NCBI RefSeq assembly: GCF_038025025.1
Contig: NW_027117343.1
Coordinates: 1,116,001-1,180,000 of the forward strand
Reading direction: 5' to 3'
Source: Phyllosticta citribraziliensis
Lineage: Eukaryota
Length of the DNA: 64,000 bases
Shown: positions 1 through 64,000 of the stretch, piece by piece
How the letters are laid out: every line of letters begins with the position of its first letter
Position numbering within the stretch: the stretch's first letter is position 1
The notes under the pieces: model-generated
What the model was told of the DNA's origin: nothing
Database searches by the model: none
Seen by the model: the letters and a program-made list of their open reading frames with translations, nothing else
Translations under genes and position numbers: made by a program

Positions 1-42
1 ACTGTGCATTGATTCCCGCTTCTCTAGCTCCCGAATTGCACC

Positions 43-2142
43 ATGACGCTTCGCCGCTCCTCGCGCGCTCCACCGCCCGCCCACAGCAATTCGTCCTCGT
101 CCCTCTCCTCTCGCGATCGCACAACCCGTTCCAACAACAAGGCTTCCTCTCCCCACAAGTCGGCCTCTCCGGCCTCGCTCTCGTCAGAGGAGGGTGACGA
201 CGCCGCTCGTCATCGTCACAGCGAAGAGCCCCACACTCGACGCCGAACACGCGCCCAAGACATTGAAGAAGACGAGGCTGCCAAAATGGATGAGGACCTC
301 GACGATGACGTCGGCGACGATGAGGAAGAGACCACTCGCTGCATTTGCGGCTATCAGGAGTACCCAGGGCCGCCGTCAGATGACGAGCATCTGGCCGTCG
401 GTTCCGATCTCCAAGCCGAAGATGTCGGTGGTCTCTTCATCCAGTGCGACAAATGCAAAGTCTGGCAACACGGTGGCTGCGTCGGCATCATGGAGGAGAA
501 GGCTGTTCCCGAAAACTACTTTTGCGAGGAGTGCCGGAAGGATCTGCACAAACTCCTGTCAAGTCCCAAAGGGTACGTGGATATATCGACCTTTCTCACT
601 CTTCAACTGCAACCCAAACACCGTGTCTGCATCCGCTGGCGAGCGTCGCTGCTCTTTGCTACACTCCAGGTGGGGCGGTATCGCGGACGCGGCTATGCAG
701 GCGCCACCGGCGCCTATGGAAACACTCTGCTCAATGAAGTATCCCGGACTGTTGGACGGCTTGTTGACAACGTGGACATCCAGGCAAAAGTACTCCCACT
801 ACATTCCCGTCGTCGGCGACAAGCAGCCTCCCAAGGCAAACGTTCGCAAGGGCTCCATTTCCAAAGAGCACGAGCCGAAGGGCCCCAGGGACAAGGAAAA
901 GTCGAGAGCAAGCGTCGAGGCCCATACAAAGCGCCGTTCGACCATGAACAGTCGCGCGGCATACGATGACGACGAAGTCTTGCGCAAAGTCATCGAAGAA
1001 AGCAAAGGCGAGGGGGGCGCTGCAGAGCCCGAGACCAACAGCCGCAAGGGCAAGAGGACTCGGGACGAAAGCGAAGAGTAAGTTTGGCCAGTTCCGACCC
1101 GCTCTCAAATCCAATTGAGACCCGCTGACCGTGTTGTGCCATTGGCAGTGCGAAGCAAGGCATCAAGAGACAGAGGACCGGCTCTGGATCCTCTAGTTCT
1201 CCCGCGCCTTCGGAAATGGCCGAGTCGGAGGAAGAGGGTCGTTCCAAGTCCAATTCGACAAGCCAAAAGCAGAAGCCCCGAGGAGCTGCTGCAAGGAGCC
1301 AGCAAGAGCGTCTGCTCCGAGAGCAGAAGGAGAGGGAAAAGGAGCGCGCAGATTCCGTCGGGAAGAGAAAAGGTCGCGCGGAACGGAGGCGGGCCGAAGG
1401 TTAGCTGCTGGAAGCTTTTGCTCTTGGGAACAAGGTTGACCGGATGACAGAATCAATAGAGGCCCCGCCCGTTGGAGAAATCCGAGAAGAAACGGATCGA
1501 CACGAGTCTGAGAATCCTATAAATCAAACTCGCGATAATACTTCGTCGGCTCCTCCGCCACCATCGAGAAAAGGGAACAAGGCGGGTGGTCCGAGGCGCG
1601 GGGGCAATCGCGTCGGACGCAACCAATACACCCGAGACCGAGACAATCCTGCCAACGACAAGGCAGCATCTCCTCATCGCACTGGCTCCCGCGGCCTCAG
1701 GGACAAAGGGGACGAGGAATCGCATGCCAACGGAGCCGAAGCGTCAGCAAACGGAAGCGGTAGCGACGCTCCAATCGCTGCGCGAGGCCATAAAAACAAG
1801 AAGTCGGGCCTGTCGAAGATTGATAAGATTAGTTGGAAGGACATGAACGGCACAGCATCGCACATGCTGGAGTATATCTCGCGTGTCCAGGTTGAGATGG
1901 CCAGCGAGAAGACCAACACAACCAGCTCGGCCATGGCCGTGGTCAAGACTTTTCAGGTGATGAACGGCGAGAGCGGAAGCGGCTCAGACGGCAACGCGTC
2001 GGGAGACGCGAGCAAGGCGGTGCCCACTTCGAATGGCAAAGAGGAAGACTACGACGGGCTGAATAGCCTGGAGATGATGGACGTGCTCACGAGGAACCTC
2101 GTATTATGGCAGCAGAGCTTTGGCGAGCATCGCGACAAGTAG
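43..2142 (+). CDS. CTI6: PHD-finger protein, Cti6-like subunit of the Rpd3L histone deacetylase complex (4 exons)
   Basis: PHD motif TRCICG...FIQCDKCKVWQHGGCVGI...YFCEEC; KRRSTMNSRAAYDDDEVLRKVIEESK; C-terminal MLEYISRVQVEM...MMDVLTRNLVLWQQSFG. Introns 573-783, 1078-1148 and 1400-1450 join the ORF pieces in frame. Confidence 0.85.
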
Positions 2143-3097
2143 GAGGAGATCTTTGACAAACTGTTGTCATGCTGTCATGGGTTTTGTTTGGGAGCAGCCA
2201 GCTCGGCGTCGGACCGTGGGAGGTAATTGCTGTCGTTTGTAATTTGGTGTTTAAGGACGGGGGTTCATGTCTTGGGCGTTGGCCATGGGCCAGGAGGTTG
2301 GCGGCACTGGGACAGGAGTCGTCGGTTTAGTGTAGCTCAGTGACGACGTAGTCGGAAGCGAGAAGTTTAAACGCTCAAGGTGTTGCTGAGATCCCTGAAG
2401 GCCAGCAGACCCTGGAATTGAGTTGGGACCGGTTGGCGGGCACATCCAGATTGTCGCCAGAGGCAGATTGGCTGGCCAGGTCGAAGGCGTCCAGTCTGAC
2501 GCACGACGGACAGGAAGCTCGAGCATTCTGCGAGTGATTGGCGTTGGGGAGCGGGAGATTGATGCCGGCCCAATTTCTAAGCCCCCAGGCCCAAACCGGC
2601 CTAGCGAGGTATCGATCCGGGACCGACGACTGACTTGGACCTCTTCCCCATGCCCGCAACGTATCCGTGTGACAGCAGCACTCCGGACATCATCGTCGAC
2701 CAGACCCTCCAGTAAGTCGACCCTTTGCTTCTCCTCCTCCTCGTCATCATTTTTGCTCTGTTCTCGTCGGCTGCTGCGCTGCCCGGGCCCACGCCCGCCC
2801 GAGACAATTCTACAAACACCTCCACCGCGCACGACTGCTCCCCATCAGCGCCCGCCGCCGTCATTGAGCTTGTTTGCATCTCCATCTTCTGCTGCATCTC
2901 CTCCGTCCTAGAGGCTCCAGCCTGCGTCGGGGTGCTGTGCCTGTGCCTGCGCCAGCCCAGCCCAGCCTCGACAGCTGCCAGCAAGAATCTTTCAGCTAAC
3001 AGCGTCACTGTCGCAGCAGCCTACGTTGCCTGCATTTCGAAGCGCACACAGTCTGCTGCTTTTTCGCAAATCGTCCGGTAGCAATTCAGTGTCCACC

Positions 3098-5220
3098 ATG
3101 GCAGCTGCTACTGATGGATATCGAGGCTCCGGTTCGTTTGCCCCGCCGTTTCCTTCCTGCTTCACACACCTGCCACACAACCACCTCCACCACTTCCACC
3201 CAACCTTGCCTACCCGCCACCATCTCAACCATGGCCGCCTTGCTCCGGGACCTCATATGCCTTGCGACGTATTCGCTAATGTGTATACTTTCATGGGCAG
3301 GCTACGATTGGCGCTCCACCTCAATCCGGCATTCATCCCCAGACACAGTCTCTCCGCTCTACCCAGACCGTCCCATTAGGCGTATGGCGCTTCTCAAGAA
3401 AACCATTCATCCCACATTCTGGACGCTAACTTAGCATCACAGCCCTCCCAAAGCGCCGCCTGCGCTCGCGCCTCTCACCAGAGCAAGCAGAATCCATCAC
3501 GTATCCCACGCCCCCAGTGAGCTCGCCGCCAGTCTTCGACTTTCCCTACACGCACCCCGACAAGATTGCCAGCATCTCGACGCGACAACAGCGGGGTGAA
3601 AAGGACCATCAGTGCAGCTGCGGGGCAGATCACTCGGAACAGGAGAGCGAGGAAGACGAGGACGAGCGGCTTGGTTGGTTCCAGCCTCGGCGCAAAATAT
3701 CAGCCAAGGGTCTTCTGACAACTGACGCAGCCACGGGCGGTACGGGAACCAAACCGATTCCGCCAGGTTCGACCTCGTCAGCAGACGGTTACGAGTCTTT
3801 TGAAAACACGAACAACAAGAAGAAACGAAAGATACCTGTCTCGGGTAGCGCTGGCCATCACGGCAACTTGACGGCTGAGATGGCCAGCATGGGAATCTCC
3901 AACCACGGCGCCGGCGCTGCGCATGAAGAGTGCGAGAACACCGTGGGCCAGTACTACGGTAGCGGATCGTCTGCAGTGCCTGTGCCTGGCTCCGGCACCG
4001 GCATCTCAGGAGCCGGAAGAGGACGGTATGGCAGGTCAGCAGCGCGGTTCACGAACGAGCGGCGACCCCTTGGATCTTCAACATCCAGTCTAAACGCCTA
4101 TGCTAACGGCAACGGTGGCAGAGCAAGACCCAACGGCATTGGTGCTGGTGGCAAAGGCATGTTTCTCTTTGGAAAGTCTCATGGCGCAAACAGAGTGGCT
4201 AACCTTCGACAAGCTTCCACTGTTGACCACGGCATCATCTCCACCGCCATTGCTAACGCTCAAGCTGCTGGCAAATCCGTCAAAGGCAAGGAGAATATTA
4301 GTCTGCTCCAGCAAGAAGCCACAAAAGCGGCGCCTCAAAAGACGCAGTTTACATTTACTTGCGGTTCGCCGAACCAGCCGACTTGGCCGGGCCAGAACGG
4401 CTCTTACTCGAGCGGGCCCGATCTCCGTGCTCCTCCCCCAGCCCCATCATCCGCACCCGCATCACGCATACCACTCCCAGCGCAGTCGACTCGAGGCGTG
4501 ACCACGCATGCCACCCAAACAAGTCCTCAGATGAATGGCACACCGCAGGCTAGCACGGCTGGCCAGCAGGCTCCGCCAACCGCCAATTCCCAACAGCCTG
4601 CCCCGCAGCAGCAGCCGAAGAAGCCCCGCCGCAAACCCGAGAAAATCTACGCCATGGCAGCGCGTCGTAGACGCCTACAGCAAGAGTACACCAACTACCA
4701 CCATCCTCCATCCCGTGACGACATTTGGATATGCGAGTTTTGCGAATATGAGGACATCTTCGGCGAGCCACCGCGAGCTCTGATTCGTCAATACGAGATC
4801 AAAGACCGCAAGGAGCAAAAGCGAATGGCAGAGAAGCGGCGGCTGCTGGAAAAGGCAAAGATGAAGGGCAGGAAGGGCAAGAAGATGTGCAAAAATTCTC
4901 AGTCAAGAGCTCCTGCGTCCAACAGCCAGCATGCCCAGCCGCATGACCAGCATTACGACGATCAGCAGCTGCATCCAGACGATGGTGTGGAAGGGCAAGG
5001 GGACGAGTACTTTGAAGACGACTACGACGATGGCGCCCCTCCGCACGGCGGATCCGATATCGACGCCGGATACATACCTCCTCCCGCACCATCCGAGCCT
5101 CCAGACCCAAAGATACAGATGCAGGATCGGGGCATAAACACTGGAGAAGCCGTGGGAAGTTGCGAGTTTGGTCCTCCTCCTGGTGACCCAGACGACCGCA
5201 TTGCTACCCATGGCATCTGA
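3098..5220 (+). CDS. Conserved uncharacterised fungal protein with a C-terminal WICEFCEYE motif
   Basis: Spliced N-terminus MAAATDGYRGSG-YDWRS...SPLYPDRPIRP-LPKRRLRSRLS using introns 3132-3300 and 3382-3442. Continues into ORF 3517-5220 (YESFENTNNKKKRKIP, KTQFTFTC, WICEFCEYEDIFGEPPRALIRQYEIKDRK). A possible GC-AG intron lies at 4157-4213. Confidence 0.75.
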
Positions 5221-6834
5221 CGGGCCAGGTATGGGCTTATGCGGCGCATGCTGTCATTTGCTGGTCTTGCGTTCGTCGTGCGATGGTATTGGTCGGTTTA
5301 CTCGACGCTGTTTGGCTGGGGTGTGAGTGCGATATTTGGCCGGTGAGGACCATTCGCTGCTCACATTCCTTTTGTTCAGTTGCGCTTGTTTGTCTAGCAT
5401 TCTACGGCGTTTACGATTTGGTTCTGCGACGGCTGCTTTGGTTACGGCTTGTTTTTCCCATTTCGCCAAGCTTTTGGCTGACAGGGATATTTGATTATTC
5501 TGCTGCTCCTTCTCCAGTCTCTCGACTCGTGGGTATGGAGTAGCGACTTTCTTCTCCCCTCTTGGCATGGCGGCTGCATTTTGGACACGAACGAAGCATA
5601 CCAGCGATGGATGGAGATGACGAGGAACAGAAAACGATACACGATTGCATTTACAGCGCAGCGAGAGGCCGAGCACAGGATTCGGCGCTCATAGGAGGGC
5701 GGATGAGGAAAGGCGAGTACGAGTCGTCTGATCAGTCGTGGGATGGGAGCCGGTGGATGTTGACTCGGTTGGATTCGGCGCGGTAGGGCTGGGGAAGGCG
5801 AGTTGACGGACAAGACGAGATGAGGTGCCTCAATATCCATTGTCGGCTCAACACAACCTTTCTTTCTCCTGGTGAAGCTTGCTCGGCTCTCCTGTGCCGC
5901 TTCGCATCTCTTTCCCCCCTTTCACTCATGTCACCTCGTCTTCGTCCTCTTCCACGAATCAACCCTCACAACCTATCTTCTTCCTTTCCTATCCCCCATC
6001 ACCCCACCACTTTTATCCCTCTCTGTACAATACCCAATCCAGAGCTGACACACGCGCGGCATGTATGTGTGTAAACCGAACCTCCTCATCATCCCCTCCT
6101 TCCCCTACTTGTATCCGACACGCACGTACCTTGGCTAGGTAGCTACATTACCTCCTGTAGTTGTATGAGAGGAAGAAGACGAGGCACAGAGATGCAGATG
6201 ACATGCGGTAGATGCTGTGCGTGCTTTTGAGACATGTCTGAATTAAATACTCGAATTACACGGTCTGCGTTGTTTCCGTCTTGTTTTTTCGTTCTGGGTG
6301 TTTCGACGTGCTGGTGCTGAGGTTTGGTCTGACGTTGTGGATTCGACGATGCTTTCAGTGTGGTGTTGGCTGGTGCGGGCGAGGTGGCGCGGATCATGGA
6401 CATGTAGTGAGGATATGGGAGGAGGAAGTGCAGAAGTGAGCTGGGGAGGGGTGACGGCTAGCTCATCTGCGCATGCTGATAGTTGGTGAAGCAGGGATAG
6501 AGCAGAGAGAAAGGCCAGTGGGGACGCGTTGGAATGGCGGGAAAGTCACAGTTGACAAATGTGATGGTGTGTCGCAGTCAAACGTCACCACAACAACGAT
6601 AGGCACACCATGAGCTTTGTTCAAGCAAGTAGGCAGACGAGTGCGGTTGCCCCCTAGTCCTTCCATGAGCCACGAGAGGTTGGTGCATCAGTCGAGCAAG
6701 TGGGTCATCACATCGAAATGGAATCGGAGGTTGGTTGGGTTGGGGTTGATTTGGATTGGTTTGCTGGCCAGCCAGAAGGGCGGAAGTGTGAAGGTAGTGG
6801 TGGGGTGGTATCGTATGGCATTACATCCGTCTTT

Positions 6835-6856
6835 CTCTCTCTCTCTCTCTCTCTCC
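6835..6856. repeat. (CT)n microsatellite
   Basis: Run of ctctctct... seen directly. Confidence 0.9.
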
Positions 6857-7107
6857 CCCTCTCTTTTTCTTTCTTTTCTTTCAATCATTCGTTCAATCCG
6901 TTCGAATCCAATCCAGTCCAATCCAAACCGTCTCGTCTTGGTTCTCTCTACCCGGCCCAGCACAGTAGCACGTCATTTCGTCTCTATCCATCAAACACAC
7001 ATGCCCCGTCCCATGCCATGTCGTCGTATGCCCTCTTCTAGTAGTAGTACATCCAGGCAGCGGCGGTCCGACCCGACCCGCCCGCTCGTCTCGAGTCGCG
7101 TCACACC

Positions 7108-10100
7108 TCATCTCCTCGACGGGTCGACGTAGTACTCGCGCTCGCGCTCGCGCTCCCGCTCCCGCTCCCAGTCTTCGCGCTCGCGCTCGCGCTGCGGCTC
7201 GATCATGCGCGCCGGCGCTCTCCTCTCCCTCCCCCTTTCCTTCTCCCGCTCCGACTCCTCCTCGTCGCTGTCGTAGTTCGAGTCGTCGTCGGGCTGCGCT
7301 GCCGACGATTGGTGGCGCCTGCTCTTGCGGCGGTGGTGGCGGTCGTTGTCGCGCGAGGGAGCCGCTGCTGGTGTTGCCGTGGGCTGCTGTTGGGCGCTCG
7401 CTGCCGAAGAGAAGTCGCTGCGGCTGTGCTGGTCGTCTTCTTTTGCATTGGCAGATTGCGTTAGCGCGTCTAAGACTGTGTTGAGGACAGGGGTGATGAA
7501 GGTGCTGAGAGATGATTTCTTGGAGTGCTTGTTGCTAGCGGTGCTGGGGTCGTCCTGCTCTTTCGCGGCAATCAATGCCGCTGCCATGTCTGGCGCCACA
7601 GTCTTGTCGCTATCACCGCTGCTCGACGCATGCTCACTGCTGTGCTTGCGACGGTGGTGGCGTTTGCCGTGGCGCTTACTGTGTTTGGTGTAGAAATCGA
7701 GGTCGCCGCTAGCCTCTGTCGCGACAGTCTCTTCTGATAAAGAGCGGGTAGACGACGCGATTCGATACGCGAGCTTGTCTGCCTTTGCCGCAGCGACCTC
7801 ATGGGGCGAGGGGACTCTGGGTGCTGGGTGCTCTGAAGCATCTGATGGGTGTTTACCTCTGCCTTCACGAATCTCTCGCGTGCGATCGGCCAGGACTTGT
7901 ATCTCATCTTTGGTGAGAACCCTGAGCACAATCACGCAATCCATCCTTTCCTCGAACCGTTCCTTGGCCTCCTCGAGCGCTTCGGGGTTGACGAGTCTGC
8001 GGTCAATCTTTGTCCAACGGGCGTCTGGCGGAATGTCCTTTCCTTTCTTTGCATCCTTCATCGGAGCAACCCCTTCGCGGATAGGGTTGGGGTCTTCGGG
8101 AAATTTCTCAGTCGGTTTGCGAAGGATTCCCTTGGGCTTTTCGGAAGTATCTTTGTCCAGCTTGGGTGGGGATACAATGCGGACGCGGGATGTGCCATCC
8201 TCATTGGCAGACATGTGGCCAGGCTCGTCAGTCATGGCCTGGCCAAAAACACTGCTGCTGCGCTCAGCAGGCACCTTTGGCTCTGACCGCTCTGAACGAG
8301 GCTCAGCGTCGCGGTCTCGACGACGGCGGCGCTCTCTGTCACTACCAGAGTTGCTTCCATCTCGTTCCATCTTTGCGCCGCTTGCACGCTCCAGTTCCTG
8401 CTGGACACGCCGCCGGTACTCCTCATCGGGATCAAGTGAGGATGGCACCTGTTCACGGGGCTCACGGCGCCGTTCTTCGCGATCTCGGGTACCTTCCTTG
8501 TCAACGTAGTGCCGCTCCCGTGGAACGTCGCTCTCGTCAGAAGAATGGTGTCGGCGGTAATTCTTTTCTTCATCGGAATCCGTACGCTTCTCTCGGTCTC
8601 GGGGCCGACGGTCTTCCCGTCGTTCTTCACGACGTTCCTCGCGGTCACGGTGCTCATCTCGGCGTTCGGTTTGACGACCTTGGTGTTCTGCTAGTTGGTG
8701 GGCACCATAGGCCGCACCCATAGCCACGGCTGCAGTAGGGAGAACGCTTGACTTGTGGTCCCGGTCACGTTCGCGGTCAGAACGGTCTGTGTCTCGGTCC
8801 CGATCGCGACCCCGTTCGCCGCGTTCCCGTTCGCGCTCACGCTCGCGGTCGCGGTCGTAGTCTTTTCGTCGCTCCCTGTCCAGGTCTCTGTCCCGCAGAC
8901 GTTCTTGGTCGTAGTCTCGCTCCCGGTCATGCCTGGCGGGTTCCCTGTAATCATCGCGCTTGGGTTGAGGCACGTAGTCGTTGACATTGGGAAGGTGGAC
9001 GGAGGGCTCGACTTGGTAAGTGGGAGCCGGAGGCACGGCGCGGCGTTCCAAGACTTTGTCGTGAGAGGCGTGGTAAGGATCAGTCCCTGGTCCAACACTG
9101 CTGGGTCTGATGCCGAATCCTCGTGATTCGACGTCAGGATCGTCGAGCCGTGGCGGATATGCGGTGCGGTCGTCATAGTCGGACCGGTAGTTGTAGCGGT
9201 CGTCTCGCACCTCAGCTTCAGGTCGGGTGGCAGATCGATGCACATAGTCTGAATCGCGATAGTACGAGTCTGCCGTAGTGGACCTGTCCTGTGCCCGCTC
9301 GCGAGAAGAATCCCGGCCACGCTCACGAAGGCTGCTCGTCCTACCCACGGCACCTACGGCGGCTCCCACGGTGGTGGCGGCAGCCAGGCCGTTGATCTTG
9401 TCAAAACCCCGCGTCGTGACTGGAGGGCCGCCAAGGTCCCGGGCCGACGTCCGAGGACCGTAGCTGTCCATCATGCTGGTCGGGCGGCGATTCCGCGAGT
9501 CGATGCTGTTGGAGCGACCCCGCCAGCTTGGCTCGGTGTCTCTGTACATGCCGGCGGGGTCAGTGTACGAGTACTCGCTGTCATTGACCTCTCTGACTGG
9601 ATAACGTTGGGTGGTCGTGTGATAGGCCTTGGTTTGTGTGACGTAGTTGTCCTCTCGGCCGCTATCCCGCCCGCTATCTCGTCGTCTCGCTTCCACTTCT
9701 CGGGGATCGACTCGAACGGCTTCGCCATGATCGATGCTGTACACCTTTCGATGGCTGTGGCCGTGAGGATGGTGGCCTTGTCGAGACGATGGTCTTGCAC
9801 TGGGAGTGGACGTGGTGACGTAGGTGCTCTTTGTGGTGTCGCCGAAAGTGTGGACGGATGAGGACGGGCTGGACGAGCGATCGTAGTGAGAAGTGCGCAA
9901 TGGCACGTTCAAGGTGCTCGCTGGGCGGTCTCTAGTGTCGACGGTAGAGCGACGTGGTCTTCCAGAGTAGACGTCGTAGGAGCTGCGGGTTGCGGCGCTG
10001 GGGGCGGTCGAGTAGTTGACTCGGTCTCCGCTGGACCTGGGCGAGCGATAGGCCGAGTTGTAGTAGGCGGCGTCATAGGTACCAAAGGTGCCGGTCGAGG

Positions 10101-10167
10101 CGCGTGCCGGGTCAGCTATGCGCCTCCCGCCAGGAGAGGAGGGACGGTGGTAATGCCTCGAGTCCAT
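7108..10167 (-). CDS. Arg/Asp/Glu-rich conserved fungal protein with a C-terminal domain resembling DUF8035
   Basis: 1086-aa ORF containing KGILRKPTEKFPEDPNPIREGVAP...ARWTKIDRRLVNPEALEEAKERFEERMDCVIVLRVLTKDEI. The ORF-track ATG at 10368 sits inside a likely 3' splice site (gctgac...atgacag), so the ATG at 10167 (MDSRHYHRP) is preferred. Probable intron 7856-7440. Confidence 0.7.
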   Translation of the reverse strand: MDSRHYHRPSSPGGRRIADPARASTGTFGTYDAAYYNSAYRSPRSSGDRVNYSTAPSAATRSSYDVYSGRPRRSTVDTRDRPASTLNVPLRTSHYDRSSSPSSSVHTFGDTTKSTYVTTSTPSARPSSRQGHHPHGHSHRKVYSIDHGEAVRVDPREVEARRRDSGRDSGREDNYVTQTKAYHTTTQRYPVREVNDSEYSYTDPAGMYRDTEPSWRGRSNSIDSRNRRPTSMMDSYGPRTSARDLGGPPVTTRGFDKINGLAAATTVGAAVGAVGRTSSLRERGRDSSRERAQDRSTTADSYYRDSDYVHRSATRPEAEVRDDRYNYRSDYDDRTAYPPRLDDPDVESRGFGIRPSSVGPGTDPYHASHDKVLERRAVPPAPTYQVEPSVHLPNVNDYVPQPKRDDYREPARHDRERDYDQERLRDRDLDRERRKDYDRDRERERERERGERGRDRDRDTDRSDRERDRDHKSSVLPTAAVAMGAAYGAHQLAEHQGRQTERRDEHRDREERREERREDRRPRDREKRTDSDEEKNYRRHHSSDESDVPRERHYVDKEGTRDREERRREPREQVPSSLDPDEEYRRRVQQELERASGAKMERDGSNSGSDRERRRRRDRDAEPRSERSEPKVPAERSSSVFGQAMTDEPGHMSANEDGTSRVRIVSPPKLDKDTSEKPKGILRKPTEKFPEDPNPIREGVAPMKDAKKGKDIPPDARWTKIDRRLVNPEALEEAKERFEERMDCVIVLRVLTKDEIQVLADRTREIREGRGKHPSDASEHPAPRVPSPHEVAAAKADKLAYRIASSTRSLSEETVATEASGDLDFYTKHSKRHGKRHHRRKHSSEHASSSGDSDKTVAPDMAAALIAAKEQDDPSTASNKHSKKSSLSTFITPVLNTVLDALTQSANAKEDDQHSRSDFSSAASAQQQPTATPAAAPSRDNDRHHRRKSRRHQSSAAQPDDDSNYDSDEEESEREKERGRERRAPARMIEPQREREREDWEREREREREREYYVDPSRR

Positions 10168-10703
10168 GGGTCGCGGCGGGTGAGGGACAGAGTAGGCGTG
10201 GGTGGGGACGTGGGGAAGCGAGTTGCTCGAGGCGCGCGGGCGAGAGTAGGGGTAGTTGTGAGCGGCGGAATGGGTATAAGGCGTGGTGGAGAGACGCCTT
10301 TGGAAGTGGTGAGAAGGCTGGGTTTGGTGAGAGACGGGCGTAGGCCCGCGTGCAAGGACTCCTGTCATGGTGAGCAGAAGGGTCAGCGTCAGAGCCTCAG
10401 ACTGGGGAATGGCGGCGGGCGACGGAGCTCACAGGTTTTATTCAGAACGCTAGTCGGTCAAAGGCGCTGAGCTGGCCGAAGCGTTGCACGGGTAGCGCTG
10501 AGGGGACGTGGTGAGTTTCAAGGACACCCTGGGATGGGTGCAGAGGCCAGAGGGTTGCAGGCGTGTTTGGAGACGGAGTGGGCTGAAGCTAGAGGGTGGC
10601 TCGAGGGTCTGAAGAGTGGGTTTGGTGCGGTCCGGGTGCGGGCTGGGAGATGCAGGACAGCCGAAGGCAGGACAACAGCTGGACAGGGTTGTGGTTGTGC
10701 GGC

Positions 10704-10728
<25 letters not shown>
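10704..10728. repeat. (GA)n microsatellite
   Basis: Run of agagagag... seen directly; a second (CT)n run lies near 10865-10883. Confidence 0.9.
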
Positions 10729-10734
<6 letters not shown>

Positions 10735-11015
10735 GTGGGAGAGCGGTCGGTCGGGAGGAGGAGGCGATGGACGATGATGGGCGGTCAGAGTGAGTGAGTG
10801 GAGGGAGCAATCCTGCCTGACTGACGCCCATGACGCGCCACCCACATCACCCTCGACTTTTTTTTCTCTCTCTCTCTCTCTCTTTTTCTTTCGCTCCTCT
10901 TCCTCCTACGGTTCTCTACACTACACACGTATGTACATGGCTTCATGTCCTGTCCCTTTGACGAGGGCACGGCAGTGCGCTTCAAGTATCCCCCATGTCC
11001 TTGTCCTGGAGAAGG

Positions 11016-11068
11016 GTCCCGTCCCGGTCCCAGTCCCAGTCCCGGTCCCAGTCCCAGTCCCAGTCCCC
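11016..11068. repeat. GTCCC(A/G) hexamer tandem repeat, about 8 units
   Basis: gtcccgtcccggtcccagtcccagtcccggtcccagtcccagtcccagtcccc. Confidence 0.85.
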
Positions 11069-14000
11069 GATCGCAGAACGACGCCCTCGGCCGTGGATCT
11101 CGAGGCTGATAATGTGCAGCTCTGTCGTCTTGTTGTCCTCTACCTTTTCTTTTTCTTTTGGTGAGAGATTGACGAATCCCCGCATCGTCCCACATTCTCT
11201 CCACGTGCCTTGACCGGCGATCATGACGCTCTGCAAGTCGGATCGCCCTGCGCCCACGGCAACACTGCACTGCACTGCACGACGACACGAGCAGCATTTT
11301 TTTCAAAGGTTGAGAATGAATGAATGGTGTATGCAGCGTCCAGTTGTCCCGCCAGCCAGGCCCGCCAGGTCTCCCTCGCCCGTCAGCCCTAGCCGCCCGC
11401 CGTCGTCGATGCCCCACCCCCTGAGTCCAAGAGAGCCCGACTGCTCGCTCATCTCTCGTCGGCCTTGAAGCCCGAGGACATGTTTGTGGACCACTGGTTT
11501 CACGGTGCTCTCCACTGATGCTGCCGCTGGGCGCTGACAAGTCCTCCCACGTGCCGGCACATGTAAGCTCTGGAGACGTGCGTCGTGCGTGTTGCCGCCT
11601 CGCCTGTAAGCAAATGCCACAGCAGCACCACGACAGCATGCTCGTATGCCATGCCGCCTGCCGCCTCTGCACAGCAACGAGGCTGCGCTTGTCCGACCGC
11701 TGCGGGCCGTCTTTGCATTTCGCAGTCAAAGCACTGTGGAGTCCGCTCTGTGTGCCTGTCGGGTTGGCCCGACCATCTGCTTCGCCAACGCGGCACCAAT
11801 TTCCCACTGCTCTCCGACTCACTCCCAGACGCCTGTGCCCGACGTGAGCGTGGGTACCTTTGTCACACCGTCCGGTGTTTGGACGCGGAGCGGGCCTCGT
11901 CTCCGTGTCTTGCCTGCCCAGCCCAGCGACGAAACAACAACCTGAAGCCAGCTCGACCTCTTGCCTTGCCTGTGCTCATTTCCCACGGAGCTTGACGGAA
12001 CAATTCATTCCATTTGACGTCAAGCCCCCGTCTCCAGAGCAAGAGAGACGTTGTTGTTGGTGTTTAGACTCGCCAAAAGCAACCACGCCATGGCACTCGA
12101 CAAGCCATGCCACGCCACGCCGCCGCTGCCTCATTTCGCGTGCCATCGCAGCGGATCCCTGCCACCCGCTTCGACTCGCTGACTGCCAAAATAGCTACCA
12201 CCATGCAAGCCCCCATCGCGAACCAGCAGGGTTTGCGGGTTCCTATCGGCGTCTGAGAACAGGACCTACCACTCTCTTCGCATCTTCCATTGCTATCCAA
12301 AGCGCCAGTGGCGACCCGAGCCGGCCGCAGCAGTACCTGGGGATCCGTTCCAATTCTGGCAGAGCAAACGATGCGAAGCACCGGTGCGCCCAAACAGGCA
12401 AGGGGCAGCACATGTCCTTTTTTTCCCCTCCTCTCTGCTCTACATTCCTCGGAGCGTCATCATCATCGGCGGGCGCGGCGCCGCCAGACACGCCATCCGT
12501 CATCGCTGCCATCATACGGCGTCATAGGTCGTCTGCAACGCCCGTCCGTGCGCCGTCCCTGGCCCGAACCGACGCTGAGAATCCCAGAGAGGGGAGAGAG
12601 GCATGCGACAACAGCACCAAGAGACGACCGCCGTCAGCGCCGTTAGGCGCGCTATCACTTTTTGCTGCTGCTTCTGTTACGCTTGCTTCGGTTCGACGCA
12701 CCAACAGGCGAACCGGCCAAGCCTCCCTTCAACATCATCGCCGAGACGAATGAGGGAGGGAAAAAAAAACCTATCCATGCTTGCCGCTTTGCCACCGGCG
12801 CTACCGCCTGCTAGCTGCGAACGCACACGAGCAGCTGGCATACGAGCAAGTGCACATTCGGACAGATGGATGTACGCACTCTGTGAAGCTGGTGTGCCAC
12901 TGCGGCCGCCACCGCTGACTTGCTCCTCATACCATTTCGCCAGCTGGCTCGCAGGCAGAAGAAATGATTGTAATTCTTCTGCCCGGGAGAGGACGTGTGC
13001 GCCAGGTGCTGCGGCGGCGGCGCGAGATCGGCCGAAGCGCGGAGAAGACTTTGAAGTGACTTGGATCAAGTCCAGCATTCGAGTGGCGGATCCTGTGCTC
13101 GACTATTCAGAGTTCGAGGCGGAGCAAAAGTCACATCAACCCATCATGCGGCTTCATGAAGCCGGTAGGTAAATGACCAAGTAGCACTTACCGGGAGAAA
13201 ATAGCATACCAGATCCGTCATCCCATCTGCTTCTCCATGTACGGTATCTCAAAAGTACAACATGTACCTACATGTACCTACCAACACAGCCGCTTACATC
13301 CCATCCCCATCCCATCCCGTCCCCCTCTCCCCTCCTCACCACACGCCACTCATCATCTCCTCTCCTCCACCCAACCCAACACCACATGCACAATGACGAC
13401 GCCGGCTCGCCGTTTCCCCTCCCCAGCCCTTCAGCTCTGACCCACCCCCTCAACAAGACCCTGCTGGGGAGGCACGCACGGCAGCTATTTGTTTGCCTTG
13501 TTCATCATCATGTCAGCCCCCATCTCATCACGCCTCAATGGTCCAACACAGACGATTTCAGGAGCACAATCGCAGCCGCACGTCACGCTGAGCTGGGCCA
13601 GACGATGCAGTGCCGGATGCAGGGCAGAAACGGCATTATTTCTCGAGTCTGGTGTACTTGTTTGCCTGTGTCCTTACCTACCTGATTTGGCGGTGTACTA
13701 CGGCCATGCATGCTCGCATGCTGACATATCCGTCTGCATCCCTGCGCTGCGGCCAGGATCGTACATGTTGGATATGCGGGCCCGTCCGTCTACCACCTTA
13801 TCTATCCATCTGCTTCCTGGGTTTGCTTTTGTCAGTGTTGAGGGAGGTTGTTTGGTTTGTACGAAGCCTCTGCATGGACTGAGAGAAGGAAATTGAGATG
13901 AGAGAAGAGATGGACGATTTCGGATCTCGACACTCATGTTGCGCATCACGCCCGAATAATTCCTAGCCACGACATCAATCTTCCATGGACGTTGAAGTAT

Positions 14001-14981
14001 CTCCCGCGCCCAAGCCTTCGCTGCCTAACATCAGCACAGCCTTGCCTCACTATCCTCTCCCTCTCTCTCCGTACCAACCAGCCAATTCTGTTATCTGAGA
14101 CCCTACCTATCCGATCTCTTTTCGTCTCTCTTTTTCCTTTTGCCGCCGTGCAGCGCGCCATGTGCGCGTCGGCGGGTGCGAGTCATGCCGCATACACGCA
14201 CGCCTCAGATTCGCAGCGCTGCCGACGAGGGGTCTGCGGATCTGCGCCAATCACCCGCCCGCCTTGTCGTCCGGCACTGCTGATGTGGCGTTGCGGGAAT
14301 GGCGCTGCGCTGCGAGCGCTGCCGTCGCGGGTGTCGTTTGTTTTGCTGCGCCGGCGCTGGCGCTGGCGAGAGAGTTCGGCGGGGCTGTGAAGGGAGCGTT
14401 CGTGGGGGGTGACGCTGGTTCGATTCGAACGTTGGGTTTGCCGATTGGCGGTCGATGAGGTTTGGGGGAGGGCGTGGGGAGTTTGTGGTTTTCTTGACCC
14501 TTGGGGGAGCAGGGGGCGTTTGCCTCTGAGGTAGGTTATTGTCCTTGTTGTTTCAATCTCCGTACCTTGATGTCCGAGCTATCAAACTTTCCTTGTCCGC
14601 CTGGCCATTGTTGTCTCGCCTTGTCGCGGGCGTTCTTCAGGGGTGCGGTGAAGTCGTAGGTGCCGCCGATGGTCATCCTCACGCGGTCTTGCGCTCGACT
14701 TTTCTCGAGACGCGTATCACGTCCGGGTAGAAAGAGCTAGGAGTTTTCGGATGCGATGCGAGCAGTGGTGTTCAGGTGTCGTCCTTCGCTGTGCTCTCGT
14801 ACTGTAGGTAGCCGCAGGATGCAATGGAATTGGCAGCCGGGCCATGTGAGGCAAGTGCGCTCCATACCTATCCACCTACTCAGAAAACCCTCCCCCTCAT
14901 CACAACCAATCAACCTCAAAGACAACAGAACCGAACGCAGTCCGCATCTTTCAGCGCGCAACATTTTCATCATCTCACCTC

Positions 14982-16036
14982 ATGCTGCCTGGTCCTTCCT
15001 CCGAGGGGCCATTGGTCGCCGCAAAGGACGCAGGCCCGCCGGCTACGTCTCACACACCTCAAGATCCGGATCTTAATCATCAGGATGAGCAGCGTCGAAG
15101 GTAAGCGCCTACAGCTTATGAGAGTCATGGCTAAAGCCAGTCCTAGCTTGGTCGCATCGGGGGAGAAGGCCAACCTCATATTCAAACTCCACGATGGCCA
15201 GACTGTGAAGGCACACAAGTCAATTGTCTACAAAAATTGCCCCTTCTTCGCACTACTCAAGGATGAGCCGCAGGTAGGTGATTCCGCTGTCTCGGAAATT
15301 TCCAAAGGCTTGTCAGGATCTAACAGACAGTCAGGAAAACATCACAACCGTCAAGATGTCCGTCGGCTCTGCTACGACCCTGAAAGCCCTGCTGGGTTTT
15401 ATCTACTTCGACAACTTTGACCTCGAGAGCTTGAGCCCTGCCCAGCTAGTTCTGGACCACCTTGACGTTTGGATCATGGGTTACACTTGCGGGCTACCAG
15501 TTTTGCAGTCTATCGCCGAGACACGTTTCGAGGCCGCCTTGAAGCAGAAATCCCTCGACCTGTGGCTCGTCATGCCGAGACTTGTTCGAGAAGTTTACCG
15601 ACGAACGTGGAGCGTTCATACGCGGGTCCGCCAGCTCGTGGTAGAAATAGCAACAAACAATCTTCGAGAACTTTCACAGAACAAGGATTTCAAAGAAGCT
15701 CTGGAACACTCTAGCGCATTTGCCTTCGACATCGCCCATACTACTGCACAGAAGCTCAGCACAGCCCCTTCGAGTGCTCTCCAGAAATCTGGCAAGGAGC
15801 TGGACGAGACAAAAGCGGCGCTTCAGAAGACCCACAAGTTGCTTCGAGATTGCGGGCAGGCTCTTTATGTCTCCGAACAGAGCAAGTACTGGACCGATCA
15901 AAAGCTTCAGCAGGTTTTGCTGTCACTGAATCTGGCGAATCAGAACTGGTACGCCGCCTTCGTCGCGTGGAAGACCTGCGAGAAGCAACTGGAGAAGGCC
16001 CAAGAGGAGCTGCGGGGGCTGAGGAAAAAGTCCTAG
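14982..16036 (+). CDS. BTB/POZ domain protein 1 with C-terminal coiled coil
   Basis: MLPGPSSEG...QRRS-LVASGEKANLIFKLHDGQTVKAHKSIVYKNCPFF...PQ-ENITTVKM...LKALLGFIYFDNF...HLDVWIMGYTCGLPVLQSIAETRF. Introns 15101-15146 and 15274-15334. Confidence 0.8.
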
Positions 16037-16766
16037 CAAGTGCAAGTGGAAGTCAAAAGCTTGGAACATACAAGTGTCCGAAAATTGAATACGGAGGGAC
16101 AGTGCGAATGCCGGATTCTTAGCCAAGCAGTCGCTTGTCCAGGATGTCACGGAAAGAGTCAATGGTGGCAATGGTCGCAGATTGCCTAGTCTGTTGCTTC
16201 TCGTTCGCACAAAATCGAGAGGAAGTCGGAGGTAGGAATGTCTTGAGGGTCTTCAAAAGCTTTGTCGAGGGAATGTGGGTCGTGGAGCAACGCAGGCGGA
16301 CACCGGGGATGCGGTCAAGATACATGTATCTTCGAATTATATCGATAGCAGCGTTTACTGCAAGTATTCCGTCCAGCTCTGATGATTCCATATTTATCAG
16401 TCCCGGGCCAAACTTGCGATTCGGCCATGCCATCTCGCAATCTTTCATTCCCAATGCATTGAAGAGGATTAGGCCTTCAGATCTGCCCTTGAAATTTCTT
16501 GAGTCTCTTTAAATTCCTGTCAGACAAGCTGAGAAGTAGCGAAGGTACCAGAGGCAGCATCGCTCTGGCGGTAGTCGCGCCTGCCTCCCCGCCTCAACTC
16601 CATGTCTCACTCTACGCGCGCGCGCGAGTTCCAACTTCCAACATCCAACTTCGAGCAACCCAACTCTTCCAAGGTTTCTGACCTTTCCCAGAATCGCTCA
16701 ACTGGATTTGTACACTTCGCATCCCCACCGCCCTCGATCAGAATCAGCCAACCATTCGGATCAGAA

Positions 16767-17801
16767 ATGTCAACAGTTCCCTCGCTGCGGCAGCAGCTCG
16801 CTCTCATCTTGCCCTCGGGAGCCGCTACTGCCTCTCGCAACCGTCAAGAGCCTCAAGTGCGCCCAATTGTCCCCAAAAGAGCCGCGTCACCAAGCACTTC
16901 CGAGGCCACGACCTCCATCAAGAGAGCAAGGGTGGACGACTCGTACGACGCGAGCATTCAGGACAGTATCCTCTCGTGTGTGACGCCTGAGTGGAGCTCA
17001 CTTGCAGTCTGCTGATCCTATTGAGATTGTTTCATTCGCAAGCATACTCCGACCTCACGATTCGGGACAGGCACGGCCAGGAGTGGCGGGTGCATAAGAA
17101 CATTGTGTGCACCCGCTGCAGATTCTTTGCTAAGGCAGTCGATGGTGGCTTCAAGGTATGCTGAAGGCTCTCTGCTTGAAGATTTCTCGCACGACCTCTT
17201 TCTTGATCGCAAGAACGCATCAACTAATTGGCAACAGGAGGGCAAGACAGGACTCATAGAGATGCCCAACGACGACCCTGATGCCCTGAAAGCACTGCTT
17301 GAATGGTGCTACTCGAATACGTTCACGATTCCGAAGGTTGAAGTCGTACGGGACCACGTTCTGTTTCACCTTGAGGTTTACATCATCGCCGAAACGTACG
17401 GTGTTGCTGCTCTGGCGACCAAAGCTATGGAGGAATTCACGAAGGTTGTCGGACTCCAGAAGTGGTACTGTCCAAGAAAAATCATACCCGCTGCGGCCGA
17501 GAGAGTCTACGAATCCATACCCGAGAAGCAGGGGGAGGCTATCAAACGTGCTCTAGCTTCAGCTTCAGCCGTGCACTTGTCTGGCTTGCTCCAGAATAGC
17601 GAGTTCACAGATCAGATGGCCGACAATCCTCTTTATTCCAGAGCGATCGGAAAGGCCCTCAGGGACCTGCCCAAGGTCTACAAGACTTTCGAATGTAAGA
17701 TTCGGCCGCGCTCTTTCTTCGGACACTTGGGACTATGGCTGACTACAGTACAAGGCGATGGCTGCACCACCTCGGCCCAAGCATCAACACCTCAAGCGTA
17801 G
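16767..17801 (+). CDS. BTB/POZ domain protein 2
   Basis: [66 protein letters not shown]...HLEVYIIAETYGVAAL. Introns about 16976-17025, 17156-17237 and probably 17695-17754. Confidence 0.85.
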
Positions 17802-18478
17802 TCACTGGGAGCTTGACAAGCCGTGGCTGTGAATTCGAAGGTGGGGAATATGACTTGAAGAGCATCAACCAAGGGGCATTGCTGCGGTCAGAAAACAGGG
17901 AGGATAACTGCTCGGACTGGAATTGACGGGGTACCTTTTGGCGACTGAGAGCGAGCGGATAGTGGTGTTGGACCATGTCTTTTCTGGGAGGCTCGAGAAT
18001 CTTCTGGGCTGGAGGAGCTTGAAATCGATGTCTCCATCGAAGTTTGCTGGCACACTTTCCATGCAGCTGGCATACCACTTTGCAAAAGGCTTGCTGGGCT
18101 CCACTCCATTTGGTTTTGCGCGCGAAGCATGCATGCTCTACTTTTTCTCCCTCTGAAATGCAACTTGAATGAATTTCTCAAGCCATGTCGCTTTGGCCCC
18201 CCAAATGGGAGCTGTGGAGGGGAGCGCTCCCTTCGTGACTTGTTCCAGGCACAGGCAGTGGACCGCCTCAACCTCCCCGGCCACGGCAGCTGCCACCGCT
18301 CTTTCCCAACTGCAACGCCGGCGACTGCAGTCACGCTTCGAGCGCGCCCGGTACTTTTGGACCCGCTGCCCTCGACGAAACATCTACATCTGCGTGGACC
18401 AACTCTTCACCTCAACCTCGCAACGAACCAATATCGCCGACAGTCCACGGACCTGCCTTCGGGCTCTCGTGCTTCACC

Positions 18479-19286
18479 ATGGCTTCTGATCCACCAGGAG
18501 ACAGTCCGAAATACCCATGCGAACGCATCGCGTACTGCTTCCGTACTTACGAACGGATGGTTGCTCAAGAAGATGCACCCCGAGCATCCAGGTTGCACAT
18601 GCAATTCAATTTGTTCGTTATTTCCCGTATGAGGTTGACTCGAACTTCACTGATTCATTGAATCAGACTCTTCTCCTCCTCGGAATATTCAGACCTGACC
18701 ATCCGGACCCGCGACGGTGGAGAGCTGAAGGTCCACAAGGCAATCGTCTGCACGACCTGCGCTTTTTTCAAGAACGCTTTGAAAAACGGTTTCAAGGTAG
18801 GACCAGCTTGAGAGTCGGCATGACTTTCACTAAAAATGCGTCACAGGAATCTAAGACCGGATTGATCGAAATGCCCAATGATCCTCCACATGCCGTGCGC
18901 GCTCTCGTGCAATACTGCTATCATCACGAATATCCCATGTCGAAAGACATTTTCATTCACGTGGAAGTACACATTGCGGCCACCACTTACATGCTGGCGG
19001 GGCTGAAGCGTCTTGCATGGGCGAGGTTCATCGCGGAGCTTCGATCAAGGAACCATAACGGCGGGGATATCTCTAAGCTCGTTACCTTGGTATAGATTCA
19101 CTTCCTGAAGGCGACGCCTTGATAAAGGTACCTGTGGTTCGTTACAGTGCGACTCACTTGTCAAACCTGCTTCTGAATGCGGAATTTGCTGCGGCGTTGG
19201 CGGAGCATGATGACTTTCGTGTCGAGGTCGTCAAGATAGCCAACAACATTTCACCAGTCATCAATGCCGCTCCATATGAGAATTGA
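18479..19286 (+). pseudogene. BTB/POZ domain protein 3 with a 1-nt frameshift near 19094 (pseudogene or sequencing error)
   Basis: [62 protein letters not shown]; introns 18613-18666 and 18797-18846. TAG at 19093-19095, but homology to the paralogs resumes in the -1 frame (DSLPEGD...SATHLSNLLLNAEF) up to TGA at 19286. Confidence 0.75.
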
Positions 19287-19838
19287 CCGATCCTAGCCTG
19301 GCTTCGATTTCCGCTGACTCATTACAGGCTCGTGGATGAAGGAAATGTTGGAGCAAGCGTCGACGAAGCAGGAAACCCCCAAGGCGTCTGATGGCAATTC
19401 TGCTTGAATTCAAAGCATGGTCTCTCAGACAGCTTCCATCATACTAGTCAGTCAATCATGGCACGTCATACGTCGAGGTAGATAGAACTCAATGCAATAT
19501 CGAAATCTGTGTTGGAACTTGCTCGGGCGTCGGTGAAATTCTCAAAGCTCGCTGGCGGTAAATCGCTCCGAAGGTCTTTTCCGCTGGATGCTGCTGGGCC
19601 TGCCCGTGGGTGCTATGAGTCTTTGGGCTGTGGGTCGTCAGAGTGTCGGCGGCACGCGTGGTTCCTTCCCATTCTGCCCACGCGACGCGCACAACACCGC
19701 GACACCATCCTCCCATCTTGCCCACGAAAACCTCGACACCTCAACACCTCGACACCCCACAACCCCAAGGCCTCATCATCTCGCCACATACTCAACTGCA
19801 TTCATTGCCTTGAGGTCTCGGTCTCACCATCCGTTGCC

Positions 19839-20805
19839 ATGAGCACAAGCAGCACGCTTCTTTTTCAAAGGCTGCAGTCCCTGCAGCTCACAAGGACGAA
19901 GCCGGACACACTTCACCCGTGGGAGCAACACTATGTCGACGAAGTTGGCGAGGAGGATGCAGAGAGTGGAAGAATCGAGTTCATGCAGGACAAGGGATTT
20001 TATCCGTGAGCCTTGTCACAAAACACTCAATCTCAAAGTGCTAAGCAGTCTTACAGATATTTTTTGAACGGCCTTCACTCGGACCTTACCGTTCGAGATG
20101 CCAATGGTCGCGAATGGAAGGTTCACAAGCTCATTGTAACGAAAGGATGCGATTTCTTCGTCAGGGCACTCAAGGGTGGATTCAAGGTCAGCAACTTCAA
20201 GACTAAACCCCAACGAGTTTGAGACTCCCAGCGAAGTCACAATTCTCTGACCGATTACAGGAATCCCGAACGAATGTGATAGAGATGCCCAACGACCCTC
20301 CCTCCGCTGTCAAAGCGATGCTGGATCTTCTCTACTCGGAAGACTATGCCGTAATCACTCCAACCAGAAACATTAGGACTCTGAAGTTTCATCTGGATGT
20401 TTGGATCACAGCTGTCATCTATGACATGGCTGGTTTGCAGGAGATGGCATACCGGAGATTTGTAAGACTCTGGATGTCTGGAGGATGCCCGCGCTTCATT
20501 CTCCCTCTCCTGGCAGAGAGAATCTATGACTGCACAATGGAGAGCGACGAATGGATGAGGGTCTTCGTGGCGAACATGTCGGCTGTTCATCTGCCAGGTC
20601 TCCTGTTACAGGATGATTTTCGACAAGTCATGGCCGACTCAAGCGAGTTCAGTGCCGACGTTGCCAGGGCCCTGGCTCGTTTGCAGGACCATGCGCCCTT
20701 CCCATGTAAGTTTCCTCGAACATATCTCAGTCTGCAAGACGTTCAGAACTGAGCACCCTACCTGCAGGTCGTGACTGCAAGAACCACGCCCTCGAGTCTG
20801 AGTGA
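19839..20805 (+). CDS. BTB/POZ domain protein 4
   Basis: [72 protein letters not shown]...HLDVWITAVIYDMAGL. Introns 20006-20056, 20187-20260 and 20706-20767; the last exon gives CRDCKNHALESE*. Confidence 0.85.
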
Positions 20806-21333
20806 ACTTGAGTACTGGTCCAAATTCTTCGATACAAGCAGTGAGGAACGGAAGGCCCAACCCATCTCGCTTTTTGGGCTCGAATCATCGCAGCTCTTTT
20901 CACGTCCTGCGCAGCCGATGAAAGGCAGTCAATCAAAGTTGTACAAGAACAAGGGAGGAACACAGCGAAGTCGCATTCATGACTTCTGGCACACGACTGC
21001 TGGAGCTTGCTTTCTAGCCTGGCATGGGAGGGACCTGAATCGGATGGATATAATTGTGGGGAGATAATGAACTTGGGACAATGGATGGCGAAGAGGATGG
21101 AGGTCTGAGCACACAGCTGATTGTGTTCGGTCATAGGCCTCTATCCATGGGCGGCTTAGCTATAGCTGGAAGCAATGAAATCATGTTTTCACTCCTCATT
21201 TGGCCTTCATGCGATGCTGGCCTTCTGACGAAAGGACTATGCTGACCTGCAATGGCGCTGGCTGGAAGCCTCCCAGACCCGCTACTTCATGAGCCTCGAA
21301 ACACAAAGAACGTTCGCACTTCAGCAAGCAGTC

Positions 21334-23278
<1,945 letters not shown>

Positions 23279-23808
23279 TTATCTTGTCAAGCGCGTTTCT
23301 CCCAAAAGCAATGCGTAACTAGTTCAAGGGACCAAGCATTCGGAGAACGTCACCTTGCCGCAAAGACATGCTTTATACCCGAGCAACCGTTCGGCCCGTG
23401 TTGCTGTTGCTCGTCCCCTTCCGCGCACGCGCGGCGAGCCCCACGCTGCAAAGACGGGTCGATAAGGCCATGAACGCGGCCAGAATCGCACTTTGGAGCT
23501 GGTTGCCGACAATAGCGGTGGTCAGAGCAAAGAAGACGGCGCCAGGCGACATTTCAAGAGGTTTGTGGGAACGATTCGTCATTGGAATGGATGATGGCGT
23601 TAGCAAGCCCCGCTGAAGATCCATTCAATCCCTGCCGCAGATCCTGTCAGCCCAGACCAGACCGTTGAACCTCAGGCGCAGAAACTCCGTTGCCTATCTA
23701 ACGCCCGAAACATGCAAATAACAAGCCGTGCCCAAGTCTCCAGGCACGTTCGTCCTAGGAATAACATGAGACAGGCCGACCAATCCCCTCAGGTCAAGTT
23801 CCAAGCTC

Positions 23809-27585
<3,777 letters not shown>

Positions 27586-27713
27586 GCTGGCCTACGGCAC
27601 GCGCGCGATGCGTCGAAGGGCTGATGTTGCGCGCTTGCCGTCTGTGTAGGGGTAGTTCAGGAAGCTGTCAGAGAGTCGATGGATCCAGAGGCTCATGCGC
27701 TCATCTTCGCAAG

Positions 27714-27793
27714 ACGCGTGAAATGGCAGAGACGCGCAGAGAAGAAGTGGGAAAGTTGTTGTATGGCCGGACCGAGGGCAGTTGTAGACGCGT
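27714..27793. promoter_or_regulatory. Two MCB (ACGCGT) elements upstream of SMC3
   Basis: ACGCGT at 27714-27719 and 27788-27793, plus CGCG-rich neighbours, 130-210 nt upstream of the ATG. Confidence 0.5.
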
Positions 27794-29828
27794 CGCGGAA
27801 GCGCGCGTCCCATGCATGCGGTGGCCTGCTTGCCTGTCCTGTGCGGCCAAAAAGCGGGACCGACGGCTCCGCTACCGTACTCAGGTCCCCGCTGGCCAAT
27901 CATCGTCACCTCGGCATCCAACTATACACCACCCACAAACTCGACTCAACTTGTCCCTCCATGCTCTCTCGGCGACAGCTCATTGGCAAAATTCACACTC
28001 CAGGGACCATTACCGACAAACACAAAAGCTTACCAAGCTCACGTCCGTTGGCCTTGGTGTCCTGTGCACCCACGTCTACCTGGCACCGCAGCCTGTCTCA
28101 ACTCTCAACGTCGGCCCAAGACTGCCCTTGCGAGTTTGGGCGCCTGTGAGGTCGACATTCATGGCAGCTGACTTCGGCGACCGCTTTCCCTTCGTCAACG
28201 ACCTCCTGCCTATCAAGAGGTGGACTGGCAGAGGACCCGCTCGGGTCGCAGCCAGTCACGCCTTTGGGCACCGTTTGATTCGCCCACCACTGCGCTCAAA
28301 ATAACCTAAATAACCTTAACATGCTCAACGTTAAAAGAATGCCACTCCTGCTCCCGCGTCGAACAGTGTTCAAGCCTATACCTTCGAACTGAGTCTGCGG
28401 AACATTCGGCATGGCAACTCATCGTATACAGGCCGGACCAAGGCTAGAAATGTTCTGGCACTTTGCCGGAAGCTGTTCTCGACCTAAGCTTTGATGCCAA
28501 GAAGAAACTCAGGAGCACGTCCTCTATGTGGTGCGTTGGTCGAGTTTCGGACATGGTTCCCCAGTACTGCGGACTAACAGGGCGCCAAATCGCGGGGCGT
28601 TTTACGGTTCCGAACGGCATATGCAGACGTCATTCCGTCCTCGACCAACGATACCCGCAGAGCTCCGGTTTCCATAGACAACACCATGCCTCGCCGGCAC
28701 TGTTACAAGAGCAGTTCGAGACAAAGGGCGGCTTTCTTGCGCTTCGTTGCTCTGGACACATGTTCGGATCAGGATACTGTCAACTGCTAATACAGCAGTC
28801 CCCCGGCGCCACACACACTAAACGGATTTATTAAGACTCGTACAGGGAGCCGAGCTGCACATCATGCCTAGGGCCGCCAGAGGCTGTTCGGTTCCCCCCG
28901 TTGCAATGTTACAGTACAGTAAGGAAATAGCACCTTCTGGAGCATTTTACCTAGGGTACGCTGCCGGCGATCGCAGCCAAGAGACTTGAGAGTTAAGCAT
29001 CCGCCCAGAATGGTCCCCAAATTCGCCATTTGAGGCAGTCTCGAGAGCATTCAGGGCACGATCAAAAATAGTCACCACGAGGAAGGGAGCTCTCTCCTGC
29101 CCAGCCCTGTCATTTTACCCGACGTGCAGACCCCAGATCGCGACACAGCAACATCACCTCGTTCCTATGGTTTAGGCAGGACCTCCCCGTTCGTCTCCTT
29201 CTCCCGAGTTAATCTCTATGTTGGCAGCTACCCGCGATTCCACGGGCGCCGTGCGTCTTAACCCTACGGTGGCTATGGGAGATCGGCCAACTTTGTCAAG
29301 AGAGTTCAGCACCCCGCCTCTCACCCATTTCAATACAGATCGCCGCCTTTCAGCTCCTTGACTCGCCCGCCATTCATCAAAGAATCATTCGGTGGTTGGC
29401 AGTGGCTACTTCTCTTCATTTATCGCCTCTCGCTTCTAAGTTGTCGCGCCTTCCCCTTTCAACGACCACTCTTTATTTCGTCGCCGCCCTCGAGAAGTCT
29501 GCGTTTTGTGAGCGCGGATACCCAACCTTCTTTTAACTCCCGCACGAGCAATGCCTGTCGCTTTTGTTTAACGCTGTCGCCATTTCTCAGTCCTTAACAC
29601 TCGTTTTCCGAGTGGGCTTCTCCACTCGACCCGCGCTACCAGTCACTCATTCTTCGAGCCGCCCGAACTTAAAGGGTAATACTACCCGCTCGTGCATTTC
29701 GCGGCACCGCTCGACGTCGACGGAAAAGCGCAATAGTCTTAAGGGGCTTGTATCCTGCCATTGTTGAGGAGCGGGTTCGGAGCCAGAACTTTCTGAGCAA
29801 AACACATTGAAAAGCAGGAACAAAAACG

Positions 29829-31491
29829 ATGCGAGCGTCACTGCTCCAGGGGCTGGGCTTCCTGGCGCTTCAAGCTATTGCTGTCGATCCCCTTGTCAAA
29901 TTGAACTACGCCTCGTACAGAGGAACACCACTCAAAAACGGAGTCACTCAATGGCTTGGAATGCACTACGCGGCCAACCCAACCAAAGACCTCCGATTCG
30001 CTGAACCAGCCGACATCGATATTGTAAACAAAGAGTACCAAGCCGATACGGTAAGTTGATTCTGAGCATTGAGCAAATGGTTGAGACTGATGGGTACAGC
30101 GACGGCCATCATGCATCGGCGTTGAGAACGAATCCACAGATTCTGGGCACTCAGAAGATTGCCTCTACCTCAATGTGTACGCGCCTTCCGATGCGAAGCC
30201 CGACGCAAAACTCGCCGTCTTCTTCTACATTCAAGGCGGTGGATTTAGCAACCAAGGACAAGCTCCTAATGGGACTAGTCTGGTCACTAGAAGCGACAAA
30301 AGGATGATTGTTGTCACCATTGCCTACCGCGTCGCGGCCTACGGATTTCTCAACGGTGAGCCGTCGGACAAAAAGGGCGAGGGGAAGAATGCATGGAGCA
30401 ACAACAATGGGCTCAAGGATCAGGCCAAAGCATTGAGATGGGTGAAGGACCACATCGAGAGTTTTGGTGGCGATAAGGATCACATTGTCATTGGTGGCTC
30501 CAGTGCCGGTGGCGGTTGTGTCATTCACCATCTAATCAATCCGGAGACCCAAAATTTGGTTGCAGGAGCAATCACCTCTTCAGCCGCTTGGCCAGCCATC
30601 TACGATCGTAAAGATGGGCAGTACCAATTTGAAGAGATTGCCAAGGCGGTAAAATGCGACTCGGATAGCGACAAACTGGCTTGTATGCGCAGAAAGGATA
30701 CCAAGGAGTTCCAAACCGCCATTCACGACCTCGTCCTCCCTTTTCCGGGAGGCAGGGGAAAGCCCCTCTTCATGTACAGTCCTTCTGTCGACGGTGGCCT
30801 CATCAAAGAGAACCCCTGGACGTACTTCGACAAACCAACCATCAACAAGCCGCTTTTGATCGGGAATGACGGGTTCGACGGCCTCGGTTTTACGCCCAAG
30901 TCCATTTCTACGCAAAAGGCAGCCGACGAGTTTGTGCAGAATCAGTACCCAGGCCTCATGGATAAGGACGTCGAGAAGATCCACGACCTTGCGCGCTACA
31001 AGGGCTTTATCAAAGAGAACAAGCACCGCGAGTATGCCGCGCGCCTCTACGGCGACATCCGCTACGCGTGTCCCAATCTGTTCGTGGCGTCGGCGCGCGA
31101 AAATGAGAAACAGCCTATCTGGGGCTATCGCTGGGACGTAGGTACCGCGACGCACACATCCGAAACAGACGCCATTTGGTACGGCACGGCAGAAAATGCT
31201 GCCGGCAGCAAGCCGCCCAGGACAGATGCACACCATGACGCGGCACGGAAACAAGTTCACGCGTATTGGGTGTCCTTCATCACCGAGCTGGACCCTAATC
31301 CCAAGAAGGAGCCGGACGCTCCAACGTGGGACAAGGCGTATAAGGGCGCCGGCTTGATCGGCGACGCTGCTATCCAGAGATTGTTGTTTACGGACCACGG
31401 CGGGCCGCCAACGACTATGGAGGCGGTGGGCCAGGAGATGGCGGAAGCGTGTGCGTTTCTGAAGGGTCTTGGTGCGCAGATGAAGCAGTGA
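29829..31491 (+). CDS. Secreted type-B carboxylesterase/lipase
   Basis: Signal-like MRASLLQGLGFLALQAIA; SEDCLYLNVYAP, IQGGGF, GLKDQAKALRWVKDHIESFGGD, nucleophile GSSAGG, ATHTSE. Intron 30051-30099. Confidence 0.92.
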
Positions 31492-33214
31492 GCGTGTCGT
31501 TGACGTCGTGCTTGATAGTAGGGCGTCGTCAACGGAACGGTCGTGGGCGCGAGACGAAAACGACGACAACAATGTTCACGACCAACACGATGATGATCAA
31601 AGGAAGACTTCGGGCCAGCAGCGCCGCGGCCGCGCCTCTTGGGCCCTCGCGACCTCGATCTTTGCGTCCTCGTCGGCTCTCAGACGATGTGGTGCGCCAT
31701 GTCTCTCGCAACGCTTTTTATTCCACAACTCTCCAAACAACTCTGCTCCGCCCTTCTCACAACACTTCTTTCATGTCCTGGAAACAAAACTCTTCGCCTG
31801 TAACCTCAGCCGCCCACCATACCAATCTCCTTCCACCTCTCGGCGATGACACTAGGTGCCAACAGGCCTGCGACAGGGAGAGGCCGCGTCCACGGGCGAT
31901 CATCCCCATCATGGTCTTCGGCACCGCAGCCGTCTTCCTCGTAGGCTCAAGCCTTTGTTTTTTAAGCTTCTGTCCCCCATTCAACACGATGAGGCGGTTC
32001 AATTGACGAATCTTTCCGTCCAATTCGACTCCCTTTCTGCATCACCACCGAGCCAAGATCATACCCGCCTCTCATTTCCCTCCGACTACCCATTCTTCAC
32101 CACCTCGACATTGCGCCCGTCTGTTCTATACCTTACCTTCACACTGTACTGTATTCCTTTGGTCGTATTCTTATCACCCATCTTGGCCCCATCCGTTCGA
32201 CCACGCGGCCCTTCGACCGGTCGAGGGCGATTGATCGAGCGAGAGCGGGCAAGCATCGTTTCCGTCGTTGTACATACACTTCTAGAGCGATGATGACTAC
32301 CCAAGAGATTCTTACAATGCAATTTTTTCATGACATGTTTCGAAGGGGATGCGATCGTATGCAAGCTGGCGTGTGATGATCTGTGTGGTCCGGGAAGGTA
32401 GAGGGCATGGGCACTGGCCTGTTGCGTCCGAGTCTGCAACAGCTCGTGAGCCTGGTAAGGTGCAAAACCAGAGGAGCTATTGAGTTCACTGGGTGTGCGG
32501 AATTCGTAACAGTGTCGGTCACTGTTGTTTAGGTTTCACAAAGTCAGAGCTCGATTGGTCAGTGCACAGGATACAAACAAACACCGTCGACGCATACACG
32601 GCCAAGTCGGTCACGGTCCAACAGTGAGCAAGGCTGGAAACACCTCCAGCCTACGGTCCCGGTCCAAACAAGTCGAAACCGAGAAAAGCGGAGGCTGGGA
32701 AAGGGCGACCAGGGCAACCCCTCAAACGAAACGCACGTGGCGGGCACAAGCAGGCAGGCTCTTTCAGTAGCTCCAAGCGAATTAGTAACTAACTACATGT
32801 TGAACTAAGGGGAAGAAAAGTCGGGGAATAGTTTGAGAAGGCGAAAAAGGAGAAACAAAGCGGACGGCCCAGAACTGCATGTAGTCGAGTTTTTGGGTGT
32901 GTCCATGTTGGCCGCGGAGAATAAAGAGGCTGGACGAATGCCGACATATGAAACAGGAAAGGAAGGACCAGCGTTTTGCTACTAGAACGCATGATAAGCA
33001 AGTGGAAGACCTCCCTCCTCTCCCGATGAAAGAGTTGTGAAGATGAAGAATCCTGATGAAAAAGCTGCCTCTTGCTCCGTCCGCTGCGTTAGAAAAGTTT
33101 TGTCGTGTTCCTCGACAGAACACCGAGCCTCGAATGGAGTAGTGCCGCGGCTCCAAAGCCAAAGAAAAAGCCAGTGCTGGTATACCCTTCGCATTACAAC
33201 TTGCATATTGCCGT

Positions 33215-34672
33215 TTAAGCCTCCTCGGTGACGTCGACCTCGGAGGCACTGAGCGCCTGGCTCTGCTCTCGGTGCATCCGTGCCTCGATCTCCTTGAGCT
33301 GGCTCTCGCGGGCCAACAGCTCCTGTCGCTTCTCCTGGATTTCCCGTTGCACCTTGACTTCGATCTCGCGGAGCTTCTCCTCCTCGCGGCGCAGTTGCTC
33401 CTCCTTCAAGCGGACGGATTGGGAGGCCAAGTCTTCGGGGTTCATGGACGAGTCGCTAAGGAATGTTGTTAGTAATCGATTCAAAACACCAGAGTCTTGG
33501 GAGACATACGCAGCAGCACCACCCTCGACGCTCTTGGAGAGCTTCTCGGTACGGTAGTTTTCGTAGAGGAAGTCGTGGGTAATTTCCTTGAGGTCTGCCA
33601 AGTGGCTGTGCAGAAGTGCGCTCCTAACGGCCAGGAAATCCGAGTGCCGAGGGTTTTCAACCTCGACGATGCCCCACGGGTATTGCCTAGCGCGAATCTT
33701 CTTGCCGCCCGCTTCGACGAAGTCCTCGGAGCCAACGACGGCGAATGGTAGCAATCCCCTGAGTTCGGCGTTCTCTTCGACGGTGTCCTCGTCGTCCTCT
33801 TCGACGTCGTACGGGAAGTTGTAGATCGGGATGCGGTAGTGTTCAATGTCTTCCATGACAAGCTTCTTGAATTCGGCGAGTTCAGCAGGAGTGAATGAGT
33901 CGGCCTTGCCAATGACGGGAATGACGTTGACGCGAGGGGAGAGACGCTTCATCAATTCGATGTCAAGCTCGCGCAAGCTATTGGCAGGGTCAGTATCGCA
34001 CTAAAACGCGGGGTGCAGCTCAACTTACCCGTGGCCGGTAGGGGTGATGAAGTAGAGAAGGACGTGGACGCGATTGTCACGGAAACGAGGGTTGCGCTTG
34101 ATGCGCGACTCTTCGGCCAGGATGTCGTCGTATTGACGCTCGAGGTAGCCAACGATTTCGGAGAAGCTGGCCTCATTGTCGATCTGGTCGCCGAAGCCGG
34201 GCGTATCAACGATTGTGAGGGAAATGCGGCTGCCCTCCTCATCGAGCTCTGGTTGAGACGCTTAGCATGTCACTCGAAGGGGGGATGCAATGGGCACGGA
34301 CCGACGGTGATTGGCTTTATCCGGACGCCCTCCTCGATGTGGGCATTGGTCGGGTCGTCGACGTCCTTGTGGTGAAGGACATTCTGGCCGCAGAGAGTGT
34401 TGACGAAAGTGGTGCGACCTAGACGCGTGGGTCGGTGTCAGAAACACGGCGAGAGGGTGCATGAATAGATGCGACGCGGGCAGACGTACCGGTGCCCGAT
34501 GCACCACAGACCATCAGGCAGAACTGGATACCCTTCTTGACATTCTTCTTTCTGCGGATCTTGATCTGGACGGCACAGACGTCAGCGACACGAGGGCAAC
34601 GAGAGAGGCGCAAGCTGAGGTTGTGGTGGAGAGCAGGGATAGTCGTACGGCGTTCATGCTGGGCGATGACAT
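33215..34672 (-). CDS. CDC11: Septin, Cdc11/AspA class
   Basis: MSSPSMNA-IKIRRKKNVKKGIQFCLMVCGASGTG-RTTFVNTL (Arg in the P-loop, typical of Cdc11), DTPGFGD, VIPVIGKAD, RQYPWG, YENYRTEKL. Introns 34648-34566, 34489-34419, 34301-34249, 34028-33978 and 33509-33456. Confidence 0.92.
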
Positions 34673-35125
34673 GAGCTGGCCCGAATGGAGGAATGGGGGG
34701 GGATTGGACGAGAGGAATGCCAATGAGCCGAGGACTGCACTGAGCGAGCGAGCGACTGTCGGCGAGAATTGAGAGTGTCGAGGTGGTCAGAGGAGGGACA
34801 ATTGGGCTGGGCGGGAAGGAGTTGGCCGTGGGAGGTGTGGTTGGTGATGGAAAGGCGTGGAGGTGGACAGTGGACGAGTCGGCGCCTCCTTCCCCCCTAA
34901 TTTCCAGTTCCAAAGGGTCCGTCCGGGAAGCCGCAGTCCAGGGATGCCGCCGCGGCGCCGGAAAAACGTCGCCTTCCGCGCCCAGCCGCATCGGGCCTAG
35001 GCTCTCCCTCCGCTCTCCACGCCCGGCCTGGCTCCGGCTGCACGTTCCTCTGGCCCTTCCTTGGCTTGTGCTTTAACCCACCTTACCTTGCCTAGCTCTA
35101 CCTTACCTCCACCACCGCTCTCCAG

Positions 35126-36449
35126 ATGAACACCCGCGCCGCCATTGACGACTCGCCCTGCCCTACTGCCTTGTCCGTCGCCTTCAACCAGGACTTCTCC
35201 TGCTTCTCCGTCGCCCTCGAAAATGGCTTCCGCGTCTACAGCGCCCCCGCCTGCGAGCGCCTCAAGTCCCGCGATCTTGGCCAAGGCCTGGGATGCGCGG
35301 AGATGCTCGGCAAGATGAACTACCTCGCCCTCGTCGGCGGCGGCAAGAGCCCCAAATATGCCCAGAACAAGGTGCCACGCCTCTCCCAAGCTCCAAACAA
35401 CATTATCTCACTAACCATCCTTCCAGGTCATCATCTGGGATGAGAGCAAGCACAAGGCCGTCTTCACGCTCGAGCTCCGCACGCCCGTCCAGCGCATTCG
35501 TCTGACGCGCTCCTACATCGTCGCCGTGCTTCTCAACAGCATCCACCTCTACAAGTTTTCCTCGCCGCCCGAGAAAATCAAAGAGTTCGAGACAAGCAAC
35601 AACGCGTTTGGTCTTTGTTGTCTGGGCAACGATATCCTCGTCTTTCCTGGCCGCACGCCGGGCCAGGTTCAGGTTGTTGAGCTCGCGACGCGCAACGTGA
35701 GCATCATCCCCGCCCACTCGTCGGCCCTGCGCGCCCTCTCCCTCAGTCCCGACGGCACCGTCATCGCAACCGCCTCTGAGCAGGGCACGCTTATCCGCCT
35801 GTGGTCTGTCGGCAGCTGCGCCAGGCTCGGCGAGTTTAGGCGCGGCATCGACGCAGCCACCATCTTCTCCATCGCCCTCTCTCCTTCCAACGCCTTCTTG
35901 GCCGTCACTTCTGACAAGGGCACTTTGCACATATTCGACTTGCCTGGCCCGCGCAATTCGACATCTTCATCAGACCCGAGCACCCCGCGTCGCCCAAGCA
36001 GCATCAGCAGCGACTTTTCTGGGGCCCTCGAGTCCGGAAATGGTGCTGCAGACCCGCAGGCTACGGGTTCCAAATGGGGCATTTTGGGCAAGATTCCGGG
36101 ACTTCCCACCCTCTTTTCCGACACGTACAGCTCCGCCAAGACAGGTTTCGAGATTGGCGAAGAGCCGGAACTTTGGGCCACCCACACGAAGCGCAACATC
36201 AACACTGCAGCGGTGGCAGGCAGCTCGTCGGCCGCCCCGGGCGCCAAGACGTTGAATTGGAACACACCAATTCAGGGCGTGGCTGGTGGACGTCCTCCCA
36301 AGGGAGTCGTCGGCTGGCTCAACGACTATGAGCTGCTGGTCATCGGTGCTGGCCAAGATGCCAGGTGGGAGCGCTTCAGGATCGGCCTCGCGGACGACGG
36401 TAAGAGGTTCGTAGTCCGTGACGGATGGAAGAAGATCATGGAGCGATGA
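35126..36449 (+). CDS. HSV2: PROPPIN WD40 phosphoinositide-binding protein, Hsv2/SVP1-like
   Basis: AFNQDFSCFSV, NYLALVGGGKSPKY, IIPAHSSALR, ATASEQGTLIRLW, FRRG lipid-binding motif, SDKGTLHIFDL. Intron 35372-35426. Confidence 0.88.
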
Positions 36450-38083
36450 TCTAAGGTCCAGCAAAGGATCACGAGACCGCCCCTTTTCAGAATTCGCTTA
36501 CGTATTTCATCATCGTTTCATAAATTGGCGCAGGCAAGGCGTTTGGCCATCAGGACTGGGAACTCGGACTTGGGGATTTAAAGAACTGCGATATATCACC
36601 TCTTGCGGGCTTGGGACGGCATAGCGGGAGGCGTCGGCGCTCATGTTTTGGACTTTCATCGCCACCATCTCCTTCGAGAAGTTGACTTCCTACGCCATCT
36701 TCCAAACCGACTAACATTTCTCAAAACGTATTTCCTGTTCACTCAAATCCTCACTTGTGGTTGTGATTGAACCGCGGCTCAGATGATGAATCTCCTTTGA
36801 ACCGACAACTTGTCGCCCTTCGATCCTGGATCTAGAGGACACAGTGTCCCCTTGAACTGTCGCTGATGCTCCGTGGGCAAGCATTCCACAACGTCAACTA
36901 CAGTTATTCTCCTTCAGCGTCAGCTGTGCGTGATGCGTCTTAGCGTTGAATTCCTCTTCCTCTTGATTCCAAGGACTTCTGGCGAGGGAGAGCCGCTAGT
37001 CGACTCGACTCCGTGGGACCGAGGGAGGTTCGTGAGTATTTCTTTAAATACAATGTCAGCTGACGTGCCTTTCTAGGAGCACCGGCAAGTAGCAGACATC
37101 ACTCCGCTCCCGATGAGTTATTGCTTTGCACGTGTTAGTGGGATACTCCCAATTCTCAACATGCCACGTTTACGTTGAAAGTTGATGCATCTCAACGATG
37201 CCTTCTTTTCGCTCCTCCAATTCCGCTTATAATTCTACGTCTCTGGCTGAGTTGCGAGTGATAAGAATTTTCAATGAGAAGATAGACAGGGTGAGTATGA
37301 GGTGTTTTAGAAGTGACTGAAGATTCAGCGTCCCAGGTGTCGACATCAAGTCTTCCTACTCTTGGTTGGGTCGTCAAGCTTTCAACGATGGTGGTTCGGC
37401 GAATGTGAGGTGTGTGAAATCGCTGAGGCGGCACATTGCGCAAAATCAGGGAAAGCCATCAACGGCTGTCGACAATAAGACGGGACAGGCTCGGAATCGA
37501 GAGAAGCGGAGATCTTTGGTCTCGTTTGAGCTTTCTCACCTGGCGCTTCATATTTGCGCGAAACTCCAAAGACTGTTGGTCCCGCTCCTCTCCGGTCCTC
37601 CAGTTGTGTGCCAACACCAAAGTCCAGTATGCTGATCCACTCGATTCCCTCGAGGCTACAATTGATGAAGTCTCGGTCTCATGGGTTTCACACGAGGCTG
37701 CTGCTTCCTTTGGAGGTGTCTGATATTGGTCACGTTAGTCAACACCAACAACCTTGTCTGAAAGGAGTCAAACAGTCCTGGCGCCTATCACCAACATCTC
37801 CGCTCAGTCGATTGCACAAGTCATCCAACCAGGAGCACAAAGCTGGTTACAACTTCTTTGATTGTAGCAGAGATCGGGAGAGGCAGGAAAATGGCTTGTG
37901 GTGATAGATCTGCTGAAAACAATTAGATCCGAGACGGTCAGGGGCGGCGTATCGCGCTCTCTACGGCGTGGAGTCAGGCAGCAGAGTTGCAGCTGCAGTA
38001 TCAAGCGGTGTTCTCGGTATAAAGCTGCGGTTTTGACCTGCTGAGGATGACAAGCACAGGTCTCTCTTCTGCGCAACCTCAGT

Positions 38084-39396
38084 ATGGAAGTCGAAACCAA
38101 TACCCTCAACGGGCTTGACGGGGAAATCCGCCAGATCCCTCTGGAGGAGAGAATTGGTAAGGATGAGCCTGGCTTTTGGAGCGAACTTGGACTGCCCATT
38201 GTGAACGGTGCTTGCCACGACGGCGTGAAAACGAAATACCCCTGGATGAAGAGGTGTGTACTCTTTGCTGCGATCACACTGGTGTTTTCCCTCACTTACG
38301 GCTCAATCCCAGGTATCTTGAGAAGGGCAAGTTCGCAGACATGACTGTGTCCGATTCCACGGGGAAAAAGTATCTCGTGCATAAAGTTGTCCTTGGCTCA
38401 GCGAGTTTGGTACTGGCGAAGATGATTGAGGAGTTGTCTGGATGCTCCCAGGTGAGTTTGACAGCATCGCTTCTGAGCGTGAAAAGAGATCGAGCAGCTG
38501 TCTGAACGCTCCCAGATGCATTCAAAACATTGATGCTGAGCACGAAAAGGCTGCTCAATTTTTTCTCGACAAATCGATGAATTTCACTGATAAGTTCCTC
38601 CCAGAGTACCAAGAAGGTGGACCTTGAAATGCATGATCACCGTCCAGAGATAGTCGAACAGGGTCTCTACTTCATGTACAACCAGCATTACTATGAGCCT
38701 TTGGACCTGCGGACCTTCCATGAGCAGCCCCGGCCCAAGCAGGAGGGCGAGGACTTCAGGCCTCGAATCCTGTTCAGCACCGAAGTCCACGCCTTTGCGG
38801 TGTCGTACTACATAAGCCAATTGGAAGAATACGCTCTCAAACAAATCAGTCTCAACTTGCCTCATGAGGCAATCTACTTCCCAGAAGACTTGCCGGGGCT
38901 GCTGCTGCAGATGTGCAAGATCATGCCAGGAGAACAAGCGGGATCTGAAGGCGTTGACCCCAACGGTCTACAGCTCCACAAGGCACTCAGCACCGTCTGC
39001 GCAGCCAAGATCGAATGCTTCCTGAACGACAGCGAATTCAGGACCCGCTATCCCCGCGTTTTTCTCGACGCTGTCAAACATCTGGCAGGAGGAACGAGAA
39101 TTCTGGGTCGACAGTCTCTGCATCTCGACGACAAGGGCGAAAGCTTCTACTCCCAGAACTTCGAGGAAACGGTCTACGCAAACCAGATTGAAATCTTGCT
39201 GAACGACAAGAATTTGCGCATTCAGAACCTGGAGCATTTTTACAACTGCGTCAGGACTCTCGCCCGCCTCAGGTGCCGTTGCACGAGTTGTCGCTATCGC
39301 CTCTACGGTGACAACCGAGTCTTCGACCGCGCCACAAACGAAAGGAGGACTGTGGAAACGTATCTCCAAAGGATGTCGTCCGGACCGGAGCAGTAG
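38084..39396 (+). CDS. Divergent BTB/POZ domain protein 5
   Basis: R-YLEKGKFADMTVSDSTGKKYLVHKVVLGSASLVLAKMIEE...SQ-STKKVDLEMHDHRPEIVEQGLYFMYNQHY...EVHAFAVSYYISQLEEYALKQI. Introns 38254-38312 and 38452-38604. Confidence 0.75.
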
Positions 39397-40115
39397 ACAC
39401 CCCTCTTCTCGATTCCAGTTTCCTGTCAATTCCCGTTCCTGTCTTTCCTTTTCGTCTCCGACCATGCTCTTTATCTCTCGGCGCGTCCCTCGTAACTAAC
39501 CAATTAACAAACAAAACTACGTAAATGGCAGACACACTCATTGGAATACATCAGACCTTTCTGCTCCCCCTGCTGTTCACCATCTGCCCTCAGGTCAATA
39601 TGGTTTATGCTGTGGTGACAAAGACCTCCCCGTCACGCCGACAAGGTCGATCTCAAATCCACAGCGTACTTGATCACACAATCCAGTTCAGACAAGTCAG
39701 CAAGTAGAAAAGCACGGAAGAGGCTGTAGGGGGTACCGAATATCAGATTAAAAGGCCGACATAACTGCATACAACACGCAGCAATGAATGAAAAACAACT
39801 TCCCCTTCTCCCTTCGTCCCATCCGTTCCACCAGCCAGCCCATCGACGCAGCAAAAGAATTGGACAGGGCGCGCAAACGGTGGGATTGTAAGCAATTACT
39901 CAGCAGTAACCAAGCGCTCCTACAAATAGTCTCCAAACAAGCAAGAATCTATGCATTTCAACATCGCCATCTCCAACTCGCATACCGGGGCTGCATCAGA
40001 AGAACGTTGTCCTCTTTGCCCGCGTCATCATATTCGGACAGGGAATGATGTCGCAGACCGCCGGAGAAATGTCTCTCCAACATGCAGTCCGACCATTCAT
40101 GAGCGCAACTGGTCT

Positions 40116-41910
40116 CTAGCTGCGACTTTCGCGTTCCAGCTGCGCCTCAAGGCTGCCAAACAAGTCGATCTCGTCGTTTCCGTCCTTTTCCTGCTTCGGG
40201 GCCGCCTGCTGCTCTTCTCCGGCACCACCAGCTTCCTCAGCCTGCGGCTCGGTTCCCTCTGGAGGCGGCTGGTCGTTGGTGGTGGTGTTGGTGGTGGTGG
40301 TGTTCTCAGACGGAGCGGGAGCATCAGGCGCAGGCTCAGGCGCAGGCTCAGGCGCTGGCGCTGGCGCAGGCACATCAGCCGTCTCCGTCGTCTCCTTGAT
40401 GCCGCCTTCGCACTCGCCAGCTGCGGCATCTTCGCCTTGAGTTTGTGTCGAGTCTTGACCCTCGTCGGGCTCCTGCAGAGGCGTCCCCTCGCCTTCACCC
40501 TCTTCAATCTTGACATCCTGCGCGCCTTGTTCTTGGTCGCCGCCCGCATTGTCCGGTTTTTCCTCACCAGCACCACCCTCTGCGCCCTCGGCCTCATTTG
40601 AAGGTTGATCTGGAGCTGGCGCCGCACTCCCAGCCCTCGCGCTCGCACTTCGGCTTTTGGTTCGCTTGGCTGGTGGTGGCGTTGCAGTCTCGGCTCCCGG
40701 CGCATGCGACTCTCCGCGTGCTGCTGAAGCGGAGCCTTGACGACTGCTCGAAGTGCCACCGTTTTGCGTCGATGCGGCCAGGGGCAAATCCGGGGAGCTG
40801 GACTGGCCACGAACCTCGGGCTGTTCCGCATCGATAGCATCGGCGGGGCGTTTCTGGGGAACGATTGGGCCGCCTGGAGCGGACTGCTGCTGATCCTGGG
40901 GTTCATTAGGTGGAGCAGGTGGAGCAACGTCTTCGTTTTTGGGAGTGTTGTTTGCATTCGCGGCGGCAGGTGTGGGTGACATTTCACCCTCATCGCGATC
41001 ATCCTCGCTGTCGCTGCCATCTTCGCCCTCCTCGCCTTCGTCGTCATCTCCATCGTGCATAGGCGTGTCCTCACCCGTCGCTGGTGTGCCCTCTTGCTTT
41101 ATGTGCGGCTCGCCACCCTCGGTGCCCGAGGCTGTACCCGCAGCAGGGTCGCCAGGTTGGAACATGACTTTCTTACGACCACGACCAGGGCCCTTCTTTG
41201 GCTTTCTGCGAGGGGGCGGGGGACGTCGGCGAGGAGGCGTGGATTGTAGGAGATCGTTGGCTACCACGATGCCTTCGGAGTTTACTACCCCAACGCCCTC
41301 AACTACGGTACCAGGAGCGGCTTCTTCGGGTGCGGCCTCTTTCATCTCGACGTCTTCTTCGACTATTTCGCCCTCGACTCGGTGGCCTTCTGGCACCAGG
41401 ACTTTGTAGACGTGGATGCTTCCGTCGGCGTCGGTACGTTTGACTTTAGTTTCCCTCATAGGGACATTGGCGGGGGCTCCGTTGCTGGTACTTCCGGTAT
41501 ATGCAGAGGGCAGTCCTTTTCGCCGCTTGGCCAAATATTCTGGTTCAGGTTCTTCGACATTGCGCGGGACCTGGCTCCACTTCTTGGCAACGAAGCCCAC
41601 GCGCGCTTCTTTTGGCTCTTCGCCCTCCTCGCCCTCCTTTTCCTTCTCTTCCTCCTCGGGTGGAGTGGGGAGCTTGTACAGCGTGCCTGCACGGGCTGCA
41701 CGTAGTAATAGTTGAGAATGCTCGGGTAATAGTTGTGAGTCACGAGGCATGGGGGGCTCTGGCCACCCGTCTTTTGACCGTGACTCTTGGATTGCAGCAG
41801 TTGATGGGTCGACTACTGTGTCGGCTAGTCGCCATTGGCGAACGGGTAAGCCCTCGAATACATCATGGTCGATCTGGGTACGACCTGAGCGGTTGGAGCG
41901 ACCACTCGGC
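40116..41910 (-). CDS. Conserved uncharacterised acidic/low-complexity protein (first exon not resolved)
   Basis: The exon after the acceptor at 41911 reads PSGRSNR...DHDVFEGLPVRQWR...PMPRDSQLLPEHSQLLLRAARAG...KKWSQVPRNVEEPEPEYLAKRRKGLP, with an NLS-like RRKPKKGPGRGRKK and C-terminal DLFGSLEAQL. Confidence 0.7.
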
Positions 41911-43279
41911 CTAAACTATTGATAGTCAGCACCCGCATAACTTGTTTTTATTCGGCTGAAGAAAGCTGCTCGAGGTGCAAGGATATCTTCGCAACGTCTG
42001 GTAATCTGGATTGCTGGGGAAGGTATCAACTGTCCATCGGAGGGCGTCCAGAGAGAATGACATCGGGTTTTGGGTGCTGCTGGCAGCACTCTAGCGGTTC
42101 AGAGAGTTTCCAAATGCAGGGCAGCTTCTTGAATGTGCAAGCGCTAATATAACTCGGGCTTGTTGAGGCAACATTGACTCGCCCAAGTTCCTGACAGTCC
42201 TCTACGCTCAGCTGTGACACAAGGCGATGTGCAACACCTCATACCAACTGCAAGGTAGGCTCAATGACTCACAATGGTCTGCAGCGCTCGTGATAGAGGC
42301 TGACTGCACGACTGCTCGTCCAAATTGCTGACGCGTAGAGGACGTACTCCTGGATAAAGGTATACAACTTCTCTGGACGTGAAACGAAGGGCTGCTCCGT
42401 ATCCAGACAGATCCAGAAGCGTGAAAAAAAAAATCGGCGTACGGAATTGACAGAGGAGATGATATGGAACGGAAGCCCCCAGAGTATGCGAATTTCGACA
42501 AGAACGAAAGATTTCGCAATAGTTGAAATAATGAATACGGGAAGTTGACGGGGTGGAAGCAAACTCGCTGATCCAATGGAGGAGCGCGTGAAGGGATGAA
42601 GACAGCAGGCTTGATGCACCCCAGGGAAAGTAAACAGTCCAGGAGTAGGCAGATTTAGATAAAAGACGATTTCGCGATGTTCCTCGGCGGGGCAAGAGAC
42701 TCGGGAAGGAGAAGGTCGCAACTTACGGGCGCCATTTGCTAGATGCAATGTCGTAGTGGAGCCCCTTGCGGCGCGCAATGGATGACGTAAGTAACGAGAT
42801 TTGAGAAAAATAATGGCGGCTGAGGGAGCAGGTGAGCGATGGTGGGCGCAAGGAACTCGGAGTTGATCGCACGTGTCGTTGAAGGTGTTGGGTGTTCCGT
42901 TGCGCGCGCGGCGGTTCCCTTCGGCCTCGCGGCTCGAAAGCTGCGGCCTTGGCCCGTGCGCCGCGCCCTGACTCAGCTCTCAGCCTGCCATTCCACTACG
43001 AGAGCCCACAATCTTTGGATCGAGTGTTGCACTGCACTTCACGGCTGGTACGTAGTTCAGGTACCCAAAACAAGACGACTTTTGCCATGCATACATTAAT
43101 CGAAAACCTATGTACTCCTGCGCCGTCCAACTGAATCTTGATACAGTCCGCGTGTAGTGAGGTCAACGAAGCCTGCACACGAACCGAGCTCCGTTGACAG
43201 GCACGTCTTTGGAATTTGGTGCCTGTCAAAAATGTAGCACCCAAACACTCGTCCAGATGTGTTTTGTCCGTACACAACT

Positions 43280-44086
43280 TCAATCCCATCTGTTGTTGAG
43301 TTAGTGAGGGTACTCGCAACACTGCTTTGTGCTCTTGGTTTGGTGCGCGGGAGAACGTACCCCGTATCCTTCTGCCTCACAATTCCCCCATCTTTGCCGG
43401 TTTGCTTCCCGGTCTTGCCGCCCTCTACCACTAATCGGTCAAACTGGAAAAATTGGCTGACGACGGTTTGTCTCTGCGATGGTCATGGTCAGCAAGAGAC
43501 CAAACAAATGCAAAGTCCCTCCAGAGCCAGAGCCGGCACGCTAGATGCGAGCTCACGGAGATGTAGCTTCATGGCAAACGAGCCTTTTCTGCCGGATGCG
43601 CTGAACTCTCGTCGTCATCTCGAGCTTAATCTCCACGGGTAGCGACGGGTTTCCTTGACTCTTTCTGGCTCATCCGCATTCTCGTAACATGTAAAGGCTT
43701 TTGAGAAATAAACGCCAAACCCTACCTTCAACCCCTGGAGCTCCTTCAAACCCTTTTGTATGGCCTCTTGTATTGCGCGCTCGTCTTTCAACTGTTGGTT
43801 CTCGCGAAAGGCGTCTCTGGTTCGGCGTAATGCGTACTCGCGAAAGTTGTAGGCAGCGAACTGGCGGGCTTGACGGAGGAGGGAGCGATACTGCCGTGCC
43901 GTTTACATTAGCCAAAGATAAGACAGGAAGAGAAAATGACTTGGAACATCGAGGTGCATGACGTCTGCAAAGCTTAGGCGCGAAAAGATGGCGACTTGGA
44001 GTCACTCTCACTGGCAGCAGCTGGGTTCGTGGCAAACATACCAATGATCGCGCCTGGGTTGGCGTGCTTGTTGCGACGGAAGCCAT
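43280..44086 (-). CDS. ISD11: LYR-motif protein Isd11/LYRM4 (cysteine desulfurase partner, mitochondrial Fe-S assembly)
   Basis: Four exons (44086-44042, 43890-43726, 43473-43361, 43289-43280) give [47 protein letters not shown]...[29 protein letters not shown]...RQKDTG-WD*. Confidence 0.93.
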
Positions 44087-44442
44087 GTTGTCGAAGAAGT
44101 TGGCTTTTCGATCACAGTGTTGAAAAGTTGGGGCGGGATGCGACGGAGACGATGTGGCGGAGGTCGCAGTTTATGTCATGGGCAAAAGAGCTCGCGGCGC
44201 GCGCTAGCGCAGGTTAAATCCGTGCGGGGCGGATTTAAGACCTGACATCAAGGAAGCGCACACTCTTCTGAAATAGTCGCTACTTGATTTTCGTCACCTA
44301 CGCTCCGTGGTATCTGCAAAGTGCCCTTCTAATGACAGTCGTACACTATCCGCAAAGGCCCTGTTAGCCCAAAGTCCCAAAATCATTCAGACCCCATGCC
44401 GTCAACGCCTTCATCCATGCAATCCCAAAACCAACTCTGTGC

Positions 44443-46004
44443 TCACTGCTTGTACTTTTGGTGAATTTGTCTGATCTGCTCCTCCAAAGGCATTCCCTGG
44501 AGCTGCGCCTGATTCGGAGTCTGCTGGCCATCGTATGATCCTGAAGCCACACGCTTCCTCCTGGCTTCTTCTTCGGGGCTGATTCGAGCACCAGTGACAG
44601 GATCGAAAATATCGTCACGCTGGCTTGCCAGACGCTTGAGATTGTCAGCAACATCTTGCGTGGAAAGATTTGTCGTCGAGTAGCGAGCGTCAGCCTTGGC
44701 TTTTTGCTCCTTCCAGCGCGGGTCGAGCATTTCAACTGCAACATGTTAGCGACAATAGTGGCGAGCGCGGAACTGCACGTACTTCTCATATGCTGATCAA
44801 TCTCGTCGATTGGTATCATTTGCCCGCAAATGCTGCACTTGGTCAACTGGCCGGTGTTGCGCTTGGCTTGAGCCCGGGGAACATAGTCGTTTCTGATCCG
44901 CATCTGCGACGGAGCAGCCTTGGCTGCAGCCTGAGCCTGTTTGGCGCGCTCCCTCTCCTCTTGCCTTTGGCGAATGAGACGTTCCTCCTCGTCTTCCTGT
45001 GGTGGTGCAACAGGGTATCCAGCAGCCATTGGAACCGGAGGCGGAGGTTGAACTGGCAGTTGTGGCGGCTGGGGCGTGTAGGCAGTAGGAGTGTGGTTCC
45101 ACTGGGAGAAGTCTTCGTCGGGCATCGTTTCTTCAATACGCATGTTGGAGGGGCGAAGAGACATGGCGGCCTTTTGCTCGAGTGACGCAGATTGCAGGTC
45201 GGAGAGAGACGTGGGCGGGGGAAGGTCGGTCTGGTCATCAGCCTCGGTGAAGAGGACCGTCTCGACGACGACAAAGTCGTGCCAGTCAATTTCGGCGTAG
45301 GCAATCTTTTCTTGCTGTTCCTCGGCCTCCTTCATTTGCTTCTGCTGCTCTTGGTATTTGACCCATTCGGCGCGCGCCTTTGCCTTTTCCAGCATATTGA
45401 ACTTGTTCTTGACATTCTCCTGCAATTGTGCCTTGCGCTGCTGCTCGCCCTCGCCGTCGAGGAGCAACTTGTACTGCTCAACCAAGCGGTTGTAGAACTG
45501 GTAGAGACTGTGCTGCGGACGCAAAAAGTCGAATTGGTAATTGCTAGCTTCCTTTTGTGCGAGGGCAGTGGAAAAGGAGCGGCCATTCTTGGCGGCGAAG
45601 AGCGCGGTTAACTTGATGACGTCCAAGTCCTGGGCGTTGATGTTTGGCATGCGCGCAGAGAAGTGAAATTCGGGCGGCTCCTTGGGACCTTGTGCGACTG
45701 GGGCCTGCGGAGCACCATTGTCGCCAACACGACCTGCCGATACATCTGTACCGCGGCCGGCCTTGATCTCCTCAACACGCCACCTATAGTATGGATGGTA
45801 TTCGTCTTTGGGGTCGAGGAAGGAAAACTTGTTGCTGGTTGGGTCCTTGGCGCGGATGCGCTCTTCGAAGACAGCACCGTTGCGGACGACGTAGCCAGCG
45901 GTCTTTTCGAGGACGACGCGAACTTCTTTGGGAGGTAGAATGACACCCTCGGGCGGTTTGCGCACAGCGTCGAGGATGGCGGCCTCGTTGGCATTGGAGT
46001 CCAT
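44443..46004 (-). CDS. PRP21: Splicing factor SF3a subunit Prp21/SF3A1
   Basis: Two SURP domains (LEKTAGYVVRNG..FEERI; IKLTALFAAKNGRSF...QFDFLRPQHSLY), AYAEIDWHDFVVVET, HMRI-EMLDPRWKEQ. Intron 44782-44736. Confidence 0.93.
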
Positions 46005-46885
46005 GGTGAGAAATGGGGCGGCAGCTCGGGCAGAATGCGGGGAGGGGAAGCGCAGCTGGCAGAGGGCGGGCTGTCAGAGGCGCGTCGACGTGATGTTGAC
46101 GGCGTGCAAGTGTCTGGTGGATGGATGGATGCAATGCTGCAGGCGGACGGCATGCGGTCGGGTGGCAGAAGCCGCGGGCCGCCGCTAGCGTCCCGTCGGC
46201 GGTGAGCCGGCGGGAGGGAGGTCGTCGGGGCCGGAGCTCCGTGTGTGCCTTGGATTGGTGCCTTGGTGCCTTGGTGCCTCGTTTGCTCCACCAGATGCTG
46301 GGTACGAGGCCCCAATGAGCAGCCCAGCCCTACCATACCAGGAAGAGTGCTGGAATGCAAAAAACAAACGCCTTGGTTTGCTCCCATTGTTTCATGCGCG
46401 AAAACATTTTCGAGGAGAAAAAACAACCAACGACAAGAATCACTACCCGCCGCATTCACATGCGCACACCCCCTCTCTAGCCTCTGCAACGATACCTTAC
46501 GCCCCCGCTCGTCGAGTGCTGGGCCGCGGCGGCCATCACTATTTTTTGGGGACGTGGGACCCGGACGCGCAAGGTGGCCTCCCTTGTGGAGCTCAAAAGC
46601 AAGGGCCCCATTTGCCCAAAGACACCTCTCCACCCCTAGCAGCTGAAGGCTCGCGTCCCTCCATCGCGACTCCTCCGCGGCCAAGTGTCCTTCTTCAACA
46701 TTCTTGTCCCTCTTTTCACTTCCTTTTCTCCCCGTCGAGCGCGACTCCTCGACGCCGCGACCACCGCACTCTACCGCCGCCTCCGCTCTCCTAGCTGCCT
46801 GCTACCGCCAAGCCGTAGCATGCTTGTCGTTTCGGTTCAGCCTCAACTATAACTCAATCTCTGAGCTACCAACCCGACAAACGTC

Positions 46886-49813
46886 ATGGGCTCAGAAAAG
46901 GGCCTCCTCAAAGCGGACACGCCGCCTCGCGGCCGGAGCAAGTCGCCTTCGGCCAACGCCAACGGCAATGGCAAGGTCAAGGCCCGCAGCTACACCTCCG
47001 AAGGTGTCAAGGACAATGACATTACCAAGCTCCCTGCCTCGGACTGGCAGCTGCTCGGCCTCCTCACCCTCGTTGCTGCCGGCGTGAGGTTGTTTAGAAT
47101 CTACCAGCCCGGCAGCGTTGTATTTGACGAAGTCCAGTGAGTACAGCCTTGCTTTCCTCGAAAACCCAGACCCACATCTGACCGCATCCTCGCAGCTTTG
47201 GCGGCTTTGCATCCAAGTACATCAAGGGCAAGTTCTTCATGGACGTACATCCACCGCTTGCGAAACTCCTCATAACTCTGGCGGGATGGCTGGCTGGGTT
47301 CGATGGCGAATTCGACTTCAAGGACATTGGAAAGGACTACATTGAGCCTGGCGTTCCCTACGTCGCCATGCGCCTTCTTCCCGCAATCATGGGTGTCTTG
47401 ACGATTCCGACCATGTTTTTGACGCTCAAGTCTTTTGGCTGCAAATCCAACATTGCAGCGCTCGGGGCTGGTCTGCTCATTTTTGGTAGGGGATAGATGA
47501 CGCGGCTTTCTAGAATGCGCGGCTGACAGGTTCCAGAAAACGGCTTCGTCACCCAATCTCGCCTGATCCTTCTCGACTCGCCTCTGGTCATCTTCACGGC
47601 CTTCACAGCGCTTTGCTGGGCTTCTTTTGTGAACCAGCATGAACAAGGTCCCTCCAAGGCCTTTAAGCCCTCTTGGTGGACGTATCTCGCCCTGACGGGT
47701 CTTGGTCTCGGCGCAACTGTGAGCGTGAAATGGGTTGGCTTGTTCACGATCGCATGGGTGGGCAGCTTGACCGCTGTCCAGATGTGGGTTCTCTTGGGTG
47801 ACCCGCAACATGTCACGCCGCGCCTCTGGTTCAAGCACCTCTTTGCGCGCGTCTTTTGTCTCATCGTGATTCCAATTGCCTTTTACGTTGGCATGTTTGC
47901 GATTCATTTCCTCTGTCTCGTCAATCCAGGAGAGGGAGATGGCTTCATGTCTGCCGAATTCCAGGCGACGCTCAACACCAAACAGATGGCCGAGGTTCCC
48001 GCGGACATCGCCTTTGGAAGCCGTGTTTCGATTCGCCACCACAATACCCAGGGTGGTTACCTTCATTCTCACCCGCACATGTATCCCACGGGAAGCAACC
48101 AGCAGCAGATCACCTTATACCCTCACAAGGACGAGAACAACCTGTTCCTCCTCGAAAACCAAACCCAGCCAATTCTGCCCGACAACAGGACCATTCCTGG
48201 CCCCACGGCCTGGGATGCTCTGGATCCTGCCTGGATCGAGGACGGCTCCATCATCAAGCTTTACCACGTCACCACAGACCGTCGTCTCCACTCCCACGAC
48301 GTCCGTGCCCCAGTCACCGAGGCCGACTGGCAAAACGAAGTCTCTGCCTATGGCTACGAAGGTTTCGAGGGTGATGCGAACGATTTGTTCAAGGTCGAAA
48401 TCGTCCCTTGGATGTCTGACGGTGACAAGGCCAAGAAGCGGTTGCGCACCATCGAATCCAAGTTCAAGCTTGTACACATCATGACTGGTTGCACTCTCTT
48501 CTCGCACAAAGTCAAGCTTCCCGATTGGGGTTACGAGCAGCAAGAGGTCACTTGTGCAAGGGGCGGAAGTCTTCCCAACAGCGTCTGGTATATTGAGCAG
48601 AACCTTCACCCCAAGCTTGGTGCCGATGCCGAGAAGGTCAACTACAGGAACCCGGGATTCTTTGGTAAATTCTGGGAGCTCCAGAAGGTCATGTGGAAGA
48701 CGAATGCTGGTCTCGTTGAGTCTCATGCTTGGGACTCTCGTCCTCCATCTTGGCCAATCCTCCAGCGTGGTATCAACTTCTGGGGACAAAACCACCGCCA
48801 GATCTACCTCATTGGAAACCCCCTGGTTTGGTGGTCGTCGACCGCCGCAGTTGTCTTTTACCTCATATTCAAGGGCTTTGCCGTCATCCGTTGGCAACGT
48901 GGATACAAGGACTACAAGAACACGACTGTCAAGCGTTTCGACTACGAAGTCGGCACGATTCTTTTGGGGTGGTTCTTCCACTACTTCCCATTCTTTCTGA
49001 TGCAGCGTCAACTCTTCTTGCACCACTACTTTCCGGCGCTTTACTTTGCCATCATGGGTCTGGCGCTGACCTACGACTTTGTCACCAACCGGTTCTCTGG
49101 CCTCGGATTGAAGGAGCGCCCCATGATTGGCCAGACTGGTGCCATCGTCTTCTTGGCAGCTAGCATTGTCGTCTTCACCGTTTACGCTCCTTTGACTTAC
49201 GGAAACCCCTGGACAAAGAGCCACTGCAAGTCCGCCAAGCTGTTTGACAAGTGGGACTGGGACTGCAACACTTTCCACGACAGGGTAAGTAGTCATGCGT
49301 TCGATTGGAGGCTTGTTTTCTAACATTTCGCAGTACGATGAGTACGGCCCGCTCTGGGTCCCCAAGCCCTCCGAGACTGCGGTTCCCACCGCAGTGCCTC
49401 AGGTGGCCGAGGTTCCGGGAGAGAAGAAGGAGGCCGTCGTCAGCCCACCGCCACCTGTCGACGGCCAAGTCGTCGATGAGAAGGTTGAATACCGTGACGA
49501 AAATGGCAACATTCTCAATGAGGAGCAAGTCAAGGCGCTCGAGGGCAAGGTCAGCTTCAAGACGCGCTACGAGACGCGGACGCGCCTTGTTGACTCGGCG
49601 GGCAATGATGTGAACCAGGGCGGCGTGGCGCCTCCCCATCCCGACGTGCAGGGCCAAAACCCAGAGACTATTGAGAAGCCGGCGGACGGAGCACGTCAGG
49701 AACCCCTGGCAGTGCCTGTCAGCGAGGACAAGGAGAAGGAGGCAAGCGTCGAGAACGAGGACAAGGGAAAGCCGCGGCCGGCGAGCGAACCTAGGGAGGC
49801 CACGAAGCAGTAA
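46886..49813 (+). CDS. PMT1: Dolichyl-phosphate-mannose protein O-mannosyltransferase, PMT1 subfamily
   Basis: VVFDEVH-FGGFASKYI..FMDVHPPLAKL, SVKWVGLFT, MIR repeats (YLHSHPHMYPTGSNQQQITLYPHKDENN), RQLFLHHYFPALYF. Introns 47137-47195, 47486-47536 and 49285-49333. Confidence 0.93.
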
Positions 49814-50179
49814 GCCAGGCACTCTCCGTTCTCGTTGGATTTTCCCAGGAGTTCTTCCTTGTTCTTCCTCATCAAACATGTTCCAATAATCCTGTTCTGC
49901 TGAAATGCATACAACATCCTTTAACAAATCATGTCATGCATCTGCTGCGGTGCGTTCTGGTCTGTCGCTGTTCCATCTCCTCGACCTCTTTGCTTTTGGT
50001 CCTCTTTATAAAACGAAATCATCTTCAAGGGCTCCTTCCTATGTAATCGTCGCTTTGTAGCATCGGGAGTGTGAGAATTAGCTAGGTCAATCAAGGGGCT
50101 AGGCTAGGGTAGGGTAGGCGCAGGCTGTTTTCTTCGACGATGGCCAATATATTTAAACTCGATTGTCTCACCCTCGTGT

Positions 50180-50501
50180 CTTATTTACTATCTATAGTGG
50201 AATTAGTATTTATAGGGTTAATATTTACTTAAATAAAGAGTATATTATTATAGAGTAAGTTAATTTTATTAAGTAATATAAGTAATTACGGCGTATATAT
50301 ACTAGTAAGCTTATATTATATAGCTATCTACTTTATTATAGTAGCTAGTAGAGTAAGTCTTATAGACTTCTATTTATTTATTTATTTATTTAGTTTAATA
50401 TCCCTCTTAATTCTAAGACTATAAGAGATAAGGATAGCTATCCTAGTAGTTCTATATAGCTTATATATTATATATCCTATTAGGTTATAACTATATTAGG
50501 A

Positions 50502-50533
<32 letters not shown>

Positions 50534-51294
50534 AGTATGGTACTACTAGCCGGCACGGTTTTTACAGCTTTTAAGGGTTACTTTTAGCGATTATTATTCT
50601 TATTCTTAGCTATAGTTTTAGCTTAGATATAAGTAGAAGGTTAGGCTAGTAAGAAAATAAGACTATAGGTAGCTCTAGAATACTAGGAAGATATAGTTCT
50701 ATATAGTTTAGTAGTAATAATAATAGCTAATAAAAGTATAGGTAAACTTAGCATCTTAGATAGTAATAGGAGGTTTTATATTATTAGTATTTTTAGTAGT
50801 AGATTAGCTAGTTATATACCTCCTTTTATAGCTACTTATTAAGAGGTACTACTTATATAAATAAAGTCTTTTATACTTAGTTAAACTATTATCTAAAAAA
50901 TACTTAGTTATTTATTTATTTATACTTATTATTTATACCTAAATTATATACTACTTAGATAATAAAGTAATAGCTAGATAGTAGCTTATTTTAGTTAGTT
51001 TAGTAGTTATTTTATTCCTATCCTATAGAGCCTACTTATTTACTACTAGTTACTATCTCTTATACCTCTTCTAGCGCTAGTATTTTAGCTAGCTAAGTAA
51101 GTATATTAGTAAGTAGCTAGTCCTACCTATACTAGTCCTTCTTATTATATACTATAGCGCGCGCAGTTTATATTTTATAGTATTTAGTACTTAGTATTTA
51201 CTACTTATATATATACTAGCTGTTTCTAGCTAGCTAGAGAGTAGATAGTTATTCTATATAGGCTATATAATAACTACTCTTACTCCTTACCTAT
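50180..51294. mobile_element. Heavily RIP-degraded repeat of unidentified family; host of the LTR insertion
   Basis: Abrupt switch to TpA-saturated AT-rich DNA; contains (TA)n at about 50502-50528; no recognisable protein motif. Confidence 0.5.
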
Positions 51295-51717
51295 TATTAT
51301 AATAGGCGTACACGCGCCTACGTGAGTACTAGGGCCAGTATAGACAAACCCGGCGTTATATAGTTATAAGAAGTACAAGCCTCACCTTAGGTAGTAGCCC
51401 GCCGCAGCTTAGGCTAAAACCTGCAGGCTAGTACTAGCCACTACAGCCTGGCACCAGCCACTACAGCTCTAGGCAGATACTATGTAATAGCCCATTAACA
51501 CCTTACCTTTATAACTTACCTAATAATAACTAAGGACCCTTATATAAAGGATAAGAGGTAGAATAGTATAAAGGAAGGACTAGGAAATATATAAGTAGTA
51601 AGTATCTTTTATATTTTATTCTTTTAACTTATTAGATTTAATTAAGATATATATATATTTTCTAGTAGTTCACCTTTAGCCCTTACCTGTATAATAAGAA
51701 ATCTATAAGTTATAATA
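51295..51717 (+). repeat. 5' LTR of copy 1
   Basis: Matches 59112-59534 apart from C>T/G>A changes; termini TA(TG)...TA(CA); internal ~20-bp tandem duplication near 51427-51468. Confidence 0.95.
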
Positions 51718-54700
51718 GATATAAAAGATTATTTTAAGTTTTAGCTCTATCCTACTTCTTTACCTATAAAGGTATTATAATATTTAACCTAAGTAATATT
51801 ATATATAGCTATAGTCTTATATAAGACTGCTTATTACTTTTCCCTAGTAAACCTAAGTTATCTTTATTAGGCGCATTAGTATTATCTAAGGACTAAGGAG
51901 CATTAAGTATATATTAACTATAGAAGTCTTTAGTTAAGGCTATAGGGTAGTATATAAATATTTAGGAGGTATCCTATCTATAACCTACTTAAGGGACATT
52001 CTAAGTAGAAGACTATAAAGATAGTATAGCTAAGAATAAAGCTAATATATCTAGTACTACTAAAGGTATTAGTACTAGTTAATCAACTTAATAAGATTCG
52101 CGTAAAGGGACTAAAGATTTATATAATACTAGATACTTATTAAATAATAATAAGAGAGGACCTACCCCTATTCTCCTATATAATTTCTACTTAGTCCTAG
52201 TAGTAGAGGTAAAAGAATATACCTAAGACCTAGGGTCAACTTATACAGTTTAAGCTCTAGTTATAGAGGCATTTATAAAGGTACCACGCTTAGATATTAA
52301 TTAATTTAAATCTAAGATTACATCCTTAAATAAGTCTTAAGTATAGCAGCAACTAAACTACATATAAAGGTAAAACTAGGCTCTTAAGTAAATACTCTTA
52401 AACTATACTAATAGACTTAGGGAAGTTCTAAGGGAAGGATATATTAGGCCCTCTTTATTAGCTTAGCACCTAAGACCTATCACCCTCTCTTAAGATCCTT
52501 CTACTAGTAGAGTTATAAGGACTCTTAGACCTCCTCCTAACTATATAAGGGAAACTACTACTAAAACCTCTACTTTATCTTTAAGTAGTAAGAAATACTA
52601 AAGTAGTAAGGTTCCTAATCCTCCTCTTCTTACTAATAGAGAAGACCCCTTATATAAATACTAGACCCTCCTTATATAAAATAAAATTAAATAAAACCAC
52701 AATTACTTTACTAAAGATATAGTAGAGGAGACTAAATAGAATATTATAGGTTATATTATTTCCTATATTAGTAGAGAAGTCTTATATCACCTAACTCCTT
52801 TCCTTACTTCTTATATAAAGGCCAATAAAGTCACTCTAGATAAGGATATCTTTAAATTCCTAGATAACCTCCTCTAGAGTCTATATAAATATAAGGATAT
52901 AAAGAAGTAGTTACGCTCTCTTATATACCACATCCCTATAGACCTTTAGAAGTTTTAATTAAACTTTATATAATTAGCCTTAGATATAGATCTTCCCTAG
53001 GAATAGTAAAAAGAGGACTTTTATAATATAATAGATCCTCTCCTTTAAACCTATATAGTTACTATAGAGTAAGATAGGAATATTAACTTTTATAAGTACC
53101 TCTAATAAGCCTACCCTATTACTTAAAGTCTTAGTAACTACTATTCTAACTATAGAAAACTAACGCTCACGTCGTATAAGGAATAAGTAAAGAAGAGATA
53201 ATAAGAATAAGTAAAGATAACTACCTTAGGTAGTATAAGTACTTTATCTTCTAGTTATACCTAGGCGCGATCTATATCTAGGGCTCCCTTATATAATATA
53301 ACCTATAAAGGTAAAGTAGAAGTCTATATAGAGATTAGACCGTATAATCACTATAGCCAGTTTAGCTATTTATAGAGACAATGCCTATAACCTAAGATAA
53401 AGGTAATAGAGTTAGTTAAAGAAGAAAGTACTAAAGATATCTATATAAATAAAGGAGATTAGTCTTTATTAGAAAATAATAAGACCTAGGTAAAGTCTCC
53501 TACTATAGGTCTAAACTTAGAGCAATACATATTAAGGGTTCTTATATAAATCTTAGTTACTTTATTAGAGGTGTACCCTTTACTATATAAACCTTAATTA
53601 TATCTAATAGCCACGCCTTAGAAATTCGTGCCCTAGCTAATACTAGTACTAGTAGTATAAGTTTTATTCACCCTAAGCTACTACTAACTCTCCAGTCTAT
53701 AGGTACTATAAAAAAGAGAATAATAGGTAAAGGGCTTAATATTACTAGGTTTAACCGACGCATAAATAAGAAAGTCAATTTTTACTTTTATCTTTAACTC
53801 TACTTCTAGGATTAAATAGTTTCTACTTATACTTTTATTTATAATATTAGCTATAATAACATAATTCTTAGGTAATAGTTTTTCGACCAGCACGATGTTC
53901 TTCTAGACTATAAATAATATAAACTAGTCTAGAGATAGCTACTAATTAACTAATCCTTTTAGCATCTTTTACGCCTACTAAAAATCTCTATATAAAGCAA
54001 TAAACTATAGAAAGAACATTAAGTAGATATAGACTATAGAGATAAAAACTTTAATAAATACCTTCTTCCCTTAGTATAGGTTATTAAGGGAATTAAATTT
54101 TAAACTCAAGATACTTTTAAGCTTTCTATCTATAAAATACAAGTTATACTAATAGAGATCTATACTATTAACCTCATACAAGTTTAAGCGGCTCTTAAAG
54201 ATAAGGAAACTAAGGAATTACTAGCTTCTAAGCTACTAGCTACTTATAAGGAATTTTAAGATATATTTTCTAAAATAAAGTCTAACAAGCTACTACTATA
54301 TCATATAGGAGTTAATCATAAAATATCTCTTATATATAATAGTCTACTAGAGCTTCCACCTAGCCCTCTCTATAGAATGTCTCTAGAACAGCTTAAGGCT
54401 ATAAAAGAGTATATCATTAAGAATATTTAGAAAGGCTTTATTACTAAAAGCTTTACTACCTACACTTCTCCTATTCTAGTAGTAAAAAAGCCTAGTAGGG
54501 GATAGAGATTTTATATAGACTACTAATAGCTTAATAAATAAACTACTAAGGATTTACACCCCCTCCCTCTTATTATAGAGTTACTTTAGTATATTAGAAA
54601 GGGCAAGATTTACACTAAGCTTAATATTTAATAAGCTTTCTACTACATCTATCTTACTAAGGATTCTGAAGATAAAACCACTTTCTATATAAGATACAGG

Positions 54701-57319
54701 TTATTTAAATACTATATCTTACCTTTTAGATTAAGTAATAGACTAGTAGCCTTTTAATATTTTATTAACCAGGTTCTCTTTAAGTATTTAGATAATTTTA
54801 TTGTAGCTTTTATAGATAATATGCTTATTATCTCTAAAAACCCTATAGAGCATAAGGAATAAGTAAAAAAAGTACTAGTAAGACTATAAAAGGCGGGACT
54901 ATAGGTAGATTTAAAGAAGAGCAAGTTTTTAGTTATTTATATAAAGTTTCTTAGATATATTATTTCTATAGAAGGCATTTAAATAGACCTAGATAAGGTA
55001 GAACCTATATATAACTAGCTAATACTTAAAACCCTTAAGGCTCTTTAATCCTTCCTAGGTTTCTATAATTTCTACTAATAATTTCTCCCTAACTATAGAT
55101 AAATTAGCTAGCTATTAGAGAAACTATACTCTAAGGTAAAATAGTAACAACTAGGACCCCTAGAAGAGGAGGCAATTTAATAACTTAAGAAGCTAATATA
55201 TAGTAACATACTTCTAGCTAACTATAACCCTACTCTTAACACTTATATAGAGACTAATATAAGTAATAGAGTTACTATAGGCGTTTTAATATAGCTCTAA
55301 CAACCTTTATATAATTAGAAACTAGTAGCGTTCTACTCTAAGGTAATAGCTAATATAGAACTTTATTATAGAATATCTAATAAAGAACTGCTAGCTATTA
55401 AGAATAGACTAGAAGAATAGAGACTAATACTTATTAGCCTTAAAAAACCTTTTCTCATAATAATAGACTATTAGGTATTAGAGTACTACTCTACTAAATA
55501 ACAACTTAATTAATAACAAGCTAGATAGTCTAAGTTTTTTATAGAGTTCTATATACAATTCTCCTATTAGCTAGGAAAGGAAAATATCATTACTAATTAC
55601 CTTACTTAAAAATAAGAAGACCTAAAGACTTAAAAAGAAAAAGTAAAGGCTACATAAGAGATGTGCCTTATCTTACTAGAGACTATTATCCCTCTTTTTA
55701 TTTTAGAATAAGAACTTCCTTCTCTAGTATTATTTTTAGATAAACTTCTCTATATAAACTAAGAAGATTCTAAATTAGAACTCTAGAGATAGAAGGCCCT
55801 CTTAAAAGACCTTAAATAAAGAAATAGTTAGGAACTAAAGGATAGTCTTTTATTATAATATAGCACCCTCTTTATACTAGATCACAATAACCTCCGCGCG
55901 AGAATACTTAATACTTTATATACTACCTATATAACTACCTATCCTAGTATTATAAAGATATAAAAACTCCTTAAGTAATATTACTACTAGCTAGCTATAA
56001 ATCGCACGATTAATATTTACAGGCAAGGATACTATATTTACTACTAAATAAAAGAGTTTTATAATAAAGACCTAGGCCTTCTATAACCCCTAGAGATTCC
56101 TACTCGACCCTAGTAATACTTAGCTATAGATTTTAAAGAGATGCCTAAAGACTAAAAAGGCTACAATATAATCCTAGTTATTATAGACTAGTTAAGTTAA
56201 AGAACCTTTAGCTTACCTTATATAAAGAAGATTAATACTAAAGGAGTCTCTAGACTCTTTTATAAATATATCTACTATATTTATAGAAACCCTAAGTCTA
56301 TCCTATCTAACTAAGGCCCTTAGTTCATCTCAGCATTTATAAATAAACTATATAAGCTAACTAGTATAGAGCAGCATTTTAACTCATCCTACTACTCTTA
56401 AACTAATAGTATTATAGAGATTATTAATTAGCATCTTATATAAAGATTAAGACCTTTTATCAATTACTTTTAGAATAATTAGTCTAATCTTCTACTATTA
56501 ATAGACCTCGCACAAGTAATACTTCCCTATAAAGCTACTAGACTTTTACCTTTTAAGATTAAGTTAGGATATTCCCCTTAAATACACTATAACTAGTAAT
56601 AAAGAATAGAGACCCCCTAGTAACTAGAAAAGATAGCTCATATAGTAGCATAAACACTATAAAAGAGAAGATAAGAAGCTTTTAAATTTATAAAGAATCT
56701 TATTCTTAAATCCTAAGAGTATATATACTAATAAGCTAATAAATACCGTCGCATGCCAGACTTTACAGTTAGAGATTACATCTATATTAAGAAAACTAGA
56801 TGGTCTACTAATTAGCTAAACCTTAAATTAGACTTCTCTAATACTAGACCTTTTAAAATTATAGGAATAGAAGGACCCTCCTACATCCTTAATCTTTCCT
56901 TATATATAAAGATAGTTAACCTTTTCCACGCTAATAGGCTATATAAGGCCGAAATAGAACAGCTTCCTAGTTAGGAATATACTAAACCTAAACCTAAGAT
57001 TATTTAAGACGAGCCTAAGTAGGAAGTAGACCATATTTAAGCTAGTTAAGTCTTATATAGGAAGCTTTAATACCAAGTTAAATAGACTAGATACAACTAA
57101 GATGACTAGTAGTATAATGTAAGTTCTTTTAGTAGCGTGCTATAGAAAATTAAAGAATTCTACTTATTACACCCTATTATAGCAGGACTACTAAAAAATC
57201 TAGAAAAATAGAAGGCTGCCTTCCTCTAAGAAGAACTATAGATTAAAATAGAAAGTAATAATAAAATAAGTCACTTAGGCCTATAGTAAATATTATAAAG
57301 ACATAGAAAGTAGACTAAT

Positions 57320-59112
57320 TAGTTTACTATCTACCCTTATATAAATACTATTAATCTTGACTTCTACTCTCTAGTCTCTCCTTTTTACTACTTATTCCCT
57401 ACTATCCTCTTCTTTAATTTCTACCCTTTACTTCTTTCCTTTTCCCTTCTTCTTATTATAATAGTTATTATATAAGACCGTCTCCTCTAGATCCTCTAGC
57501 TTATTAGGCAGGATATTCTACTTAGCTAAAGCCTAATTAGTTTAATCCTCTAACCTAGCTTAGTAGTGCAAGTTCTAGAACTCCTCTATATAAATTTTGT
57601 CTTTATGCCTCTTATAATGAGCAGGCAGCTTGGCACCCTTTAAGTCACTTATAGTGTAGTTAAGGTTGCCTATACCCTAAAGGCAGTTAGCGCAGCAGCC
57701 CTATAAGAAACTAGGCAGGTAGTAACAACTAATAAACGCGCGAGTGTTAATATTATTACGACACTTAGTATAGCTAATAGGGTTATTAATTCTAGTGTAC
57801 TAGATAAGAAAAGCATCATATAAGCTGGCTTAAGTTTTAACTAATAAGTAGTTAAATTGCCAAGTAGAAACTATAATGTGTGAGTGAGGCATGCTATTAT
57901 CTAAGGCCAAGATGCGCTTAGTATGCTCTTGTACTTTAGAACTACTAAGGCGCGCCTATATAGTTAGTTAGATAAGAATCCCTTATATTAGTAAGATAAA
58001 CTTACTTACGCGACACTCTCTATATTCTTATAAGGGATATAAAGTATTAACTTAAAGTCCTACTTAATAGGCACCTTATTAGAGCCAACTAGTAACACTA
58101 TAATATGAATCTTACTGTCGCTGCTGTCGTGTAAAGTAGCAGGCAGCAAGTACTTAGCTACTAGAACCTAATAAGCTGTAGGATTATAATAATAGTATAT
58201 ATAAGTAGGCTCTTTACCTTCTTCCTCTAAAATAGGCTGCGCGACAGTAAACTAGCAGTAATATAGTGTAATAGGCTGGTTAGTAGCAGGCTATATAGCT
58301 ATAGATGACAAACCTCATATAATAACTAATAATACTAATTAAGTAGAACCTAATACTATAGTATACTATAGGTAAAGTAATAAGCCTATAGCTGTTCCTA
58401 GCTAAATAAGTAAAGCCTAGCCTAACTAAGTCTTTATATAAGTATCCTCCTCTATAATTATATTAGTTAGCAAGACGGGATAATAAAGCAGTAAAACCTA
58501 GATATATAATACTACTTAATAGCCTAGATAATAATTAGTAATAGTTAGAGATAGAATTAAAGTTTACTTACCTTAGGACTCTATATAATAGTCCTTATAG
58601 ATACTGCCAGCTAAAATAGCCCTCTAAGCGAGCGGTAACTATAACAGATCGCGAATAATGCTGCATAATAATAACTTAATACTGTAACTCTTATATAATA
58701 GTAATAAGTCCTAATAGACCAGACTATAATAAGTAGTAGACGTATTAAGTATATAGTAGCTAGGAATGTCTGCTTTACTATTAGTAGGGTATAAATTATT
58801 TAAATTATTAGAACCTTTATGCGTAATAGTCAGTTTACTAGATTATAGCTAAATTAGACTAGGATAACAATGTACTTTAATAGGGAGCTTTAGACATAGC
58901 TAAGTAAGATAGCAACCTTCTATAGGTCGCGCGGTAAAAGAGATAGTAATAGAAAGAGATGGTATAGTAGTAGACCTAGACTAATAATTATACTACACAT
59001 ATAGAACACTTAAATTACTAAATCACTACTATTATACATTACAAGTCTGCGCCTATATAAGCGCCTATAGCTACTAATTCCTACAATTTTAGCTTCTCTT
59101 TAGGGGGGGCAT
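57320..59112 (-). pseudogene. RIP-mutated antisense, intron-containing ORF of copy 1 (DUF3716-like six-Cys domain)
   Basis: Introns GTAAGT..CTAAC..TAG at 58571-58524 and 58005-57956. KCR..F.SC..LP..GCCANCL is readable directly at about 57770-57680. The 3' end is approximate. Confidence 0.65.
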
Positions 59113-59534
59113 ATTATAATAGGCATATATATACCTATATAAGTACTAGGGCCAGCATAGATAAACCTAGTATTATATAGTTATAAGAAGCATAAGCCTC
59201 ACCTTAGATAGCAGCCCACTACAGCTTAGGCTAAAACCCGCAGGCTAGTACCAGCTACTACAGCCTAGTACTAGCTACTACAGCCTTAGGAAGATACTAT
59301 ATAACAGCCTATTAATACCTTACCTTTATAACTTACCTAATAATAACTAAGGACCCTTATATAAAGGATAAGAGGTAGAACAGTATAAAGGAAGGACTAG
59401 GAAATATATAGGTAGTAAGTATCTTTTATATTTTATTCTTTTAACTTATTAGATTTAATTAAGACACATACATATTCTCTAGCAGTTTACCTTTAGCCCT
59501 TACCTATATAATAAGAAATCTATAAGTCATAACA
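59112..59534 (+). repeat. 3' LTR of copy 1
   Basis: Follows the PPT and ends ...gtcataaca; 423 bp. Confidence 0.95.
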
Positions 59535-60502
59535 AACTATAACTCTTATTATTAAAGTTCTTCTAGACTAATTTATTTAGATCTAAACTATAGACTATAA
59601 TATTACTATATCCTTCTTTTAAGGAGTAGCCTTAAAGTCTAAAATATAAAAGAGATAATATAAACCTTAACTAAATTAAGTACTTTAGATTTACTAGAGG
59701 TATTAACTTTTCCTTCTCTTTTTTACTTTCTATTTTAGAAAGAACTAACTATACTATTTTCCCCTAATTAGGACTATTCTTTAGTCCTTATATAGCTCTT
59801 TATATCCTAATATTAATAACTAACTTTTATCTATTAGTTCTTTTAGAATAAACCTTTATTTTAATTTATAAGAAGGGATATCCTCCTTTTTCTCTTCTTT
59901 AAACCTAAATTACCCTTTACTTATAAGTTATACTTTTAGGTCTTATAATAGCTTTATATATAACTATTATAATAATAATTTATTAGGAAATATAGTAAGA
60001 TTCCTAAGAGCCTAATAGTATACCTAATAAGTTAGGTACTAAGGGTAATATAAGGGTTTACCCCTAGATAGGTACTACTATAAATAGTAGAATTTAATCT
60101 ATTATAATAGTCCTTACTATCTATAATACCTAAGCTAGTTTCTCTCTTAGCTAGTAGGAACTAGTACTAAATAAGTAAAGATTCCTTTCTTACTAAGAAA
60201 CTTCTACCTTAAATATCTTTATAAGTACTAGTACTATAGACTTAAGAGCTATACTATTTAATAGGGCTTAGCCTATAGTACTTATATATAATATTAGGGG
60301 ATAAATAATCTACTTATTATCTTTATACTTTAGTATCTAATCTTAGGTAAAGACCTTATTTTTATATAGTACTTCTAGTAGATTTAAAACTATAGTATTT
60401 TAACCTAATAAGTCTTATCCTCTTATAAGTAGTAAGAGACCTATTAATAGTATTATAGTACCTAGTAGAGTAAATTAATATAGACTACTAATAATTAATA
60501 GG
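59535..60502. mobile_element. RIP-degraded spacer between the two inverted copies, probably host-repeat sequence in inverted orientation
   Basis: TpA-saturated; ends in atagg, the reverse complement of the cctat that precedes copy 1. Confidence 0.5.
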
Positions 60503-63500
60503 TATTACAACTTGCAGATTTCTTATTATATAAGTAAGGGCTAAAGGTAAACTGCTAGAGAATGTATATATATCTTAATTAAATCTAATAAGTTAAAAGA
60601 ATAAAATATAAAAGATACTTACTACCTATATATTTTCTAGTCCTTCCTTTATACTATTCTACCTCTCATCCTTTATATAAGGGTCCTTAGTTATCATTAG
60701 GTGAGTTATAAAGGTAAGGTGTTAATAGGCTGTTGCGTGGTATCTGCCTAGGGCTGTAGTAGCTGGTGCCAGGCTATAGTAGCTAGTACCAGCCTGTAGG
60801 TTTTAGCCTAAGCTACAGTGGGCTGCTACCTAAGGTAAGGCTTATGCTTCTTATAACTATATAATGCTAGGTTTATTTATACTAGCCCTAGTACTTATAT
60901 AGGTATATATATGCCTATCATAATATGCCCCCCCTAAAGAGAAGCTAAAATCATAGGAATTGGCAGCTACAGGCGCTTATATAGGCGCAGACTCGTAATA
61001 TATAATAGTAGTAATTTGGCAATTTAAGTATTCTATATATATAGTATAATTATTAGTCTAGGTCTACTACTACACTATCTCTTTCTATTACTATCTCTTT
61101 TACCGCGCAACCTATAGAAGGTCGCCATCTTACTTAGCCATATTTAAAGCTCCCTATTAAAGTATGTTATTATCCCGGTCTAATTTAGCTATAATCTAGT
61201 AAACTAACTATTATATATAAAGGTTCTAATAATTTAAATAATTTGTACCCTACTAATAGTAAAGTAGATATTCCTAGCTGCTATATACTTAATACGTCTG
61301 CTACTTATTATAGTCTAGTCTATTAGGACTTATTACTATCATATAAGAGTTATAGTATTAAGTTATTATTATATAGCATTATTTATAATCTGTTATAGTC
61401 GCCGCTTACTTAGAGGGCTATTTTAGCTAGCAGTATCTATAAGGACTATTATATAGAGTCCTAAGATAAGTAAACTTTAATTCTATCTCTAATTATTACT
61501 AATTATTATCTAGGCTATTAAGTAGTATTATACATCTAGGTTTTACTACTTTATCATCCCATCTTACTAACCAATATAATTATAGAGGAGGACACTTATA
61601 TAAAGACTTAGTTAGGCTAGGCTTTACTTATTTAGCTAGAAATAGCTACAGGCTTGTTACTTTACCTATAGCATACTATAGTATTAGGTTCTACTTAATT
61701 AGTATTATTAGTTATCGCGCAAGGTTCGTCATCTATAGCTATATAGCCTGCTACTAACTAGCCTATTATGCTGCATTACTACTAGTTTACTGTTGCGCAG
61801 CCTATTTTAGAGGAAGAAGGTAAAGAGCCTACTTATATATACTATTATTATAATCCTGCAGCTTATTAGGTTCTAGTAGCTAAGTACTTGCTGCCTGCTA
61901 CTTTACATAATAGCAGTAACAGTGAGATTTATATTATAGCGTTGCTGGTTAGCTCTAATAAGGCGCCTATTAAGTAGGACTTTAAGTTAATACTTTATAT
62001 CCCTTATAAGAATATAGAGAGTGTCGTGTAAGTAAGTTTATCTTACTAATATAAGGGATTCTTATCTAACTAACTATATAGGCGCGCCTTAGTAGTTCTA
62101 AAGTATAAGAGTATACTGAGCGCATCTTGGCCTTAGGTAACAGCATGCCTTACTTATATATCATGGTTTCTACTTAGCAATTTAACTACTTATTAGTTAA
62201 AACTTAAGCCAGCTTATATAATGCTTTTCTTATCTAGTACACTGAAATTAATAACCCTATTAGCTATACTAAGTATTATGATAATACTAATACTCGCGTA
62301 TTTATTAGTTATTACTACCTACCTGGTTTCTTATAGGGCCACTATACTAACTGCCTTTAGGGTATAGGCAACCTTAACTACACTATAAGTGACTTGAAAG
62401 GTGCCAAGCCGCCTGCTTATTATAAGAGGCATAAAGATGAAATTTATATAGAGGAGTTCTAGAACTTATACTACTAAGCTAGGTTAGAGGATTAAACTAA
62501 TTAGGCTTTAGCTAAGTAGGACATCCTGCCTAATAAGCTAAAGGATCTAGAGGAGACGGTCTTATATAATAACTATTATAATAAGAAGAAGGGAAAAGGA
62601 AAGAAGTAAAGGGTAGAAATTAAAGAAGAGGATAGTAGAGAATAAGTAGTAAAAAGGAGAGACTAGAGAGTAGAAGTTAAGATTAATAGTATTTATATAA
62701 GAGTAGATAGTAAACTAATTAGTCTACTTTCTATATCTTTATAATATTTACTATAGGCCTAAGTAACTTGTTTTATTATTACTTTCTATTTTAATCTATA
62801 GTTCTTCTTAGAGGAAGGCAGCCTTCTATTTTTCTAGATTTTTTAGTAGTCCTACTATAACAGGGTATAATGAGTAGAATTCTTTAATTTTCTATAGTGT
62901 ACTACTAAAAGAACTTGTATTATACTACTAGTCATCTTAGTTATATCTAGTCTATTTAACTTAGTATTAAAGCTTCCTATATAAGACTTAACTAGCTTAA
63001 ATATAGTCTACTTCCTACTTAGGCTTATCTTAAATAATCTTAGGTTTAGGTTTAGTATATTCCTAACTAGGAAGCTGTTCCATTTTGGCCTTATATAGCC
63101 TGTTAGTATAGAAAAGGTTAACTATCTTTATATATAAGGGAAGATTAAGGATGTAGGAGGGTCCTTCTATTCCTATAATCTTAAAAGGTCTAGTATTAGG
63201 GAAGTCTAATTTAAGGTTTAGCTAATTAGTAGACCATCTAGTTTTCTTAATATAGATATAATCTCTAACTATAAAGTCTAGCGCGTGACAGTATTTATTA
63301 GCTTATTAGTATATATACTCTTAGGATTTAAGAATAAGATTCTTTATAAATTTAAAAGCTTCTTATCTTCTCTTTTATAGCATTTATACTACTATATAAG
63401 CCATCTTTTCTAGTTACTAGGGGGTCTCTATTCTTTATTACTAGTTATAGTATATTTAAGGGGAATATCCTAACTTAATCTTAAAAGGTAAAAGTCTAGT

Positions 63501-64000
63501 AGCTTTATAGGGAAGTATTACTTGTGCGAGGTCTATTAATAGTAGAAGATCAGACTAATTATTTTAAAAGTAATTAATAAAAGGTCTTAATCTTTATATA
63601 AGATGCTAATTAATAATCTCCATAATACTATTAGTTTAAGAGTAGTAGGATGAGTTAAAATACTACTCTATACTAGTTAGCTTATATAGTTTATTTATAA
63701 ATGCTAAGATGAACTAAGGGCCTTAGTTAGATAGGATAGACTTAGGGTTTCTATAAATATAGTAGATATATTTATAAAAGAGTCTAGAGACTCCTTCAGC
63801 ATTAATCTTCTTTATATAAGGCAAGCTAAAGGTTCTTCAACTTAACTAGTCTATAATAACTAGAATTGTATTATAGCCTTTTTAGTCTTTAGGCATCTCT
63901 TTAAAATCTATAGCTAAGTGTTGCCAGGGTTAAGTAGGAATCTCTAGGGGTTATAGAAGGCCTAGGTCTTTATTATAAAACTCTTTTATTTAGTAATAAA
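60503..64000 (-). mobile_element. Second, inverted copy of the same chromovirus (3' LTR, extra-ORF region, chromodomain and part of integrase; runs off the window)
   Basis: Reverse complement of copy 1, with position sum 120037 at every landmark checked; 3' LTR 60503-60925, PPT complement ccccccct at 60928-60935. Confidence 0.95.
60925..62720 (+). pseudogene. RIP-mutated antisense, intron-containing ORF of copy 2 (DUF3716-like six-Cys domain)
   Basis: ATG CCC CCC at 60925; introns 61466-61513 and 62032-62081; Cys domain 62265-62381; KKKGKGKK near 62584-62606. The 3' end is approximate. Confidence 0.65.

Follow-up and report, generated by a model that had tools for sequence, protein, structure and literature searches.

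A putative multi-intron gene relic antisense to pol in two RIP-inactivated Ty3/gypsy retrotransposon copies of Phyllosticta citribraziliensis

Can an LTR retrotransposon carry a gene with spliceosomal introns and pass these introns on through its own reverse transcription? Retrotransposition reporters built on antisense introns are in routine use, and a locus of the fungus Phyllosticta citribraziliensis raises the question of whether nature has made use of the same principle. An initial annotation of this locus had proposed two spliceosomal introns, of 48 and 50 nt, on the antisense strand of an LTR retrotransposon. Here, we examined the element, the coding-like sequence on its opposite strand and the two candidate introns. 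The term window denotes the whole stretch of 64,000 nucleotides that was analysed, and all positions refer to it.

Two inverted Ty3/gypsy copies inactivated by RIP

The window splits into two parts at approximately 50 kb. Across positions 1–50000, the host part, the GC content amounts to 50–62%, whereas it drops to 27–32% across positions 50001–64000. This AT-rich block of 14 kb holds an LTR retrotransposon in two inverted copies. The plus strand carries copy 1; copy 2 begins with an LTR at about 60384–60999 and extends past the end of the window. The following parts of the element were assigned:

51176–51846, plus strand: 5′ LTR of copy 1 (approximate boundaries from gapped local alignment with 59000–59673; ungapped core 51295–51731)
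54269–57226, plus strand: pol relic of copy 1 (reverse transcriptase, RNase H, integrase and C-terminal part; a single frame with many RIP stops)
59000–59673, plus strand: 3′ LTR of copy 1 (approximate boundaries from gapped alignment; ungapped core 59112–59551)
60384–60999, minus strand: 3′ LTR of copy 2 (inverted copy; from repeat alignment)

The two LTR cores of copy 1 (51295–51731 and 59112–59551) form an ungapped match of 87–88% and represent the terminal repeats of a Ty3/gypsy element. Profile searches found RVT_1 (E = 2e-13), RT_RNaseH_2 and RT_RNaseH in one plus-strand frame of copy 1, the other five frames being empty. With its stops written as X, this pol frame matched 142 intact Ty3/gypsy polyproteins at E ≤ 1e-5. 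Coverage of the query was 95–100% for most of the best 120 of these 142 polyproteins, and the top identity among the matches listed was 38%. The matched intact polyproteins carry RVT_1, RNase H and rve domains, some of them also a chromodomain, so that the pol order of reverse transcriptase, RNase H and integrase was found as well. Pol occupies one and the same frame over 986 codons and ends at about 57226 without any frameshift.

Comparison of the two copies revealed the process by which they had been degraded. In a gap-free alignment over 3515 nt, copy 1 and copy 2 differ at 243 positions, and 236 of the 243 differences are transitions, situated mostly at CpA/TpG. Such a pattern is what repeat-induced point mutation (RIP) leaves behind. 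Indels between the two copies were absent over the entire 3515 nt. The block at 50–64 kb thus comprises two inverted Ty3/gypsy copies inactivated by RIP.

Coding-like sequence between pol and the 3′ LTR

RIP causes transitions only, and the periodicity of purines and pyrimidines within codons therefore outlives it. We made use of this property with a codon model in purine/pyrimidine letters, which was trained on nine long ORFs of the host and validated on the RIP-mutated pol, where the frame is given. Among the three sense frames, the model picked the true pol frame in 35 of 64 windows at a length of 30 codons, in 38 of 61 at 75 codons, in 42 of 59 at 100 codons and in 47 of 54 at 175 codons. 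Stop density alone proved to be a poor discriminator, with 8.9 stops per 100 codons in the true pol frame versus 11–12 in the others.

Applied to the remainder of copy 1, the codon test yielded a coding-like signal from approximately 58900 down to 57430, that is, between the end of pol (~57226) and the 3′ LTR (~59000). The region was seen in both copies of the window, and parts of it also appear in short contigs that stem from further copies. Read on the minus strand, it falls into four segments, the last of which is listed together with its counterpart in copy 2:

58572–58900, minus strand: coding-like sequence furthest upstream, in frame 1 according to the codon score; by stop counts, an open frame 0 extends from the ATG at 58666
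58300–58523, minus strand: coding-like segment in frame 0 (score +9.0 vs −9.2 and −7.4; fewest stops of the three frames)
58006–58299, minus strand: coding-like segment in frame 1, reading QPILEEEGKEP...ESVA (score +6.4 vs −7.7 and −11.6; 5 stops in 98 codons)
57430–57955, minus strand: last coding segment, in frame 0, with the Cys motif (score +22.2 vs −9.0 and −25.7; 9 stops in 175 codons)
62082–62607, plus strand: last coding segment of copy 2, in which mutation has put Tyr or His codons in place of Cys codons

Within the first of these segments, frame 1 was best from 58900 to 58667 (+5.0 vs −8.4 and −5.7) and stayed a weak favourite down to 58572. Stop counts agreed with the frames chosen by codon score in three of the four segments, namely the last three.

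The reading frame accordingly changes three times within about 1.5 kb. Allowing one change of frame raised the score by 18.8, 14.6 and 14.8 bits in three overlapping windows. For single-frame controls taken from the RIP-mutated pol, the corresponding gain had a mean of 6.5 and a maximum of 12.7 (n = 40); for those taken from host ORFs, the 95th percentile was 11.8, and a gain of at least 14 was reached in 1% of the windows (n = 205). Since no indel separates the copies over 3515 nt and pol has come through without a frameshift, decay by indels is an unlikely cause of the frame changes. Three changes in 1.5 kb without indels look structural instead, resembling exon boundaries.

The codon model is strand-symmetric, as gag-pol obtains equally high scores on its antisense and its sense strand. 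The minus-strand reading hence depends entirely on the Cys motif and the GT–AG signals, and the motif as well as all consensus splice signals are found on the minus strand. On these grounds we infer that the coding signal probably belongs to this strand; the proposal of a coding-like relic between pol and the 3′ LTR is supported, its antisense orientation to gag-pol being probable.

What might the antisense sequence have encoded? The segment at 57955–57430 contains the motif ...C-x11-C-x9-CC-x-NC..., and its stop is preceded by a KKKGKGKK tail. An ATG lies in the same frame at 57892–57890, 21 codons past the proposed splice acceptor. In copy 1, the segment matched DUF3716 (PF12511) with 14.9 bits (E = 0.025), below the gathering cut-off of 22, and a profile search of the Cys segment of copy 2 gave no DUF3716 match. 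RIP damage may explain this outcome; the match stands as a resemblance.

Relatives were sought at several levels. Neither the Cys exon nor the alignment of the two copies retrieved any in word-based searches. A phmmer search of 1.84 billion representatives gave six matches, and all four that were inspected turned out to be repeat proteins with repeats of the type 'G.ANCL..LGDL', which we judged spurious. By means of an alignment of 18 intact polyproteins we retrieved 102 related loci, comprising 80 from metagenomes, 11 from genomes labelled as prokaryotic and 11 from viral contigs. When the three antisense frames of both copies were compared with these 102 loci by tblastn, no match was better than E = 0.19. 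The Cys exon alone gave a best match of E = 0.009, which lay inside the pol of another element. Thirty-five of the loci extended at least 600 nt beyond pol; they contained 90 antisense ORFs of at least 70 aa, none of which matched DUF3716, and 9 of the 35 had no antisense ORF of this length. Patterns of the Cys motif, run over the six frames of the 102 loci, found nothing comparable. In sum, no homologue of the antisense region appeared among the 102 related loci or in the protein searches, and no intact relative turned up in the metagenome search.

Candidate introns and competing explanations

To obtain a reference for intron structure, we turned to the host part of the window, which holds 19 matches to an intron pattern, 11 of them flanked by open frames. 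These 11 host introns measure 47–99 nt and combine GTAAGT, GTACGT or GTGAGT with CTAAC or CTGAC. The candidates on the antisense strand of the element are the following:

57956–58005, minus strand: proposed 50-nt intron (GTAAGT...CTAACTAAC...TATAG, then gcg)
62032–62081, plus strand: counterpart of the 50-nt intron in copy 2, letter-identical to copy 1
58524–58571, minus strand: proposed 48-nt intron (in copy 1: aag, then GTAAGT, CTAAC, CTAAT, CTAG)
61466–61513, plus strand: counterpart of the 48-nt intron in copy 2, with damaged signals (donor ATAAGT; CTAAC changed to CTAAT)

Both stretches lie where they had been placed and carry the signals ascribed to them, the shorter one in copy 1. The claim that they match the host introns of the window in size and signals held true as well: a GT donor, a CTRAY branch site, a YAG acceptor and a length within the host range were found for the 50-nt stretch and, in copy 1 only, for the 48-nt stretch.

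The 50-nt stretch is well placed with respect to the frame changes. The plateau of the third change (from frame 1 to frame 0) extends over 58030–57925 and contains the stretch, and 50 nt (2 mod 3) is of the length class that this change needs. Excision of 58005–57956 indeed joins the frame reading '...QPILEEEGKEP...KYLLPATL...ESVA' to that of the Cys motif, as had been asserted, and a model consisting of frame 1, removal of the 50 nt and frame 0 scored 17.2, compared with −2.85 and 1.56 for single frames. Further evidence came from a third copy of the element, represented by short contigs from a run with the same species label. The upstream exon ends on an in-frame TAA (58008–58006) for which the third copy has CAA, and at the branch site the third copy reads CTGAC in place of the CTAAC of copy 1; both differences favour the 50-nt intron. 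The contig also has a C at 58008 (minus strand), and the overlapping upstream GTAAGT at 58009–58004 was therefore made by RIP from a less-mutated GCAAGT. The comparison covers part of the differences of each contig, for example seven of nine for the contig over the 50-nt stretch, and signal letters that appear unchanged are thus not proven to be so. From the rates of strict motifs we estimate the chance that a motif of the right length class falls on the third change point at about 0.005–0.015 (own estimate). Judged from its sequence, the 50-nt stretch is probably a real intron.

The evidence for the 48-nt stretch is more ambiguous. Its donor G is replaced by A in two of three copies (copy 2 and the third copy), and the third copy has three extra letters inside the stretch, which would also suit coding sequence. 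Given the direction of RIP, the G and C kept in copy 1 are ancestral, and the donor G was lost in the other copies rather than created. The suspicion that the splice signals are themselves products of RIP is hence countered for the donor G and the branch C of the 48-nt stretch and is borne out for the GTAAGT at 58009 beside the 50-nt stretch; furthermore, the T of both proposed donors precedes an A and could be a former C. For the first frame change (from frame 1 to frame 0), the best plateau spans 58590–58500, over the 48-nt stretch, and values 3–5 bits below the best extend to 58710. As 48 is a multiple of three, removal of the stretch cannot cause this change. Frame 0 contains five stops in 142 codons from 58666 to 58240, and two of the five fall within the 48 nt, which fits an in-phase intron with the frame change located further upstream. 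In the sequence upstream of the stretch, the codon score weakly favours frame 1 and the stop counts favour frame 0. An alternative donor at a second GT, 4 nt further on, would give 44 nt and thus the right length class, but it is a poor donor. We regard the 48-nt stretch as a possible intron and lean slightly towards doubt. Short contigs from two runs with the same species label showed no junction over the 48-nt or the 50-nt stretch, a result that weighs neither for nor against splicing. The claim of two antisense introns is accordingly probably right for the 50-nt stretch, which sits on a frame change, and uncertain for its 48-nt companion.

The middle frame change, which leads from frame 0 to frame 1 around 58300–58225, is accounted for by neither of the proposed introns, and a search for a consensus intron there met only poor donors. 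The assumption that the upstream exon 58523–58006 is a single frame had to be given up, because the frame changes in its midst and no consensus intron is found there; the stretch is not one exon. Most likely, the antisense gene needs at least one further intron or frame change near 58300–58225, which the initial annotation had overlooked. When the less-mutated letter of the two copies was taken at each site, a consensus donor, GTACGT, was found at 58875.

How often would such signals arise by chance? Strict matches to GTAAGT...CTRAY...YAG number five in the 14-kb block and fall on three distinct sites. The range predicted by Markov simulations (orders 1 to 5) was 3.7–5.3, so the observed number is at chance level. 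GTAAGT itself is rarer in the block than in the simulations (13 observed vs 17–20). All five strict matches, however, lie inside the antisense gene and on its own strand, where about 0.18–0.26 would be expected per 1.37 kb; a hand-calculated Poisson probability for at least two matches is about 0.02–0.03, a value that applies to a region chosen after the fact.

Taking the evidence together, we lean towards the reading that the region is what is left of an accessory gene, now dead, that had several introns and lay antisense in a RIP-mutated Ty3/gypsy element. Each copy would contain, on the opposite strand and in the interval that separates pol from the 3′ LTR, the remains of a multi-exon accessory gene that ended in a Cys-rich, DUF3716-like motif. 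In the living element, this gene would have possessed its own promoter and would have been transcribed towards pol, its transcript being spliced by the host spliceosome. The introns would be antisense in the genomic RNA and thus not removable from it, so that they would be kept there and copied at each round of retrotransposition.

The reading of an intron-bearing gene has to be weighed against three others. Both introns might be chance products of RIP, and any real gene a small single-exon ORF that begins at the ATG at 57892–57890 in the Cys frame. C-to-T and G-to-A changes in TA-rich DNA readily generate GTAAGT, CTAAC and TAG, and the GTAAGT at 58009 did arise in this manner; the number of strict motifs equals that of the simulations, the match to DUF3716 is weak, an ATG is at hand in the Cys frame 21 codons past the proposed acceptor, and the Cys phase is closed upstream of 57955. 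Such a short ORF is hard to reconcile with coding-like periodicity and low stop counts that alternate between frames and continue upstream of the Cys exon for about 950 nt, or with gains from frame changes above nearly all single-frame controls. Nor does it account for the position of the 50-nt stretch, with its right length class, on a change point and the clustering of all strict matches in the antisense gene on its own strand. We consider this explanation unlikely, although it is to be taken seriously.

The frame changes themselves could also have been caused by frameshift indels that the copies received from their common ancestor, which would turn the region into a merely decayed gene and the GT–AG motifs near two of the changes into coincidences. 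Consistent with such decay, the middle change lacks a consensus intron, the 48-nt stretch cannot shift the frame and one other copy does contain a 3-letter indel. However, pol of the same copy stayed in one frame for 986 codons, no indel separates the two copies over 3515 nt, and the decay reading would have to accept the coincidence, estimated above, of a strict motif of the right class on the change point at the 50-nt stretch; we hold it to be improbable. Finally, the periodicity might stem from an extra ORF on the sense strand downstream of pol, env-like or other, in which case the minus-strand reading would be an artefact. The purine/pyrimidine codon model is blind to the strand, and plus-strand frames also have open stretches here. 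Yet Pfam searches of the plus strand in the stretch downstream of pol returned no family, the Cys motif and the Cys-to-Tyr changes that RIP introduced between the copies are read on the minus strand, and all consensus splice signals lie there too. A sense-strand ORF as the source of the signal thus appears very improbable, and an intron-bearing antisense gene remains our preferred reading.

Relation to known antisense and passenger genes

The overall layout is already known from other elements, to which the present relic adds a further case. In Botrytis cinerea, Boty-like (BcGypsy1) Ty3/gypsy elements are described as carrying an additional antisense gene, brtn (attributed to Zhao et al. 2011, Virology 417:248, in PMC7264820, PMC8365987, PMC4227169, PMC5987419). 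The resemblance, drawn here from the layout, would be that of a fungal Ty3/gypsy element with an extra gene oriented antisense and located between pol and the 3′ LTR; a difference from the brtn system is the host of the present element, with a GC content of 50–62%. In plants, the antisense ORFs of LTR retrotransposons grouped as the aORF-3R class (Grande gene23, RIRE2, Retand and PvRetro13) have the same position and, on the preferred reading, the same orientation as the present relic, and for the Grande antisense gene an own promoter is described and a regulatory role has been proposed (PMC7264820). The aORF-3R genes are presented as single ORFs, introns being mentioned nowhere in the text of the review (PMC7264820) and of the 2025 Retand paper. 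As far as these descriptions go, they also lack a Cys-rich DUF3716-like motif, unlike the relic studied here.

Spliced antisense transcripts are known from deltaretroviruses (HBZ of HTLV-1, APH-2/3/4, and AS1/AS2 of BLV; PMC10186651), and antisense introns from the non-LTR element TART (PMC1636488). According to these accounts, the introns run antisense to the genomic RNA, splicing removes them from the antisense transcript, and they survive reverse transcription (PMC10186651, PMC1636488), as the introns of the present gene would have done. The spliced antisense RNAs of TART are reported to have no long ORF (PMC1636488). In both systems splicing is supported by RNA and the hosts are animals, whereas the present relic is known from sequence alone. 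The argument that the genomic RNA keeps introns lying antisense in it is correct, but it was already established by the reporters, TART and HTLV.

DUF3716 proteins have been linked to mobile DNA before. REP9, a Class II (IS3EU-type) transposon of Zymoseptoria tritici, is described as carrying two DUF3716 genes, one of which, REP9-1, has at least two exons (PMC8232023). REP9 and the present element would share a DUF3716-type gene as a passenger, the likeness here being below the Pfam cut-off. REP9 differs in being a DNA transposon and not a retrotransposon (PMC8232023), and the survival of introns consequently poses no problem there. Our literature search found no paper that combined 'DUF3716' with 'retrotransposon'.

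The instance described here is dead and heavily mutated, and its value is mainly that of one more data point. For the analysis of similar relics, purine/pyrimidine coding lets changes of frame be read through RIP damage. Provided that the introns are real, the locus would represent a natural case of the principle behind antisense-intron reporters, in which a spliced gene rides a retroelement and its introns are kept. It would also add to the hints, of which REP9 is one, that fungal mobile elements carry DUF3716 proteins as passengers. More tentatively, and with some doubt on our part, there may be a fungal lineage of LTR retrotransposons with its own multi-intron antisense gene for a Cys-rich protein of the DUF3716 type, whose introns are inherited through reverse transcription and of which the relic would be a dead member with at least three introns. 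If this is true, DUF3716 would be an accessory or regulatory protein encoded by the element itself.

Reading frame and a candidate intron in the antisense relic

Within the last segment of the relic, the antisense coding-like sequence between pol and the 3′ LTR of copy 1, the minus-strand frame 1 at 57700-57955 was about as stop-free as the adjoining frame 0 that encodes the Cys motif (0-3 stops per 40 codons). Since frame 1 rivals the Cys frame in openness over this interval, stop counts on their own are misleading in RIPped DNA. Towards the relic's 5′ end, splice-like signals appeared in a consensus of both copies that retained, position by position, whichever base was less mutated, and we regard the enclosed stretch as a possible further intron on the basis of these motifs:

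58875, minus strand: consensus donor GTACGT
98-106 nt after donor 58875, minus strand: branch-like CTAAT motifs and YAG acceptors
58875-58770, minus strand: candidate intron

LTRs and spacer of the inverted copies

The two copies lie in inverted orientation, and approximately 0.7-0.9 kb of AT-rich sequence (59674-60383) separated the LTRs that face each other. One contig of run X2, a set of short contigs bearing the same species label, joined 59187 to 59300 and thus skipped 112 nt inside the LTR, so that another copy of the element may possess a shorter LTR.

Related elements in other records

In five metagenome relatives on long contigs (L005, L008, L012, L036 and L038), the region downstream of pol was AT-rich (32-38% GC) and devoid of long ORFs. 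These loci may represent RIP-damaged elements from other fungi. Full-length gypsy elements related to the family also occurred in MAG records with bacterial or archaeal titles (L081, L082 and L083-L091), and a 6.65-Mb "chromosome" whose title names an actinobacterial MAG harbored two gypsy copies with a local GC content of 38-41%. An archaeal name was likewise attached to P0096, a polyprotein related to pol. These gypsy-bearing "prokaryotic" records (L081-L091, P0096) look like fungal DNA that was binned or labelled as prokaryotic.

Follow-up and report, generated by a model that had tools for sequence, protein, structure and literature searches.

Probable remains of an antisense accessory gene with a DUF3716-like cysteine domain in a RIP-mutated Ty3/gypsy element of Phyllosticta citribraziliensis

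What fills the long interval that separates pol from the 3' LTR in a Ty3/gypsy element of Phyllosticta citribraziliensis? The window, by which we mean the whole stretch of DNA that was analysed, comprises 64,000 nucleotides of contig NW_027117343.1, and all positions given here are window positions. According to the original prediction, the element is a chromovirus that carries in this interval an extra gene, antisense to pol, for a nuclear protein of 550-570 aa with a six-cysteine, DUF3716-like domain, and the gene is an integral part of the element family.

Positions 50000-64000 of the window form an AT-rich, RIP-mutated block, with a TpA/ApT index of 1.79 (0.54 in host DNA) and a (CpA+TpG)/(ApC+GpT) index of 0.32 (1.25 in host DNA). 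The block holds a full element (copy 1) and an inverted second copy that is cut off by the window end (copy 2; Table 1). The inverted repeat, 56037-59551 versus 60486-64000, aligns without gaps. Transitions make up 234 of the 235 differences between the copies in 3,498 homologous bases, and 140 of the 177 differences with an unambiguous neighbour lie in CpA/TpG. Because the two are 93% identical duplicates, they amount to a single witness, and the occurrence of the antisense ORF in 2/2 window copies is an occurrence in near-duplicates. In a base-by-base comparison, LTR homology stops at 51717 and 59534, and the TG..CA termini of the copy 1 5' LTR read TA..TA after RIP. The copies are both dead, and the putative 3' exon of the antisense gene alone contains 10-12 stops.

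Pfam domains for reverse transcriptase, RNase H and integrase (rve) follow in this order in a single frame of copy 1, where pol probably ends at about 57240-57290. Near its C-terminus is a motif that resembles a chromodomain. Because Pfam Chromo gives no match to this motif even at E<=10, in either copy, the element is termed a chromovirus presumptively. From the end of the motif (57175), or of pol, to the start of the 3' LTR (59112) is about 1.8 kb, in agreement with the original description.

Table 1. Features of the two element copies and of the antisense region (window positions)
Feature	Positions	Strand	Basis
Copy 1, full Ty3/gypsy element	51295-59534	+	
Copy 1 5' LTR, 423 bp	51295..51717	+	direct repeat with 59112-59534
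Copy 1 pol core, frame of 51296	54482..56392	+	Pfam on X-read-through
RVT_1, copy 1	54482-54952	+	Pfam E 1.8e-13
RNase H, copy 1	55160-55549	+	RT_RNaseH_2 E 3.5e-10, RT_RNaseH E 1.3e-9
Integrase core, copy 1	56102-56392	+	rve E 5.4e-4, 20.6 bits, cut-off 32.6 bits
Copy 1 chromodomain-like motif, C-terminus of pol	57023..57175	+	by-eye reading
Copy 1 putative 3' exon of antisense gene, about 177 codons	57425..57955	-	X-read-through; R/Y periodicity as in copy 2
Copy 1 Cys-rich core, DUF3716 match	57680..57769	-	profile positions 16-48 of 59
Copy 1 putative spliceosomal intron, 54 nt, GTAAGT ... CTAAC ... TAG	57956..58009	-	sequence signals
Copy 1, 1.1 kb upstream of the intron (non-coding, promoter or 5' exon(s))	58010..59111	-	
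Copy 1 polypurine tract, AGGGGGGG, directly preceding the 3' LTR	59102..59109	+	
Copy 1 3' LTR	59112..59534	+	direct repeat and base-by-base comparison
Copy 2, second Ty3/gypsy copy, inverted, truncated by window end	60503-64000		
Copy 2 3' LTR, in opposite orientation to that of copy 1	60503..60925	-	inverted repeats I1, I2
Copy 2 upstream 1.1 kb of antisense region	60926..62027	+	
Copy 2 putative intron, 54 nt, in frame	62028..62081	+	sequence signals
Copy 2 putative 3' exon of antisense gene (originally predicted peptide)	62082..62612	+	X-read-through; R/Y periodicity
Copy 2 Cys-rich core	62268..62357	+	X-read-through
Copy 2, 3' part of pol with integrase C-terminus and chromodomain-like motif, truncated by window end	62748..64000	-	alignment with copy 1

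The candidate ORF lies between pol and the polypurine tract and 3' LTR, on the strand opposite pol, in copy 1 and, mirrored, in copy 2. Taking C or G wherever the copies differ, we reproduced the predicted peptide in the frame of 60927. In the product of the 3' exon, the Cys-rich core is followed by acidic residues and then by a tail rich in Lys; the frame may continue to about 57297 in copy 1, and in copy 2 the charged tail may reach about 62740. Immediately before the open stretch are the signals of a putative intron, GTAAGT, CTAAC and TAG, which are identical in both copies. Three stops fall inside it, and in copy 2 an alternative donor 4 nt downstream would shorten it to 50 nt.

Stop counts fail to separate the frames of this DNA, those of pol included. 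The three-base periodicity of purines and pyrimidines (R/Y) is a RIP-invariant measure, and over 62086-62612 (527 nt) it is pronounced in the frame of the peptide (chi2 20.1, p 4.3e-5); pol reaches only p 0.007 over 4.2 kb. The 3' exon, about 175 codons, thus looks like formerly coding sequence. Upstream of the intron, periodicity over the 1.1 kb is not significant, the R/Y template likelihood has no discriminating power, and neither a Pfam match nor a database relative was found. In the frame of 60927, 84 codons (61503-61754) are open in copy 2 and after de-RIP, and copy 1 has one TAA there. Near the proposed start, four stops in succession persist after de-RIP of the two window copies, and the ATG-CCC-CCC of that start is the complement of the polypurine tract AGGGGGGG. 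Because the upstream 1.1 kb carries no coding signal, the predicted length of 550-570 aa is unproven.

With C or G taken where the copies differ, the cysteines of the core are spaced C-x2-C-x11-C-x10-C-x2-C-x8-C. As originally read, copy 1 retains four intact Cys codons. Cys1 and Cys6 are reconstructed rather than observed, because their codons are TAT/TAC in both copies, and three of the four codons intact in copy 1 now encode Tyr in copy 2 after RIP. Copy 1 also has an additional Cys that RIP created (CGC to TGC). Zn2Cys6 domains of the Gal4 type (PF00172) have the spacing C-x2-C-x6-C-x5-12-C-x2-C-x6-8-C. The core shares with them six Cys and the C-x2-C ... C-x2-C layout, but the suggested likeness goes no further than spacing: Cys2 and Cys3 are separated by 11 residues instead of 6, and Zn_clus gives no match to the core at E<=10, so we rejected membership in this family.

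A 61-aa piece containing the copy 1 core matches PF12511 with E 0.0028, and this family, named beforehand, is the sole one in Pfam at E<=10. The match scores 18.0 bits, below the Pfam gathering cut-off of 22 bits; it weakens as context is added (E 0.022 and 15.1 bits with 174 aa, E 0.49 and 10.8 bits with 410 aa), and the copy 2 core has no Pfam match, PF12511 included. The copy 1 query is itself RIP-damaged, with three stops represented as X and two Cys read as Tyr, and because the codons of the outer cysteines, Cys1 and Cys6, read TAT/TAC in each copy, the ends of the profile cannot match as the sequence stands. For calibration, the certain integrase domain of the same RIP-mutated element also stays below its cut-off (Table 1), and the chromodomain-like motif has no score at all.

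Relatives were sought with X-read-through alignments of both copies as protein queries. No relative of the 3' exon, of an "exon 1" in the frame of 60925, or of a 410-aa read-through came up in word-indexed searches of 5.8 billion proteins, and a PDB sequence search gave none at E<=10. A full HMMER search with the 3' exon against 1.84 billion representatives yielded five matches, which we discarded as artefacts: they are TPR/NACHT/CHAT or FctA pilin proteins that match query positions 86-116 with multiple repeats. No related locus was found in viral and metagenome contigs, and no exact 22-mer in metagenome contigs. At the nucleotide level, RIP-type contigs of three other organisms cover 57300-59551, LTR included: 205 short contigs occupy 29/30 bins in the first organism, 13 short contigs 26/30 bins in the second, and 3 short contigs 9/30 bins in the third. 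Because RIP-mutated contigs of three other organisms cover the pol-to-LTR region, the antisense region appears to belong to the element family, as had been claimed. One contig that matches the LTR alone is from a sequencing run guessed to be RNA.

On balance, we think it probable that the 1.8 kb from pol to the 3' LTR are the RIP-killed remains of an antisense accessory gene, an aORF-3R of the type of Boty brtn. It is fairly unlikely that they are passenger DNA, in which an ancestor would have captured a fragment of either a host DUF3716 gene or a DUF3716-bearing transposon (REP9-like), which was then copied along without serving the element. An upstream 1.1 kb without coding signal would be expected of such a truncated capture, but the region occupies the entire interval from pol to the polypurine tract and is present in many diverged copies in several organisms. 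The intron fits a cellular origin, and the available parts of two papers place DUF3716 genes both in hosts and on a DNA transposon (PMC8232023, PMC10776026); however, we saw neither a transposase nor terminal repeats that would mark a nested element, DUF3716 is the sole Pfam match in the region, and antisense genes are described as recurring, conserved, at the same place in other families (PMC7264820, in part).

It is quite unlikely that the interval is merely non-coding DNA, the 3' internal region of a long gypsy element, and that its peptide, its cluster of Cys and the weak match to Pfam are accidents of AT-rich, RIP-mutated sequence. The proposed frames have the same stop density as other frames, the protein searches gave no homologue, and the Pfam match is sub-cut-off and context-dependent. 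Across all six frames of the 14-kb block, five loci have at least four Cys per 30 residues, so the Cys cluster alone is not unique. Two results nevertheless exceed chance, namely the R/Y periodicity, which falls in the peptide's own frame, and the match to the very family that had been named beforehand. Control frames produced no spurious matches, with none to Pfam at E<=0.05 in 12 frames of flanking RIP-mutated DNA and none at E<=0.1 in the full element's five frames other than that of pol, and the intron signals stand exactly where the frame opens. A role at the RNA level only, with antisense transcription through the 3' end serving copy-number control or dsRNA/small RNA and a frame that is incidental or was decaying before RIP, is raised for antisense aORF regions generally in the available part of one paper (PMC7264820) and suits the upstream part without coding signal, but is very unlikely here, as it leaves the codon-phase periodicity and the domain match unexplained.

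If the interval did hold an antisense accessory gene, in the active ancestor it would have been transcribed against the direction of gag-pol from its own promoter, situated in the internal region near the polypurine tract or in the 3' LTR. The antisense orientation would let an intron-bearing gene survive copying through the element RNA, because the intron is not spliced out of the sense transcript. The protein would bind zinc through its six Cys and might act on DNA in the nucleus, regulating or targeting the element. We propose the last step because one Neurospora DUF3716 protein binds double-stranded TTAGGG repeats. The function of the antisense gene is pure inference, and the originally proposed labels "nuclear" and "regulator" are guesses from the Lys-rich tail.

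As a real but dead accessory gene with an architecture already in print (Boty brtn), the locus would be a modest addition. Because its copies are dead, its domain call is sub-threshold and its layout is published, it is chiefly useful as a starting point for surveying LTR elements of fungi systematically. Should intact relatives bear it out, antisense accessory genes would be known from a second lineage of fungal retrotransposons, and DUF3716 would for the first time be tied to an LTR element; our search of the literature on DUF3716 (PF12511) found no LTR element with the domain. Confirmation would also strengthen the hint from Zymoseptoria REP9 that the uncharacterised DUF3716 travels with transposons, and would offer a concrete hypothesis for its function, zinc-dependent DNA binding.

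Among known systems, the Boty-like chromodomain elements of Botrytis and Sclerotinia offer a direct comparison. In the available parts of the papers that cite it, brtn, their antisense gene in the interval from pol to the 3' LTR, is attributed to Zhao 2011, Virology 417:248 (PMC7264820, PMC8365987, PMC4227169, PMC5987419). The statement in the original prediction that canonical chromoviruses encode only Gag and Pol is, on these partial descriptions, outdated for fungi (PMC7264820, PMC8365987, PMC4227169). Like Boty, as described there, the element studied here is an ascomycete gypsy element with a chromodomain or chromodomain-like motif in pol and an extra gene, here a probable one, that lies beyond pol and before the 3' LTR on the opposite strand. 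Unlike Boty, which is described as having intact, transcribed copies, both copies here were killed by RIP.

Antisense ORFs in a long region between pol and the 3' LTR, as found here, are also described for plants as aORF-3R: gene23 of maize Grande, RIRE2, Retand ORF4 and PvRetro13 ORF2 (PMC7264820, in part). The antisense gene of Grande is said there to have its own promoter and a nuclear protein product, for which a regulatory role was proposed (PMC7264820). These plant elements differ from ours in being non-chromovirus Tat/Retand elements, whose reported domains are SMC-like and transposase 28, with DUF3716 reported for none in the same excerpt.

The Zymoseptoria tritici IS3EU DNA transposon REP9 carries two DUF3716 genes, REP9-1 and REP9-2 (PMC8232023, in part), and is thus, like our element, a fungal mobile element with a DUF3716 or DUF3716-like accessory gene beside its own enzyme. 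In contrast to our LTR retrotransposon, it is described as belonging to Class II, with a DDE transposase, and its genes as intact and expressed. The Neurospora protein that binds double-stranded TTAGGG repeats (PMC4650311) has a Fusarium orthologue that is said to carry DUF3716 in the available part of a further paper (PMC10776026). A bolder proposal, which we advance tentatively and rate as rather unlikely, is that DUF3716 is a mobile-element DNA-binding module, accessory in unrelated transposon classes (this element, possibly brtn, and REP9) and antisense in LTR elements so that its intron survives reverse transcription, from which host DUF3716 genes, including the telomere-repeat binder, would have been domesticated.

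Two copies of a Ty3/gypsy element lie in the window, a full-length one (copy 1) and an inverted one cut by the window end (copy 2). The observation of an antisense gene between pol and the 3' LTR is real. On balance, we favour reading it as a once-functional accessory gene of the brtn/aORF-3R type, now dead in both copies. (brtn is the antisense gene of the Botrytis element Boty, and an aORF-3R is an antisense accessory ORF in this interval.) The ancestral product would have carried a predicted zinc-binding, probably DNA-binding, DUF3716-like domain, followed by a basic tail.

G+C content is ~55% up to ~49.9 kb, in ordinary fungal DNA with genes for SMC, PRP21-like, protein O-mannosyltransferase, carboxylesterase and sulfatase proteins, and ~29% from there to the window end. 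This AT-rich block carries the signature of repeat-induced point mutation (RIP), with TpA/ApT at 1.79 versus 0.54 in the host part, and (CpA+TpG)/(ApC+GpT) at 0.32 versus 1.25. The drop is sharp, within a few hundred bases (49300-50000) past the end of the protein O-mannosyltransferase gene (47527-49323), and is the border of a gene-rich and a RIP-mutated isochore. No Pfam match at E<=0.05 was found in six frames of the RIP-mutated stretches that lie before copy 1 (49900-51294) and between the copies (59535-60502).

The copies align without gaps, with 235 differences in 3,498 homologous bases. All but one of these (234) are transitions, and where the neighbouring base is clear (177 differences), 140 fall in CpA/TpG. 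The pair thus derives by duplication from a single source element, each copy then RIP-mutated on its own, and constitutes one witness for the content of that element. The 5 bp before the 5' LTR of copy 1 (51290-51294) and after the 3' LTR of copy 2 (60498-60502, element orientation) both read CCTAT, which the 3' flank of copy 1 itself, AACTA, does not match. Shared flanks of this kind would result if two inverted copies recombined to produce an inversion, the LTRs concerned having once been the ends of one insertion.

With stops translated as X, one plus frame of copy 1 matches RVT_1 (E 1.8e-13) and two RNase H models in Pfam, and further along pol the integrase core (E 5.4e-4, 20.6 bits, below the 32.6-bit cut-off). 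The chromodomain-like end of pol, with 9 stops in 51 codons after RIP, has no Pfam match in either copy, even at E<=10; domain scans badly under-call real domains in RIP-mutated elements. We infer that the element is likely a chromovirus. Pol probably ends near 57240-57290, and this end, the polypurine run and the LTR positions bear out the predicted ~1.8 kb between pol and the 3' LTR.

Features of the two element copies (window positions)
Feature	Copy	Position	Remarks
LTRs	1	51295-51717 and 59112-59534	element on + strand; whole element 8,240 bp
3' LTR	2	60503-60925	inverted relative to copy 1; element continues past window end
Chromodomain-like stretch	1	57023-57175	after integrase; recognised by eye
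Chromodomain-like stretch	2	62862-63014	
Polypurine run	1	59102-59109	adjoins 3' LTR
Putative intron	2	62028-62081	54 nt; GTAAGT ... CTAAC ... TAG; directly upstream of open stretch

When C or G is taken at transition differences between the copies, a near-exact match to the predicted peptide emerges; it reads in the 60927 frame on the plus strand of copy 2, opposite to pol. Its six cysteines are spaced as described (C-x2-C-x11-C-x10-C-x2-C-x8-C), and four have intact codons in copy 1. At cysteines 1 and 6 both copies have Tyr codons (TAT, TAC), so these two residues can only be inferred, and one further Cys of copy 1 is the RIP product of an Arg codon. DUF3716 (PF12511), the family named beforehand, is the sole Pfam family found for the peptide, with E 0.022 for a 174-residue read-through of copy 1, 0.0028 (18.0 bits; no other family at E<=10) for its 61-residue core, and 0.49 when the core sits in a 410-residue context. 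However, the score is below the 22-bit cut-off, the match spans only profile positions 16-48 of 59, and the copy 2 core, where three of the four cysteines are now Tyr, has no DUF3716 match. As a yardstick within the element, the integrase, whose identity is certain, likewise stays below its own cut-off, and the chromodomain-like motif gets no score at all. No stray Pfam matches occurred in 12 frames of flanking RIP-mutated DNA or in the five non-pol frames of the element. A DUF3716 domain in the peptide is probable but unproven; the suggested Zn2Cys6 likeness fails on spacing and in the Pfam profile test.

Word-indexed searches of a 5.8-billion-protein collection with the peptide and the upstream frames returned no relative, and none was found among viral and metagenome contigs or PDB sequences. 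A complete HMMER search of 1.84 billion representatives gave five matches only, all rejected as repeat-protein artefacts. These blanks, which lie outside fungal genome collections, say little because RIP damage and AT-rich codon bias weaken the searches. Many short, diverged, RIP-type contigs from public sequencing runs of three other organisms tile the accessory region, covering 29, 26 and 9 of 30 bins of 57300-59551 (LTR included), so the region belongs to a multi-copy family and is not a private insertion. These copies are RIP-mutated too. At 58318-58321, three contigs of one run read CGCG versus TATA in the window; a related organism has less mutated family copies, which could aid a consensus that undoes RIP. 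An unlikely alternative is that the region holds a passenger, a fragment taken from a DUF3716 gene of the host or of a transposon. Two DUF3716 genes are carried by REP9, an IS3EU element of Zymoseptoria tritici (PMC8232023), although REP9 is a DNA transposon, whereas the window element is an LTR element with a DUF3716-like relic.

A chance reading is less likely again. Per-frame stop counts distinguish neither the proposed frames nor the true pol frame, and cysteine clusters do not discriminate: read in six frames, the block has five sites with at least 4 Cys in 30 residues. Since RIP makes transitions only, the purine/pyrimidine pattern is unaffected and is usable as a coding test. Over 62086-62612 there is a strong three-base period exactly in the peptide's frame (chi2 20.1, p 4.3e-5; purine fractions 0.58 at the first, 0.60 at the second and 0.39 at the third codon position), far stronger than pol itself shows over 4.2 kb (p 0.007). 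Given this frame-specific period, we hold it improbable that antisense transcription of the region mattered and not its protein.

For the favoured accessory gene, a 3' exon of ~175 codons is supported, and its charged, Lys-rich tail may reach ~62740, almost tail to tail with the end of pol. The putative intron, with three stops inside and identical signals in both copies, has the form of a classic short intron of fungi; with an alternative donor 4 nt further on, it would measure 50 nt. By established logic, antisense genes in retrotransposons keep introns through the RNA copy, whereas sense-oriented genes would lose them, and the putative intron would fit the antisense orientation. The predicted length of 550-570 residues is a guess, because the upstream frames show no coding support. 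The proposed start, ATG-CCC-CCC, is the complement of the polypurine tract and nothing more, and four consecutive stops near residue 27-30 of the proposed frame persist when C or G is taken at differences. In the frame of 60927, 84 codons upstream of the intron (61503-61754) are free of stops in copy 2 and after the same correction, copy 1 having one TAA where copy 2 reads Gln. Neither frame has significant periodicity, a Pfam match or a database relative. Within the portion where an antisense promoter might sit, a 43-nt stretch (58432-58474 / 61563-61605) is 72% like an LTR stretch (51507-51549 / 59324-59366), inverted within each copy, probably by chance in AT-rich DNA.

The original prediction was right in outline, but over-extended in length and function. 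It is also less novel than supposed: the assumed restriction of fungal chromoviruses to gag and pol is outdated, and an antisense gene between pol and the 3' LTR is an already-known layout. Full-text literature mentioning 'DUF3716' or 'PF12511' yielded no LTR retrotransposon with this domain, and a term search of the survey 'LTR Retrotransposons in Fungi' (PMC3248453) gave no mention of DUF3716. Neurospora NCU05718, the stated orthologue of a Fusarium DUF3716 protein (PMC10776026), binds double-stranded TTAGGG repeats directly, without an annotated DNA-binding domain (PMC4650311). The result is mainly of use as a lead to two questions: is brtn itself a DUF3716 protein, and is DUF3716 a recurrent passenger of fungal transposons? 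brtn is found in Botrytis and Sclerotinia, and is reviewed beside plant cases in Grande, RIRE2, Retand and PvRetro13; the Grande antisense gene has its own promoter and a nuclear protein product (PMC7264820). Porquier et al. also drew brtn on BcGypsy1 (PMC8365987). Boty carries brtn antisense between pol and the 3' LTR (PMC7264820) and a chromodomain in pol (PMC4227169), and the window element shares the position and orientation of the extra gene, with a chromodomain-like motif recognised by eye.
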